Of a DNA stretch of 64,000 nucleotides, positions 1-64,000 are shown piece by piece. This stretch comes from Stegostoma tigrinum (Eukaryota). Every line of letters begins with the position of its first letter. Position 1 is the stretch's first letter. Position numbers and translations under genes: made by a program. Location of the stretch: NCBI RefSeq assembly GCF_030684315.1, contig NC_081357.1, forward strand, positions 66,389,517-66,453,516. The letters are read 5' to 3'. A model generated the notes under the pieces. The model was not told the origin of the DNA and ran no database searches. It saw only the letters and a list, made by a program, of their open reading frames with translations.

Positions 1-181
1 AGATCACTGGGGAAACATATTGGTGGAGTATTGAATTGATCAAAGTGTCTGTTTAGTTTATTTCACGGGCACAAGCAAGATGAGTACAAATTTGGAAGAG
101 CAAAATTCAGATTTGGGATCTGTGTAAACTGATAAACTATAATACCAGAAGCTTTGAGCTTTAGACAAACTGACAGCATTC

Positions 182-1518
182 AAGGACCCTCTGCTGACCA
201 CTTCCGGCATTCATTTTATATGCATTGGTAACAAGGAAGTCAAGTCCATTTGCACAGAACTTCAAATCACACTCACACTTGCGTCAGAAGCAACTGAAAA
301 CCCTTTTGAGTGTCCTAGAGAGAAAGAAGGACCCAGAGGAGGGTAGTTATGTGAAGCACAGGTATTGTATGAAAATGTCCATCACGAATTGGTACCAGTA
401 ATTCTGAATCTCTCAGGCATTCTGTTACCATTATGGTGTCCAAAACTTTCACCTAACATTTATACGAAATTGATCAAGGCGTTGCTGAATCAAGAGAGTT
501 AGAAAATCATGAGGAAAAATACTAAGTGCAGAAGACTGATAGGAGACACTGCAGGCACTTCAGGTGTTTCTACAGTTAGAGGCCTAGATATTGTGCAATA
601 AGTGATCAATTAAATCAGTTAATTTTTCAAGTTAAAGGTATATTAAATGCAATGAATGATGACACTAAACTGAGAGGTCAGGCAAGAATGTTGTGTAAAA
701 TCTTTATTTGTGCGTTAAGGCAATTAACAAAAATGTGGACTTATATTGGAAGGTGCAGAATAGGTGTTGTGTTAGAGATATCTGTTACATCTGAAGATGG
801 AAAACCATTATAAAAGTGCAAAGTATTGGAGTGATCCAAAACACCATCTGGATGAGAGTTAAGGAAGTTCTATCTCAGTAGAAAAATGGGGAGACTTGTT
901 GGGACAGCACTCCAGGAGTGCCAACTAACTGATAAACTATTGAATGTTCCCATCCCATTTGCACAACTGGACAAGCCACACACGGTTTGATTCCAGTAGT
1001 AATAAAACAGTTAACTGCAGTCTTGAAATTTCAAGCACCATTTGAGAAAATATACTAAGACTTGGATGTGCAGGTGAAGGAGAACACTGTATCACAACAT
1101 CCCTAAATGAATTTCATTATCATTATCTGTTTTGTCCCATTACTGATTCATCATTTTGCATTTAACCTCGAATACTCAGGTGCAGAGGAACAATGGAATT
1201 GGTTAATATCAGGAAGAAAATAATCCGTGACTCTTGGTGTGATAGACACAGCTGGAACAATTGTTATATCTTGTCAAAAATATGGGGTCTATATTGCCCA
1301 GCAAAGGGAACATTTAGAAGAAATAAAAAGTTATTTTGAGGAAGGCACACAGGTTACATGTTAAGGTTCAGTAGAATAATCAGAAACTCAAGACAGATAT
1401 CAAAGCCATTAAGAAACATGGTTGATGGGATGATACCTGGAATCTGAAATGCATAACCACTTGGGTTTGCATTATTTCCTTACTTGTTGTTATTAGTATT
1501 TTGTGTACTTGGCTACAT
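182..1518 (+). pseudogene. Envelope/class I fusion glycoprotein-like pseudogene (stops and frameshifts)
   Basis: Manual translation: ...CPREKEGPRGG*LCEAQVLYENVHHELVPVILNLSGILLPLWCPKL...RKNTKCRR/LIGDTAGTSGVSTVRGLD (basic site plus G/A/S/T-rich fusion-peptide-like segment), heptad ISDQLNQLIFQVKGILNAMN, Cys-rich GCAGEGEHCITTS..FCP..SFC, heptad NNQKLKTDIKAIKKHG*WDDTW, then TM-like TTWVCIISLLVVISILCTWLH continuing LSFIPIMFHCSCQ* after 6055. Confidence 0.55.
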
Positions 1519-2334
1519 TGTTGTGAATTTGGTATAGAATTGTGGAATGGAAGGCAGGATTTTAGAAATTGTGTGTAAAATGATAGGGGGGGGAGACTGC
1601 GTGGTCCCTATAGAAGAGGTGTTTTTAAGGCTTGGAGATTTTTTTTTAAATGTCTGCAGCCAGCAGGAGATGCACAGAAGTTCTTGAAATTAAAACATTG
1701 TATCAAAAGTCTATACGGATAGCAGGCAAAGCAGCATTTGTAGCAAGTCAACAGGTTTATGGATTTAGCCATTTAATTTAAACTATGCCCTAGATACCAA
1801 AGCCCAATTAAATTTAAATCTGATGGTTTTGACAACCTCAGACCAATCCTATTGTTTAGAAAGTAATAGGTCATCAGGGATATAAAAGAAGAGGACATTT
1901 GAAAATCGGGATGAGAGGAAACAGCTTTCAACAGCCAACAGCTCTAATGAAAGAGAAAATCACTGGTTCTCACAAAAATCTCTAAGATCCCAGAGTAAGC
2001 ACCATCTAAATAAAAGTATTACAGTGCACTTAGCTAATATTCCTCACTCAAGAATTTGACAGAGGAAGGTGTTCCTGACTGGAAGGCATTCATAATTTCA
2101 AGACATTAGCTTTCGTTTTTTTTTAATTTGGTTGATATAAGTGGTACTTGTATCTATTTAGAACAGCATACTATTAGAATTTTGTTTTATTCAGGACTAG
2201 TTAGTAGCTAAGGGGAATTGTTTGATTTGTTAGCAGTTCTATTAATTTGTTCCCTGTCAGAGTTAGATAGCCAATTTCTTACTTGTTGCTAATAAAGTAA
2301 GTATCAGGGCGATTTAACCATCACCTCCAAAACA
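1519..2334 (+). repeat. 5' LTR of Gypsy element
   Basis: TGTTGTG...CCAAAACA. Colinear with 5234-6050 (e.g. shared CCCTAGATACCAAAGCCCAATTAAATTTAAA and GGTTTTGACAACCTCAGACCAATC). TATAAAA near 1881 and AATAAA at 2291. Confidence 0.88.
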
Positions 2335-2337
2335 GTT

Positions 2338-2357
2338 TAGGGGTTTGAGTCCAGGAT
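2338..2357 (+). promoter_or_regulatory. Degenerate primer-binding site (tRNA-Pro type)
   Basis: TAGGGGTTTGAGTCCAGGAT just 3' of the LTR resembles the canonical tRNA-Pro PBS TGGGGGCTCGTCCGGGAT. Confidence 0.55.
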
Positions 2358-2553
2358 CTGGGCAGTTCATGTGTGGGATCTGGAGGGATCTGAATAAATT
2401 TGAACAAATTTAAACAGATTTGGAATACGAAAGGTCTCAGCAGATTTGAACAGATTTGGGGATTAATGTCCTAGATCTTTAAATAAAATTCAAGTAAGTG
2501 GAAAATTTGTTTAATTTCAGTTACTTGTGCTTAGTTAAATCAAAAGTGAGGTA

Positions 2554-3620
2554 ATGGCTATAGGTTTTCTGCGGGGGGAAGAAGTAACTTTGGGTGTTTT
2601 ATGAAAGGCAAGCATGGGACAGCTGCTGGAATTGTTGGACAAGCTGGAGTTGGGGTTGCCTTTGCCTATGAGAAAAGAAGATTTAATTACAGCAATAGCT
2701 CAAACATTTAAGTTTGCCAGAAAGGCGATCAGAAATTTTTGGAAATGGCTAGAATTCAATTGCAGTTGAAGCAGCTTGAACAGAAAAGGGAATTGTTTGC
2801 ATACAGTTACAAGCAGAGGAAAGTAAAGTGAGAAGGACAGAGTTTGAACTTTGGACGTTGCAAATCGAACAGGATAGCCAGCTTAAAATGATTAAAACGA
2901 AGGTAGAAGATAGGCTTAGTGAGGAGGAGAGTGATGATGAGCAGACCCATTGTAGCCAAAGACCTGGTAGGGATATATATATAAATAAATATATAAATGT
3001 GTCAAAACATTACCAAAATTTAATGAAAAAGATGTAGAAGTGTTTTTCATTTCCTTTGAGTAATTGCCTAAACACATGAACTGGCCAGAGATTGTGTGGG
3101 TAATACTAATTCAGGCCAAGTTGGTGGGCAGGGCTAGTGAGATGTTTGCAGCACTGTCAATAAAGGTGTCTGGAGATTATGAAGCAGTAAAACAAGCTAT
3201 TTTGAGTCCCTACAAAATTGGTACCAGAAAGGTGTAGAAAACAGTTCAGAAATATAAGAAAGGAACCAGGTCAAACTTATATCGAATTTGAAAGAATTAA
3301 ACAAAGCAACTTGGACAGATGGGTGAGAGCATCAAAGATTGAAAAGACATATAAGGATCTTAGAGAGATTATTCTGCTGGAGGAGTTCAAAAATTCACTT
3401 CCAGAACTGATAAGAATTCATGTTGAGGAACTGGAAGTTAAAACAATGACAAGAGCTGCAGAGATAGAGGATGAATACGCATTAGAATATAAATCAAAAC
3501 CTAGCTTCTGAGAGCAATTTCATTCCAAGGGGGATAGTAATTGGGGGAAGAGGGATAGGAATTGGGGGAAAAGGGAGATCTTTCAATGAGAAACAAAAAG
3601 TAGACCACACTGGGAACACG
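2554..3620 (+). pseudogene. Gypsy gag (SCAN-like capsid domain), degenerate
   Basis: EVFFISFE*LPKHMNWPEIVWVILIQAKLVGRASEMF...DYEAVKQAILSPY, then ORF 3218-3511 VPERCRKQFRNIRKEPGQTYIEF...LREIILLEEFKNSLP, typical of Gmr1/SCAN-type gag. Confidence 0.8.
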
Positions 3621-3842
3621 AGATAACAAAGTGTGAAACTGGATGAACACAGCAGGCCAAGCAACATCTCAGGAGCACAAAATCTGACGTTTTGGGCCTA
3701 GACCCTTCATCAGAAAAGGGGGATGGGGAGAGGGTTCTGAAATAAATAGTGAGAGAGGGGAAGGTGGACTGAAGATGGATAGAGGAGAAGATAGGTGGAG
3801 AGGAGAGTATAGGTGAGAAGGTAGGGAGGGGATAGGTCAGTC
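3621..3842 (-). mobile_element. Penelope-like (Neptune-type) 3'-terminal fragment inserted in the Gypsy element
   Basis: Reverse complement of the element end seen at about 15935-16148, including the hammerhead core. It lacks the terminal tail. Confidence 0.9.
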
Positions 3843-3849
3843 TGTCAAG

Positions 3850-5044
3850 GTGTCTGCCACACCTGCGGGCTTAATCCTCTCAAAGCAGCACAGGTACAGA
3901 AGGAAATGGAAGCAATGCTCCAAGAGGACATCATAGAACCAAGTCAAAGCGAGTGGAGTTTCCCGATCACGTTGATTCTCAAACCTGATGGTACTCAATG
4001 ATTCTACATAGATTATCGGAAGGTAAACGCTGTGACTCAGTCAGATTCATACTCAATTCCAAAGCTGGAAGATTGTGTGGAAAAAGTTAGACAGGCCACT
4101 TACATTACGAAGTTAAACTTTCTTTGTCAGAGACAGTGAAAGAAGTTTCTGCATTTGTGAGCTAAAATAGGCTGTATCAATTTAAAATAATTCCCTTTGG
4201 AATGAAGAACGCATCAGCTACATTTCAAAGACTTATGAACAGAGTTATGGCAGGATTGACGAATTGTACCACTGATATAGATGACTTAGTGATCTTTAGC
4301 CCCTCGTGGACAGATCACAAGGTGCATTTGGCAGAGGTCTTTGAGAGATTATGGAAGGCTAACTTGGTCATAAATTTTGGCAGTCAGAATTTGCGAAAGC
4401 AGAAGTGATGTATTTAAGTCGCGACATTGGATATGGAAAGATGACCCCGAGGAATGTGAAGACGAAGGCCATTGAGGAATTTCCAAGACCATCCCCAAAG
4501 AAGGAAGTGCTACGATTTTTGGGACTGAGTGAATTCAACCGGAAGTTTGAACCAAACTTTAGTAACGGTGTGCCACCACTGATGGATTTGTTAAAAAAGA
4601 ACATGAAATTTCAGTGGACAGAAAAATGCCAGGATGCATTTGAGAATTTAAAAGCACTGCAGCAGTTTAAGCCATGCCAAATTTCTTGAAACTTTTTGAA
4701 CTCACCATCAACATAAGCGATATAGGTGTTAGAGCTGTGTTATTACAGGAGGATGATTGTGGGAGTGAAAGGCCAATTGGTTATTTTTGAAATAAACTCG
4801 ACATCCAGCAGAAAAAAAATTCAACCACTGAAAAGGAGTTATTGAGTTTGGTACTGGCCTTACAACTTTTTAATTGGAGATGGCTGTGTACACTGATCAC
4901 AATGCTTTGAGATATTTTGAAAAATGTAACGACAAGAACACCATGCTATTTCACTGGAGTCTTATGTTACAAGCATTTAATTTACAATTTGTACATTTTT
5001 TGAGTTGGTAAAATGTTATTGCGGATGAGTTATTGAAGGTTTAA
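3850..5044 (+). pseudogene. Gypsy pol: reverse transcriptase and RNase H, degenerate
   Basis: MLQEDIIEPSQSEWSFPITLILKPDG..IDYRKVNAVT, PFGMKNASATFQRLMN...DIDDLVIFS, KKEVLRFLGL, and RNaseH-like IGVRAVLLQED...RPIGYF...STTEKELLSLVLAL...VYTDHN. Confidence 0.88.
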
Positions 5045-5223
5045 AATGAAAATGTGCATATAAAATAGGCATCGTGGTATTCAATGTTTTATTTATGTGT
5101 GTATAGAACTAGTATGAAATGTGTAACTATAGATTAACGATCAATGTATCTAGTAATAATGGCATTAAAATTTCGAGGGAAAAAGTGGAGCCATCTTTTT
5201 ATAATAATGGTTTATTCTTTCTT

Positions 5224-5233
5224 AAGGGGGGAG
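5224..5233 (+). promoter_or_regulatory. Polypurine tract
   Basis: AAGGGGGGAG immediately before the 3' LTR. Confidence 0.75.
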
Positions 5234-6050
5234 TTTTTGCCAAGTTAGTATAGTACTTGTGAATTGGAAGGCAAGACGTTAGTGCATGGTCCCTTTAAAA
5301 AGGTTTTTTTTAGGCTTGTAAATTTAAAAGAAATGCCTGCAGGCAGCAGCAGATGCACAGAAAGTTCTTGAAATTGAAACATTTTATCAAAAGGCTATAT
5401 CAATAGCAGGCAAAGCATCATTTTTACCAAGATGACACGTTTCTGGATTTAGCCAATTAATTTAAACCAGGCCCTAGATACCAAAGCCCAATTAAATTTA
5501 AACCTGATGGTTTTGACAACCTCAGACCAATCTATTGTTTAGAAATTAATAGGTCATCAAGATATAAAAGAAGAGTGCATTTGAAAATTGGGATAACAGG
5601 AAACTACCATCTGTTTAGAACAGCTCTCAATAGCCATCAGCTCAAAAGAAAGAGAAAATCATTGGATCGCGCAGAAATCTCTAAGATCTCAGAGAAAGCA
5701 CTATTAAACAAAAGTACTACGGCACATTTAGCTAATATTCCTGACTCAAGAATTCGACAGAGGAAGGCGTTCCTAACTGGAGGATGGATGTAATTTCAAG
5801 ATATTAAGCTTTAGTATATTTTTATATATTTGGTTTATATAAGTGGGGCTTGTAACTAATGGAATAGCATAACAAGAGAATTTTGTTTTATTCAGGAATA
5901 CTTAGTCATTGAGGAGGAATTGTTTTATTTGTTAGTACTAACAAATTTCTGTTAAATTGTTCACTGTTAGCATTAGATAAATAAATTGTTACTTGTTGCT
6001 TATAAAGTGAGTATCAGAGATTTCTTTGATTTCATCTCCACTCCATAACA
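5234..6050 (+). repeat. 3' LTR of Gypsy element
   Basis: Colinear with 1519-2334 and ends CCATAACA. Visibly diverged from the 5' LTR, so an old insertion. Confidence 0.88.
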
Positions 6051-6416
6051 ATATCTTTCTTTTATTCCTATTATGTTTCACTGTTCGTGTCAGTGACAAG
6101 TGCAATTGCAGAGTATGGAGTATGTTAGAAATACTTCAGGTGTAGCATTACGTTATTTCACAGTAATTGCTTATTTTCTTTATTGGCATGCTTATTACCC
6201 TGTTTTGTTTCATGCATTATTTACTGTTCATCACTTTGTAATTAATTTATTGGTTATTTGTTTGCATATGTCTATCTGCAAAATGAAATGATGCATTTTA
6301 TTTAAGTTGTGCATGGTTTAGCAACTTAACTTGGATATGAACCAATACGGTGGAAAATGATCAATTATACTACTGTTTGTTCATCAAATCAAAAATAACC
6401 AACAAACATGAGGGAC

Positions 6417-7039
6417 TGTGACTGCTCATGAAATGAAAGAATCAGTGATAACTCTTTCTGGAATTAACTGTTTCCTGCGATAAAAAGGACAAGGAATTAA
6501 AAGCAATATGCCAATTAACCATCCCTCGGAAAAGAAGAAGTCAAGGTTCCATAAGCATACTATTTTAACAACTGCGTGATAACAGGCTGCCATATGTCAC
6601 AGGGAGAAATAATTGCCCTGCAGAAAAATTTAAGGAATTAATGCAGAACAGACTTTGAACAGTCAACTGACACCAAATGGATCAAAGAACAGGGAAGCTA
6701 CTAATAAGAAAGCAAGCTACAGACTTGATGGCTTCAGAATTGTCATAAATAAAGTTACACTATGGCTCAACCAGACAGAAGATCCTATAAAAATTCAACA
6801 TCAGCATTCTTCAGCAGAAGAAGAACAATGGTGCACAAGAACCCTGGGTATTTCTAGCGGCAGACACTTTTGGTTGGAATCGTCGCTAAATTCCACCATT
6901 AATGAGGTAATGGCTGAGTTGAGTTGTGATGTTTAGCTTGCTTACTTGAGAGGTTTTATTTTTGTTGGTCCTTGCAATAAAGTTTAAATAATTGTTTTGA
7001 AATGAGATTGTCTGTGACTTTTCTCAATAAGTGGTAACA
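6417..7039 (+). repeat. Putative 3' LTR of the env-bearing element
   Basis: Starts TGTGA after a purine tract, has CCTATAAAAA at about 6784 and AATAAA at about 6976, and ends GGTAACA. No second copy in the window to confirm it. Confidence 0.55.
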
Positions 7040-7635
7040 TGAAAGGTAGCTTGTAGTAATGGACACACAGCATGTTGAAGACGTATGCAATGTTATTTTG
7101 GAGAAGGTACTATCTCAGCCGAGATCCACAGGTCTTGGAGGTCAGTACTTGGCCAAGAAACTCATTCAATGGTCTCAGTCTACATAGGTGCAAGAAAAAA
7201 TACAAAAATGCCTCCACTGTCCACCTATAGAAGCAATAGGGAACTAAGTAGTCACAGACAAATCCCTCCCATCACTGGCAGAAGTTAAACCCGGATCTTC
7301 CAAGACTATATTGGTGCTAAGTCTTGATCAAGATCTGCTGCCAAAGAGCCAGTACAGTTTCAATAAAGGTCAAGGGGCCATTGGTATGGTGCTTGCATAC
7401 AGACATTTCCAGGAAAAATATCCCAAGAAAAAAACATGGGCCTTTACACTACATTTGTTGACCTGGTCCAATCGCTTTGACACAGTCAGCATGAGGATCT
7501 TTGAAAGATAGTGGAGGCATTTGGCAGCCCTAAGAAATTCATCACAATAATTCAATAATTCCATGAGGGCATGTTTATCTGTGTTCTAGATGACAGTCAG
7601 CATTTTAACCCATTCACAGTCACCAAGTGAGTTAT

Positions 7636-8479
7636 TCAGTCATAGATAGAGCTGTACAGCATGGAAACAGACTCTTTTGTTGAACTCATCTATGCTGACC
7701 AGATATCCTGAATTAATCTAGTCCCATTTGCTAGCATTTGCCCATGTCCCTCTATCCTTCCTATTCATTTACCCATTCAGATGACTTTTAAATGTTGTAA
7801 TTGTACCAGCCTCCACCACTTCCTCTGGAAGCTCGTTCCATGCACGCACCAAACTCTGTATGAAGAAGGTCGCTTTTAAATCTTGCTGGAAAAGCTCATC
7901 AGGTCTGGCAGCATCTGGAAAGGAAGGAACAGAGTTAACATTTCAGGTCCAGTGACCCTTCCTCAGAATTCAGGGTCACCAGACCCAAAACATTAACTCT
8001 GTTTTTTCCTTCACAGATGCTGCCAGACCTGCTGAGCTTTTCCAGCAACTTTGTTTTTGTTCCTGAATCACAGCATCTGCAGTACTTTTGTTTTTTTTTG
8101 CTTTTATAAATCTTACCCCTCTCATCTTAAACCTCCAATCCTGGCAACATCCTTGTAAATCTTTTCTGAACCTTTTCAAGTTTCACAACATCCTTCCTAT
8201 AATACAAGACCAGAATCACACACAGTATTCCAAAAGTGGCCTAACCAATGTTCTGTACAGCACAACATGACCTTCCAATTCCTATACTCAATGCACCGAC
8301 CAATAAAGGCAAGCATACCAAACGCCTGCTTTACTATCCTGTCTACCTGCAACTTCGCTTTCAAGGAACTATGAACCTGCACTCCAAGATTCTTTTGTTC
8401 AGCAAGACTCCCTAGGACCTTACTATTAAGTGTATAAGTCCTGCCCTGATTTGCGTTTCCAAAATGCAGCACCTCACCT
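7636..8479 (-). mobile_element. CR1 LINE 3' fragment
   Basis: Minus ORF 8197-8472 MLHFGNANQGRTYTLNSKVLGSLAEQKNLGVQVHSSLK...AFGMLAFIGRCIEYRNW. CR1 3' UTR at about 7640-7720. Confidence 0.9.
7883..8100. mobile_element. Short Penelope-derived foldback insertion
   Basis: Inverted arms TTGCTGGAAAAGCTCA..CAGGTCTGGCAGCATCTG..AACAGAGTTAAC / TTAACTCTG..CAGATGCTGCCAGACCTGCTGAGCTTTTCCAGCAA, with a tail on the right arm only. Flanked by GCTTTT(AT)AAATCTT repeats. Confidence 0.8.
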
Positions 8480-10019
8480 TAAACAAGATTATGCACCCAT
8501 GTCAACTCTTAACTGCATTTCTCTTTTCCAGCAAGATTTTCAATGCCTTCCATGATAGTTACCTTGGCAGTGAAATCAGATATGGCTTGGATAGAAAGCT
8601 GCTCAGTTTGAGACAATTGTTTATAAAGACGAAGGGCTTTCAAGGCCATACCTAGCAGTTTCAAGTTTGCTGATAACTAGCTGTCAGTCCAAAGCAGGGC
8701 ATGTGGCACAGATTTGCTTGATGCCAATCTGCGATAGGAAAGCCCTATCTTGAGCCCAACTATTCTGCAACTTTAACATATCAACAGAGGCTAAGTTCAC
8801 TTAGCTCTCCATCGACATCTATCAAGCTGCCTATACTGACAGTGTGCCACATGGAAAACTTGCCAAAGCAACTGTAGCCTTTGGCAGATTTCACACATTA
8901 ATCCAGGAGTACAGGAGAATAAGCCTGCATTTCAAACTGATAGTGAATAGCACAACAGCCCTATGCACTCTTCTTATGCATTTGAGACTTGGACTGCATA
9001 CCAGTATCATGCCAAGAAATTAAATCACTTTCACTTGAGCTGCCTTGGAAGCAGATGGCAGGACAGCATATCAGCTACTGAGTTGCTCACCCTCGCAGGC
9101 ATGCCAAGCATCCCCACTATATTGAGGCAGTCACAACTGAGTTCGTCTTGACGTGTAGCCAAAACATATTTTGATATTGACTGTGAGTCCTGACAAAAGC
9201 TTACCCTGGATGGTTGCACCTAATACAGCCAAATATAAAATAGTTTGCCATCCCTTGAAGGCAAATCCATATCCGAGGCAAACAAAAAAAGACATAACAA
9301 AAGGAAATACTGAGCCATCAACCTATTCAAAGCTTGATCATCTGCGGTAAATTGCAGCAGAACGTTTTGGGTGCAAATCCAGTTTTTCAATCCCTGCAAA
9401 ACACCAGGTACCTTAATAAACATCCCTGAAGGAAAATTTGGTCATCTTCACCTCAACTGATGAACAATAAGAGAAAAAAATGTACATGACTAAAAGGTGG
9501 TGTTAATGTTAAAGACATAAAATTCTAATTTAATCCTATGATGCTATTGACTTTTAGTGTAATTTTAAGTAGATGAAATACATTTTCAACTAAGCACATT
9601 ACTTCCAGATAGAAGACAAACAGTGAAATTGCTACCTTGTTTTGTGAGTAAAATTGTAGGGTGCAATATGAATACCTTGTACCGAAGAATTTCACTTTCA
9701 CTAATTTAAGCTTGGACATGGTTGAATCACTGAATCGTATTTGGATGCTCATTTCCAAGTCAAATGAAAGAATGGCTAAAAGAAATTCTCTGCTGGAGTA
9801 AATTGGTTACACAATGGATTAATAAACAATCCTCTTACTCTGAACTCAGTTCCAAATTCAATCTGGAGTAATTGGATAGACATTTCTTTCTCTAAGTATG
9901 CTAAAGTTGAATGAAATGTGTTTAAAACAATTATTACTCAATCCTGAATTGGGTGCAGGCCGAATCAAAACTTGCCTGCAATTTAGTGTGAAACAGCAAT
10001 TTTCACCGGAAAGAAGTGA

Positions 10020-11040
10020 TAAGAACAGAAGAACTTGGAGCAGGAGTGGGCAATTCAGCCGCTAGACCCCGCTATGCTTCTTGTTACAAATGTGGCTGAT
10101 GTCATCTCAGCCTCAACTCCATATTCCTGCCCACCCTCCATAGCTCTTCAGCCTGTTACTATTTAGAAATCCATCTCCTCTTTAAATTTACTTAATGTGT
10201 CAACATGTCCACCATACTCTGGAGTAGTGAATGCTACAGATTCAAAACCTTTTGGAAGAAGTAAGATCTGTTCATCTCTTGTTTTAACTACGCCATCCTT
10301 TATCCTAAAATTATGACCTCTTGTTCTAGATTGCCCACATAGGGAAACATCCTTCCTACATTTACTTTGCCAGTCCGCTTTAACATTTTATATACCGCAA
10401 TTAGATCTCCTCTCATTCTTTTAAGTTTGAGAGAGTAAAAATATAATCTGCTGAATCTATTTTCATAAGACAAACCCCTTATGTTTGGTATCAATGAATG
10501 AACCTCCTCTGAATTTCTTCCAATACAACTATATCCCTCCACAACAGAAGGAACAAAAATTGTAGCTACTACCCTGGTGCGGTGTACAATGCCATTTACA
10601 ATTGCAGGAATACTTCCCTAATTTTATGCTCCAATCCTTTAACAATAAATGTCAAAATTTTACATTTACCTTCCTGCTGTACCTGCATCCTAGATTTCTA
10701 GATCACACCCAGATCCTTTTTCACCAAAGTACTCTTAAGTTTATCTCCATTTAGATAATAAGTTGCCTTTGTATTCTTTTGACCAAAATAAATAACTTCA
10801 CACTTTTCCACTTTAAACTTCAAATTTCATCTGTCAGGTTTTGGCCTAGTCACCTAACCTATCCATATTTGTCGGTAATTTTTTTTATTTCTTCATTGTA
10901 GCTGACTTTCCAATCTAAATTAGTGTCATCTGCAAATAGTACTTTCTATTCCCGCATACAAGACATTAATATAGATTGTAAATAGTTGGACCCCGAGAAC
11001 TGAGCCCTATGGCACCACACCGGATACATCTTGCCAACCA
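10020..11040 (-). mobile_element. CR1 LINE 3' fragment
   Basis: Minus ORF 10300-10542 IPNIRGLSYENRFSRL.FYSLKLKRMRGDLIAVYKML. CR1 3' end near 10020. Confidence 0.85.
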
Positions 11041-11169
11041 AAAAAGGAAGGTTGTTCATTCTTAAATGTGTATGCAGCCATTCAAGGAATTTCATTTGAT
11101 TGGTATTAGTTACATTTAAGGATATATAGTTATTAATAAGTAAGTGCTAAAACTCAATGAAGACCCTGC

Positions 11170-11920
11170 GACCATGAGATATAACAGTGGAATGAGGCCA
11201 TTTGGCTCATTGAGTCTGCTTCATCATTCAGTCAAAAATAATGTTTTTCTCTACTCTATACTCCTGGCTTTTTGCTGTAACCTTTGAATCCCTTACTAAT
11301 CAAATCTTAAAAACTGTTGCTCACTGGCCTCCACAGCCTTCCACGGCAATGAGTTCCACAGTTTAACTACCCTCTGGCTTAAGAAATTCCCCTTCTTCAC
11401 AGTTCTAATGGGTTGTCCCTTCCCTCTAAGGCTGTCCTGTCTGATCCTAGTCTCTCCTACTAGTAGAAACATCTTCTCCACGTTTACTCCATCTGTGCCA
11501 GTCAGTATTATGTAAGTTTCGGTAAGATCTCCACCTCATCTTTCCAAACTCCATCAAGGGGAGACACAGAGTCCTCAATTGCTCATATGACAGGCCTTTC
11601 ATCCCTGAGATCATTCTTGTAAACCTTCTGTGGGCCACATCCAATACAAGCACATCTTTCCTTAGATACAGGCCCAAACTGGTCACATTATTTCAAATGG
11701 AGTCAGATCAGGACATTATACAGCATCAGCAGTGTATGTCTGCTCTTGTATTCTAGCGCTCTTGAAATGAATGCTTACAATGCATTTGCCTTCCTAACTA
11801 CAAACTGAACCTGGATGTTAACCTTAAGAGAGCCCTGAACTAGGACTCCTAAGTCCCTTTGTGCTTCAGATTTCTGAAGACATTCCCAATTACATAACAG
11901 CCAACACCTCTATTCCCCTT
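11170..11920 (-). mobile_element. CR1 LINE 3' fragment
   Basis: Minus ORFs YLRKDVLVLDVAHRRFTRMISGMKGLSYE and RVVKLWNSLPWKAVEA. Confidence 0.88.
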
Positions 11921-13677
11921 ATGAATGTAGAAACCAGATGGAAGATAATAAGTAGAGTAGCTTGGAATGAATGACACAATCACAGCCTAAATATGGTTTG
12001 CCATCTCATTTATACCAATGCTATAACTATCACCAACCCCAAACGGATTTCCCTCAGACTGACTAAGCCTGTTTCAAATGCTGTATCCTTTCAATATGTG
12101 AAACAACACGTTCTAATCCATGTTTAACAACAATATAACAAAAATGGCCCCAGAAATGTAAATAAATTATTTTTAGGGAGCCCAGGTGTTTGCCTTTGTG
12201 CTCCACAGGAGCACTGTGTGGTCTCCATGTGCTATCTCAGGACTTGAAAAACCCTGTCCAATGTTCACTGCCTCCCACAGGGTAACCATCTTGCCAGGTG
12301 GAGTAATCTTCTAAGCTTTCCATTGAGGAAACTGAGTCTAATGTATCCAGATTTGCTGACAATACAATGTTCACTGGAATGGTAAGCAGAGAACAGACTT
12401 TCTCGCAATCTGCTCCACAGCTCCTAACCAACTCCAGGTTCCACACCTGTATTGCAGCTCCTGACAGGCTCTATCTTTGCTGTTTTCCAACTTCATCCAA
12501 CCTAAATGCTGACTGCCAACTGCCTGAGTCTGTGAGCTGATGTGAACAGATAAAGAAAACCACCTCCTGAACCTTTCGCAGCTCATCTCCATGGCAATGT
12601 GGCATACTTTGCTCCAAACTAAAATATAAAAAATATTCTTCACCATCAGCACAATCCATTGATTATGTGATTTCATGAATGATCTATGTTGCTAATGGAG
12701 TTAACAGGGCTACATCAAGATTCCCAGATTCTAGCAAAAAAAAAGCCATTTGCAAAGGTGCTTCTTTCATCAGGAAGCCATATGAATAACATAATGTTTT
12801 AGCTGAACTAACTGAAAAAAACTACTCTCCCTACCAAGCCCTCAAAAATGGATCATCCATTGTTTAAGTCCTCTCACTTCCCACTGTGACATTAACAAAA
12901 GTCTTTAAACTGCAGTTAGCCAAGGGACTGAATTTTACACTCCCTCTGATTGGATTTAGGAGGGTGGAGCTCTTAAAGTTAATTGAAATGGAATAAAATT
13001 AATGGTCACCTGAGAACCTCATCAGGCTCCGTCAGCTATTTCAGTTGTGTCCTCGGGAGCCCCATGAAACATGGGAAGCTCAGGAAGCTGCTCAACCTGG
13101 CCTCAGTAAAGGTGAGAGCCTTTCTGTGAGTATTCTGTGCCCTTTAGTGACACCCACCTCCCCCATGTCCCCAAAATATAAAATTTTCCCCTTTACACTC
13201 TCCCCGGCCTCTGCAATGTGGTCCCCAGCACTTACACCCTCACCCTTCTTCCTGGGGCTCGTATCTGACCTTGGTAAAATCAACTACCCACTATATTGAA
13301 TTTACCACTTCTAGCCTCATTCTCTAATGGTGACTGCCTGCAATCCCAGGAGCCACTGCTTGGATCACACACATGTTGGGCATCAGAGGGCTAGCAGATC
13401 TTTGTGGAAGTACTTAATTTCCACTTCTAATCTATAAGTAATGAATTAGCCATTAACTGACAATAGGATAGTCCTTTCCATGCATGAGCTCTGCCATGAT
13501 ATTTTAACTGGTATACTCATTACAGTATCCCACAAAATATTCATCCAGGTCTACCTACCCGTTTCTCAACTCAGTAGTTCCGTTTATCTATGCTTAACTT
13601 TCAATTCCTAAACTTCTAACTGTTTTCTGATACATATGATTCATGAAATCAGATACTCGCAACACGAGGAAGGGGTG

Positions 13678-13800
13678 AAAATAAACAAAGAGAATGCTGG
13701 AGAAAATCAATCAGTCTGACAACATTTGTGGAGAGAGAAACAAAGTTAATAGTTTGAGTCCGATATGAATCTTCTTCAGAACTCTGGTGGAAAGTAAGAA
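13678..13800 (-). mobile_element. Old Penelope-derived terminal fragment
   Basis: GAATGCTGGAGAAAA..CAGTCTGACAACATTTGTGGAGAGAGAAACAAAGTTAA..CTTCTTCAGAA resembles the arms at 7883 and 25790. Decayed CTGAAGA core on the minus strand. Confidence 0.6.
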
Positions 13801-14169
13801 ATGGCAATAGGCAGTCTTAGGGATGACACAAATGATAGGTTGGAAGCTCACCTCAAACCAATTTCTACTAAGCTCCTCTCCATCAGTGTTCTTCAGGAGC
13901 AATGGCAGGAAAGTCATTCTTTGAAAAGTCTAAACAAAAACTTTGTAATCACATTACCAACACAATGAACCAACACTTGTTCGATCTTAAAAATATGCGG
14001 TTAATTATTAGCAAAGCCAGTAATGGTCTCCTATGTCAGCAAAGCTGAAAAGCTATTGGAAACATCTCAATAACCTAAATCAATGTTGTCTTGTACCTAC
14101 AATGGGCAAGTTGTCTTGTGAGAAAAGGTGTACAGGCTCGGCTGTTTCTGCTGTAGTTTGGAAGTGACT

Positions 14170-14510
14170 TAATTGAAACTAAAAAGAACCTAAGAGGTTT
14201 TAACAGGATGGGTGTCAGACAATGTTTACTCTTATTAACGTATCCAGAACTAGACGTCACCCATTTAAAACTGAGACTAGATGATTTTATTGTTATCATA
14301 GAGGATCATAAGTCTTTGGAACTCACTTCCTGAAAAGACACTGAAGCAGAATCTTTAAATATTTTTAAGGCAGGGGTGGATGATTGGGCAGAGTTGAAAG
14401 GTATTGGGATAAGCTGGAGTGTGAATTTGAAGTGACAGTCAGACCCACTACAACCTTAATAAATGGTGGTGCAAACACAATGGAGCAAATGACCTACTCC
14501 TACTCTTGTT
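14170..14510 (+). mobile_element. Degenerate CR1 3' fragment
   Basis: GACTTAATTGAAAC..., CTTTGGAACTCACTTCC..., AATGGTGGTGCAAAC..GCAAATGACCTACTCCTACTC, a CR1-like end. Confidence 0.65.
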
Positions 14511-14525
14511 TTTCTGTTCATAAAT

Positions 14526-16182
14526 TGATGCGGCGGAGGCAGAGGAATTGGGAATAGGGGATGGAATTTTTGCAGGAGGGTGGGTGGGAGGAGGTGTATT
14601 CTAGGTAGCTGTGGGAGTCGGTGGGCTTGAAATGGACATCAGTTACAAGCTGGTTGCCTGAGATGGAGACTGAGAGGTCCAGGAAGGTGAGGGACGTGCT
14701 GGAGATGGCCCAGGTGAACTGCAGCTTGGGGTGGAAGGTGTTGGTGAAGTGGATGAACTGTTTGAGCTCCTCTGGGGTGCAAGAGGCGGCGCCGACACAG
14801 TCATCAATGTACCGGAGGAAGAGGTGGGGTTTGGGGCCTGTGTAGGTGCGGAAGAGGGACTGTTCCACTTGTTCCACTAAAATTCCATCCCCTATTCCCA
14901 ATTCCTCCGCCTCCGCCGCATCTGATCCCACGACAAGACATTCCACTCCCGCACATCCCAGATGTCCAAGTTCTTCAAGGACCGCAACTTTCCCCCCACA
15001 GTGATCGAGAACGCCCTTGACCGCGTCTCCCGTATTTCCCGCAACACATCCCTCACACCCCGCCCCCGCCACAACTGCCAAAAGAGGATCCCCCTCGTTC
15101 TCACACACCACCCCACCAACCTCCGGATACAACGCATCGTCCTCCGACACTTCCGCCATCTACAATCCGACCCCACCACCCAAGACATTTTTCCATCCCC
15201 ACCCCTGTCTGCTTTCCGGAGAGACCACTCTCTCCATGACTCCCTTGTTCGCTCCACACTGCCCTCCAACCCCACCACACCCGGCAGCTTCCCCTGCAAC
15301 CGCAGGAAATGCTACACTTGCCCCCACACCTCCTCCCTCACCCCTATCCCAGGCCCCAAGATGACATTCCACATTAAGCAGAGGTTCACCTGCACATCTG
15401 CCAATGTGGTATACTGCATCCACTGTACCCGGTGTGGCTTCCTCTACATTGGGGAAACCAAGCGGAGGCTTGGGGACCGCTTTGCAGAACACCTCTGCTC
15501 AGTTCGCAACAAACAACTGCACCTCCCAGTCGCGAACCATTTCCACTCCCCCTCCCATTCTTTAGATGACATGTCCATCATGGGCCTCCTGCAGTGCCAC
15601 AATGATGCCACCCGAAGGTTGCAGGAACAGCAACTCATATTCCGCCTGGGAACCCTGCAGCCTAATGGTATCAATGTGGACTTCACCAGTTTCAAAACCC
15701 CCCCTTCCCCCACCGCATCCCTAAACCAGCCCAGTTCGTCCCCTCCCCCCACTGCACCACACAACCAGCCCAGCTCTTCCCCTCCGCCCACTGCATCCCA
15801 AAACCAGTCCAACCTGTCTCTGCCTCCCTAACCTGTTCTTCCTCTCACCCATCCCTTCCTCCCACCCCAAGCCGCACCCCCATCTACCTACTAACCTCAT
15901 CCCACCTCCTTGACCTGTCCGTCTTCCCTGGATTGACCTATCCCCTCCCTACCTCCCCACCTATACTCTCTCCACCTATCTTCTTTTGTCTCCATCTTCG
16001 GTCCGCCTCCCCCTCTCTCCCTATTTATTCCAGAACCCTCACCCCATTCCCCTCTCTGATGAAGGGTCTAGGCCCGAAACATCAGCTTTTGTGCTCCTGA
16101 GATGCTGCTTGGCCTGCTGTGTTCATCCAGCCTCACATTTTATTATCTTGGATTCTCCAGCATCTGCAGTTCCCATTATCTC
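14526..16182 (+). mobile_element. Young Penelope-like (Neptune-type) element, 5'-truncated with an inverted RT segment (14526-14868)
   Basis: The inverted part encodes FLRYIDDC..VHFKPTDSHSYL (RT). ORF 14962-15831 has a Cys linker PCNRRKCYTC and a GIY-YIG nuclease (NVVYCIHC..LYIGETKRRLGDRFAEHL..GIN). Hammerhead core at 16056-16083, followed by the terminal tail. Confidence 0.95.
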
Positions 16183-16587
16183 TAGAGTATTAAGGTACTC
16201 GGCGAAATGGTGATGAAAATCCAAAGCCGAGACCATTGTGAAAATATAAGTAAGAGTCAAATAGATGTAAGCACAAGGAAGTCCAGCATATCTCTTCATT
16301 GCCATGTTTTCCCTCAAAAATGTTATTAATATGAAATTTAATCCATAATAAACATTAAAATATATTACCTACATTTGATTGACTTCAATATATAAATTGT
16401 CTTTTGCCATTATAGTGGAATATTCTTGCTTGCCAGTATTTTATTCTTTCTTTCCTAATACTTAAGTATTACATTGATACTGGTGTTTGTTTTTCATTTT
16501 AGTTTATGAAAATGAAACATCATTACAGTTAAGTATAAAGAGTAGTCATTGATTTATACATTAAATCGAATACAATTATGATGAAAG

Positions 16588-16918
16588 GATCATAGAATTC
16601 CTACAGTGTGGAAGCTATTTATCCCATTGTGTTCCTACCATCCCCTGAAGAGTATCCCATCCAGTATCCTATCCCTGTAACCTCGCGTTTCCCATGAAAA
16701 TTCACATAGCTTGCACATCCCTGGACCCTATGGGCAATGTTAGCACAGCCAATCCACCTTAGCTACACATCTTTGGACTGTAGGTTGAAGCCAGGCCACC
16801 CGGCAGAAACCCACCCAGGTACAGGGGGAATGTGCTAACCCATCCAAGAGTAGAATCGAACCCAGATCCTTGGCGCTGTGAGGCGTCAGTGCTAATCACT
16901 GAGCTATTGTGCCACCCA
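16588..16918 (-). mobile_element. HE1-like tRNA-derived V-SINE
   Basis: Minus strand GGGTGGCACAATAGCTCAGTGATTAGCACTGACGCCTCACAGCGCCAAGGATCTGGGTTCGATTC (A/B boxes), a V-domain-like middle and a CR1-like tail. Confidence 0.85.
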
Positions 16919-17329
16919 GTAGATGAATGATGTGTTGCTGCTTCAATGTGTGGAACCAGCTGGGCACCAGTGTGAACCAAAGTGAAGACAGCTGCATTAA
17001 GTATTTGCAGTTTGAGGAACTTTGATTCCAAGGTGAAGAGTTGGAATCTAAAGTTGCAGACATTACGCAACATCAGGGAAAAAGAAAGTTACCTGGACAC
17101 TTTGTTCCAGAGGGGCAGTCACATCCCACAAGACTAGGTAATTGAAAACTGTGCTATGTTCAGGTATAGGAGATGCAAATACAGGTTTGATGAGCTGAGG
17201 TTTACAATCACTAAAAAGCTTCAGTCCATGCAATTATCCAATAGCTATGTTCTTGCAAGATGTGTGCATAGAAGTGGGGCTGAAAGGAGGATGATCAAAC
17301 TGTTACAGCAGGTTGGTACAGGGAACCAT

Positions 17330-17630
17330 TCAATTGGAGGCTGGAATAAGACTGTGGTAGGAGTAGGGGCCTGTATAATTAAGGAAAATAGATACCAATC
17401 TCTGCAGATGTGAACGGGAGTGCAAAGGTTGTGTTGCTGCCCAGAGCCAGGATTATGAACATATCCTCGGGAGAGGCAAGTAAGGGATTTGGTAGCGATC
17501 ATCCCACATTGGTACTGACAACATTGGCCGCACTAGGAAGTGGTTTCCGGTGAAAGATTTTCATAAGTTAGAAGCTAATGTGAAAAGCAGAATCTCCAAG
17601 GTGGTAATATGTGGGTTACTATCTGATTGG
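17330..17630 (+). mobile_element. CR1 ORF1 (SGNH esterase) fragment
   Basis: Decayed match to the VCCLPGAR..DI...VHIGTNDIG esterase motifs (AGGTTGTGTTGCTGCCCAGAGCCAGG; CACATTGGTACTGACAACATTGG). Confidence 0.6.
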
Positions 17631-18529
17631 TCAAGTGTTCATCTGCACCGCAGTGATGTTTAAGTGATGCCAGGAAGTATACATCCTGTTCAGCCATTCA
17701 CAATTCAGGCTTCCCAGCACCAGCAATAACAATCCTGAAGCACTGATTGAATAATTTAGTACAGCTTTCTCAGTTTTCACAGCTGTTTGGAAAAATGCAT
17801 TCATTTGAACTTGTAGTTCCCTGCTGTGTTATTGACAACTGCAGGCGAACCCATCTCCACTTTCCCTGTGCCTTTGGATTTAAAATTTAAAACTCCAGCT
17901 TTAAAGATTCTTTATGGACTCCACATCATGTTCACCAATATGTTAACTGGAAATGTGCAAATTGCTGTGTCCCTCCTTCCCACCCTCCTACTGAAAATAT
18001 CGTTATGTACTAGAGGAATCTGGCTTCTCTGTTCTTACCCTCAAGTGCTCAGGAAAGTCCGGCTTATTAACTCCCTCTCGCTCCACAAATACTGAGTCAA
18101 TCCAACAGTTTCAACTCTTAATTTTGTATTTTCTTTTGCCAAATATATCTTTGTTTTTGGAAATGGCAATTAATTTTCCTCCTTTATGTTTGCTTTATGC
18201 TAGTTAGATACTATCAGTGAGCTTTCGCTATTAGGCCCGGAAATTCATGAAATATCTCAAACCTGCAAGTCATTTTTACAATGCTTACATTATTGATTGA
18301 TTCAGTCTTATTCTACCTACCTTACGGCATGATTTACATTCTTCATTGATGTTCACGGAGGTGACTACATTTTAAAGATAGGTGCGTGTAAGAATAATTG
18401 ACTGCCAACAGTCAAAGACAACTGTGCAGGTAGTGCAGGAAGTACCCTGAGATGATATTGCTGTTTAAACAACTTTCTGTTCTGAATGCTGCTTCTTCAG
18501 AAGAATGCACCAAGAGCCAAATCCTTAAC

Positions 18530-20620
18530 ATGGCAAGTGCTGCAACTATGCAGGTGGGAAAGCAGAAGAATGGCAGACAAGCTGTAACTGTGGGTTAATA
18601 GTGGATTATTTATTTTGGGAACAGACAGGGATTTCTTTGGCTATGAACATGTTCCAAGTGCTAGAGCCAAGAATGGCTGCAGGATATTCTTCTCAGGGAG
18701 GGCAATTCGACAGAGTTCATGGCTTACATTGGTACCAAGAACCTTGGAAGGAAGAGGGAAGTGGCACTGCATATAGGAACTAGGAAGAAAATGAGCAAAT
18801 AAAACCTCAAAACTAGTAAGTGGAGAGTAATAGAATAAGAAGGAGAATACAAGAATAAGACAAATGAATAGAGGTTGAAAGAATGGTGCAGGAGGGCAAG
18901 AATTAAATTCCTTGGATACTGGGACAATGTTCCCTCTAAGCGAGCTGTGCAGCATCTCAGAAAATCTGCGCGTGGTAATCATCATGTGGACCTTTTAATT
19001 TCCAATTCAGCAAGTTGCTAGCACACACAGACTCCAGAGGCCCTCACGGCACCCAGAGAATTTAGAGTAAACATAGCACTGGGATTGGCAGTGGTGTCTT
19101 GGGATGTTCATGGACAAATTCAATTTGGCTCAGGCTAATGAACAAAAAAGGCCCAGTAATATTGCTTGGTATAGTCTATAGAACAGCAAGTACCGGGAAG
19201 GTTGCAAAGGAATTAATTTACAGCATTACAGGGTAGTTATAACGGGGGAGTTCAATGATCTGAATTTTGACTAGAATATTCACAATGCAAAGAGCAGAAA
19301 GGGGTGTGCATTCCTAGATAGTAGTTAGCAGAATTTAAGACAGTATTTTGTGTCCCATGCAATGAGAAATGAGGTAATAAATTACATGGTTCACGTAAGA
19401 GAGATGGGCCAAGTAGATTAAGTGTCAAGGAATCATTTAGGGATCGTGATTACTGTGTCCCAAGGTTGAGGCTGATGCTGAAAAAGAACAATGAACAATC
19501 AGAGTAAGAATAATTAGCTGCAGGAGAGCTGACTCTAATGGGGGTTTAAACAGAGTTGAGCTCAATAGACTGGACGTAAAGTTGGTGGGAAAACCTATAG
19601 CTGCAATGGCTACCTTCAGAGATAAGAAAGGTAGAACAAACAAATACAGAGCTATGTAGATGGATAAAGAGAAATTAAGATGTAGAATAAAAAGGAAACA
19701 TAGTTGAGAATGCAAAAGATTCAGAAGAAAGATGGAAAAGGTAGTCTTCTTTTAGTACAAACGTAGTAACGAGATGCTAAAAAGGCTAGGGCCAATTAGG
19801 GGCCAAAGAAAGGTCTAATGAAATCAGGAAGCATGGCTGAGGTATGAATAGATACTTGCAAAAATTTTCAACAAGAAAGCAGATGCTATCTGGGACATGG
19901 CAGGAGAAAAGGAAGTTCAGTAACCAGAAGGGGTCAAATTGATCAAGAGGAGGTATTGAACAGACTGAATATAAAGTGATCTGGGGTCTGCTACCTGCAT
20001 GAAAGTAAAAAAAAATTAGCATACAGTTCAGTAAGCAATCAGGAAATGTTATCAAGAAATGTTACCAAATGTTATCGAGAAACTGAATACAAAAGTAGGG
20101 AAGTTATGCTTCAGTTATACAGAGCACTGATGAGATGGCTGTGTGTTGGTCACCTTATTTAAACAGGCTCATAACTGCATTGGCGGTGATTCAGAGAAGC
20201 TTCGGTCAACCTACATCTGGATTTAACAGGTTCTCTTATGAGGAAAGGTTCAACACGTTCCAATGTCCACAGTAGTTTAATCAGCACAGTTGACTTGATT
20301 CAGATATATAAAAGATATGGTAGGTTGGAAATGGTGTTTCCTGCTGTGGGACAATCTAGAACTAAGGCTTTGTGCTAACAATCAGGGATCTCATTTTTAA
20401 AACAGACACATATTTTGCTCCTAGAGGGTTGTGAGTCTTTGGAATGTTCTTCCTGAAAAGGTGGTAGAGTAGACTACATGAATATTTTTAAAGCAAAGGG
20501 GGATAGATTCTTGTTAATCAAGGGGATGGAAGGTTGTCAAGCATAGGCAAGAATGTGGATTTGAAGCTACAATCAGATTAGCTGTAATTGAAGTCAATGT
20601 CAGAAATCCTTGTGAGACTG
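18530..20620 (+). mobile_element. Highly degenerate CR1 LINE (ORF1, APE and RT remnants)
   Basis: Esterase remnants at 18600-18930, APE motifs (GIVYR, VITGEFN, LGxSDH-like) at 19150-19460, and RT C-terminus/3' UTR at 20080-20620. Confidence 0.75.
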
Positions 20621-20624
20621 AATA

Positions 20625-21535
20625 AGACAATAAGAGATATATGCTAGATAGGCTACTTGGCCCATGGTGTCTGCTCCACCATTTGATGTTTCTTAACTCC
20701 ATCCTCCTGCCTTCTTCCCTTAACTCTTGATCTCCTTACTGATCAAGAACCTGTACATCTCTGACTTACATATGTTCAATGACCTGGCCTGCACAGCCCT
20801 CTGTGGCAGTGAGTTCCTCAGATTCACCACTCTCTGGCTAAAGAAATTCCTCCTCATCTCAGTTCTAAAGGGTCATCCCTTCGGTCTGTGGCTATGCCCT
20901 CAGGTCCTGGTCTCTCCTAATACTGGAAACATCTTCTCCACAGGCACTCTATCCAGGCCACTCAGTATTTTGTAACTTTCAATCAGATGCCCCCTCATCC
21001 TTCTAAACTCCAACAGATGTAGAGTCCCGAACTGCTCCTCATATGATAAGCCATTCATCCCCTGGATCATTTTTGTAAACCACTCCAATGCCAGCACATC
21101 CTTTCTTAGATACGCGGCCCAAAGCTGCTCACAATGTTCCAAATGGTATCTAGCCAGAGCCTCAGCAGTACAGCCTCAGCAGTATATCTCTGCTCTTGCA
21201 TTCTAGCCCTCTTGAAATGAATACTAACATTGTATTTGCCTTCCGGACTGCCAACTGGACCCACATGTTAACCTTAAGAAACTTCCTAACTAAAAACCCA
21301 AGTCCCTTTCTGCTTCAGATCTCTGAAGGTTTTCCCTATTTATAGAATTGTCTATGCCTCTATTCCTCCCCTCAAAGCACATAACCTCACACTTACCCAC
21401 ATTGCATTCCATCTGCCACTTCTCTGCCCACTGTCCTAGCCTGGCCAAATCCTTCTGCAGCCTTCCCATTTCCCGTCCCTTTACCTATATTTGTGTCATC
21501 TGCAAACTTGGCAATAATGCACTCGGTTCCTTTGT
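20625..21535 (-). mobile_element. CR1 LINE 3' fragment
   Basis: Minus ORF 20900-21142 EHCEQLWAAYLRKDVLALE..GLSYEE..EFRRMRGHLIESYKILSGLDRV. Same family as 11170-11920. Confidence 0.9.
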
Positions 21536-21734
21536 CAGGAAGAATAGAAGAAAGGAAAGGACACCATGTATTGGCTGGGAATTTAAGTCAAGTCTTCTAC
21601 ATGGCAAGCAAGGATTCCACCACAGAACCACCAATGCAAACCCTGTAAAAAAGTTACTCACTTACAGCCATGCTTTCTCTGAATGATCTATTCATGATTT
21701 ATATGTTCATGTGTATTGTCAGCACTTAAAGTTG

Positions 21735-22960
21735 ACAAGAAATGGTTGAGATGTATCCAAGATACTGAGGGAAGTAAAATTGAAAATTGCAGAGGCATTG
21801 GCCATAAATTTTGTGCTCATTAGGCTCAAGGTTGGCATCGGAGCACTGGAAAATGATAAACATTAATCCTTACTTCAAAAAGAGGTAACAATAAGACAAC
21901 AATTAAATAACACTCAGTTTATTTTCATTGGTGGGGAAACAATAATTTGGAATCATCATATGAAGAAATGTAAATTAACTAAGAAATTTAGCATGGATTT
22001 TTTAAAAGAACATCATATTTGACTAACTTAATGGAGAGCTTTGAAGAGATAACAGGACGGTCGTTGAGCATAATGCTGTCGATTTGTGCTCATGGCTTTC
22101 CAAAAGGCATTTGATACAGTGCTACAATAGAATTATAAGCAAAGATAGACGTCATAGAATAAAAGGGATAGCCACAACAGATTAAGATGGTTGAACTACA
22201 ACACTACCCTGAGGCACTCCCATAGTAATGTCCTGGTATGATATGTTTGACTTCCAATTATCACAAACATTTCCTTGTGCATAAGTCATTAAAGATGGAA
22301 AGATAGGTGGGGAGAACAGTCAATAAAATATACAGCATTCTAGGCTTTATTAATAGTGGCATAGTGTGTGAGAACAAGGAGGTTATGTTGAACTTGCAAA
22401 CACACACTAGTTTGATCTCATTTCAAGTATTGTGGACAGTTCTGGGGACCATAACTCAGCAGAATGTGAGCATCTTGGAGACAGTGCACAAAACATATAG
22501 CAGAATGGTTCCAGGTATGCGAAAAGTTATGAAGGTAATTTGGAGAAAAATGCACGGCATTCCTTGCAAAGGAGAAGGCTTAAAGGAGATTTCAAAGAAG
22601 TTTTCAAAATTATGATGGGTCAGGACAAGGTCAGTAGATACTGTGAAACTGTTACCCTCTCGTAAAAGGATTGGCGCAGGGGATAAATTGAAATGAATGT
22701 ACAAAAGAAGAAAGTGCGAAGTGAATAAAATCTTCTTTCCACAGAGCATGTTAGTGTTTGCAATGCACTGCCTGGAAACCTGGTGAATATAGATTAATTG
22801 AGGGATTCAAGAGGGCATTAAATGACTATTTGAACAGAAACAATATGCACGGTTCTGAGGAAAAAGCATGAGAATGGCACGAGGTATTAATGCTCATTCA
22901 GATAGTGAGTGCTGACATACATGGCCTAATTCTGCACCAGAAACAGTTTGTGATTCTGGG
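21735..22960 (+). mobile_element. CR1 LINE RT fragment
   Basis: Remnants of HGF..SCLTNL.E.FE and DFQKAFDTV, plus ORF 22307-22615 ILGFINSGIVCENKEVMLNL. Confidence 0.8.
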
Positions 22961-23639
22961 GCATATAGTACGATGGATATTAATACATTTTATGTGTAGG
23001 CATGGTTTAAGTTTTTGTTGATGAAAATTACAACTTGTAGCCTTTACCCCATTTAATGCTTCTTTGATTGCTTCCATATCCACTTCAAGATGCCCAGGCT
23101 TTTTGCAGGATTCATTTGTCATTCTGTCAAAAATATTAAATTGTATTTCTCTAAATAAAATGCTTGATGAATATTATAGTACAAAATAACCTCTACTGTT
23201 CCTTTACATCGAGGAAAACTTTTTACTGCAAATGTCTTTTCATCAGCAAGTATCAAAAAGCATTTTTTTAATCTTGGTGACAGTATGGATTAATCAACTT
23301 CTCAACTTGATTGAATCATCCTGATCTGATATCATCATGAACATCCTCTGCTCCTAATTATATGTTCATTTTGTACAGTGGCTGCTAATGCTTAAACCAT
23401 AGATCATTTCCAAATTATATTTCTCATTCATACATTACAGTTTTTTATGAGTTATAGTACCTTTCAATCTGTGATGTAGTCAAAATAATTCCCACTATAT
23501 ATTTTCTGTGATGATAAAATATATTCGGCCAAATATATACAAACATTGTCATAAACTTATGTTTACAACAATGTTACTGGAAAATGCTAAACAGACTTTT
23601 AGATTTAACTATATTTAACTGCTTATAGAAATTTTGTTG

Positions 23640-24020
23640 GGATGGCAGGGCTAATATATGGAGGCAGATTGGATAAGTTAGGCCTACAGCCACTGGAATT
23701 TAGAATACTCAGGGAGGATCTGAAAGAAACCTGTAAAAATTCTAACTGGACTTGACAGGTTCAATGCAGAAAGGATGTTCCCAATGCTGTCAAAGTCCAG
23801 AGCCAGTGAGCACAGTCTAAGAATGTGGGATAAGCCATTTAGGACTAAAAGGAGAAGAAGTTTCTTCATCAGGACAGTTGTGAGCCACAGAAAGCCGTTA
23901 AGGCCAAAGCATTGAATGTTATCACAAATTAGCTGGATACAGTACTTAGAGCTCAAGGGATCAAAAGGGATGGAGAGAAAGTGGGAACAGTATACTGAGT
24001 GAGATAATCAGCCATTCAAC
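23640..24020 (+). mobile_element. CR1 LINE 3' fragment
   Basis: GGCCTACAGCCACTGGAATTTAGAATACTCAGGGAGGATCTGAAAGAAACCTGTAAAAATTC..., a typical CR1 RT C-terminus. Confidence 0.8.
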
Positions 24021-25439
24021 CGGATACAATAGATGATTGTTATCAAATGGCGCAATACATTAATCAATATATTAGTCATTTGCTAAAACAGAACATTTGA
24101 TATATTGTACATGATGTACAATTATAAATATACCTTTAAAGTCTAACTGTATGAAGTGAGTCTGAATGAAATCTAAAGCAAATGGTATTAAAAGCACATT
24201 TGCTATATATGGTGCTGTTTTGTGAGAGTTCACTCAGGGAGCTGGAGTTGTAGTAGTAATGTGTACCATTACGTCTATAGCTGTGGGGGAATGAGTAATT
24301 GAATCACTAAGCATCCAGGTCAACTTCTAGGATCAAAGACAGTGCTCCCTTCCTAATAAAAAGGTATCACTTCATTTCGCCTTGGACTGAACTTTCTCAG
24401 CAATACAGATAAATCCCATAATGACTGTACATATAAAAACCCCAATTCGATGTTTGGTAGGTGGCGACATTTTGCTATACCACCTCACTAAAGAATAAAA
24501 TACATGACTGTGCATTTTCTATTGGTAGCTTCACCATGGTCCGCTACACAAGCATCTCTATCTTTTTCTGTGTAACCGGGCCCATTATATACATTTTACT
24601 GGATCCTCTGTGTGTTATCTCTGACTAGTTCCTCTATGAACACTTCTAATGACTCCAACTTATAGGTTGACTTGAAATAGCAGACTATTTCAATCTGCTG
24701 ATTCAGCTAAAAACTCTTACTCAGCCATTTATATCAACTGAGGACCATTTTTGGTTATTTTATGCAGTTTCAGCCATGGGCAGCCCTAACACATGTAGTC
24801 ATCTGGAGCTATGGATAGTGAAGGTAGAAGTTCCAACATTCTTTCCACCATATGGCTACCCAGAACTTTCTTCTACTCGTACTGCATATCATTGGTGTAT
24901 TTAGAAGGATTTGCAGGTTGATACTCATCCTGTTCGGCCATGTTATAAGCTTGACCATCAAGTTCAGGGATTCAAACCTGGAGCTCCAAGGCAGGGATGC
25001 TACCCATTGTGTCATGAGAATTCATTGAATTATGAATAGAAACTTATTTAAAATGAAAAGCTCTTCCATAAAAACGTGCATTTTTGATTTTGCTTCTCTT
25101 AAATAAAATCTTTGATTCCTTACAATGAGAGACATTATCTTGCAAGAGACTGGATTTTTGTTTTGATACTGAGAGTAATGGATACATGTTATGGACCATT
25201 TCCTGTCGTTGCATTCCAGGTTGTTTTGACACTCGTATCGAAGATCTGTCTCATGGGTGAACCCCAATTCCCTACGTCTTTAAGGTGTGGCCATCTTAGC
25301 TTTAAGTTTAGGCAAACTTTCAGAAGTGTGCCCAAGATAATAAAGGAAAAAATCCACTTAGCTTATTCCTTTAGCTATTAAATGTATTGTGGCAACTGCA
25401 AAAGCCCTCTCTTATCTTTAAGGACTAAATATTTCTGAA

Positions 25440-25750
25440 CATAGAGAGCTTGGAGTGCAGGTTCACAATTCCTTGCAAGTGGAGTCACAGGTATTCAAGA
25501 TAGTGAAGAAGGTGTTTGGTAGCATGCCTTTATTGGTCAGTGCATTAAATATAAGAGCTGGGAGGTCATGTTGCAGCTGTACAGGGCATTGGCTAGGCTT
25601 CTTTTGGAATACTGCATTCAATTCTAGTCTCCCTGCAATTGGAAAAATGTTGTGACACTTAAAAGGGTTCAGAAAAGATATGCAAGAATGTCACCAGGGT
25701 TGGAGGATTTGACCTATAGGGGGAGGATGAATAGGCTGGGGCTATTTTGC
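25440..25750 (+). mobile_element. CR1 LINE fragment
   Basis: LGVQVHNSLQVESQV.KIVKK.FG..; EYCIQF.SP; KRVQKR..RMSPGLEDLTY. Confidence 0.85.
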
Positions 25751-25784
25751 CTGCATTATCAAGATTAATCAAAAACCAATCATG

Positions 25785-26765
25785 ACAGAGACAAAAACAG
25801 AATTGCTGGAAAAGTTCATTAGGTCTGGCAGCCACTCTGAAGAAAAATCAATATTAATGTTTCGGGTCCAGTGACCCTTGCTCAGAGCTAATGGTAGCCA
25901 GGAAAATGTTGGTTTATATGTAGAAAATAGGGTGGGGGGGGCAGGGATAAGAATAAACGCTAGGTAGGGATAGAGCCCAAAGAGAGCGAAGATAGTTGGG
26001 TAGACAATGGTGTTAATAATGATCTAGCTATGAGAGTGGATGGTTGTTAATAGGGACTGTTACTGTCTGACAACAGATAGTGTGTAATGGCAGACTATGT
26101 GATAACAAGGCCTGGTGTGTGGCGGAGGGGGCTAAGACATGGGAGAGGTTAAGCCCTAAAATTATCGATCTTGATATTGAGTCTGGAGGGCTGCGGGGTC
26201 CCCAAGCTTGATTTGAGCTTCACTAGAACACTCCAGCAATTCAGAGACAAAGATGTTGGCTAGGGAACAGGGTGGTGTGTTAAAGTGGCAAGCAACAGGT
26301 AGTTCATGATTTTTTTTTGCAGGCAAGATGTGGGCCACCCAGTCTATGCTCCGTTTCTCCAATGTAGAGGAGATCATATTGTGAGCAGCAAATGCAGTGG
26401 ATTAGATTGTGGGAAGTGCAGGTAGAGCGGTGCTTTACCTGGAAGCTATGCTTGGGCCCTAGGATACTGTGGAGGGAGAAGGTAAATGGGCAGGTGTTAC
26501 TCCGTCAGCAGTTGCAGGGCAAAGCACTGTGGGGCTGTGGGGTGTGTTGGAGGTAAAGGAAGAGTGGACCAGGGTGTCCTGGAGGGAATAGTCCCTGTGG
26601 AAGGTGGATAGGGGAGAAAATCGGAATATGTCTGGACATGACATCTTGCTGGAGGTGATAGAAACAGCATCTCATGCTCTTGTGGATGTGGATGCTGGTG
26701 GGATGGTGGCTGAGGACAAGGGGACTCTATCACTGTTGTGGGAAGGAAGAGAGGCGGTTAGTGCT
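25785..26765 (-). mobile_element. Older Neptune-type Penelope 3' part (GIY-YIG remnant)
   Basis: Minus strand: FHRDYSLQDTLVHS..., ELPVACHFNTPPCSLANI. Terminal arm with a decayed hammerhead at about 25855-25887. Confidence 0.85.
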
Positions 26766-26769
26766 GGCT

Positions 26770-28917
26770 CAGGGCTGCACAACTCCGCAGTTCCATTTAT
26801 CCTCCAGCTCATTTGTCATGCTAACAAGAAACGTTTTTTTCCTTTCAAGCATCAAGGCCCACATGATGCAACAGCTTGGAGTACCCACAGCCCTCTGGAA
26901 CCTTCCTCTCCTCCCCTTTCCTCTGACTCCACCCTCTTCTCCAACCCCGCCTCCTGTCGGGTATTCACCATCCATCCTAACCTTCCGCTCTCTAATGCTG
27001 AATGTTCTGTACTCAAGAAAGATCTCAGCTTGGAGTCTCCACTCCAAATTGTGGGAACGACATGACATCGAACTCTTCTTCTATTGTCTTTGCCTCCATG
27101 CTCATGTCTATGGCCAAGAGACCTCTCCCTGTCCCACAGACCCCTTCACCCAGTTCCAATGATCTCCCTCCACCTGGACGGTTCCCTCTGGCCTTTTGCA
27201 TGCACTTGATTTGTTTATTGAGAATTGTTGATGTGACATTGGTCACCTCAATTCCTCTGCCCTCACCCTCACCCAATCCTTCCGAACTGACTGCACTCTG
27301 TGCGCTTAGCTCCAACCCTGACCTAGTTATTAAGGCTGCTGATTAGGGTGGTGCTGTTGTAGTCTGGCGCACTGACCTCTACATTGCAGAGCTGAGCGCC
27401 AGCTCTCAGATACCTCCTCCTAACTTCCCCTGGACCATGACCCCACTATGGCATGTCAGGCCATTATATCCACTACGGTAACTGACCTCATTTTGTCTGA
27501 TGACCTCCCCCTCACTGCCTCAAAGCTGATGGTCCCCCTTCCCCACACAACTCGCTCCCACCTCCTTACAAATATCCACAAACAAGACTATCCCGGCAGT
27601 CCCATTGTTTCAGCCTGCTCCTGCCCCACAGAACTCATCTCCTCCTACCTTGACTCAGTCTTTTTTCCCCTGGTCCAATCCCTACCCACATATAGCTGTG
27701 ATTCCCCTCACACTTTAAGCCAGTTTCAGAATTTCCAGTTTGCAGGTTCCAGCCACCTCCTCTTTACCATGGATGAATAATCCCTTTATGCATCCATTCC
27801 CCACCAGGAGGGCCTTAGGACTCTCCGCTTCTTTCTGGAGCAAAGCCCTGAACCATCTCCATCCACCACCACCCTCCATTTCTTAGACAAGCTCGTTCTC
27901 GGCGTCAACAACTTCCCTTTTAACTCCTCTCATTTTCATCAGGTAAGAGGGGTGGCCATGGGTACCCGCATGGGCCCCAGCTATGCCTTTCTCTTCATGG
28001 GGTACGTGGAACATTCCTTGTTCCAGTCCCATTCCGGCCCCCACCCACAACTCATTCTCTGAAATATTGATGACATCAATGGTGTTACTTTCCTCTCTTG
28101 TCTGGAACTGGAAAAGTTCATTGATTTCCATTTCTGGGGATAGACGAGCCAATAATATCCACTATAAACCCACTGACTCCCACAGCTACCTGGATGACAC
28201 CTCCTCACACCCTGCCTCCTGTAAAGACACCATCCCATTCTCTCAGTTCCTCCATCTCTGTCACATATGTTCAGACGACGCCAAGGGAGCCTCTGAAATG
28301 TCCACCTTCTTCCTCAACTGAGGATTCCCCAGCACCTTTATCAACAGGGGCCTCAAATGAGTCTGACCTGTCTCCTGCACTTCTACCGTCACCCCTTCTC
28401 TTCCCTCCCACAACAGTGATAGGGTTCCTCTTGTCCCTACCTATCGCCCCACCAACATCTACTTCCAGAAGATCATCAGGTGCCATTTTTGCCCCCGCTA
28501 GTGAGATGCCACCACCAGACACATGTTCCCCTCCTCTCCCCTGTCCACTTTCTGCAGGGACCATTGCCTCTAGGACACCCTGCTTCCTTCACTCCCAACA
28601 AACACACCCGTCAGCCCCATGGCACCTTCCCCTGCAACCACTGAAGGTGTGACACCTGCCCATTTACCTCTTCCCTCCCCAGTATACAAGGGCCCAAACA
28701 TACCTTCCAGGTGAAGCAGCACTATAACTGCATTTCCCACAAGCTAGTCTACTGCATTCGCTGCTCACAGTGTGGTCTCCTCTACAGTGGGGAAACAAAG
28801 CGGAGACTGGGTGACCACTTTGCAGAACATCTACGTTCTGTCTGAAAAAAAATCCTGAACTTCCAGTTGCCTGCCACTTTAACACACCACCCTGTTCCCT
28901 GGCCAACATCTCTGTCT
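26770..28917 (+). mobile_element. Older Neptune-type Penelope element (RT and GIY-YIG), degenerate
   Basis: LSNAECSVLKK.L, LSSNPDLVIKAAD.GGAVVVW, IHKQDYPGSPIVSACSCPTE, LFTMD, GVAMGTRMGPSYA, HYKPTDSHSYL, Y.GETKRRLG. Forms an inverted pair with 25785-26765. Confidence 0.9.
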
Positions 28918-31385
28918 TAGGGGTAATAGGAACTGCCAATGCTGGAGAATCTGAGACAACAAGGTGCAGAGCTACATGAACACAGCAGGACAAGCAGCAT
29001 CAGAGGAGCAGGAAAGCTGATGTTTCGGGTCTAGACCCTTCTTCAGAAATGGGGTAGGGGAAGGGGATTCTGAAATAAATAAGGAGAAAGGGGGAATGGG
29101 GTAGAAGATGGATAAAGGAGAGGTTAGGTGGACTAGACCTTCTTCAGAAATGGGGTAGGGGAAGGGGATTCTGAAATAAATAAGAAGAAAGGGGGAGTGG
29201 GGTAGAAGATGGATAAAGGAGAGGTTAGGTGGAGAGGAGACAGACAGGTCAAGGAGGCGGGAATGGAGCCAGTAAAGGTGAGTCTAGGTGAGGCGTTAAG
29301 GCAGGGATAGGTCAGTTCAGGGAGAACGGACAGGTCAAGGAGGCGGGATGAGGCTACTAGGTAGGAGATGAGGGTGGGGCTTGAGGTGGGAGGAGTGGAG
29401 AGGTGGAAGGACAGGGTAGGGAGGCTGGGATGAGCTGGGCTGGTTTTGTGATGCAGAGGGGGAAGGGGAGATTTTGAAGCTTTTGAAGTCCACATTGATA
29501 CCATTGGGCTGCAGGGTTCCCAAGTGAAATATGAAATGCTGTTTCTGCAACCTTTGGGTAGCATCGTTGTGGCACTGCAGGAGGCCAATGATGGACATGC
29601 CGTCTAAGGAGTGGGAGGGGGAGTTGAAATGGTTCACGACTGCGAGATGCAGTTGTTTGTTGTGAACTGAGCGTAGGTGTTCTGCAAAGTGGTCCCCAAG
29701 CGTCTGCTTGGTTTCCCCAATGTAGAGGAGGCCACATCAGAAACAGTGGATACAGTATACCACGTTAGTAGATGTGCAGGTGAACATCTGCTTGATGTGG
29801 AAGGTCTTCTTGGGGCCTGGGATGGGGGTGAGGGAGGAGGTGTATGGCAGGTGTGGCACTTCCTGCAGTTGCAGGGAAAAGTGCCGGGTGTGGTGGGGCT
29901 GGAGGGGAGTGTGGAGTGAACAAAGGAATCACAGAGAGAGTGATCCCTCTGGAAAGCAGATAAGGGTGGGGAGGGAAAAATGTCTTTGCTGGTATGGTTG
30001 AATTGCAGATGGCGGAAGTGTCGGAGGATGATGTGTTGGATCTGGAGATTGGTGGGGTGGTACACGAGGATGAGAGGGATCTGTTTTGGTTATTATTGCG
30101 TGGGGTTTGTGTGGGATGAGTTGCGAGAAATGTGACCGAGACAGTTAAGCGTGTTTTTGACCATTGTGGAGGAGAATTTGCAGTCCTTGAAAAATGAGGA
30201 CATCTGGGATGTCTGGGAGTGGAATGTCTCATCTTGGGAGCAGATGCGGCAGAGGCGAAGGAATTGGGAATGGGGGATGGCCTTTTTGCAGGAAGATGGG
30301 TGAGAGGAGGTTTACTCTAGGTAGCTGTGGGAGTTGATAGGCTTGAAATGGGTATCGGTTTCTAGGTGGTTGCCAGAGACGGAAGTAGCGAGGTCCAGGA
30401 AGAAGAGAGAGGTTTCGGAGATGGTCCAGATGAACTTAAGGTTGGGGTGGAAGGTGTTAGTAAAGTGCATGAACCATGTGACCTCCTCGTGGGAGCATGA
30501 GGCAGTGCCAATATGGACATAGATGTAAAGGAGGAAGAGGTGGGGGATAGGGCCAGTGTAGCTTTGGAAAAGGGACAGTTCCACGCAGCCTACAAAGAGG
30601 CAGGCATAGCTTCAGCCCATGCAGGTACCAATGTCCACCCCCTTTATCTGTAGGAAGTGGGGGGAATTGAAAGAGAAGTTGTTGAGGGTGAGGACAAGTT
30701 TGGCTAAGCAGATAAGGTTGTCACTGGAGGCGGAGCTCGTCAGGCCTGTGGGACAGGAAGAAGCAGAGGGCCTTGAAGCCATCTGCATGGGGAATGCAGG
30801 TGTATAGGGACTGGACGTCCATGGTAAAGATGATGTGTTAGGGAGCCAGGGAATAGGAAGTTTTGGAGGAGGTGGAGGGTGTGGGTGGTGCATGGCCATA
30901 GGTTGGGAGTTCCTGGACCAAGGGGGAAAAAAATGGAGTCTAGATAAGTAGAGATAAGTTCGGTGGGGCAGGAGCAAGTGGAGACAATGGGTTGACCAGG
31001 GCAGTCAGGTTTGTGGATTTTGGGAAGGAGATAGACGCGGGCGGTGCGAGGTTGGGGAACAATGAGTTTAGAGGCTGTGGGTGGGAGGTCACCTGAGGTA
31101 ATGAGTTTGTGGATGGTTTGGGAGATGATGTTTTGGTGATCCGGGGTGTGGTCATGATCAAGGGGGTGGTAGGAGGAGTTGTCGGAGAGTTGCCATCTGG
31201 CCTCAGCGATGTAGAGGTCAGTGTGCTATACTACAACTGCGCCTCCCTTGTCTGCAGGTTTTATGGTGAGGTTGGGATTGGAGCGGAAGGAGCGGAGGGC
31301 TGCACATCCTTTGGGGGAAAGGTTGGAGTGGGTGCAAAGGCTGAAGACGTTGAGGCGATTAATGTCCACATCACCCAGGCCAGGC
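28918..31385 (-). mobile_element. Neptune-type Penelope element, ~2.5 kb, degenerate
   Basis: Minus strand: SNPNLTIKPADKGGAVVV, RT motifs, HFNSPSHSL..GTLQPNGINVDF, hammerhead core near 29018-29046 and terminal tail at 28920-28952. About 102-bp tandem duplication at 29031-29234. Confidence 0.92.
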
Positions 31386-31758
31386 ACCAACTTTCCAAGA
31401 CATATCATGGTTTGCTTTTGGTTAATGAATTGCAGCCTATTTACATCCAAGTTAAAGCATGAAGAAGGAGTGCTTAGAGAAGCTTTATTCCTCAGAAGCA
31501 TTCTGGAGCATCTTGCTTTTTGTTGTTCAGCTTATTCATTGTCACACTTCAATTACCATTTGATACCTACAGTGGGTTTGATCGGCAGATATCTCTGACA
31601 ATCCTGACAACACAGGTCTTCGACCAATTGTAGTATCTTTTGGTTTGTCCAAGGGTCACCTGTTAGAGGTTTATGTGAGCCTTGTGTCTCTGTCTGCAGT
31701 CAGATTCTCAAATAGCCAGTACCACACTGGTTTGTATTATTTAAATTTCATGTTATCT

Positions 31759-33635
31759 AAGGTTGGAGTAAATCTGTAGCTTGAGTTGTGGGTGTTGAGG
31801 TTGGTCGGCTCGCCGAGCTACTTTGTTGTTCCGCAGATTTGTTTCATTACCATGCTTGGTAACATCCTCTGTGCAGCCTCTGATGAAGCATTGCTGTGTT
31901 TTCCTGCCTGGTTTTTAAACTCTGGGGTCCGTTGCAATGGATTGCCTCACTTCCAGGTTTTCACCATAGTGGAATGTATATGGGGTTGAGTTCAATGTGT
32001 TTATTAAAAGCATGCTTTGTGGAATGCCATGCTTCTAGAAATTCTCGTGCCTGTCTCTGCCTAGACTGTGCCGGGATCTTGGTGTTGTCCGAGTCAAAGT
32101 GGTGGATCTCCTTGTTCATGTAGACTGAGATGAGTGCGTATTGCTCATGTCCTCTTGTAGCCAGTTGCTGTTCATGTACTCTTGTTGTTAGTTTCCTTCC
32201 TGTTTTGCCGATGTAATGTTTCTCACAGTCTCTGCAGGGGATCTTGTAGATGACATTGGTCCTTTCCATGGCAGGGGGTGGGTCCTTAGTTCAGGTGGAC
32301 AGTTGTTGCAGGGTTGACTTGGACTTGTGTGCCACTCTGATGCACAGTGGTCATAGGAGTCTTGTGGTGAGTTCCGACGCGTTCCTGATGTAGGGTAGTG
32401 TGATGAGTGTGTAGGGGCATGTAGTCTCTTTCTGATGCTGTTCGTGTAGGCATCTTCTGTCCCAATTCTTTGGATATCCAGTATCCTTAAAAACCTGGAA
32501 GAGATTTTCTTCTTCCTCTTGGCATAGTTCTGTGTTGCTGCAGTGTGTTGTTGCCCTTTTAAATAGTATTCGCATGCAGCTTTGTGTGCGCTGGGATAGT
32601 TACTGTTGAAGTTCAGTACCTGGTCTGTGTGTGTGGCTTTTCTGTGTACTTTCATTTGCAGTTCCCCATTTGTCCTGCGCTCTACCGTGACACCCAGGAA
32701 TGGGAACTGTTTGTTCTTCTCCTCCTCTCTGTTGAATTTTATTCCGGTAAAGGTATTATTTGTAAGTTTGAAAGAGTTTAAAAACTTTCAAAAGTACACC
32801 AAAAAAGACACTCATGCAGACCATGTACTTAGCTTCAATTGTAACAATGCCAGCACACACAAATGAAGCTGCGTGCAAACACTATTTAAAAGGGCAACAA
32901 CACACGGCAGCAACACGGAACTATGCCAAGAGGAAGAAGAATACCTCTTCCAGATTTTCAAGGATACTGGATGTCCAAAGAGCTGTGTCAGGATGTGCCT
33001 ACACGAACAGCATCAGATCGATTCTCCATGTCCCAACACACTCATCACACTACCCTACATCAGGAACACACTGGAACTCACCACAAGGCTTATCAACCGT
33101 TGGGCATCAGAGTGGCACACAAGCCCACATCAAGCCTAGGACAAGTGCTCACCCGAACTAAAGAACCACTCCCCACCATGGACAGGGCCAACGTCATCTA
33201 CAAGGATCCCCTGCAGAAACTGTAAGAAGCACTACATCAGACAAACAGGAAGGAAAATAACAACAAGAATACATGAACACCAACTGGCTACAAAAAGGCA
33301 CGACCAATACTCACTCATCTCAATCCACATGGACAAGGAGAACCACGACTTTGACTGGGACAACACCAAACTCCTGGGACACGCGAGGCAGAGACAAGCA
33401 TGAAAATTCCTGAAAGCGTGGCACTCCACAAAGAATGCCATTAATAAACACATTGAACTCGACCCCACTTTGGAGGAAACCCGGAAGTGAGGCAATCCAT
33501 CGCAACGGACCCCAGATTTTAAAAACCAGGTGAGAAAACACACCAATGCTTCATCAGAGGCTGCACTGAGGATGTTACAAAGCATGGTAACGAAACGTCT
33601 GCGGAACAACAAACCAGCTCAGCGAGCCAACCAAC
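31759..33635. mobile_element. Poseidon-type Penelope foldback insertion (minus arm 31759-32760, plus arm 32793-33635)
   Basis: Both arms encode RKxTH.D.VL.FN..LFKRATTH and NVIYK.PC...HYI..TGRK (GIY-YIG without a Cys linker). TSD TTCATGTTAYCT at 31747-31758 and 33636-33647. Confidence 0.92.
33561..33604 (+). ncRNA. Minimal type I hammerhead ribozyme (Poseidon terminal repeat)
   Basis: CTGCA-CTGAGGA-T-GTTAC-aaagcatg-GTAAC-GAAAC-GTC-TGCGG: helix I CTGCA/TGCGG, helix II GTTAC/GTAAC, palindromic ACGT in place of helix III. Confidence 0.8.
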
Positions 33636-33672
33636 TTCATGTTACCTGACAAGCAGCATGAATTGTAGCATA

Positions 33673-35781
33673 GATAATAAAATGTGGGGCTGGATGAACA
33701 CAGCAGGCCAAGCAGCATCTCAGGAGCACAAAAGCTGACGTTTCGGGCCTCGACCCTTCATCAGAGAGGGAGATGGGGTGAGGGGTCTGGAATAAATAGG
33801 GAGAGAGGGGGAGGTGGACCGAAGATGGAGAGAAAAGAAGATAGGTGGAGAGAGTATAGGTGGGGAGGTAGGGAGGGGATAGATCAGTCCAGGGAAGACG
33901 GACAGGTCAAGGAGGTTGGATGAGGTTAGTAGGTAGATGGGGGTGCGGCTTGGGGTGGGAGGAAGGGATGGGTGAGAGGAAGAACAGGTTAGGGAGGCAG
34001 AGACAGGTTGGACTGGTTTTGGGATGCAGTGGGTGGAGGGGAAGAGCTGGGCTGGTTGTGTGGTGCAGTGGGGGGAGGGGACGAACTGGGTTGGTTTAGG
34101 GATGCAGTTGGGGAAGGGGAGATTTTGAAACTGGTGAAGTCCACATTGATACCATTAGGCTGCAGGTTCCCAGGCGGAATATGAGTTGCTGTTCCTGCAA
34201 CCTTCGGGTGGCATCATTGTGGCACTGCAGGAGGCCCATGATGGACAAGTCATCTAAAGAATGGGAGGGCGAGTGGAAATGGTTTGCGACTGGGAGGTGC
34301 AGTTGTTTGTTGCGAACTGAGCGGAGGTGTTCTGCAAAACGGTCTCCAAGCCTCTGCTTGGTTTCCCCAATGTAGAGGACTGATGTCCATTTCAAGCCCA
34401 CCGACTCCCACAGTAACCTAGAATACACCTCCTCCCACCCACCCTCCAGCAAAAATTCCATCCCCTATTCCCAATTCCTCCGCCTCCACCGCATCTGCTC
34501 CCACGATAAGACATTCCACTCCCACACATCCAGATGTCCAAGTTCTTCAAGGACCGCAACATTCCCCCCACAGTGATCGAGAATGCCCTTGACCGCGTCT
34601 CCAGCATTTCCCGCAACACATCCCTCACACCCCGCCCCCGCCACAACCGCCCAAAGAGGATCCCCCTCGTTCTCACACACCACCCCACCATCATCCGGAT
34701 ACACACACCACCCCACCAACCTCCGGATACAACGCATCATCCTCCGACACTTCCGCCATCTACAATCCGACCCGACCACCCAAGACATTTTCCATCCCCA
34801 CCCCTGTCTGCTTTCCAGAGAGACCCCTCTCTCCGTGACTCCCTTGTTCGCTCCACACTGCCCTCCAACCCCACCACACCCGGCACCTTCCCCTGCAACC
34901 GCAGGAAATGCTACACTTGCCCCCACACCTCCTCCCTCACCCCTATCCCAGGCCCCAAGATGACATTCCACATTAAGCAGAGGTTCACCTGCACATCTGC
35001 CAATGTGGTATACTGCATCCACTGTACCCGGTGTGGCTTCCTCTACATTGGGGAAACCAAGCGGAGGCTTGGAGACCGTTTTGCAGAACACCTCCGCTCA
35101 GTTCGCAACAAACAACTGCACCTCCCAGTCGCAAACCATTTCCACTCGCCCTCCCATTCTTTAGATGACATGTCCATCATGGGCCTCCTGCAGTGCCACA
35201 ATGATGCCACCCGAAGGTTGCAGGAACAGCAACTCATATTCCGCTTGGGAACCCTGCAGCCTAATGGTATCAATGTGGACTTCACCAGCTTCAAAATCTC
35301 CCCTTCCCCCACCGCATCCCTAAAGCAGCCCAGTTTGTCCCCTCCCCCCACTGCACCACACAACCAGCCCAGCTCTTCCCCTCCACCCACTGCATCCCAA
35401 AACCAGTCCAACCTGTCTCTGCCTCCCTAACCTGTTCTTCCTCTCACCCATCCCTTCCTCCCACCCCAAGCCGCACCTCCAGCTACCTACTAACCTCATC
35501 CCACCTCCTTGACCTGTCCGTCTTCCCTGGACTGACCTATCCCCTCCCTACCTCCCCACCTATACTCTCTCCACCTGTCTTCTTTTCTCTCCATCTTCGG
35601 TCCGCCTCCCCCTCTCTCCCTATTTATTCCAGAACCCTCACCCCATCCCCCTCTCTGATGAAGGGTCTAGGCCCGAAACGTCAGCTTTTGTGCTCCTGAG
35701 ATGCTGCTTGGCCTGCTGTGTTCATCCAGCCTCACATTTTATTATCTTGGATTCTCCAGCATCTGCAGTTCCCATTATCTC
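33673..35781. mobile_element. Young Neptune-type Penelope foldback insertion (minus arm 33673-34378, plus arm 34379-35781)
   Basis: Both arms carry the GIY-YIG end and 3' terminal region. ORF 34534-35430. TSD TGAATYGTAGCATA at 33659-33672 and 35782-35795. Confidence 0.95.
35651..35690 (+). ncRNA. Minimal hammerhead ribozyme core (Neptune terminal repeat); copies also at 16056 and 63302 (+) and near 33737 and 55367 (-)
   Basis: CTGATGA-A-GGGTC-TA-GGCCC-GAAAC-GTC. The core and helix II are clear, but helix I is only about 2 bp as read locally. Confidence 0.6.
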
Positions 35782-36767
35782 TGAATCGTAGCATATCATG
35801 GTGTGAAAAGTGAGTTTATGTTTTAAAGTCTATATTAAGAGTGATGGTTAGCAGCTCCCTTAGTATGTTGAATGTCAAGAAGGATCAAACAATATATGAG
35901 TTTCTGTTGTATATTATTGATTTTTTATTCGCTTCTGTCTGGGTCATAAACTACCTGTAGCAGAAATTATTCTCCATAATCCCTAGTAAAGCAGAATAAT
36001 AGAAGGATCATAATTCCCAGGGTTAAGGTACTCTTGAAAATAAACAACATAGAAATTTCACTCAACAACAAAATTCTGACATAGATGGGCTCAGAGAGTG
36101 TGAGAGTCAGAATTTATGGCCAGGTCCGTAACCGGGGTATTTAGGAGTAAAGATTTCTTATTAAACAATTTGAGGATATTTGCAATGGACGTCCTGAAGT
36201 ATCTTTGGCATAGATCTCATCTGCTGCAAACAGACACAGGTTCTGGACTTTGTGAAGACCCCAAATTTAATGCTGTAGCGAGACCAATATTCAAAAATAG
36301 ATTTACCAACATCGCATTACATAGAATATGCAACACAAAAATAATTGTTTCTGAGCTTAAGTATCTGATTTTAGCCAGGATCACCATATTAGATATGTAG
36401 CCACCAATGATAGGGATGGCACAGTTCATACGAACAGGTGTATATCTAACAATATGCCAGGAACCACAGCAAACAATCTCTGGAAGTAGAGTATTCCTTT
36501 CCAAAGTTCCATCTTCCCTCAAGCTCAAATCTGTCCTTCAGCTCTTCAAACTTAAATTATTCAATTATATCGTGGCAACCAACTTACTTATTGCTGTATA
36601 GGCCATGATACATTTAAGTAACAAATATGTGATAACGCTATACATTTAAATGTTTTTCTGTCAGTATTTTGGTATTTTCTCACTGAAACAAAGTGCAATT
36701 TGTTCACTCAAAACTAACTTTCAAAGAATTTAAGTGGCAGAATTTTGTCTTCTTGTAAACTTATGCA

Positions 36768-36868
36768 GGAGAACTGCAGCAGTTCAAGAAGGCAGCTCAC
36801 CACCACCTTCTCAAGGGCAACTAGGGATGGGCAAAAAATGCTGGCCAGCCCACATCCCACAAATGATT
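36768..36868 (+). mobile_element. CR1-group LINE/SINE 3' tail fragment
   Basis: ACTGCAGCAGTTCAAGAAGGCAGCTCACCACCACCTTCTCAAGGGCAACTAGGGATGGGCA..CCCACATCCC, recognised from memory as a common shark LINE end. Confidence 0.65.
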
Positions 36869-36948
36869 TTTTAAAAATGGAGTTTTACTAATTGCCAATG
36901 TTCACCACATTGTATCACAGGATACAATACATTTCAACATCATTTTAA

Positions 36949-37209
<261 letters not shown>

Positions 37210-38023
37210 TAACTTTATATAGCGGAAGTGTTTATTGTATAGATATTCTCCCATATACCCACTTTAAATTTCACAGGAAGATCACAGAAACCTTTGGAAA
37301 ATGTGAACACCATTTAGCACATTTTAATGGGGTTTCAGAACTTTTCCAGAAAAGCTACAGTAGGTGATGTGAAGAACTGCTATAGAGATTTGTGTGCATT
37401 GTCTTGGATTATGTAATGTAAGAAAATAATTAGTAGTAATGTTTTTCTTGTTAAGAAAGATGAAGAGTGAAGATTGTTGATATAGGACAATGGACAGTTG
37501 ATGAGATGTTTTTAAAAGTGCTATAAATCAAAAGTGACCACATGGCACCAAACCTGGGTTTTGAACCCATGCAGGTTGCAAAGGTAAGGAAATAGAGATT
37601 GGTAAGTGTATAGTTATGATGAATTGGGAAAGAGGAAAATGCAATCGGAAACTGTGTTGATGATGAGTCCATGATTATCCTTTATGTAATGAATTCCTTA
37701 CAAGTTGAGACTTGAATTCAAAATGCCCCATGGTGCCTTGGTGAAGTTGATATCACTAATATGGAACTTGCAGTAAGCAAAATATTGATGATTCTGATGC
37801 AGTAGAAGAACAACACTGCAGTTCTGGAAGCACATGAAACACTCCTTGAAGGGTAGAGACTGTGTCCAGGTGATGCTTTCAGTGTAAGTGTGAAGAGAGG
37901 AAAAAGCCAAGCTGCCTCACTTAACCAAGATACGTTTGAATTATTTCCCAGTGATTATTACAAGCTGCTTCATGATTTTTCAACTAAAGATCAGTGCCAC
38001 CATTCCTGCCTCCTCCATTACTT

Positions 38024-38378
38024 TGGATAGCATGATGGTTCAGTGGTTAGCACTGCTGCCTCACAGTGCCAGGAACCTGGGTTCAATTCAATCCTCAGGC
38101 AGCTGTCTGTGAGGAGTTTTCACATTCTCCCAGTGTCTGTGTGGGGTTCCTTTGGGTGCTTTGATTTCCTCACACAGTCCAAAAGGCACACAAGTTAGGC
38201 GTTTTGGCCATGATAAATTGTCCATAGTATCCAGGGGATGCTGGTTAGGTGGATCAGCCATGGGAGATGCAGGGATAGGGTAGGTGTTGAATCTGGGTGG
38301 AATTCTCTTTGCAGGGTTGGTGTGGACTTGATGGGCCAAATGGCCTGCTTCCACACTGTAGAAACTTTATGATTCCAT
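38024..38378 (+). mobile_element. HE1-like tRNA-derived V-SINE
   Basis: GGTTCAGTGGTTAGCACTGCTGCCTCACAGTGCCAGGAACCTGGGTTCAATTC head, TTTTCACATTCTCCCAGTGTCTGTGTGGG V-domain and GGCCAAATGGCCTGCTTCCACACTGTAG tail. Confidence 0.9.
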
Positions 38379-40944
38379 CATTCACAGAAGTCAAGTGGGG
38401 AAGGAGAGTTCAGCAGTAATCGAAATGGAAATAAGAAGAGGGAAATGCACCTCTGGCATTTAGGTAGAAGTAGATTCCAGACGTGAAATGAAAATTTCTC
38501 CATTATAATTCTGCAGGCCGTATTGAAAGAGCAAGGAATATGGCCATTGGCTTGGTTAAAGAACAAAACCTCTAACTAGGCTCTAGAGAGACAACAGTGT
38601 TAGAAATGGAGCTGGGGATTCCCAAAGTTGAGAGTTTCTACAACCTCAATCCTCAATGTAATCCAAGGCCTTGCCAACAATGAGCCTCATAAGTCATGGT
38701 GTTCAGGCTGCCTCCTAACACAAATGGGGTCATCCTGGATTCATGCATTAATGGCTAGAAGCCAGAAGAGGAGACGAGTAATTATTTCAATAGAGTGGAC
38801 CCCTGCCAAGAAGACTGTATGTGCAGCATCCAGAAGATTCCTGTATTTGGTGATGTAATATTTGTGGGTGGAAGGATACAGCTACCTTTCCTCGTTCCCT
38901 GATAGTAATGAGGGTCTAAATGTATTGCAGTGGTTAATGTGAGTCTCACCGAAAAGAGGCTTTTGGCTGGACAAGTTGCAGTTTACTGCATAATAGCAAC
39001 TGGGCACAAGTTAAACTAGTTAGACATTGAGCTGAACTTTTAAAAATTCAACATCATTGCACCAGACCATAGGCTTCTTTCTCATTACAGAGAGAGAGAG
39101 AGAGAGAGAGAAAGGTAGATGGGGGTGTGGGGGAGAGAGAGAGAGACAACTGGTGGTGTTAAACCAAAGGGTCACCACACCTCAGGCGGGGGGGAGGGAG
39201 TGGGTTGAGAAGTAGAATGCTTCAGGGTATCCTCAGGAATGGAGTTAACCAGAAATCAGTCAATTTCAGTGAATTTCATGAAAGGTGTCTCTCTGTGAGC
39301 CTGAGCAAGATGCCTCATGCCATTTTCCAAAACTCAGCTGATTATCTATGCAGTACTTCTTGATGGTACATTTCTTGTCATCTCTGTAGGCACACACTCG
39401 GAAAAGAAACCACGTAGAAGCCTCCCCTCTGGACACTCCAAAGGTGCCTGGGCCATACACTTGCCTGCAACCCTCAACCCTCAATACAAGCAGAAGAGGG
39501 TGCACTTGCCTCAGTGTGGGACACACTCTGCATTTCTCTGCATTTTTGGGACATCTAGCCACAAACAGCCTTGGGATTGTTCAACCAAAACTCCAAGACC
39601 AAGAGGCTCCACTGCAGGACTGGCTCCCTGCATCCCCTCTGCATTCCAGCATTCTGCCTCCAATCCCCAACAATTAACTTCCCCAGCTTCTATCTGTGTC
39701 AACTGCCCCTAATAATGCCCCCTTGATTTTTAGTGGACAGATGCACCAAACTGACTGTGGCCCACTCTTTGATCAACTTTGACAGACTGCCCTGACCCAT
39801 GATTGACAAGAGTCCTTACTGTTCTGTATTCAACTCCTTGATTGAATTACCACAATTCCCCAGACTGATTGTACTGGACCTACAAAGCTGGTTATGGCAC
39901 ACTAGACTGTAGAGATACGAAGCCCCTCAGCTTCACTGCCCCAAGTGACAACCTGACAACGTCCAAGCCCCTGGATTCATAATGGAGGCTAATCTTGATT
40001 TGCTACCATGGCCATAACTGAGGAGTGTCTCCCTTGACTTGCCTGAAGACTACTTCACTCAGATTTGAGACACAGCCATCTGGTTGATGCACATGCAATG
40101 CTTTGCTGTCTACACTACTTTTTATGCCAGAGAATACAACGTCAAGGGAAATTTCATATAATTCATTTCATAAGATATTTTGAGAAAATCACAAGAAGGG
40201 CTTATCCTACATCTGGAGATCACAAAATGATCCCAACTCATGGGTTGACTGGGCCCAGCTTTTTCTTATGTCCAGAAATGGGAGACAGCAACCTTTATGT
40301 AAAATGAGAGCTACTTTCAACTACCAGAAGGGGAAAACAAAATTGATTCTTGTCACAGAAAAGATTCTTGGAGGCGTGAGAGCTCCAGTTGAGTTGAGAG
40401 TGCATTGTGAATCCAAGAGTACTTCATTAGTGAAAGCTGGATGAAATGTTTGAAGCAGAACTCTTAGTTAAAATTATGATGATATTGTTGCCAAGGTTTG
40501 CTCAAAGCGTAATGTGTGGGACTTCATCCAGCTGCAAATATACTTCACTTATCCTGGCTGATCTTCTACTTCGAGGCTATTTCAATAAATTATACTCCCT
40601 AACCTTGGTGACAGAGGGGTCATTGCCTATGGTTTCTTATTTGTGCTGTGGCTACTGATGCCCACAGATAGGTTAAAAAAACAGTAAATTTTTAAAAGCA
40701 TGGTTGGTCACTGCAATCTGATCACCCTGTGTTTGAACTCATTGCCTTCTGGTTCTTTCACTTCTGTACATCTCCTCCATACTTCACACATCAGATATCC
40801 GTTTAAGCACGACGAGAGCATAAATGATGAAAATTATGACATATTCTAATTTTTCATTATTTATAGGTATTTTGACTTTGTTTCCAACATTTGTGTGGAC
40901 ATATTTTACTGGAACATTTTCCCCACTCCAGCCCAACATCCTTA

Positions 40945-41048
40945 CCCCTGTTCTGAGGCAGGGTCACCGGACATAAAATGTTAACTCTGTTTTCTCCTTC
41001 ACAGATGCTGCCAGACCTGCTGAGCTTTTCCAGCAACTTTGTTTTTGC
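40945..41048 (+). mobile_element. Penelope-derived terminal arm
   Basis: Close match to the right arm of 7883-8100 (GGGTCACC..TTAACTCTG..CACAGATGCTGCCAGACCTGCTGAGCTTTTCCAGCAACTTTGTTTTTG). Confidence 0.8.
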
Positions 41049-41258
41049 ATCATATAGAACACATGAGAAAATGGAGTTACCCCAGTATCCTTATATGGCC
41101 TTCCCTCAAGGAAAGTATTCAGCCCACTATCTGGGAAGGATTGAAAGAAACAAGGTTGCCATTGCTCCCGTGAAGGAGACTTGAAGGAGATCATGCTATG
41201 CTGACACTGTTATGGGAATAAAATTAGAATGGAATAAGACACACGACATAGAAAGAGT

Positions 41259-41515
41259 GTTCATAGAAACCCTACAGTGTGGAAGCAGGCCATTCTCCCA
41301 CTGAGTCCACACCAACCTCTGAAGAGCATCCTACCCAGACCCACGCCCTACCCTATCTCTGCAATTCCCACCCTAGACATTAGGTGAATTTAGCATGGCC
41401 AATCCACCAATCTGCAACTCTTTGGACTGTGGGTGAAATCATGCAGACACGGGGAGATTGGAATCTAACTCAGATCCCTGGTGCTGTGAGGCAACAGTGC
41501 TAACCATTAAGCCGA
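41259..41515 (-). mobile_element. HE1-like SINE
   Basis: CATAGAAACCCTACAGTGTGGAAGCAGGCC tail and CCCTGGTGCTGTGAGGCAACAGTGCTAACC head, both as reverse complement. Confidence 0.85.
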
Positions 41516-44500
41516 TCAAGCAGGATCAAGAATGGTAATCTTTGCTCCAAAGAAGGAACAGAATGATCATGAGTCCCAATCCATGTAGAACCCAGGGCAG
41601 ATACATAGGTAGTGAGATGAAAGGCCAACAGCAAGGTGCCCCCTGACCATAAAGCATTTCAGGCAGGCTAAATTGATGGATTGTGGTACATCTGCCCCTC
41701 AGTGGGAAGATGTACTACCCACTGGAGCTGCCTGGTAGTTCCAGCTGTCCTGGCATTGCTAGACTTCTGGAATGTGCACTGAAGGACTGTGGCAGGCTCA
41801 AAAAGAAAGCCTGATGGATTCCAGTGTAATGTGGGTAGGGAAGCATAAGGTGTTTAAAAACATCCTACCTAGATGAGAGAATAGTAGACCATGTTGGAGG
41901 GGTTTAGAGTTTTAAAAAGTGCGCCAAGAATGAAGGGAGTGTGATCCTCTTGGGCAGGAATGGTGCTCCCAATAAGCAGACTGCCCCCACAGAAGATAAC
42001 ACACCATTCCATCCTCCTTTGTAAATGCCTTAAAAGGAAGAGATACAAAACACCAATTCCCAACTACCTGCCTAGGCCTATCACTTTATGATGTGGGAAA
42101 AGTGTTATTATGGACAATTGTGCTTTGAGCAAGCTCAGTTGGCTCTTGGTCAATTTTTAACATATGGTGGGTGAACTGCCAATTTCAATGCCCACTCACA
42201 CTTAATTATCGGAGTGAGCTCAAAGGTGAGTGGGAAAGTTGGTGAGTGATCTTCCTGACCTATCCAACATACCTGCCCAAATAAAGAATCATAGAATTGC
42301 AGAATGTTTAATGCATAAAAGGGTGCCATTGACCCTGCCAATATTGTGCTGGCTCACTGAAGAGCATTTCAGCTCAACCACTCCCTATACAGATCTTTCT
42401 CCATAGCCCTATTTTTTCTTTAAGAGGCATTTCCAGTTCCCTTTTGGAAGCCCTGGTTGAATCTGACTCCCCAGACTTGCCTGTCTAAAAAATACATTAA
42501 AACATGCTTCTTTGACCAGAAATGTGGTCAAATCCTGACCACCAGTGAACTCAAAAGGGAAACAAAGCAAGACTTGTAATGGAATTGGACACAGGCTTTC
42601 TCATTGATAATACGTAAAATACCTCAGTGAAGAATCACTCCTACAATAATGATGTCACTTATCTAGTTTGCATGGAAGGTGGAAGCTGCTACACTTCCAT
42701 ACAAGACACTGAAGATAACCATTATAGTTGACCTTGAGTAGCTTTAGGTTTTGAAGGTCCAGTTAAAGTCTACATGAGCAGTCTGGTCTGACTGAGTGTG
42801 GGACACAAAGGCATTGGGTGGTGGGTGAGTAGGGACTTTCATGTAACTCAGATGTAATGTAACTACTTAGTACTATGCAGTGAACATATTCTGTTTATCA
42901 AGAGCAAGGGTCTCTTCTGTTTTGACTTCCTATTACCATTCTTCCCTACTTGTTACTGCCAATCCTGTCAGACAACAGCAGATATCTTTTCCAGTGGAAT
43001 CAGGGTCATTCACATTGTATTGTGTTTCAGCATTCCTACAGCCTTGCATGAGGGCAGAATTCAGCATGATATGATGCCTTTGAAGCATCTGTTAATACTA
43101 GCATCCAGAGGCAAGATGGCAGCCTTTTGACCGATTGTTTTTTAGTGGAAGTGCCATATAATGGACACCATTGTGTTCATTTCTGTGAATATCCACTCCA
43201 TATAGTATACAGTCATTGCCCCAGCCTAATAATTTCATTGAAAAAGTCTAAAAGTAACAACGGCAAGTGTAGAACTTGCAAATGGGTTGAGGGAAGATTG
43301 TGCTGTGGTTGGTTTACATTGTGGTCACATTCACTGATACCATCTGAAGTGACATATAGAACAGAATGGTCATCAAATACCAAATAAAGTTCTAGCACAA
43401 GTTGATGCTAGAATCGTCAATGCTCCAAGCCATTGTGCATCAGCTCATTAGCAACCTACCCAGTTCATCTAGAATTTCTTCATATGTACGCATGAGCATT
43501 TTCCAGTAGCCTGAGGACTCAAAGTCTGACTTTGAGTTCTTCACATTGGAGCTGGTATATGATCTCAGTATCTGGCGAGCTATCAGCCAATCTTCTGCAT
43601 TCTTGTGTTGTTGTGTTTGTTATTCATCATACTTAGATCCCTTATCATGTACTTTAAAATATGTCGGTGTCATAGAATTTGACCTGTCATTTCGCAGTCA
43701 TATTGAGTAATGATTCACGCGTGTTACCCCTTTCTTCTAAGTATGTTGTTCAATGCGCTTCCCATTAGAAATATGAGCTTGCACCACAGGCTGCCATTTT
43801 GAATTCATAAGCTGTCTTAAAATGTCCAAATCGCAAGTGCTATCAAGCACAGTTGCATCCCCTATAAGTTTTTTAATAAAGCAAGGCAAGTTTGTACTTT
43901 CTGCAGAAAAGCATTGGAAAATTTTAAAATGTTATTGGACAACTATAGATTTGCGTTTTATGAACTTTTATAGGTTGCATCAATGTAAAGGCTCAAGTCT
44001 CACATAAATATCAGCTTTGCCTACATCATTACCTGATGATAATTTTAACTGGCATTCAATGATTACTTTTCTTTCAGCTTCACTTGTCCCATTATGTCTC
44101 AATGGGCTTTCATTTTTCTGCAGGAATAAAGATTCATCTGGTTTACTCAAAGCTGTTCATCACTGATGTTGACAAAGGAAACCTGTTACAAATGTAATTA
44201 GCTTTTGAAGCCAAGTGTAACGTGTTAAAATGTGAATAAGCTCCAAACAGCAGGTGTTTTGCATAAGAAGCCAAGTTTGTCTTTAAAAAATTATGAGTTT
44301 TATTTTTAAACAATGCAAACGCAACTGCGTAAAAATAAGTATGACACACTGAAGTATGTCAAATTTCTTCTCTGGATTAAAATTAAATTTGATTAAAGTA
44401 GTTTGGATTAAACAGCCTTTTCTGATTAAAATGGGGTTTATTTTATAAAATTAAGTAGTAGTAGTTAATCGTACAAGGATTTATTGTCTGTATCTCATGG

Positions 44501-46132
44501 GATTAATGGCATAAATTCACACCTTCCAGCACTTTGAACTTAATTACTTCAATTCATAAAAAAAAAGCTCATGCTCAGGAAAATGAGTCTAAGTTCATTT
44601 CACATGCAATATTTTGCACAATTAATATAGCCTGGTCTCTGAAGATTAAGCCATTATTGTAGTGATGACTCACTTGATATTTATCTGATGCATACGGTCT
44701 TTAATGAGAAATGTCACCAGTGTGACTGCCACCAGACGTCTTTTGGGGATATTGGGGCATAATGTTGTTTTTCACGAGGAGAGGCTGTTTCAGGTTCGCA
44801 ATGCCATGTCCTGATAAGACAAGTGAGGATTAGAATGCCTAAAATGTGCTCTTTCCTTTTTGATGCGAATAACACACTACCCTTGCAAAATTTCCATTTC
44901 GCACAGCTGTGCACAGCAGTCAATTCTTTCATTTTTCAATTGCCTCAGGTGATGACTAAATTATTCCATGAAGCTTAAGGTTTGATATGAGGGGCAGAAA
45001 TGCTAAAGATTATAAGGCAGGACCACAGAAATAGGATATTAAATTTAGCCTAAAATCCAATAATCACCAAAGCAAGATGGTGTATTTCTTTGCAATGTGT
45101 TCATTACGCTAAATTAATGTGTTAATGCTGCCTCATTATAACTGGGCAGTAGGCCTGAATTGGTCTCTGTTGTACTTTCACGTAAGGGATATTTTTTGCA
45201 AATTCTCACATAGTCAACTGAGTCCACTGTTTAATCTTTACGAGATCCGCAAGAAGTGTAAGGACATATCTTGACATCATGAACTTCTAGGTGAACTTGT
45301 AGCTTTGCGAATATAAAGCAGCCCTTCTGAGTACAAAACAATATTATGCCCCAATATCCCCACAAGACATCTAGAGCCAAGCATTTAAGAAGTTTAAGGC
45401 AGACTTCTGTCTGAATGAGCAAATCAACATTCAAGCAACAAATCTATCAGTTGTAACAGAGAATTCTTTTAATGAACTGAAAACGTGGGGATATAGCTTT
45501 AAACAATGGAAAAGATCTATCTATTGTTGAGAAAGTGTTTCTTTGGACTTTGAATTGAAAATGAGAAGAAATAGGTTCAGCTTTAAATAGAGGAAGAAAT
45601 GTTGTTTGCAGCTTACAAGGCAAGCGAAGCACACCAATACATATGCAACGGTGTTACTTTTGGTGACCCCAGAGGCACACAAACTGACGGTACCTGTATG
45701 TTCAGGACATCTCTGCCCAAATGCAGTCTTTTGATTGGCAGCAGTGGTCCTGTGTCCAGGAAAACTCAACATAGTTTAACATGCCTGTGGAAGGGATAGA
45801 AAACAGAAGTCGCCCTCTCAAAAGTTCACTTGCTCCGAAAAAATTTGTCCTTTCCACCTCTGTTAAACATGTAGATAAATCTACATTCAGAGTTGCCATA
45901 AGAAAGAATACTAAAGTTTGCAGGGGTAAAAAAGAGCCCTGGATTGATTAAATTAACCAGTAAACTAAAGACTGCTCATTGCTGCACAAATATCATTGAG
46001 ACATCAATGAAGGAAGGAAAAGGACCGTGCATGCAAGTTCTATGTATTTGAATTGGCGACACAATTCCTATGATTATTTTGTCCCTCCCCTCCACTTGCT
46101 GTATTTGTACGCATCTGTTTTACTTCATATTG

Positions 46133-47227
46133 TATGAAATAGAGATGCTGGTGTTGGACTAGGGCGGACTAGGTCAGAAGTCACTCGATGCCAGGTTACA
46201 GCCCAAAAGGTTTATTTGAAAACGCAACCTTTCGGAGCCTCACTACCTCTTCAGGCGTTAGTGAGAGAGGTAGTATCTGACACAGAATTTATACATAAAA
46301 GATCAAAGGTTCACACCATTGATGAGGATATACTAAACAAAGCCAAGATGCTGTTAAATCTTTAAACAGTTAGAAGGTTTTAACTAATTATTATCCCTGA
46401 ATTCTTTTCAGGTCATTGCCCTGAGAGAACTAAAGGTTTTATTAGTGTAAAGAAGGGGTGGCATTTTAGATCAGACAATGCACGTTAGGTGTGAGGTCTT
46501 GTATAGAATCTGTTTGTGTTTTAGTTTGGAGTCAGACTGGTTTTGTTTCTAAAGTAGGAATTTATAAAACACTATATTTACTGAGTATCTATAAATTGTG
46601 TACTTTTTGAACAAAATAAAATGTATCTGCAACTACAAATTCACACCATTGATTCAGATTTGTGTGCATGTGTATGTGTGTAGGGGGGAGGGTTGTGTGG
46701 GGGGAGAGAGAGAGTGTGTGTATGTGAGGGGAGAGAGCATGTGTTTATGTGTGTGAGGGGAGGAGAGAGTGAGAGGGTGTGTGTGTATGTGTGTGTGAGA
46801 GAGAGAGGGCATGGTGACAGTGAGTGTGATTGTGTGTGTGTGTGTTTATGTGTGTGTGTGTTTATGTGTGTGTGGAAGAGAGGGAGTGTGCGTGTGGGAG
46901 AGAGAGAGTGTGTATGGGAGAGAGTGTGTGTGTATGTGGGAGAGGGAGAGATGTGTGTGTGTGAAGGAGAGTGTGTGTATGTGTGTGGGAGAGAGAGAGA
47001 GACTTTGTGTGGGAGAGAGTATGCGTGTGAAGGAGAGAGAGAGATAGATTGTGTATGTGGGGGAGAGAGAGAGTGTGTGCTTGGGAGAGAGAGTGTGTCG
47101 TGTGTGTGTGAGAGAGAGAGAGAAAGTGTGTGTGTGGGAGAGAAAAAGTGAGTGCGTAGGAGAGAGAGTGAGTGTGTGTGGGATAGAGAGGTGTGTGTGT
47201 GAATGAGAGAGTGTGTGTGGGGGAGAT

Positions 47228-47302
<75 letters not shown>

Positions 47303-47418
47303 GATTGTGTGAAGGGGAGAGAAAACTCACCCCTCTCTCTCCCCTTCAGACACTCTCTTTCACACACACATATATAAACACATTCTCTCCATCCCTCAGA
47401 CACACACACACACACACA

Positions 47419-47452
<34 letters not shown>

Positions 47453-48230
47453 ATCTCTCCCACACACACACTCTCTCCCCCTCACATACACACTCTTTCT
47501 CTCCCACACACACACACACTCTCTCTCTCTCTTTCTCTCCCATACACACACACACACTCTCTCTCTCTCTTTCTCTCCCTCACACACACTCTCTCCACAC
47601 CTCCACACACACAAACTCTTTCTCTCCCTCTCTCTCTTTCACACACACATACACACACTCCCTCTCCCTCGCCACTCTCTCACACACTCTCTCCCACCCA
47701 GCACATACACACACACACACACACACAAATCTGTGGGGTGAATGTGTATTTGCAGATACATTTTGTTTTATTCAAAAAGCACACAATTTATGGACAGTCA
47801 GCCAATATGGCATTTTATAATTTCCAGCTTGAAAAATAAAACCAGCCTGACTCCAAACCAAAACACAAACAGATTCTAAACAAGGACTCACACATAACAT
47901 GCATTGTCTGATCTAAAATGTCACTTCTTCTTTACACTGGTAAGCCTTTAGTTCTTTCAGGACACTGACTTGAAAGGAATTCGGAGATTTACATGTACAT
48001 ATTAATCAATTAAACCGATTCTAAACTTTCTAACTGATTAATCATTTAACAGCATCTTGGGTTTGTTTTAGTACATCCTCGTTAATGGTGTGAACCTTTG
48101 ATGTTTTACTTATAAATTCTGTGTCTGATATTCTCTCTCACTAACATCTGAAGAAGGACTGAGGATCTGAAAGCTTGTGTTTTCACATAAACCTGTTGGA
48201 CTATAACCTGGTTTCATGTGATTTCTGACT
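46133..48230. mobile_element. ~2.1-kb foldback of Penelope-type 3' termini with a central inverted low-complexity block
   Basis: 46175-46670 is the reverse complement of 47720-48230. GT/GA-rich 46660-47322 mirrors CA/CT-rich 47326-47727. Hammerhead-like CTGAAGA..GAAAGCTT at 48148-48176. The terminus matches 56582-56690. Confidence 0.85.
47230..47297. repeat. (TG)34 microsatellite within a compound GT/GA-CA/CT tract (46660-47727)
   Basis: Pure TG run read directly from the sequence. Confidence 0.95.
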
Positions 48231-49469
48231 TCATTTTGATTGTGTGAGTGAGAGTTTTTATCGGGGTCTAAGTTACTTAGCAATCGTGCACTTTTACTGT
48301 TCTTGTCCAAATTATACAATTATATTTTAGAAATTCATTTAACATTGGTTAAAGTTAGTTAGAATTGATATTTTCTTGGTAATGGAAACAAAAACTGGTC
48401 AGCATATGCCGCTAACCTGAATCAGACAGTTAGGCTCAGTGGGGCAATTTGCTGGCTTAATCTAACTTCCACATGTGTAACAACTTGGAAAGTGGTGGTG
48501 TTTGATTTACAATGCATTTTACTTGATGAGCCACGCTGCTACAGAAATTTATATTGGAAGTTAATTCGCCTTGTGTTTACTTGCATGTCTTTTTCCTTGA
48601 TGTGATTGAAGAATGTTGCACAAACCGCGTGTGGAGAAATGCATTTGTACACTGCAATTTTTTCACTCTGCGCATCATGTGATGTCTGAAATTGTTGGTT
48701 TCTGTTGAGAAATTTGGGACAGAAGCCATTAAAGATGAAACATAAAATGTAGTGTCAGAAGTTTGTAACTGAAGTTGTGCGGATGGTAGATGTAAAAGAG
48801 CCAGCTGCTGTAAGAAATTGCTTGGAATAATTAAGAACTCTCACATGTAACTTTGTACTTGTTATATGAATCATTATGCCAGTGAATTCTCCAGTCCATT
48901 CTTCCAGGGCAATGATGGCAATTTGCGACCAGAATTTTAAATAAAGTAATACAGCTGAGGGGGTTAATGTTTATCTTATAATGGCTCCACCTATTCTACT
49001 GACGTCATATGCAGTCCATGGGTGAAGCAAGGAGTTAGCCTCTGGCTTTCAGAGGGAGCTACTGCATTTGTACCAGTTCCCTAAGGTGCTAGTAATTGCG
49101 CCTCACCAAATGTAGATGCCCTTTCTGCTGTAAGTACAATAAACCGTCTTCAATAAATTATTGTAATAAATCTTCTTGTTATCCAAGAAAGGTGCCTAAT
49201 CTGCAGATGCTCTAAGGTGATAGTGTTTCTACAACTAATCACTAGTTAGGCCTAAGAGCAAGCAAAGACAAACAAGAATTGTTGCTAGCAAACTACTTCA
49301 AAATAACGTTTACCAAGTAGCACAGACTACTAAGGGTGGCAAATACTGCAAGATGCCACTGTGGCCATCTAGGAAAATGCTACAAGAAGAATTTTACTTT
49401 TTTTTCATTGAGACAAGAATATGAGACAGCTACAGCATTAAATAGGAAATCAAAACCAAGAGAGTAGCA

Positions 49470-50160
49470 AGACAACAAGCCTCCATCAACATCAACGGAA
49501 CTGAGTTTGAGAGAAGGAAGAGCACCAAGTTCCCCAGAGTGACAATAACCGACAAGCTGTCCTGGAATTCTCACGTAGACATGAAAGAGAAGAAGGCACA
49601 GCAATGCCTCTTCTTCCTCAGACAGGAAATTTGGCATATCCATAATGTCCCTCACCAACATCTATAAATGCACCATTAAAAGCAAACTGACCAGGTGCAT
49701 AATGGCTACTGCTCTGTCCAGGACCATAAGAAACTACAGAAGGTTGTGTGCACAGCCCAGACCATCTCCGAAGCCAACCTTCCATCCATGGGCTCTATTT
49801 ATACAATTTGCTGCTGCAGAAAGGCTGCCAACATCATCAGCAACCTCTCCCACCCTGGTAATGACCTCCTACAAGCTCTTCTGTCAGTCAGAAGATATAG
49901 AAGCCTGAGCACATGCACAAACAGGTTCGGGACCCAGTTCTTCCCAGCCATCATCACACTGATGTAGAGACTCTCCAGCCTCAAGTAATAATTGATCTCG
50001 CTAATATTGACCTCACCTAGTGTATGCCCTGTGTGAAGTAAACTGCATGCCTCTAAATCTAATTTGATCTGTATGTCCTTGCTTACTATGATTTGCCTGT
50101 ACTGCTCGTTAAAGAAATGCTTTTCACTGTATTGCGGTGTGTGTGAAAAAAGATAAATAG
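49470..50160 (+). mobile_element. Rex1/Babar-like LINE 3' fragment
   Basis: ININGTE.E...TKF..VTITDKLSWNSHV..KKAQQCLFFLR..SLTNIYKCTIKS.L..CSVQDHKKLQKVVCTAQTI..TNRF...FFPAII. Confidence 0.8.
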
Positions 50161-50369
50161 ATCAATTCCTTAACAAACCTGGGAAAACAGTCCTTCGAGC
50201 CGTATTGCATTCTAGACGCCCATAGGAACAGAAAATACAAGTCTGGAGGGATTTTGAAAATCCTGAAGACCAACTTTGAATCCTTTTCTACTCTTATTTA
50301 TGAATGTTTAATATTAGAGATCAGGAAAAAAGGAATTACAGAAGGGCCAGCAGAAAGATCAAGGGCAGT

Positions 50370-51850
50370 GTATAGGTTGTAAATATTGCAGGGGACACCA
50401 CATGAAAGAAAAGAAAACATGTTGAGCACAAGGAAAACAATGCTTTGACTGCAAGAAGCTGAATTACTTTACACATAAGGCTTTTGATGGAAAGAAGCAA
50501 AGATGATTGTTGGAGAGATGTTCAACAATAATTCTGATCATTTATTTTACACCAAGGAATAACAGTTTGGCACCATCATTTGTAAAGGAGATAACTAGTT
50601 TGCTAGAATGATGACTGCAGACAAAGAGAATCAATTGAATATAAAGCATCAAATTGGCACCAGTCCTGCATAAGACATCATATGCTTCACAGACATGGGC
50701 AGGGTAATTAAAAATGGTGGCTCACAACTGGAGGCATCAAAGGTAAATATGAAGGAACAATTCTCAAACCAAGAGGGCAAGAAACTGCAAGGCCAATGCC
50801 ATTGGAACAATTAAGTTCCACCGATCTGGATCGTAGGCACTAAACTAAACCCACCCATTTCAGCTGAAACTGGTATGAAATCTTCACTGATAATCTTATA
50901 CTTTTGCCACAACTTGCTAGGCACAGGTCTTCACCACACTAAATGGAAAGGATGGATACTGGTGAAGTTAGATGGAAGCAGCAGGAGTTTTCAAACTGCA
51001 TTCCGGATATCATGTGGGAGGTTCAGATAGCCATACATGACATTTGATATCATTGCAACAGCACAGACACCACGATATATTGCAAGAATAGAAGTGATTG
51101 TGATGATCTATTAGTCAATTAATATGGAAATGTAATGGAAGGAACCATTGCATACTATGATCGTATTCTAGTGATGCTGCTAGAGAGAATTCACCAGATG
51201 AACCTGAAGAAACCTGAAGTCAAGTACATTGCTCACATACTTAACAACAAAAGATCTTCACCCAGATCCTGATAAAGTGTGGTAAAGATACAACAAGAAC
51301 AGATGTGAAAGTGGTGCAAGTGGTGTTATATTTGTAAATTATCTCACAAACATTTTGCCTACTTTGTTACTTTCAATGGTATAGGGGCACAACTAAGATG
51401 TGTACAAGGTAACCCTGGGAAGAGAATCACACCTACTGGAGTCATGGAGAGTAGTCCAATCACATCACATCCAAATGACTTTGTCAATAACAAATAAGCT
51501 ACTGAAGATGGAAGTAATAACATGGGTGAGCAACAAACTCCTATAAATCATTGTCAGAGCAGAGAGTTGAAAATCAGTCGGAGTGCAGACATTAAACACT
51601 CTTAACAAATGTTAGCCAATCTGGCACAGTTGGACCTGTTTAGAAATGTGGTTATCCTGATTCTATTTATTGAACATGAACAACCAGACATAGCCTGACA
51701 ACTGCAACACACAGTAACACTGGAGACGCTCATCCCTCCCCACATATAACTGATGAGGCTGATGTGATATCCTCAACCACACAAGTAATGGCATGGTTTC
51801 AGAAGTCACCCATTCTTCATACAGAACAGATCATTTACACGTTGGAGAGC
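50370..51850 (+). mobile_element. Heavily decayed Gypsy-type gag-pol remnant
   Basis: GCKYCRGHH..KKTC*AQGKQCFDCKKLNYF double Zn-knuckle remnant (50375-50480) and KYIAHILNNKDLHPDPDKV-like RT motif at about 51220-51280. Confidence 0.6.
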
Positions 51851-53951
51851 TGCAGTCAGTCTCCATCTTAAATCTAGTCCTGGCCATACATTGGCTGAAG
51901 GAAAGCAACCAACCTTGCTCAGTCCACTTTGTCAATTTCTTATCTCCCATCTCACTCTATCTTATTCGGCTTTACTCAACCATCAACTTCTGCCCAGAAA
52001 ACAAATAAATCGTACTACAATTTTGTGCAAATATTACTTCATGGTATCCTGTGTAATCTTACAATTGTTTTCCTCAGCATATGCCATTTTGCATGACTGG
52101 GTCAGTCAATTCTCATAATAAACAAAAGTGCATTTTACCTCTATTGTCGTGATTCACTTGATGACAGCTCCTTTCGGATTTTTGTAACCTATAGGTTAGA
52201 TTTTACAATCCTCAGGAGCAGGTTCTGAGATGGAAGGCCCCTTAAAATTTGGTGCCAGGCCATACTCTTGGCAACTGTCTGTTGCTCCACAGAACTTTAT
52301 CAACAGTGAAGAGACATCTTATAGACCTGGCTCATTTGGAGCTCTAAGTGGCAAATTAATGGTCAGTTATGGGTTTCTCCTGCCTCTTCTCACATTTGAT
52401 CCACGATGAGAGAAGGCTTTTGCCAGTTTTACAAACTGGTGACTTTCACTACTAGGGCTGGTGGCTGGTCATGTGGTAAGATGTAGTCATTTTGTCATTT
52501 TGTTTTTGGAGGCCCCTGCAAAGCTTTTAAACAACCTTATTTCGCCTGCCACTCTATCCTGTCTACCCTATATATTCACAGCCTTGCCTTGTTTGCCAGG
52601 GCCTACCTTCCTGGTCCTGGTAGGACCCCAAACCTGCCTAACATTGCAGTATGACATCTTCATGATTGGCTGCAGACCCTGGAGGTTGCCAGATCATCTC
52701 AACCCAATTACCCACTCTAAGGCCATTTAAATGGCTGCAGGGCGAGCCTGCCAATTAGACAGGAGCTTACCTTCAACGTTTACATCTTTGGCAGGGGTCT
52801 CTCTAACTTGACAACCGACCTTCCTGTTAATTGTTTGTCTTTTTAAATATCAGCATTGTGTCAGGAATAACATTAACATCTCTGATGGGTTTATGCATAG
52901 TTTTGTGAAATTAGAGAAAATTGAGAGTTATGAGCTTAAGGCTGTTGAACCTTTTCTGGCACTGATTGCAAGTCCTGGAGACCATACTCTTGTATTACAC
53001 CCAGCCATGGCTTTTGCGCTTGGATGGTTTACTTCCTCTTCCTGTCCTGAGAAAAAATGGTGCCCTCCCTGACCATCTCCACCTCGCGCATGACTTCTAA
53101 GGACGAGTCAAAGAACCAGTGATAGGGGCTGCCTTCCCACATCATCCTTCCATTATTTGCCTCCACAAATCTTCACAATAAAGGTTTCTCGCAGCTATTC
53201 TGACTCCTATCAGAGTTCTTGAAATTGAAATCCGTTTTTGACAAATTTGTGCATCGGTATTATATGTCTGGTCAGGAAACCCAACAATTCCATATCATGG
53301 CTGAGTTAAGGAATCGTGGCAAAGTCAGTTACATTTATAAATGAGTTCCCTATCTACTACCCTCCAAACAACTGCATACAAATCTACTTTGAAGAAATTT
53401 TGCCCATAAAGTAAGGGGAGCAATCTTATACTTTGGGAATACAATCCTACAACTAATCAGTCGTGACTATTAGTCAGAGTACTGTACTTGTCTAATTGAA
53501 GCAGACAGCAGATTGTATGTCAGAGGAAAAAATGCAGGACAAAATTATCTGTAAGAAACTAATTAAACTTTTTATCTTTGCTCGTGGTGAGGAACAAGAG
53601 GCTGGTGCATGGTGGTATGTGGTTGGGGGGAGCCTTTCTTAGACCTTGTTTTGGCCTAACAAGGAGGGAATCTGAACCAAGACATTTTGTGACTGACTTG
53701 AACCTGCATGAGCCATGGCTTATTGACTCCTTTTCTATTTTAATCTTGTGAAGGGTGGTGTGTGATTTATGTACCATTTTTAGAGTCGGATTTTGAATAT
53801 GGCAGATGTGTGTTAGTTACTTTTGTGAAGCATAGTGAATAAAACAAGGTCATAGAATTATTCTGGAACAGGGACCTATCCACTATATATCCAACAGCCA
53901 GTGTCTTCAAATCCCCTAGAGTGTAAATGGAAGATTGTTAATAATTTCAGG

Positions 53952-54454
53952 TTTATGACAGGGTGAGTAAACAATGAAAAGCATTAGCTTGCTTTTGGTT
54001 TGGAATAATCAAGCATTAATTCCAGTTATAAAACACCTAGACTGAAAGGCTTTAAGGCAGCTTAGGAGGAGATCTAGCTGGCTCAGAAGCAAACAAAGTT
54101 TCACTTCTAGAAAGGAGAACATGACAGTTCAGGGAAAGATCAGTTAGCTTGGTGTGAAAGTTTAGCTTCTGGCATTCAAGACAATGAGGTTTGGTGAGAA
54201 ATCTGCAAGTTATTAAAAGACTGAAGAAGTAATTATGCAAGAAGTCCGCAGAGTTCATTGGACAAAACTGGGCAGAAGTGGCTAAATCAAACCTAAGGAT
54301 TTGCTATAGAAGTATAATTTCTCTGGATTTAAACCTGGTGTACCAATGATTTTGTGAATGACCACCATGTTAAATAATAAAACAAAAATCTATCAAGCCA
54401 TGTTTCATTCTGGTACCTGACTGCTCCTGTCGCAAAATCAACTAGGGTCATAAA
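53952..54454 (+). repeat. Possible solo LTR
   Basis: Inverted termini TTTATGAC...GTCATAAA, TATAAAA near 54027 and AATAAA near 54376. No clear TSD. Confidence 0.35.
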
Positions 54455-54632
54455 AGTCTACCTGTGAAGTTGCTACAGCTTCAGTCAGATAATTACTATG
54501 GAAATCATTTAAAAATTATTACTAGTTATAGTCTTTGTTTTATTGTTTCTGGCAGATGTTTTGTTATAGCTGGTCAAAGCATTTAAAGCATTTTAACTCG
54601 AGTACATGAAAAGAATTCAACATAGATCTGCT

Positions 54633-54719
54633 AGATAATAAAATGTGAGGCTGGATGAACACAGCAGGCCAAGCAGAATCTCAGGAGCACAAAAGCTGAC
54701 GTTTCGGCCCTAGACCCTT
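54633..54719 (-). mobile_element. Solo tail-less Neptune terminal arm
   Basis: AGATAATAAAATGTGAGGCTGGATGAACACAGCAGGCC...TAGACCCTT, near-identical to 33672-33758. Confidence 0.9.
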
Positions 54720-55303
54720 GTTTTCCTAAATTTCCTAAACTGATATAGACAATCTTGGCCTAATATTGTATTTTTAATACTAACATAAAATATGTTATGA
54801 TTTACGGAATGTGATTCACTAACTGAAATGGAAATTCTAATGATAATAACAAAATCAAAATACTTGAAATCTGAACTTAAAACAGTCTGTGCTGGAAAAT
54901 ACTCAGCAGATTAGGCAACTTCTCTGAAGCATGAAACAGATTTAATATTTGTATGAGGAAGCAGTTGTAACATGGCCCTGAATCATCAGTTGTCTATAAA
55001 ATACAATGGTTTCAGCCAGCACACAGACAGGAAGCACAGAGTATGCTCAGGAATGAGTATTAAGTTGAGAATTTGTACAGCTGGAAACAGGTGACCTTTT
55101 TTATACACTTTTTCAGGCCCTAGAACTTGGTTAATGCTCTTTTCATTCTCCAAGCGGTGAGACTTGCTATTAATTTAGCTGTGTAAATTATTAATGGAAT
55201 GGCAAATTAAATAAATGAGGAGAGACAGACATGTCAGGGAGGATGGTAGGCTGTGACTACAACATGTGGGAATCTGAGAAATACATTGTAATCCAAGGTA
55301 ACG

Positions 55304-55397
55304 AGATAACGAGTGTAGAGCTGGATGAACACAGCAGGCCAAGCAGCATCTTAGGCACAGAAAAGCTGACGTTTCGGGCCTAGACCCTTCATCAGAA
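55304..55397 (-). mobile_element. Solo tail-less Neptune terminal arm with hammerhead core
   Basis: AGATAAC..GCTGGATGAACACAGCAGGCC..CTGACGTTTCGGGCCTAGACCCTTCATCAG, flanked by imperfect TA(A/G)TCCAAGG(T/C)A repeats. Confidence 0.88.
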
Positions 55398-55879
55398 AAA
55401 AGGTAGTCCAAGGCAGTTGTGTCTATAGCCGTGTGTGCCCAGTTTCAGTTTGAAGGTGCTCAGCTGGATTCCCAGTTATAGACATTGAGGAGCATCAGGG
55501 AGAGGGAGAGTGACTTGGACCTTTTATTCCACAAGGCAGCCACACTCTTTAGGGTAGATTGAACCCTAAAGCAGCTAAAGGTATGGCCTCAAGGCAGGCA
55601 TGTATGCTGATACACTCAGCAGGGATGACTAGATCTTAACCCTCGACTTTCAAAAACAAGTATGAGATATGGATGAAAAGAAGGGCTGCATGGTAAATGA
55701 AAATATTGATCATTGCACAATAGTTCAGAATGCCATGGGCGTTGGAGGGGTGCAGAATCAATAAGGAATGAGATAATTGAGTCAGAGGAATTTCTAAGGT
55801 TCTGTGTAGCCGCTACTAGAAGTCTGAAAGTTATGTTGCCTGACCGGTGTCAGTTAAGCACATTATATGGAAGAGGAAA

Positions 55880-56320
55880 AGATAACACAGTGTGGAGCTG
55901 CAGGAACACAGCAGGCGCAGCTTCAGAGGAGCAGGAAAGTTGACCATTTGTGTCGGGACCTTTCCTCAGAAATAAGGAGGGGAAAGGGAGCTCAGAAATA
56001 AATAGAGAGAGGAAGGGTGTGGCTAGGGAAGGTAGGTGGGATGGTGATATGTGAGTGCAGGTAGGGAGTGGTGGGGACTGGTCAGTGAGATGGAAGGGGC
56101 GGATAGATGGGAGAGGAGATGAACATGTTGCATCAGGTTGTGTAAGGCCAAGAAGGAGGGGATGAGTGGGATTGGTCATGGGATGAGGCTGGAGGTTGGG
56201 AGATTTTGATACTGGTAAAATCCACATTTAAGCCATTGGGTTGTAGGTTTCTGAGGTGGAAAATGAAGAGCTGCTCCTGCAGTTTGCGGATGGCGTCGTT
56301 GGGTCACTGGAGGAGGCCCA
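55880..56320 (-). mobile_element. Older Neptune-type 3' fragment
   Basis: Minus strand NDAIRKLQEQLFIFHLRNLQPNGLNVDF followed by the pyrimidine-rich 3' region and terminal arm. Confidence 0.85.
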
Positions 56321-56581
56321 GTGGAGGAAGAAGATCTTTTTGTCATGGATCCTGTAAGAATTGATAGTATAAATTGAACTAGACATGATTTTTTGTTGTG
56401 AAAGTTTGAAGAGTTAGGTCTAAATGAAAATAAAATTAGTCATCTCTGGATTGCAAACTGAGGCATGCTTCAAATGAAATAGGTTCATACAAATTCACAA
56501 CATTAATGTGTGGCCATAGAGAGGTGTGGAAAGAAAGAGTTTTGATTCATAAAGCAGCAGCACCAATACTTACAAAAGTGA

Positions 56582-58761
56582 TGATGTGGAGCTGCGGGTG
56601 TTGGACTGAGGTGGACAAGGTCAGAAGTCACATGGCACCAGGTTATAGTCCAACAGGTTTATTTGAAGCGCTGCTCCTTTGTCAGGCGAAGTGACCAACC
56701 AGGAGTACCACAGACAACTTTCTGCCAATCCAACCAAAGACCACACCCGTCAACTCAACAGACTGATCAAATCCTTTGATCCAGACCTTCAGACTATCCT
56801 ATGCACTCTCATCCCACGTACTTCTCACATAGGAGACTTCTACTGCCTGCCGAAGGTACACAAAGCCCACACACCCTGATACCCCATCGTGTCAAGCAGT
56901 GGAACCCTGTGTGAGAACCTCTCTAGTTATTTTGAGGGCAGCTTGAAACCCATTGTACAGGGAACCCCCAGCATCTGTCACAATACTACAGACGTCTTAC
57001 AGAAACTCAGCACCCACAGACCAGACAAGCCAGGAACATTCTTCATCATAATGGACGTTTTGACACTCTCCACTATTTTGCCCCACAATGACAGCGTCGC
57101 TGCAGCAGCCTCAGTACTCAACACCAACAACTGCCAATTTCCATACACCATTTTACAACTCATCCTCTTCATCTGCGACTACATCTTCACCTTTGACAAC
57201 GTGCTGTGTATCCAGACATACAGAACAGGCGAGGGGACCAAATTTTCACCCCAATACGCCAACATTTTCATGCACAAGTTTGAACAAGACTTCTTTGCTG
57301 CACAGGACCTCCAACCAATGCTGTACACCAGATGCATCAATGATATTTTCCTCCTGTGGACTTATGGCGAGGAATCACTGCAACAACAATACAGTGATAT
57401 CAACAGGTTTCATCCCATCATTAGACTTACCATGGACTACTTTTCAGAATCAGTTTCATTCTCAGACAAATGCATCTCCATCAGGGACAGACACCTCAGT
57501 ACCCCACTCTACCTCAAGCCTAGAGATAATCACATGATGCTTCACTTCTCTAGCTTCCACTGAAACACATTAAAGAAGCCATCCCCTACGGACAAACCAT
57601 GTGTATACACAGGATATGCTCAGATGAGGAAAAACACAAAGAACACCTACAAATGCTGAAAGATGCCGTCAAAAGAATGGGATACAATGCTCAACCCATC
57701 GATCACCAGTTCCGATGTGCCACAGCAAAAAACCTTAATGATCTCCTCAGAAGACAGACACGGGACGCAAGCAGTGGAGTACCCTTCATCATCCAATACT
57801 TCCCTGGAGTGGACAAACTACGCCGTGGTCTTTTCAACCTTCAACATGTCATCGATGACGACGAACATCTCGCCAGGGCCATCCTACACCTTCACTTCTT
57901 GCTTTCAAACAGCCACCGAGTCTCAAACAGACCGTCATTTGCAGCAATGTACCCAGCCTTCAGGAGAACAGTGACCACAACGCCACACAACCCTGCAAAC
58001 TATGCAAGACATGTCAGACCATTGATATGGACACTATCATCACTCGCGGGAACACTACCCACCACGTACACGGTTCACGTGATTCGGCTGAGTGTTGTCT
58101 ATCTCATAGAAAAGAACGCCCCGAGGCGTGGTGTATCAGCGAGATGCTACGATAATGGATGAATGGACACTGCACAACAATTGCTGGGCAGGAGTATGCC
58201 CTCTCAGTCAGGGAACACCTCAGTGGCCAAAGCCATTCAGCCTCCTCCAAGGCAGCCTTCGAGATACACAATGCAGAATTGCCAAGCAGAAGCTGATAGC
58301 AAAGTTCTGTACCCATGAAGACGCCCTCAAATGTGATCTTGGGTTCATATTGTGCTATATATGACCCCACCATACTGGACTGTGTTTAAAAAATCTTCCT
58401 TACGGTCCTGTTTTGACACCATCACTTTGATAACTTGTTATGATCTCCTTACCTTAATTAGTTTGTACAGTTTTGGAATACTTCCTACTTTGGTTAGATC
58501 TTCATCATGCAACTCTCATATCCATTTGGTTTATCTCTAGCACCATCTCATTTTTGATTTTTTGTAATTATCTCTTTGCCTTAATTAATTGGATCATGGG
58601 TCATCCCTTCAATTGTTATTCAGCCTGTCGCCACTCCACTCACACCATTTGGACTATCTTTTGACAATCTTAATTACCTGGAATGTTCTTGTAAGAATCT
58701 CTCTGCTTATAAATTCTGTGCCTGTGCACTTCCCTTCACTTCACTTGGCAAAGGAGCAGCA
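56582..58761 (+). mobile_element. Penelope-like element of a third family (RT and nuclease remnants) with a short inverted terminal arm at 56582-56688
   Basis: FYCLPKVHK, MDV..L...PH, PQYANIFMHKFE, TRCINDIFLLW, LYLKP, AIPYGQ..IHRICS, CRIAKQKLIAKF. TSD TTACAAAWGTGA at 56570-56581 and 58762-58773. Confidence 0.9.
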
Positions 58762-59419
58762 TTACAAATGTGAGAACTATTCCTTTGTTTGGACTCTACT
58801 TAAACCGGGATATTATCAGTGTCCTAGAAAATCATATAACTTGGGCTGTGGATAAAGCATTAACCTAACAGTAGACAGGAATAGTTCAACTGAAGAAAAG
58901 TTTGGAAATGTGAAATAAGAGTGTGACTCACACAACGGGGAAGCCCAAACTCTACAATGTCACGGTGATATAAGATTTGGGCTATTGATCGTTGAATTCC
59001 ATTGGCTGAATAAAACCTGGGACTTTCATGGACTTGAAGTTTTTAAAAAGGGACTAAAAACACTGGCTCGCAAGCTCTACAGATGGTTCCTGACTCACAC
59101 GGGTTGGCAAAGTTTCCTGAAACTCGACACAAAATATGTCACAGACAACCTGAGCTGAAATTACCATTTTCGCCATTACAATGAAACCAGTCAGACAGGT
59201 TCCCAACCACCATTGTGGCTGTGAAAAGATCCTGCTTTTTACTTGAGTTAAATAATTATGATTATCTTCTCACTTGGAAATGAAAATGTCACCTACAATT
59301 ATCAACCTGGATACTGAACTCAGCAGGTCAAATATACAAACAAGCCAATTTTTTGAGAGTTTTTGGGGAAATAAAAGAGATGGAATCTAGACTGTAGAAC
59401 TAAACACAGCGTGAAGAAG

Positions 59420-59609
59420 ATAATAAAATGTGAGGCTGGATGAACACAGCAGGCCAAGCAGCATCCCAGGAGCACAAAAGCTGACGTTTCGGGCCTTCTA
59501 GGCCCGAAACGTCAGCTTTTGTGCTCCTGGGATGCTGCTTGGCCTGCTGCGTTCATCCAGCCTCACATGTTATTGTCCTGGATTCTCCAGCATCTGCAGT
59601 TCCCATTAT
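59420..59609. mobile_element. 190-bp Penelope-derived hairpin insertion
   Basis: About 77-bp near-perfect inverted arms plus a ~35-nt tail. Perfect 15-bp direct repeat CACAGCGTGAAGAAG at 59405-59419 and 59610-59624. Confidence 0.95.
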
Positions 59610-62225
59610 CACAGCGTGAAGAAGGTTCTCTCTCTCCTGAAATGGAAAATATCCAGTGGTAATGCTGGCTGGGAAAAAAATAAATCAGGAAACCCAGAAT
59701 TTATAAGTGCAGCATTTTCTACTGTTTACTGCCTTTAAAAAAACTAATCAATCACGGTTTCAGATTAAAATATTATGCCTCAAGGACATCATGAGGATTC
59801 AAACATATGTGTTCCTTTATCTTCCTTTTGTACTGATCACTATCCATTGAGGGTATGCTTGTGAGGGCCTAAGTAACCACACAAAGGCCCCGTGCTTGAT
59901 ATACTAATCGGAAGTGTTTTAAAACCCCTACCCTTTAAATTTGAAGCAAAACAGCTGCAGCTGTCACTGAGAATTTAAAGGAAAATCTTCTGATGCAGTT
60001 TTAATTGGCCATGTGCTGCATAAATGAAAACCATAGCATCTGGTCATTAGAACTTCACTAGAATATCTTTATTGGCATTTGTCCAAGGGCTATCATTATG
60101 TTAATATTAACGCCTAGCTCAGTTTCCAAATCTATAGCCATCCCAACAAGCAGTTCTAAGTTCAGTTTGATTTCTAATTTGAAGAAACTATAGATTATTA
60201 ACTTACTTTGATAGGAGAGCTGAACAGAGTTTTTTTGTTGTTTTTCAAGAAATTAACCATTTGTGGAGACTTAAAGACCTTGTAGATTTCAGGGATGGAT
60301 TTTTTTCACTATATAATGTGTAGGAGTGAGAGCTGTATTGGATTGTTCGAGATTTTTCTTTCATATTCAGATGGCTCCTAAGGGTTTTCCCATGGTGGAT
60401 ATTGAGTGAGTGGCTATGGAGGCGGCAGAGAGGGAATGAGGGGGCAGCAGAGTGGGTTAGGATTATCATTGAGTTGGCGTAGAGGGTACGAGTGGCCATA
60501 CGGGTGGTTGGGGAGATGAGAAGGTGAAGGGATAGAGGGCCCTTCAGCTTCTGAAATAACTGAGACAAGATACTAAAGGACTAACCAACCTTGGCATTCA
60601 CCCAACTCTGTTGGATTCAAAGGGTCTGATTCTATTCTGAACAAACCACACCCCAACATATGTGATCCAGGTTACAATTTAATTAAGTGAGTCCAGCTAA
60701 TCAGGAAATATCCTGACACAAACCTCATTAATAAAAAATACTGCTGTCTTCTCTCTTCAAATTCATGGCCATGGTTTTTGTGGAAGTTTAAGTCTGCTAT
60801 GTTTGTAGATGATTAATAATTGTTGAATAGCTAACATGTTATAGTTAGACTGTAAACTGCCCTGCCTGTGAATTTATGACAGGAATTCTGCAAAACCTCA
60901 GGAATTTATTTCCCTGGGGAAGTTTGGTTATTTTATTCTGTTGCTCCATTCACCGAGATTTTACTCTCCATGTTGAAGAAACAGCACCTACTGTTCACCT
61001 CATTAAGAACTGCTCACAGACACTTCACTAGTTTGACAGTGGAGATTTCCGCTAATCCCACATCCTTTCCAGCACAGCAAGTATGTGACATTTGTAAACA
61101 GGAACAGAAAGGAACAAGAATTTGCTCTTCAAAGAATCAATGTAATGTATCCTTATTGACAGAGGCTGAGGCCAAGGAGTATAAAGCAGGAAATATAAAT
61201 AAGATTTAAATAATATAGAAGAGAAAAAGTAAAGACTATGAAGTACATATGGGATTAGAGAGAGATAAAGAAAACATAATAAGGAAGGACAAAAGTTTTA
61301 AATTTTATATTTTTGGAACGGTCCAATGATCATTTTTTTCTGAGGAAATGTTTTTTATTATAAGGCCAGAGAAGTAGTGTATAAGCGATTATCAATTGTC
61401 AGGGCACTAAAAGGACTCAATTACCTGTTAACATAAAAGTATTAACTTTTTAGTTTTTTTGTATAAAACTAATTGCTATTATAGCAAGTTGATTAGCAAG
61501 TACTATGAGATCACATCCAGTGGAAATTCAGTGTATCCCTCACTGTAACTACTTGATTTCCAATTCCCATAACTAACCACATGTGTGGCCACCCTTCCAA
61601 CCCCTACACTCCACTCTCAGCAAACACTCCTGACCCTCGACATTGCTGTAGGTTTCTTTCATGATAACAGAAACTTTTGAGCATTGACAGCTTCACTGCT
61701 ATTGTTTTGCAAATTTTGGACTAAATTATTTGCTTTTTCTGCCGTTTTAAGCTTCATGAAAACAGTGAGTTGTGATAATGCAATCTGCTAGCAATTTATT
61801 ATTTTCAGTATTGAACTTTGTTCTTGTTTCTTCAAAATGATTCTGCTTTATAGTGGATGGGGAAGAGTGGGAAATGCATACTCAATAAGATCACTGTTAT
61901 TTCAAAGTTACCTAGGAGGCTACAGACAGATTTTAGATTAGAATGAGAATTTGTTCATTATATCAGGCAGAAATGAAATGTATTGCATTACTATTCATTG
62001 AATTGTTATAAAAAGAAATATGTTTGCTTGGAAGGACTTCACATAAACAATCCTGAAAGTAAATTGAAAATATTTTCTACTGATGCAGCCAAGACATGGC
62101 CAACATCCATGCAATTATCAGATTAGTCAGCTAAAGAGAACAGTGATCTGAATAAGTGATGGATGATTTACCAGCAATTTACTTTGAGTCAATCACACTT
62201 CTCAAACAGAACTTCCCTTTGATAA

Positions 62226-62414
62226 TAGAGATAACAAGGTGTAGAGCTGGATAAACACACGAGGCCAAACAGCATCAGAGGAGCAGGAAAGCTGACATTT
62301 CGGGCCCAGACCCTTCTTCAGAAAAAAATCTCCAACATCTACAATTCCTACTATCTCTGAAACAATTTTAACCCCACTGCAAAGCCTCTTCAGCATCTGC
62401 AGTTCCTATTATCT
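62226..62414. mobile_element. Penelope mini-insertion: inverted arm plus two tail copies
   Basis: Minus arm at 62226-62322 and tail copies at about 62328-62358 and 62386-62414. Perfect 14-bp TSD CTTCCCTTTGATAA at 62212-62225 and 62415-62428. Confidence 0.88.
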
Positions 62415-62777
62415 CTTCCCTTTGATAACATTACTTTATATAAACAATGGGGTCCACTTTAGAGTCAACTTACATGTAAGTCTTTGCATTGCATGGTACA
62501 GTACATTCCAGGGAGCACACCATACTGGATGAATCTGGTTCTGCTCTACTGATTATGTTGAATTCTCGAGGACCAGTCACTGTTCTACCTCACACTTCCT
62601 TTACCCAAGTCTGTGCTTCCTATTTATCCATCCCATGATAATTTCAGTAATTACAATTACTGATGAGTTGTCCTTTTTTCAAACATTCTTTTTCTTAGTA
62701 TTTTTGGCCGAAAGCAAAGGAGTTTGCTTATATGAAGATCGCTTTATATCAGAAACATTGCAAATAAATATATAGGT

Positions 62778-63431
62778 CGCCAACCATTTCCACTCCCCCT
62801 CCCATTCTCTAGATGACATGTCCATCATGGGCCTCCTGCACTGCCACAATGATGCCACCCGAAGGTTGCAGGAACAGCAACTCATATTCCGCCTGGGAAC
62901 CCTGCAGCCATATGGTATCAATGTGGACTTCACCAGTTTCAAAATCTCCCCTTCCCCCACCGCATCCCTAAACCAGCCTAATTCGTCCCCTCCCCCCACT
63001 GCACCACACAACCAGCCCAGCTCTTCCCCCCCACCCACTGCATCCCAAAACCAGTCCAACCTGTCTCTGCCTCCCTAACCGGTTCTTCCTCTCACCCATC
63101 CCTTCCTCCCACACCAAGCCGCACCCCCATCTACCTACTAACCTCATCCCACCTCCTTGACCTGTCCGTCTTCCCTGGACTGACCTATCCCCTCCCTACC
63201 TCCCACCTATACTCTCTCCACCTATCTTCTTTACTCTCCATCTTCGGTCCGCCTCCCCCTCTCTCCCTATTTATTCCAGCTCCCTCTCCCCATCCCCCTC
63301 TCTGATGAAGGGTCTAGGCCCGAAACGTCAGCTTTTGTGCTCCTGAGATGCTGCTTGGCCTGCTGTGTTCATCCAGCCTCACATTTTATTATCTTGGAAT
63401 TCTCCAGCATCTGCAGTTCCCATTATCTCTG
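62778..63431 (+). mobile_element. Young 5'-truncated Neptune-type Penelope copy
   Basis: Near-identical to 15530-16182. Hammerhead core at 63302-63329. 8-bp TSD ATATAGGT at 62770-62777 and 63432-63439. Confidence 0.95.
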
Positions 63432-63559
63432 ATATAGGTACCATTATCGTTTTTTACTAGATCCAATCTACATATAAACTGTTGATAAGAAAATAGAGTA
63501 CAGTGCAGGATAATTCCCCATAGACAAGGAGCACTTTTATGTTATTTCTTAAATAGAGG

Positions 63560-64000
63560 GAAAAGGTGAGGAACCATTGTTAATAAAGGAGTCAAAACCA
63601 TGCAATAGTGAGAAAGGATATTGGCTTGGAATGTCATGATGTGAAGTCCTGGAGGTGGAGATAAGAAATACCTAGGGCAGAAAACATTAGTGGGGAATGT
63701 CCATAATCCTCTAAACAGTAGTGATGATGTAAGGGAAAGGATTAAGCCAGAGATTAGAGACACCCGCAATAAGTTCACAATTGTAATTATAGATGATTTT
63801 AATCTATGCAAAGATTGGACAAACCAAGTCAATAAAAATGCTGTGAAGGAGGACTACCTTGAGTGTATTCGGAATTTTGTTTACTTTGACCATACACTGA
63901 GTAGGCTGTCCTGAACTGGATGTTGTGCATTGAGAAAGGATGAATTGACAACTTTTTTGTCTGTGTCTGTAGGGAAAGAGCGACCATAAAATGATAGAAT
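63560..64000 (+). mobile_element. CR1 LINE APE endonuclease fragment (runs off the window end)
   Basis: VEIRNT*GRKH, NPLNSSDDVRERIKPEIRD..IVIIDDFNLCKDWTNQ..EDYLECIR, and GKSDHKMIE. Confidence 0.85.

Follow-up and report, generated by a model that had tools for sequence, protein, structure and literature searches.

Two-arm insertions of Penelope-like elements (PLEs) in this genome follow a regular plan: two outward-facing arms lie inside one target-site duplication (TSD), and only one of them carries a short tail. In a genome sample of the main family, exactly one tail was present in 143 of 145 TSD-validated two-arm insertions. Since these one-tailed pairs lie between mirror-image cuts about 14 bases apart, both target strands are likely to prime, one at each of two start points. 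The type case is found at 33659-35795 of the window, the whole stretch of 64,000 nucleotides that was analyzed. The insertions examined are dead Penelope-like retrotransposon insertions. Their layout and two start sites are known, and the pattern is a regular signature of a known element class. Added here are the strict pairing, TSDs of 13-16 bp, a mirrored cut site, overlaps at the junctions, a case against fold-back and a hint of two templates.

Structure and classification of the main element

The initial annotation had described the 3' end of an element at both flanks of one 14-bp TSD, with a tail of about 35 nt on the right, and this observation is real. At 33659-35795, two outward-facing arms lie inside a single 14-bp TSD, the copies of which (33659-33672 and 35782-35795) are identical at 13 of 14 positions. 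The element shares one and three end bases with these copies, the last base of the left copy being common to the arm, so the TSD measures 10-14 bp. The tail-less inverted arm (33672-34379, minus strand; element positions -708 to 0) covers the end of the GIY-YIG region, the 3' UTR and the pLTR with its hammerhead-like core, and lacks the final 35 nt of the element. Its sequence matches 35039-35747 in reverse complement, differing in 20 of 709 aligned columns. The arms meet head-to-head at 34379 with a 1-nt overlap and no filler. They have two rare variants in common, yet differ at four subfamily sites.

The tail-bearing arm (34379-35782, plus strand) is a 5'-truncated Neptune-type PLE, and the two arms together (33672-35782) form one such element. 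On its plus strand are a frame with an RT-thumb remnant, a C-x4-C-x2-C linker and a GIY-YIG endonuclease (34510-35430); a TATA-like motif that may act as a promoter (35622-35628), some 28 nt before the sharp 5' edge of arms; a minimal hammerhead-like core, CTGATGA..GAAA..GTC, that was spotted by eye (35655-35684); and the 35-nt tail, which runs from register 1 to register 2 (35748-35782). The motif ATTATC closes both registers, at 35747 and 35779-35782. Register ends are alike in three of the four families, with ATTATC in the main family, CCAACCT at 31759-31796 and TTTGTTTTT at 8059-8100; the third family has no such repeat. A short motif at both registers may mark a docking site for the RT.

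Several features are those of EN+ PLEs. A GIY-YIG endonuclease lies C-terminal to the RT; its matches to PF01541 (E=8e-4, for the frame at 34510-35430, and 4e-4) fall under the curated cut-off, and the translation contains a YIGET motif. Pfam returned matches in only 2 of 15 frames. EN+ PLEs have a telomerase-like RT core in the same ORF; the main copy retains only the RT thumb and the EN, and the core seen in the third family is decayed and gave no Pfam match. The tail is of the 30-40 nt typical of EN+ PLEs and overlaps the start of the next unit, with arm ends bimodal at 0 and +35. The direct or inverted terminal arrangement with a TSD is likewise present. A CX2-5CxxC linker between RT and EN marks the Neptune/Nematis clade, according to the available text of PMC8557442, and occurs as C-x4-C-x2-C in the main element and C-x2-C-x2-C in the third family. 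Through this linker the main family is probably placed with Neptune/Nematis, the label 'Neptune' resting on the linker and on the initial annotation. The frame 2 translation of 31759-33635 has no Cys linker before GIY-YIG, as in Penelope/Poseidon elements. In EN+ PLEs the pLTR has a hammerhead motif; an Rfam search of 31600-36000, including the hammerhead-like core, gave no matches, and RNA folding of the arm end with its tail (z=1.08) does not support a special structure.

Other insertions in the window

The initial annotation had extended the same asymmetry to further sites, and a TSD was found at every one of them, although two depart from the plan on one side. The short Neptune-type two-arm insertion at 59405-59624 has a TSD identical at 15 of 15 positions and an empty site in a related organism. 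An older Neptune-type insertion (62212-62428; TSD 14/14) combines a tail-less arm with tail fragments. Its tail side, within 62226-62414, consists only of tail pieces and 33 nt beyond the tail, the inverted core being absent; at 62328-62414, a piece extending 33 nt beyond register 2 is followed by a second partial tail, which would reflect either priming further downstream or a restart. The Poseidon-type insertion (31747-33647; TSD 11/12) has no CxxC linker and carries its tail on the left arm. Its TSD stops 11 bp before that of the main element starts (33647-33659); two PLE clades adjoin here. Two insertions belong to the third family: one at 46123-48238 with a 39-nt tail on the left arm (TSD 9/10), and one at 56570-58773 with a CxxC linker and the tail on a short left arm (TSD 11/12). 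The long arm of the latter (element 56582-58761) ends about 50-60 nt short of the tail-less register, register 1, of its family. The fourth family is represented by a short two-arm insertion at 7874-8114 (TSD 10/11).

Tail-less Neptune arms had also been said to start at the same AGATAA throughout. One of these starts lies at 62229 instead of 62228, and the arms at 3621, 54633, 55304 and 55880 are single arms, not parts of two-arm events. A one-arm, tail-bearing insertion of the main family with an 8-bp direct repeat (62770-63439, plus strand) is a counter-example to any universal rule. At 14527-16183, an inverted piece of the same family has an internal outer end (-1252) and a 44-nt overlap with the tail arm, and no TSD was found around it; the arrangement resembles a 5' inversion of the L1 type or the outcome of a subsequent deletion.

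One tail per pair in a genome sample

In the source genome (3.2 Gb), a 32-mer from the arm core has 146,177 exact matches, and a 43-mer spanning the tail has 13,146. We sampled 190 loci, comprising 30 + 51 selected by the tail pattern, 89 selected by a core pattern blind to the tail, and 200 kb adjoining the window. The stitched sample amounts to 147 segments and 1,637,899 bases (1.64 Mb), drawn from parts of two contigs only. It yielded 696 arm matches, many from one satellite, and from these 414 outward candidate pairs, 145 of which have a flanking direct repeat. In the null for the TSD test, 24 of 2958 mismatched flank pairs passed (0.8% false positives). A satellite at C1:2860526-2865938 consists of 108 copies of a 50-bp unit with 91% matches and continues into the next sampled locus; the repeated sequence is the stem region immediately 5' of register 1 in an older PLE subfamily.

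Free choice of register by each arm would leave about half of the pairs mixed, against the 143 of 145 observed. BLAST ends identify 131 pairs as tail plus tail-less, and in 12 more the match of the tail-less arm stops early. Only one pair has two tails and one has none, so tails are not found on both arms as often as on one, an outcome that the initial annotation had named as contrary to its reading. The tail-blind subset gives the same result (one tail in 96 of 97 events). For finer counts 139 of the 145 pairs were retained, leaving out the two-tailed pair, the pair without a tail and four others in which the repeats were short or ends could not be mapped. The tail lies on the right in 64 of these and on the left in 75. 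In the three other families, the few validated pairs have one tail in 2/2, 2/2 and 5/7 cases, by a script that missed the window's own three examples.

The initial annotation had presented the two-arm arrangement as a recurrent rule in four families. The pattern is indeed regular, but it is no universal rule, since TSD-bearing insertions with one arm are common. Among 162 unpaired arms of at least 88% identity, 47 have a duplication at the 5' end (28 tailed, 19 tail-less; null 22/3000). An inverted piece without a called TSD accompanies another 41, including one further tail/tail pair; 59 have neither a duplication nor an inverted piece, and 15 could not be scored.

Probable priming registers and target site

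Tail-less arms end at -3 to +2 in 117 of 139 events, and tails end at +33 to +38 in 111. The random arm ends that would have spoken against the initial annotation are not seen, and its two registers about 35 nt apart stand as windows of a few bases, with no single fixed base. Beyond the tail, the element continues into the start of an ORF (locus L011), so both priming sites are internal to the RNA. They lie just upstream of an ORF start, most often near the likely 5' end of the RNA; the two start sites postulated initially are supported, but not their location in the 3' region.

The duplication overlaps the element by a mean of 1.45 nt at tail-less junctions and 2.0 nt at tail junctions, against 0.74 nt in simulation. 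Of 139 events, 57 overlap the element's continuation by at least 2 nt at the tail-less junction and 80 do so at the tail junction, compared with about 18% when simulated. Primer-template overlaps of 1-3 nt are thus in excess at both outer junctions. Direct-repeat length grows by 0.39 nt per overlapping base, so only part of the overlap represents primer pairing.

Direct repeats measure 13-16 bp in 114 of 145 events, with a mode of 14-15. Read towards the duplication, both flanks are rich in A at -9 to -6 (up to 0.61 and 0.63) and have C at -5; AAC occupies the motif position in 50 and 43 of the 139 events, compared with 16 and 15 further out. Weight matrices of the two flanks correlate (r=0.94) and predict each other, scoring a mean of +1.3 bits against -1.4 for random sequence and -3.1 for the wrong strand. 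Given this mirrored profile, one enzyme most likely made the cuts at both ends of the insertion. Of 39 events that could be scored with the profile as anchor, 22 have a stagger of 14-15. Geometrically, two outward arms inside one duplication imply nicks that leave 3' overhangs.

We consider coupled dual priming the probable origin of these insertions: a protein dimer makes a staggered cut, and each 3' end primes inside the element RNA, one at each end of the tail. The dimer would nick the two target strands about 14 bases apart, leaving 3' overhangs of 14-15 nt, each of which would anneal to the RNA over 1-3 bases, at either register 1 or register 2. Synthesis of the two cDNAs would then proceed towards the RNA 5' end and mostly run off at a transcription start that probably lies about 97 nt upstream of register 1, giving products of 220-230 bp. 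Their 3' ends would be joined by end-joining, with 0-6 nt of overlap or short fillers. Failure of one primer would produce a one-arm insertion with the same TSD. The one-of-each pairing implies two active sites held in unequal positions. On the observed side of the model stand one TSD per unit, one tail per pair, mirrored flanks, short outer overlaps and a sharp 5' edge. Priming of both nicked strands, as already suggested by the initial annotation, is supported by the mirrored profile, by overlap at both junctions and by pairs in which neither arm is contained in the other. Against the model, the evidence comes from old genomic copies only, with no intermediates seen; in five inverted pairs, which belong to the 41 without a called TSD and not to the 145, the tail-less arm begins, as judged by eye, 16-60 nt inside; and the in vitro study of a lizard element saw the same start sites on either strand (PMC11167929).

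The strongest alternative, though an unlikely one, is that both arms start at the tail end, in a single register, and that the endonuclease trims one tail during resolution. This would explain the strict one-tail pattern without unequal priming, end-joining afterwards could also give short overlaps, and the available sections of PMC8557442 regard the tail as most likely derived from EN-mediated resolution. However, reverse transcription in vitro starts at both tail ends, as reported in the accessible part of PMC11167929, and 19 TSD-bearing one-arm insertions are tail-less. The TSD is also intact on the tail-less side and of the same length as elsewhere.

Arm inner ends and templates

The inner ends of the arms have a sharp 5' edge: 98 of 278 arms end at -98 to -85, and only three at -130 to -99. 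Lying about 28 nt past the TATA-like motif, this edge suggests run-off at a transcription start, which would also account for the peak of insertions of 200-235 bp. In several one-arm copies (inner end -94 to -97) an extra G directly precedes the edge, as copying of a cap would give. A further 19 arms end at -66 to -62, adjoining the hammerhead-like cleavage triplet. Both arms are short in 91 of the 139 pairs, both are long in 42, and six are mixed. With only those six of mixed length, derivation of one arm from the 5' pLTR and of the other from the 3' pLTR was ruled out. In long pairs, the two inner ends lie no more than 45 nt apart in 8 of 28 cases, against 2.2 expected by chance (p=0.0008). 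A common length class and matched long ends fit one RNA, or two with coupled termination.

A very improbable explanation, though less so than the two that follow it, is that a single cDNA self-primes by folding back and that the resulting hairpin, once opened, is attached to the other end of the target. Self-priming has been proposed for palindromic junctions (PMC3846280, in the portion available), inner ends lie within 5 nt of each other in 51 of 139 pairs, and a few long pairs are near-identical (0 differences at 1187 sites). Equal inner ends are, however, also explained by run-off at one RNA 5' end. Moreover, in 27 of 139 pairs the 5' reach of the tail-less arm exceeds that of the tail arm by at least 20 nt, and in 14 by at least 100 nt; in those 27 the tail-less arm has 5' sequence absent from the tail arm, which in turn has the tail. 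In such pairs neither arm can have been copied from the other, which argues against fold-back as a general route. Pairs that differ at subfamily sites beyond background (16/139, see below) point the same way. Fold-back is therefore largely refuted in general, and some short events could have arisen through it. The 5-kb two-arm insertion at C1:1175490-1180560, with a perfect TSD and arms identical over 1187 compared sites, is either very young or homogenised.

Slightly less credible still is a second arm made by host repair, as an RNA- or cDNA-templated patch of the break. The arm-arm junctions do resemble end-joining, with overlaps of 0-9 nt in 71 of 139 and fillers of at least 10 nt in 24, four of the latter with matches of at least 12 nt to nearby DNA. 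Yet repair would not give the same flank profile (r=0.94), a narrow range of TSD lengths and a fixed register. Fillers copied from DNA adjoining the landing site were seen at C1 ~11427860-11428400 and C1 ~16178970, with matches of 80 nt and 16 nt or more. Two independent neighbouring insertions, or a later rearrangement, can be dismissed almost entirely: the family is very dense (146,177 matches), but a single TSD surrounds both arms at a false-positive rate of 0.8%, the empty site is clean, the arms face outward and registers pair one of each.

The empty site was examined by comparing contigs of a related organism with 58800-60400, for the 59405-59624 event only. In one of the related records, 59404 is joined directly to 59610 (record positions 1905/1904), so that neither arm is present and the 15-bp repeat occurs once. 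Another record, from a second study, is compatible with the same join, though placed on one side only. The two-arm unit at 59405-59624 arrived as a single event, and independent insertion is refuted for it; the orthologous comparison proposed in the initial annotation thus came out in favour of its reading, the related organism lacking the whole unit while keeping one TSD copy.

Across 53 sites diagnostic for subfamilies, 138 of 1361 comparisons show a mismatch between the arms of a pair (10.1%). The figure is 3.2% at invariant sites and would be 42% with a free draw of templates. Sharing of rare variants between arms is 12 times more frequent within events than across them. In nearest-neighbour ranking of arms, younger copies of one source can outrank an arm's own partner. 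Differences exceed background at p<0.01 in 16 of 139 events, and a mixture fit puts the fraction at about one third; 19 events differ at three or more linked sites, and five of these pass a strict test in which both haplotypes recur elsewhere. Most pairs come from one source; for a minority with two haplotypes, the cause could be two RNAs, a switch of template or subsequent gene conversion. The two subfamily haplotypes in this minority hint at two RNA templates.

Significance

How PLE integration is completed and how the inverted repeats originate are described as unresolved in the available text of PMC11167929 and PMC8557442. The genomic record supplies numbers that can be tested in the existing in vitro system: a mirrored target profile, a 14-15-nt stagger, one-of-each starts, 1-3-nt pairing and mixed-template products. 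More tentatively, PLE integration may be a coupled double TPRT in which a dimer at a mirror-symmetric site with a 14-15-nt 3' stagger uses two RNAs in unequal registers, cDNAs of different source elements can be joined (heterozygous particles, as in retroviruses), and the shorter cDNA ends the reaction. If true, retrotransposons would have a third route of integration, one that dispenses with a second-strand primer at the target. For the design of RNA-templated insertion tools, an enzyme able to cleave the two strands at a defined spacing and to copy RNA onto each end would also be of interest.

Relation to known systems

Complex insertions of EN+ PLEs resemble those described here in having an inverted truncated copy, a 30-40-nt tail and one TSD, and an inverted 5'-truncated copy with such a tail at one end is already in print (PMC3846280 and PMC8557442, as far as their text is available). 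Pen2a_Av and its relatives have an inverted pLTR, optionally with a tail on one, and rotifer TSDs of 8-10 bp (PMC3846280, same portion), and the tail is drawn as often present at one end only in the accessible PMC8557442. In contrast to this optional or often one-sided tail, 143 of 145 pairs here are one-of-each, with a TSD mode of 14-15 and a mirrored profile. Penelope of D. virilis, in the excerpt of PMC2377424 at hand, has a partial tandem structure with flanking inverted repeats and a 34-bp repeat. Its inverted terminal repeats of variable size and 34-bp terminal element are like those seen here, but it forms full-length tandems where the present insertions are mostly run-off products of about 220-230 bp. 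The literature searched, with most subscription papers outside the search, contained no statement on coupled one-of-each priming or a fixed stagger, and the available part of bioRxiv 10.64898/2026.07.22.740005 has nothing on tails or target sites.

The closest experimental system is PAc, a Poseidon element of the lizard Anolis, whereas the main family here is Neptune-type. In vitro TPRT by PAc cleaves and extends both strands, RT starts at two internal sites bounding the tail, a dimer is predicted and the target is AT-rich (PMC11167929, available sections). The two internal starts and the extension of both strands are as inferred here, so the dual-priming idea of the initial annotation had in part been shown before. 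The same sections report no difference in start site between strands, describe the start site as lacking homology to the cleaved DNA, and state that later integration steps are unvalidated. Our junction overlaps soften the statement on homology without overturning it. The available text of that study does not report that the two sites are used together on a single target, nor does it describe a set stagger, overlap between primer and template, or two cDNAs joined into an inverted unit.

The arrangement also differs from that of L1-type twin priming, as a 709-bp region that includes the 3' end is present in both arms. In L1 twin priming, both target strands prime on the RNA and the arms are joined by short overlaps within a single TSD; the second primer anneals at internal positions that vary, the inverted part is 5' sequence absent from the other arm, and the 3' end occurs once, without duplication. 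Here, by contrast, the arms start at two fixed registers 35 nt apart, and the same stretch is copied twice.
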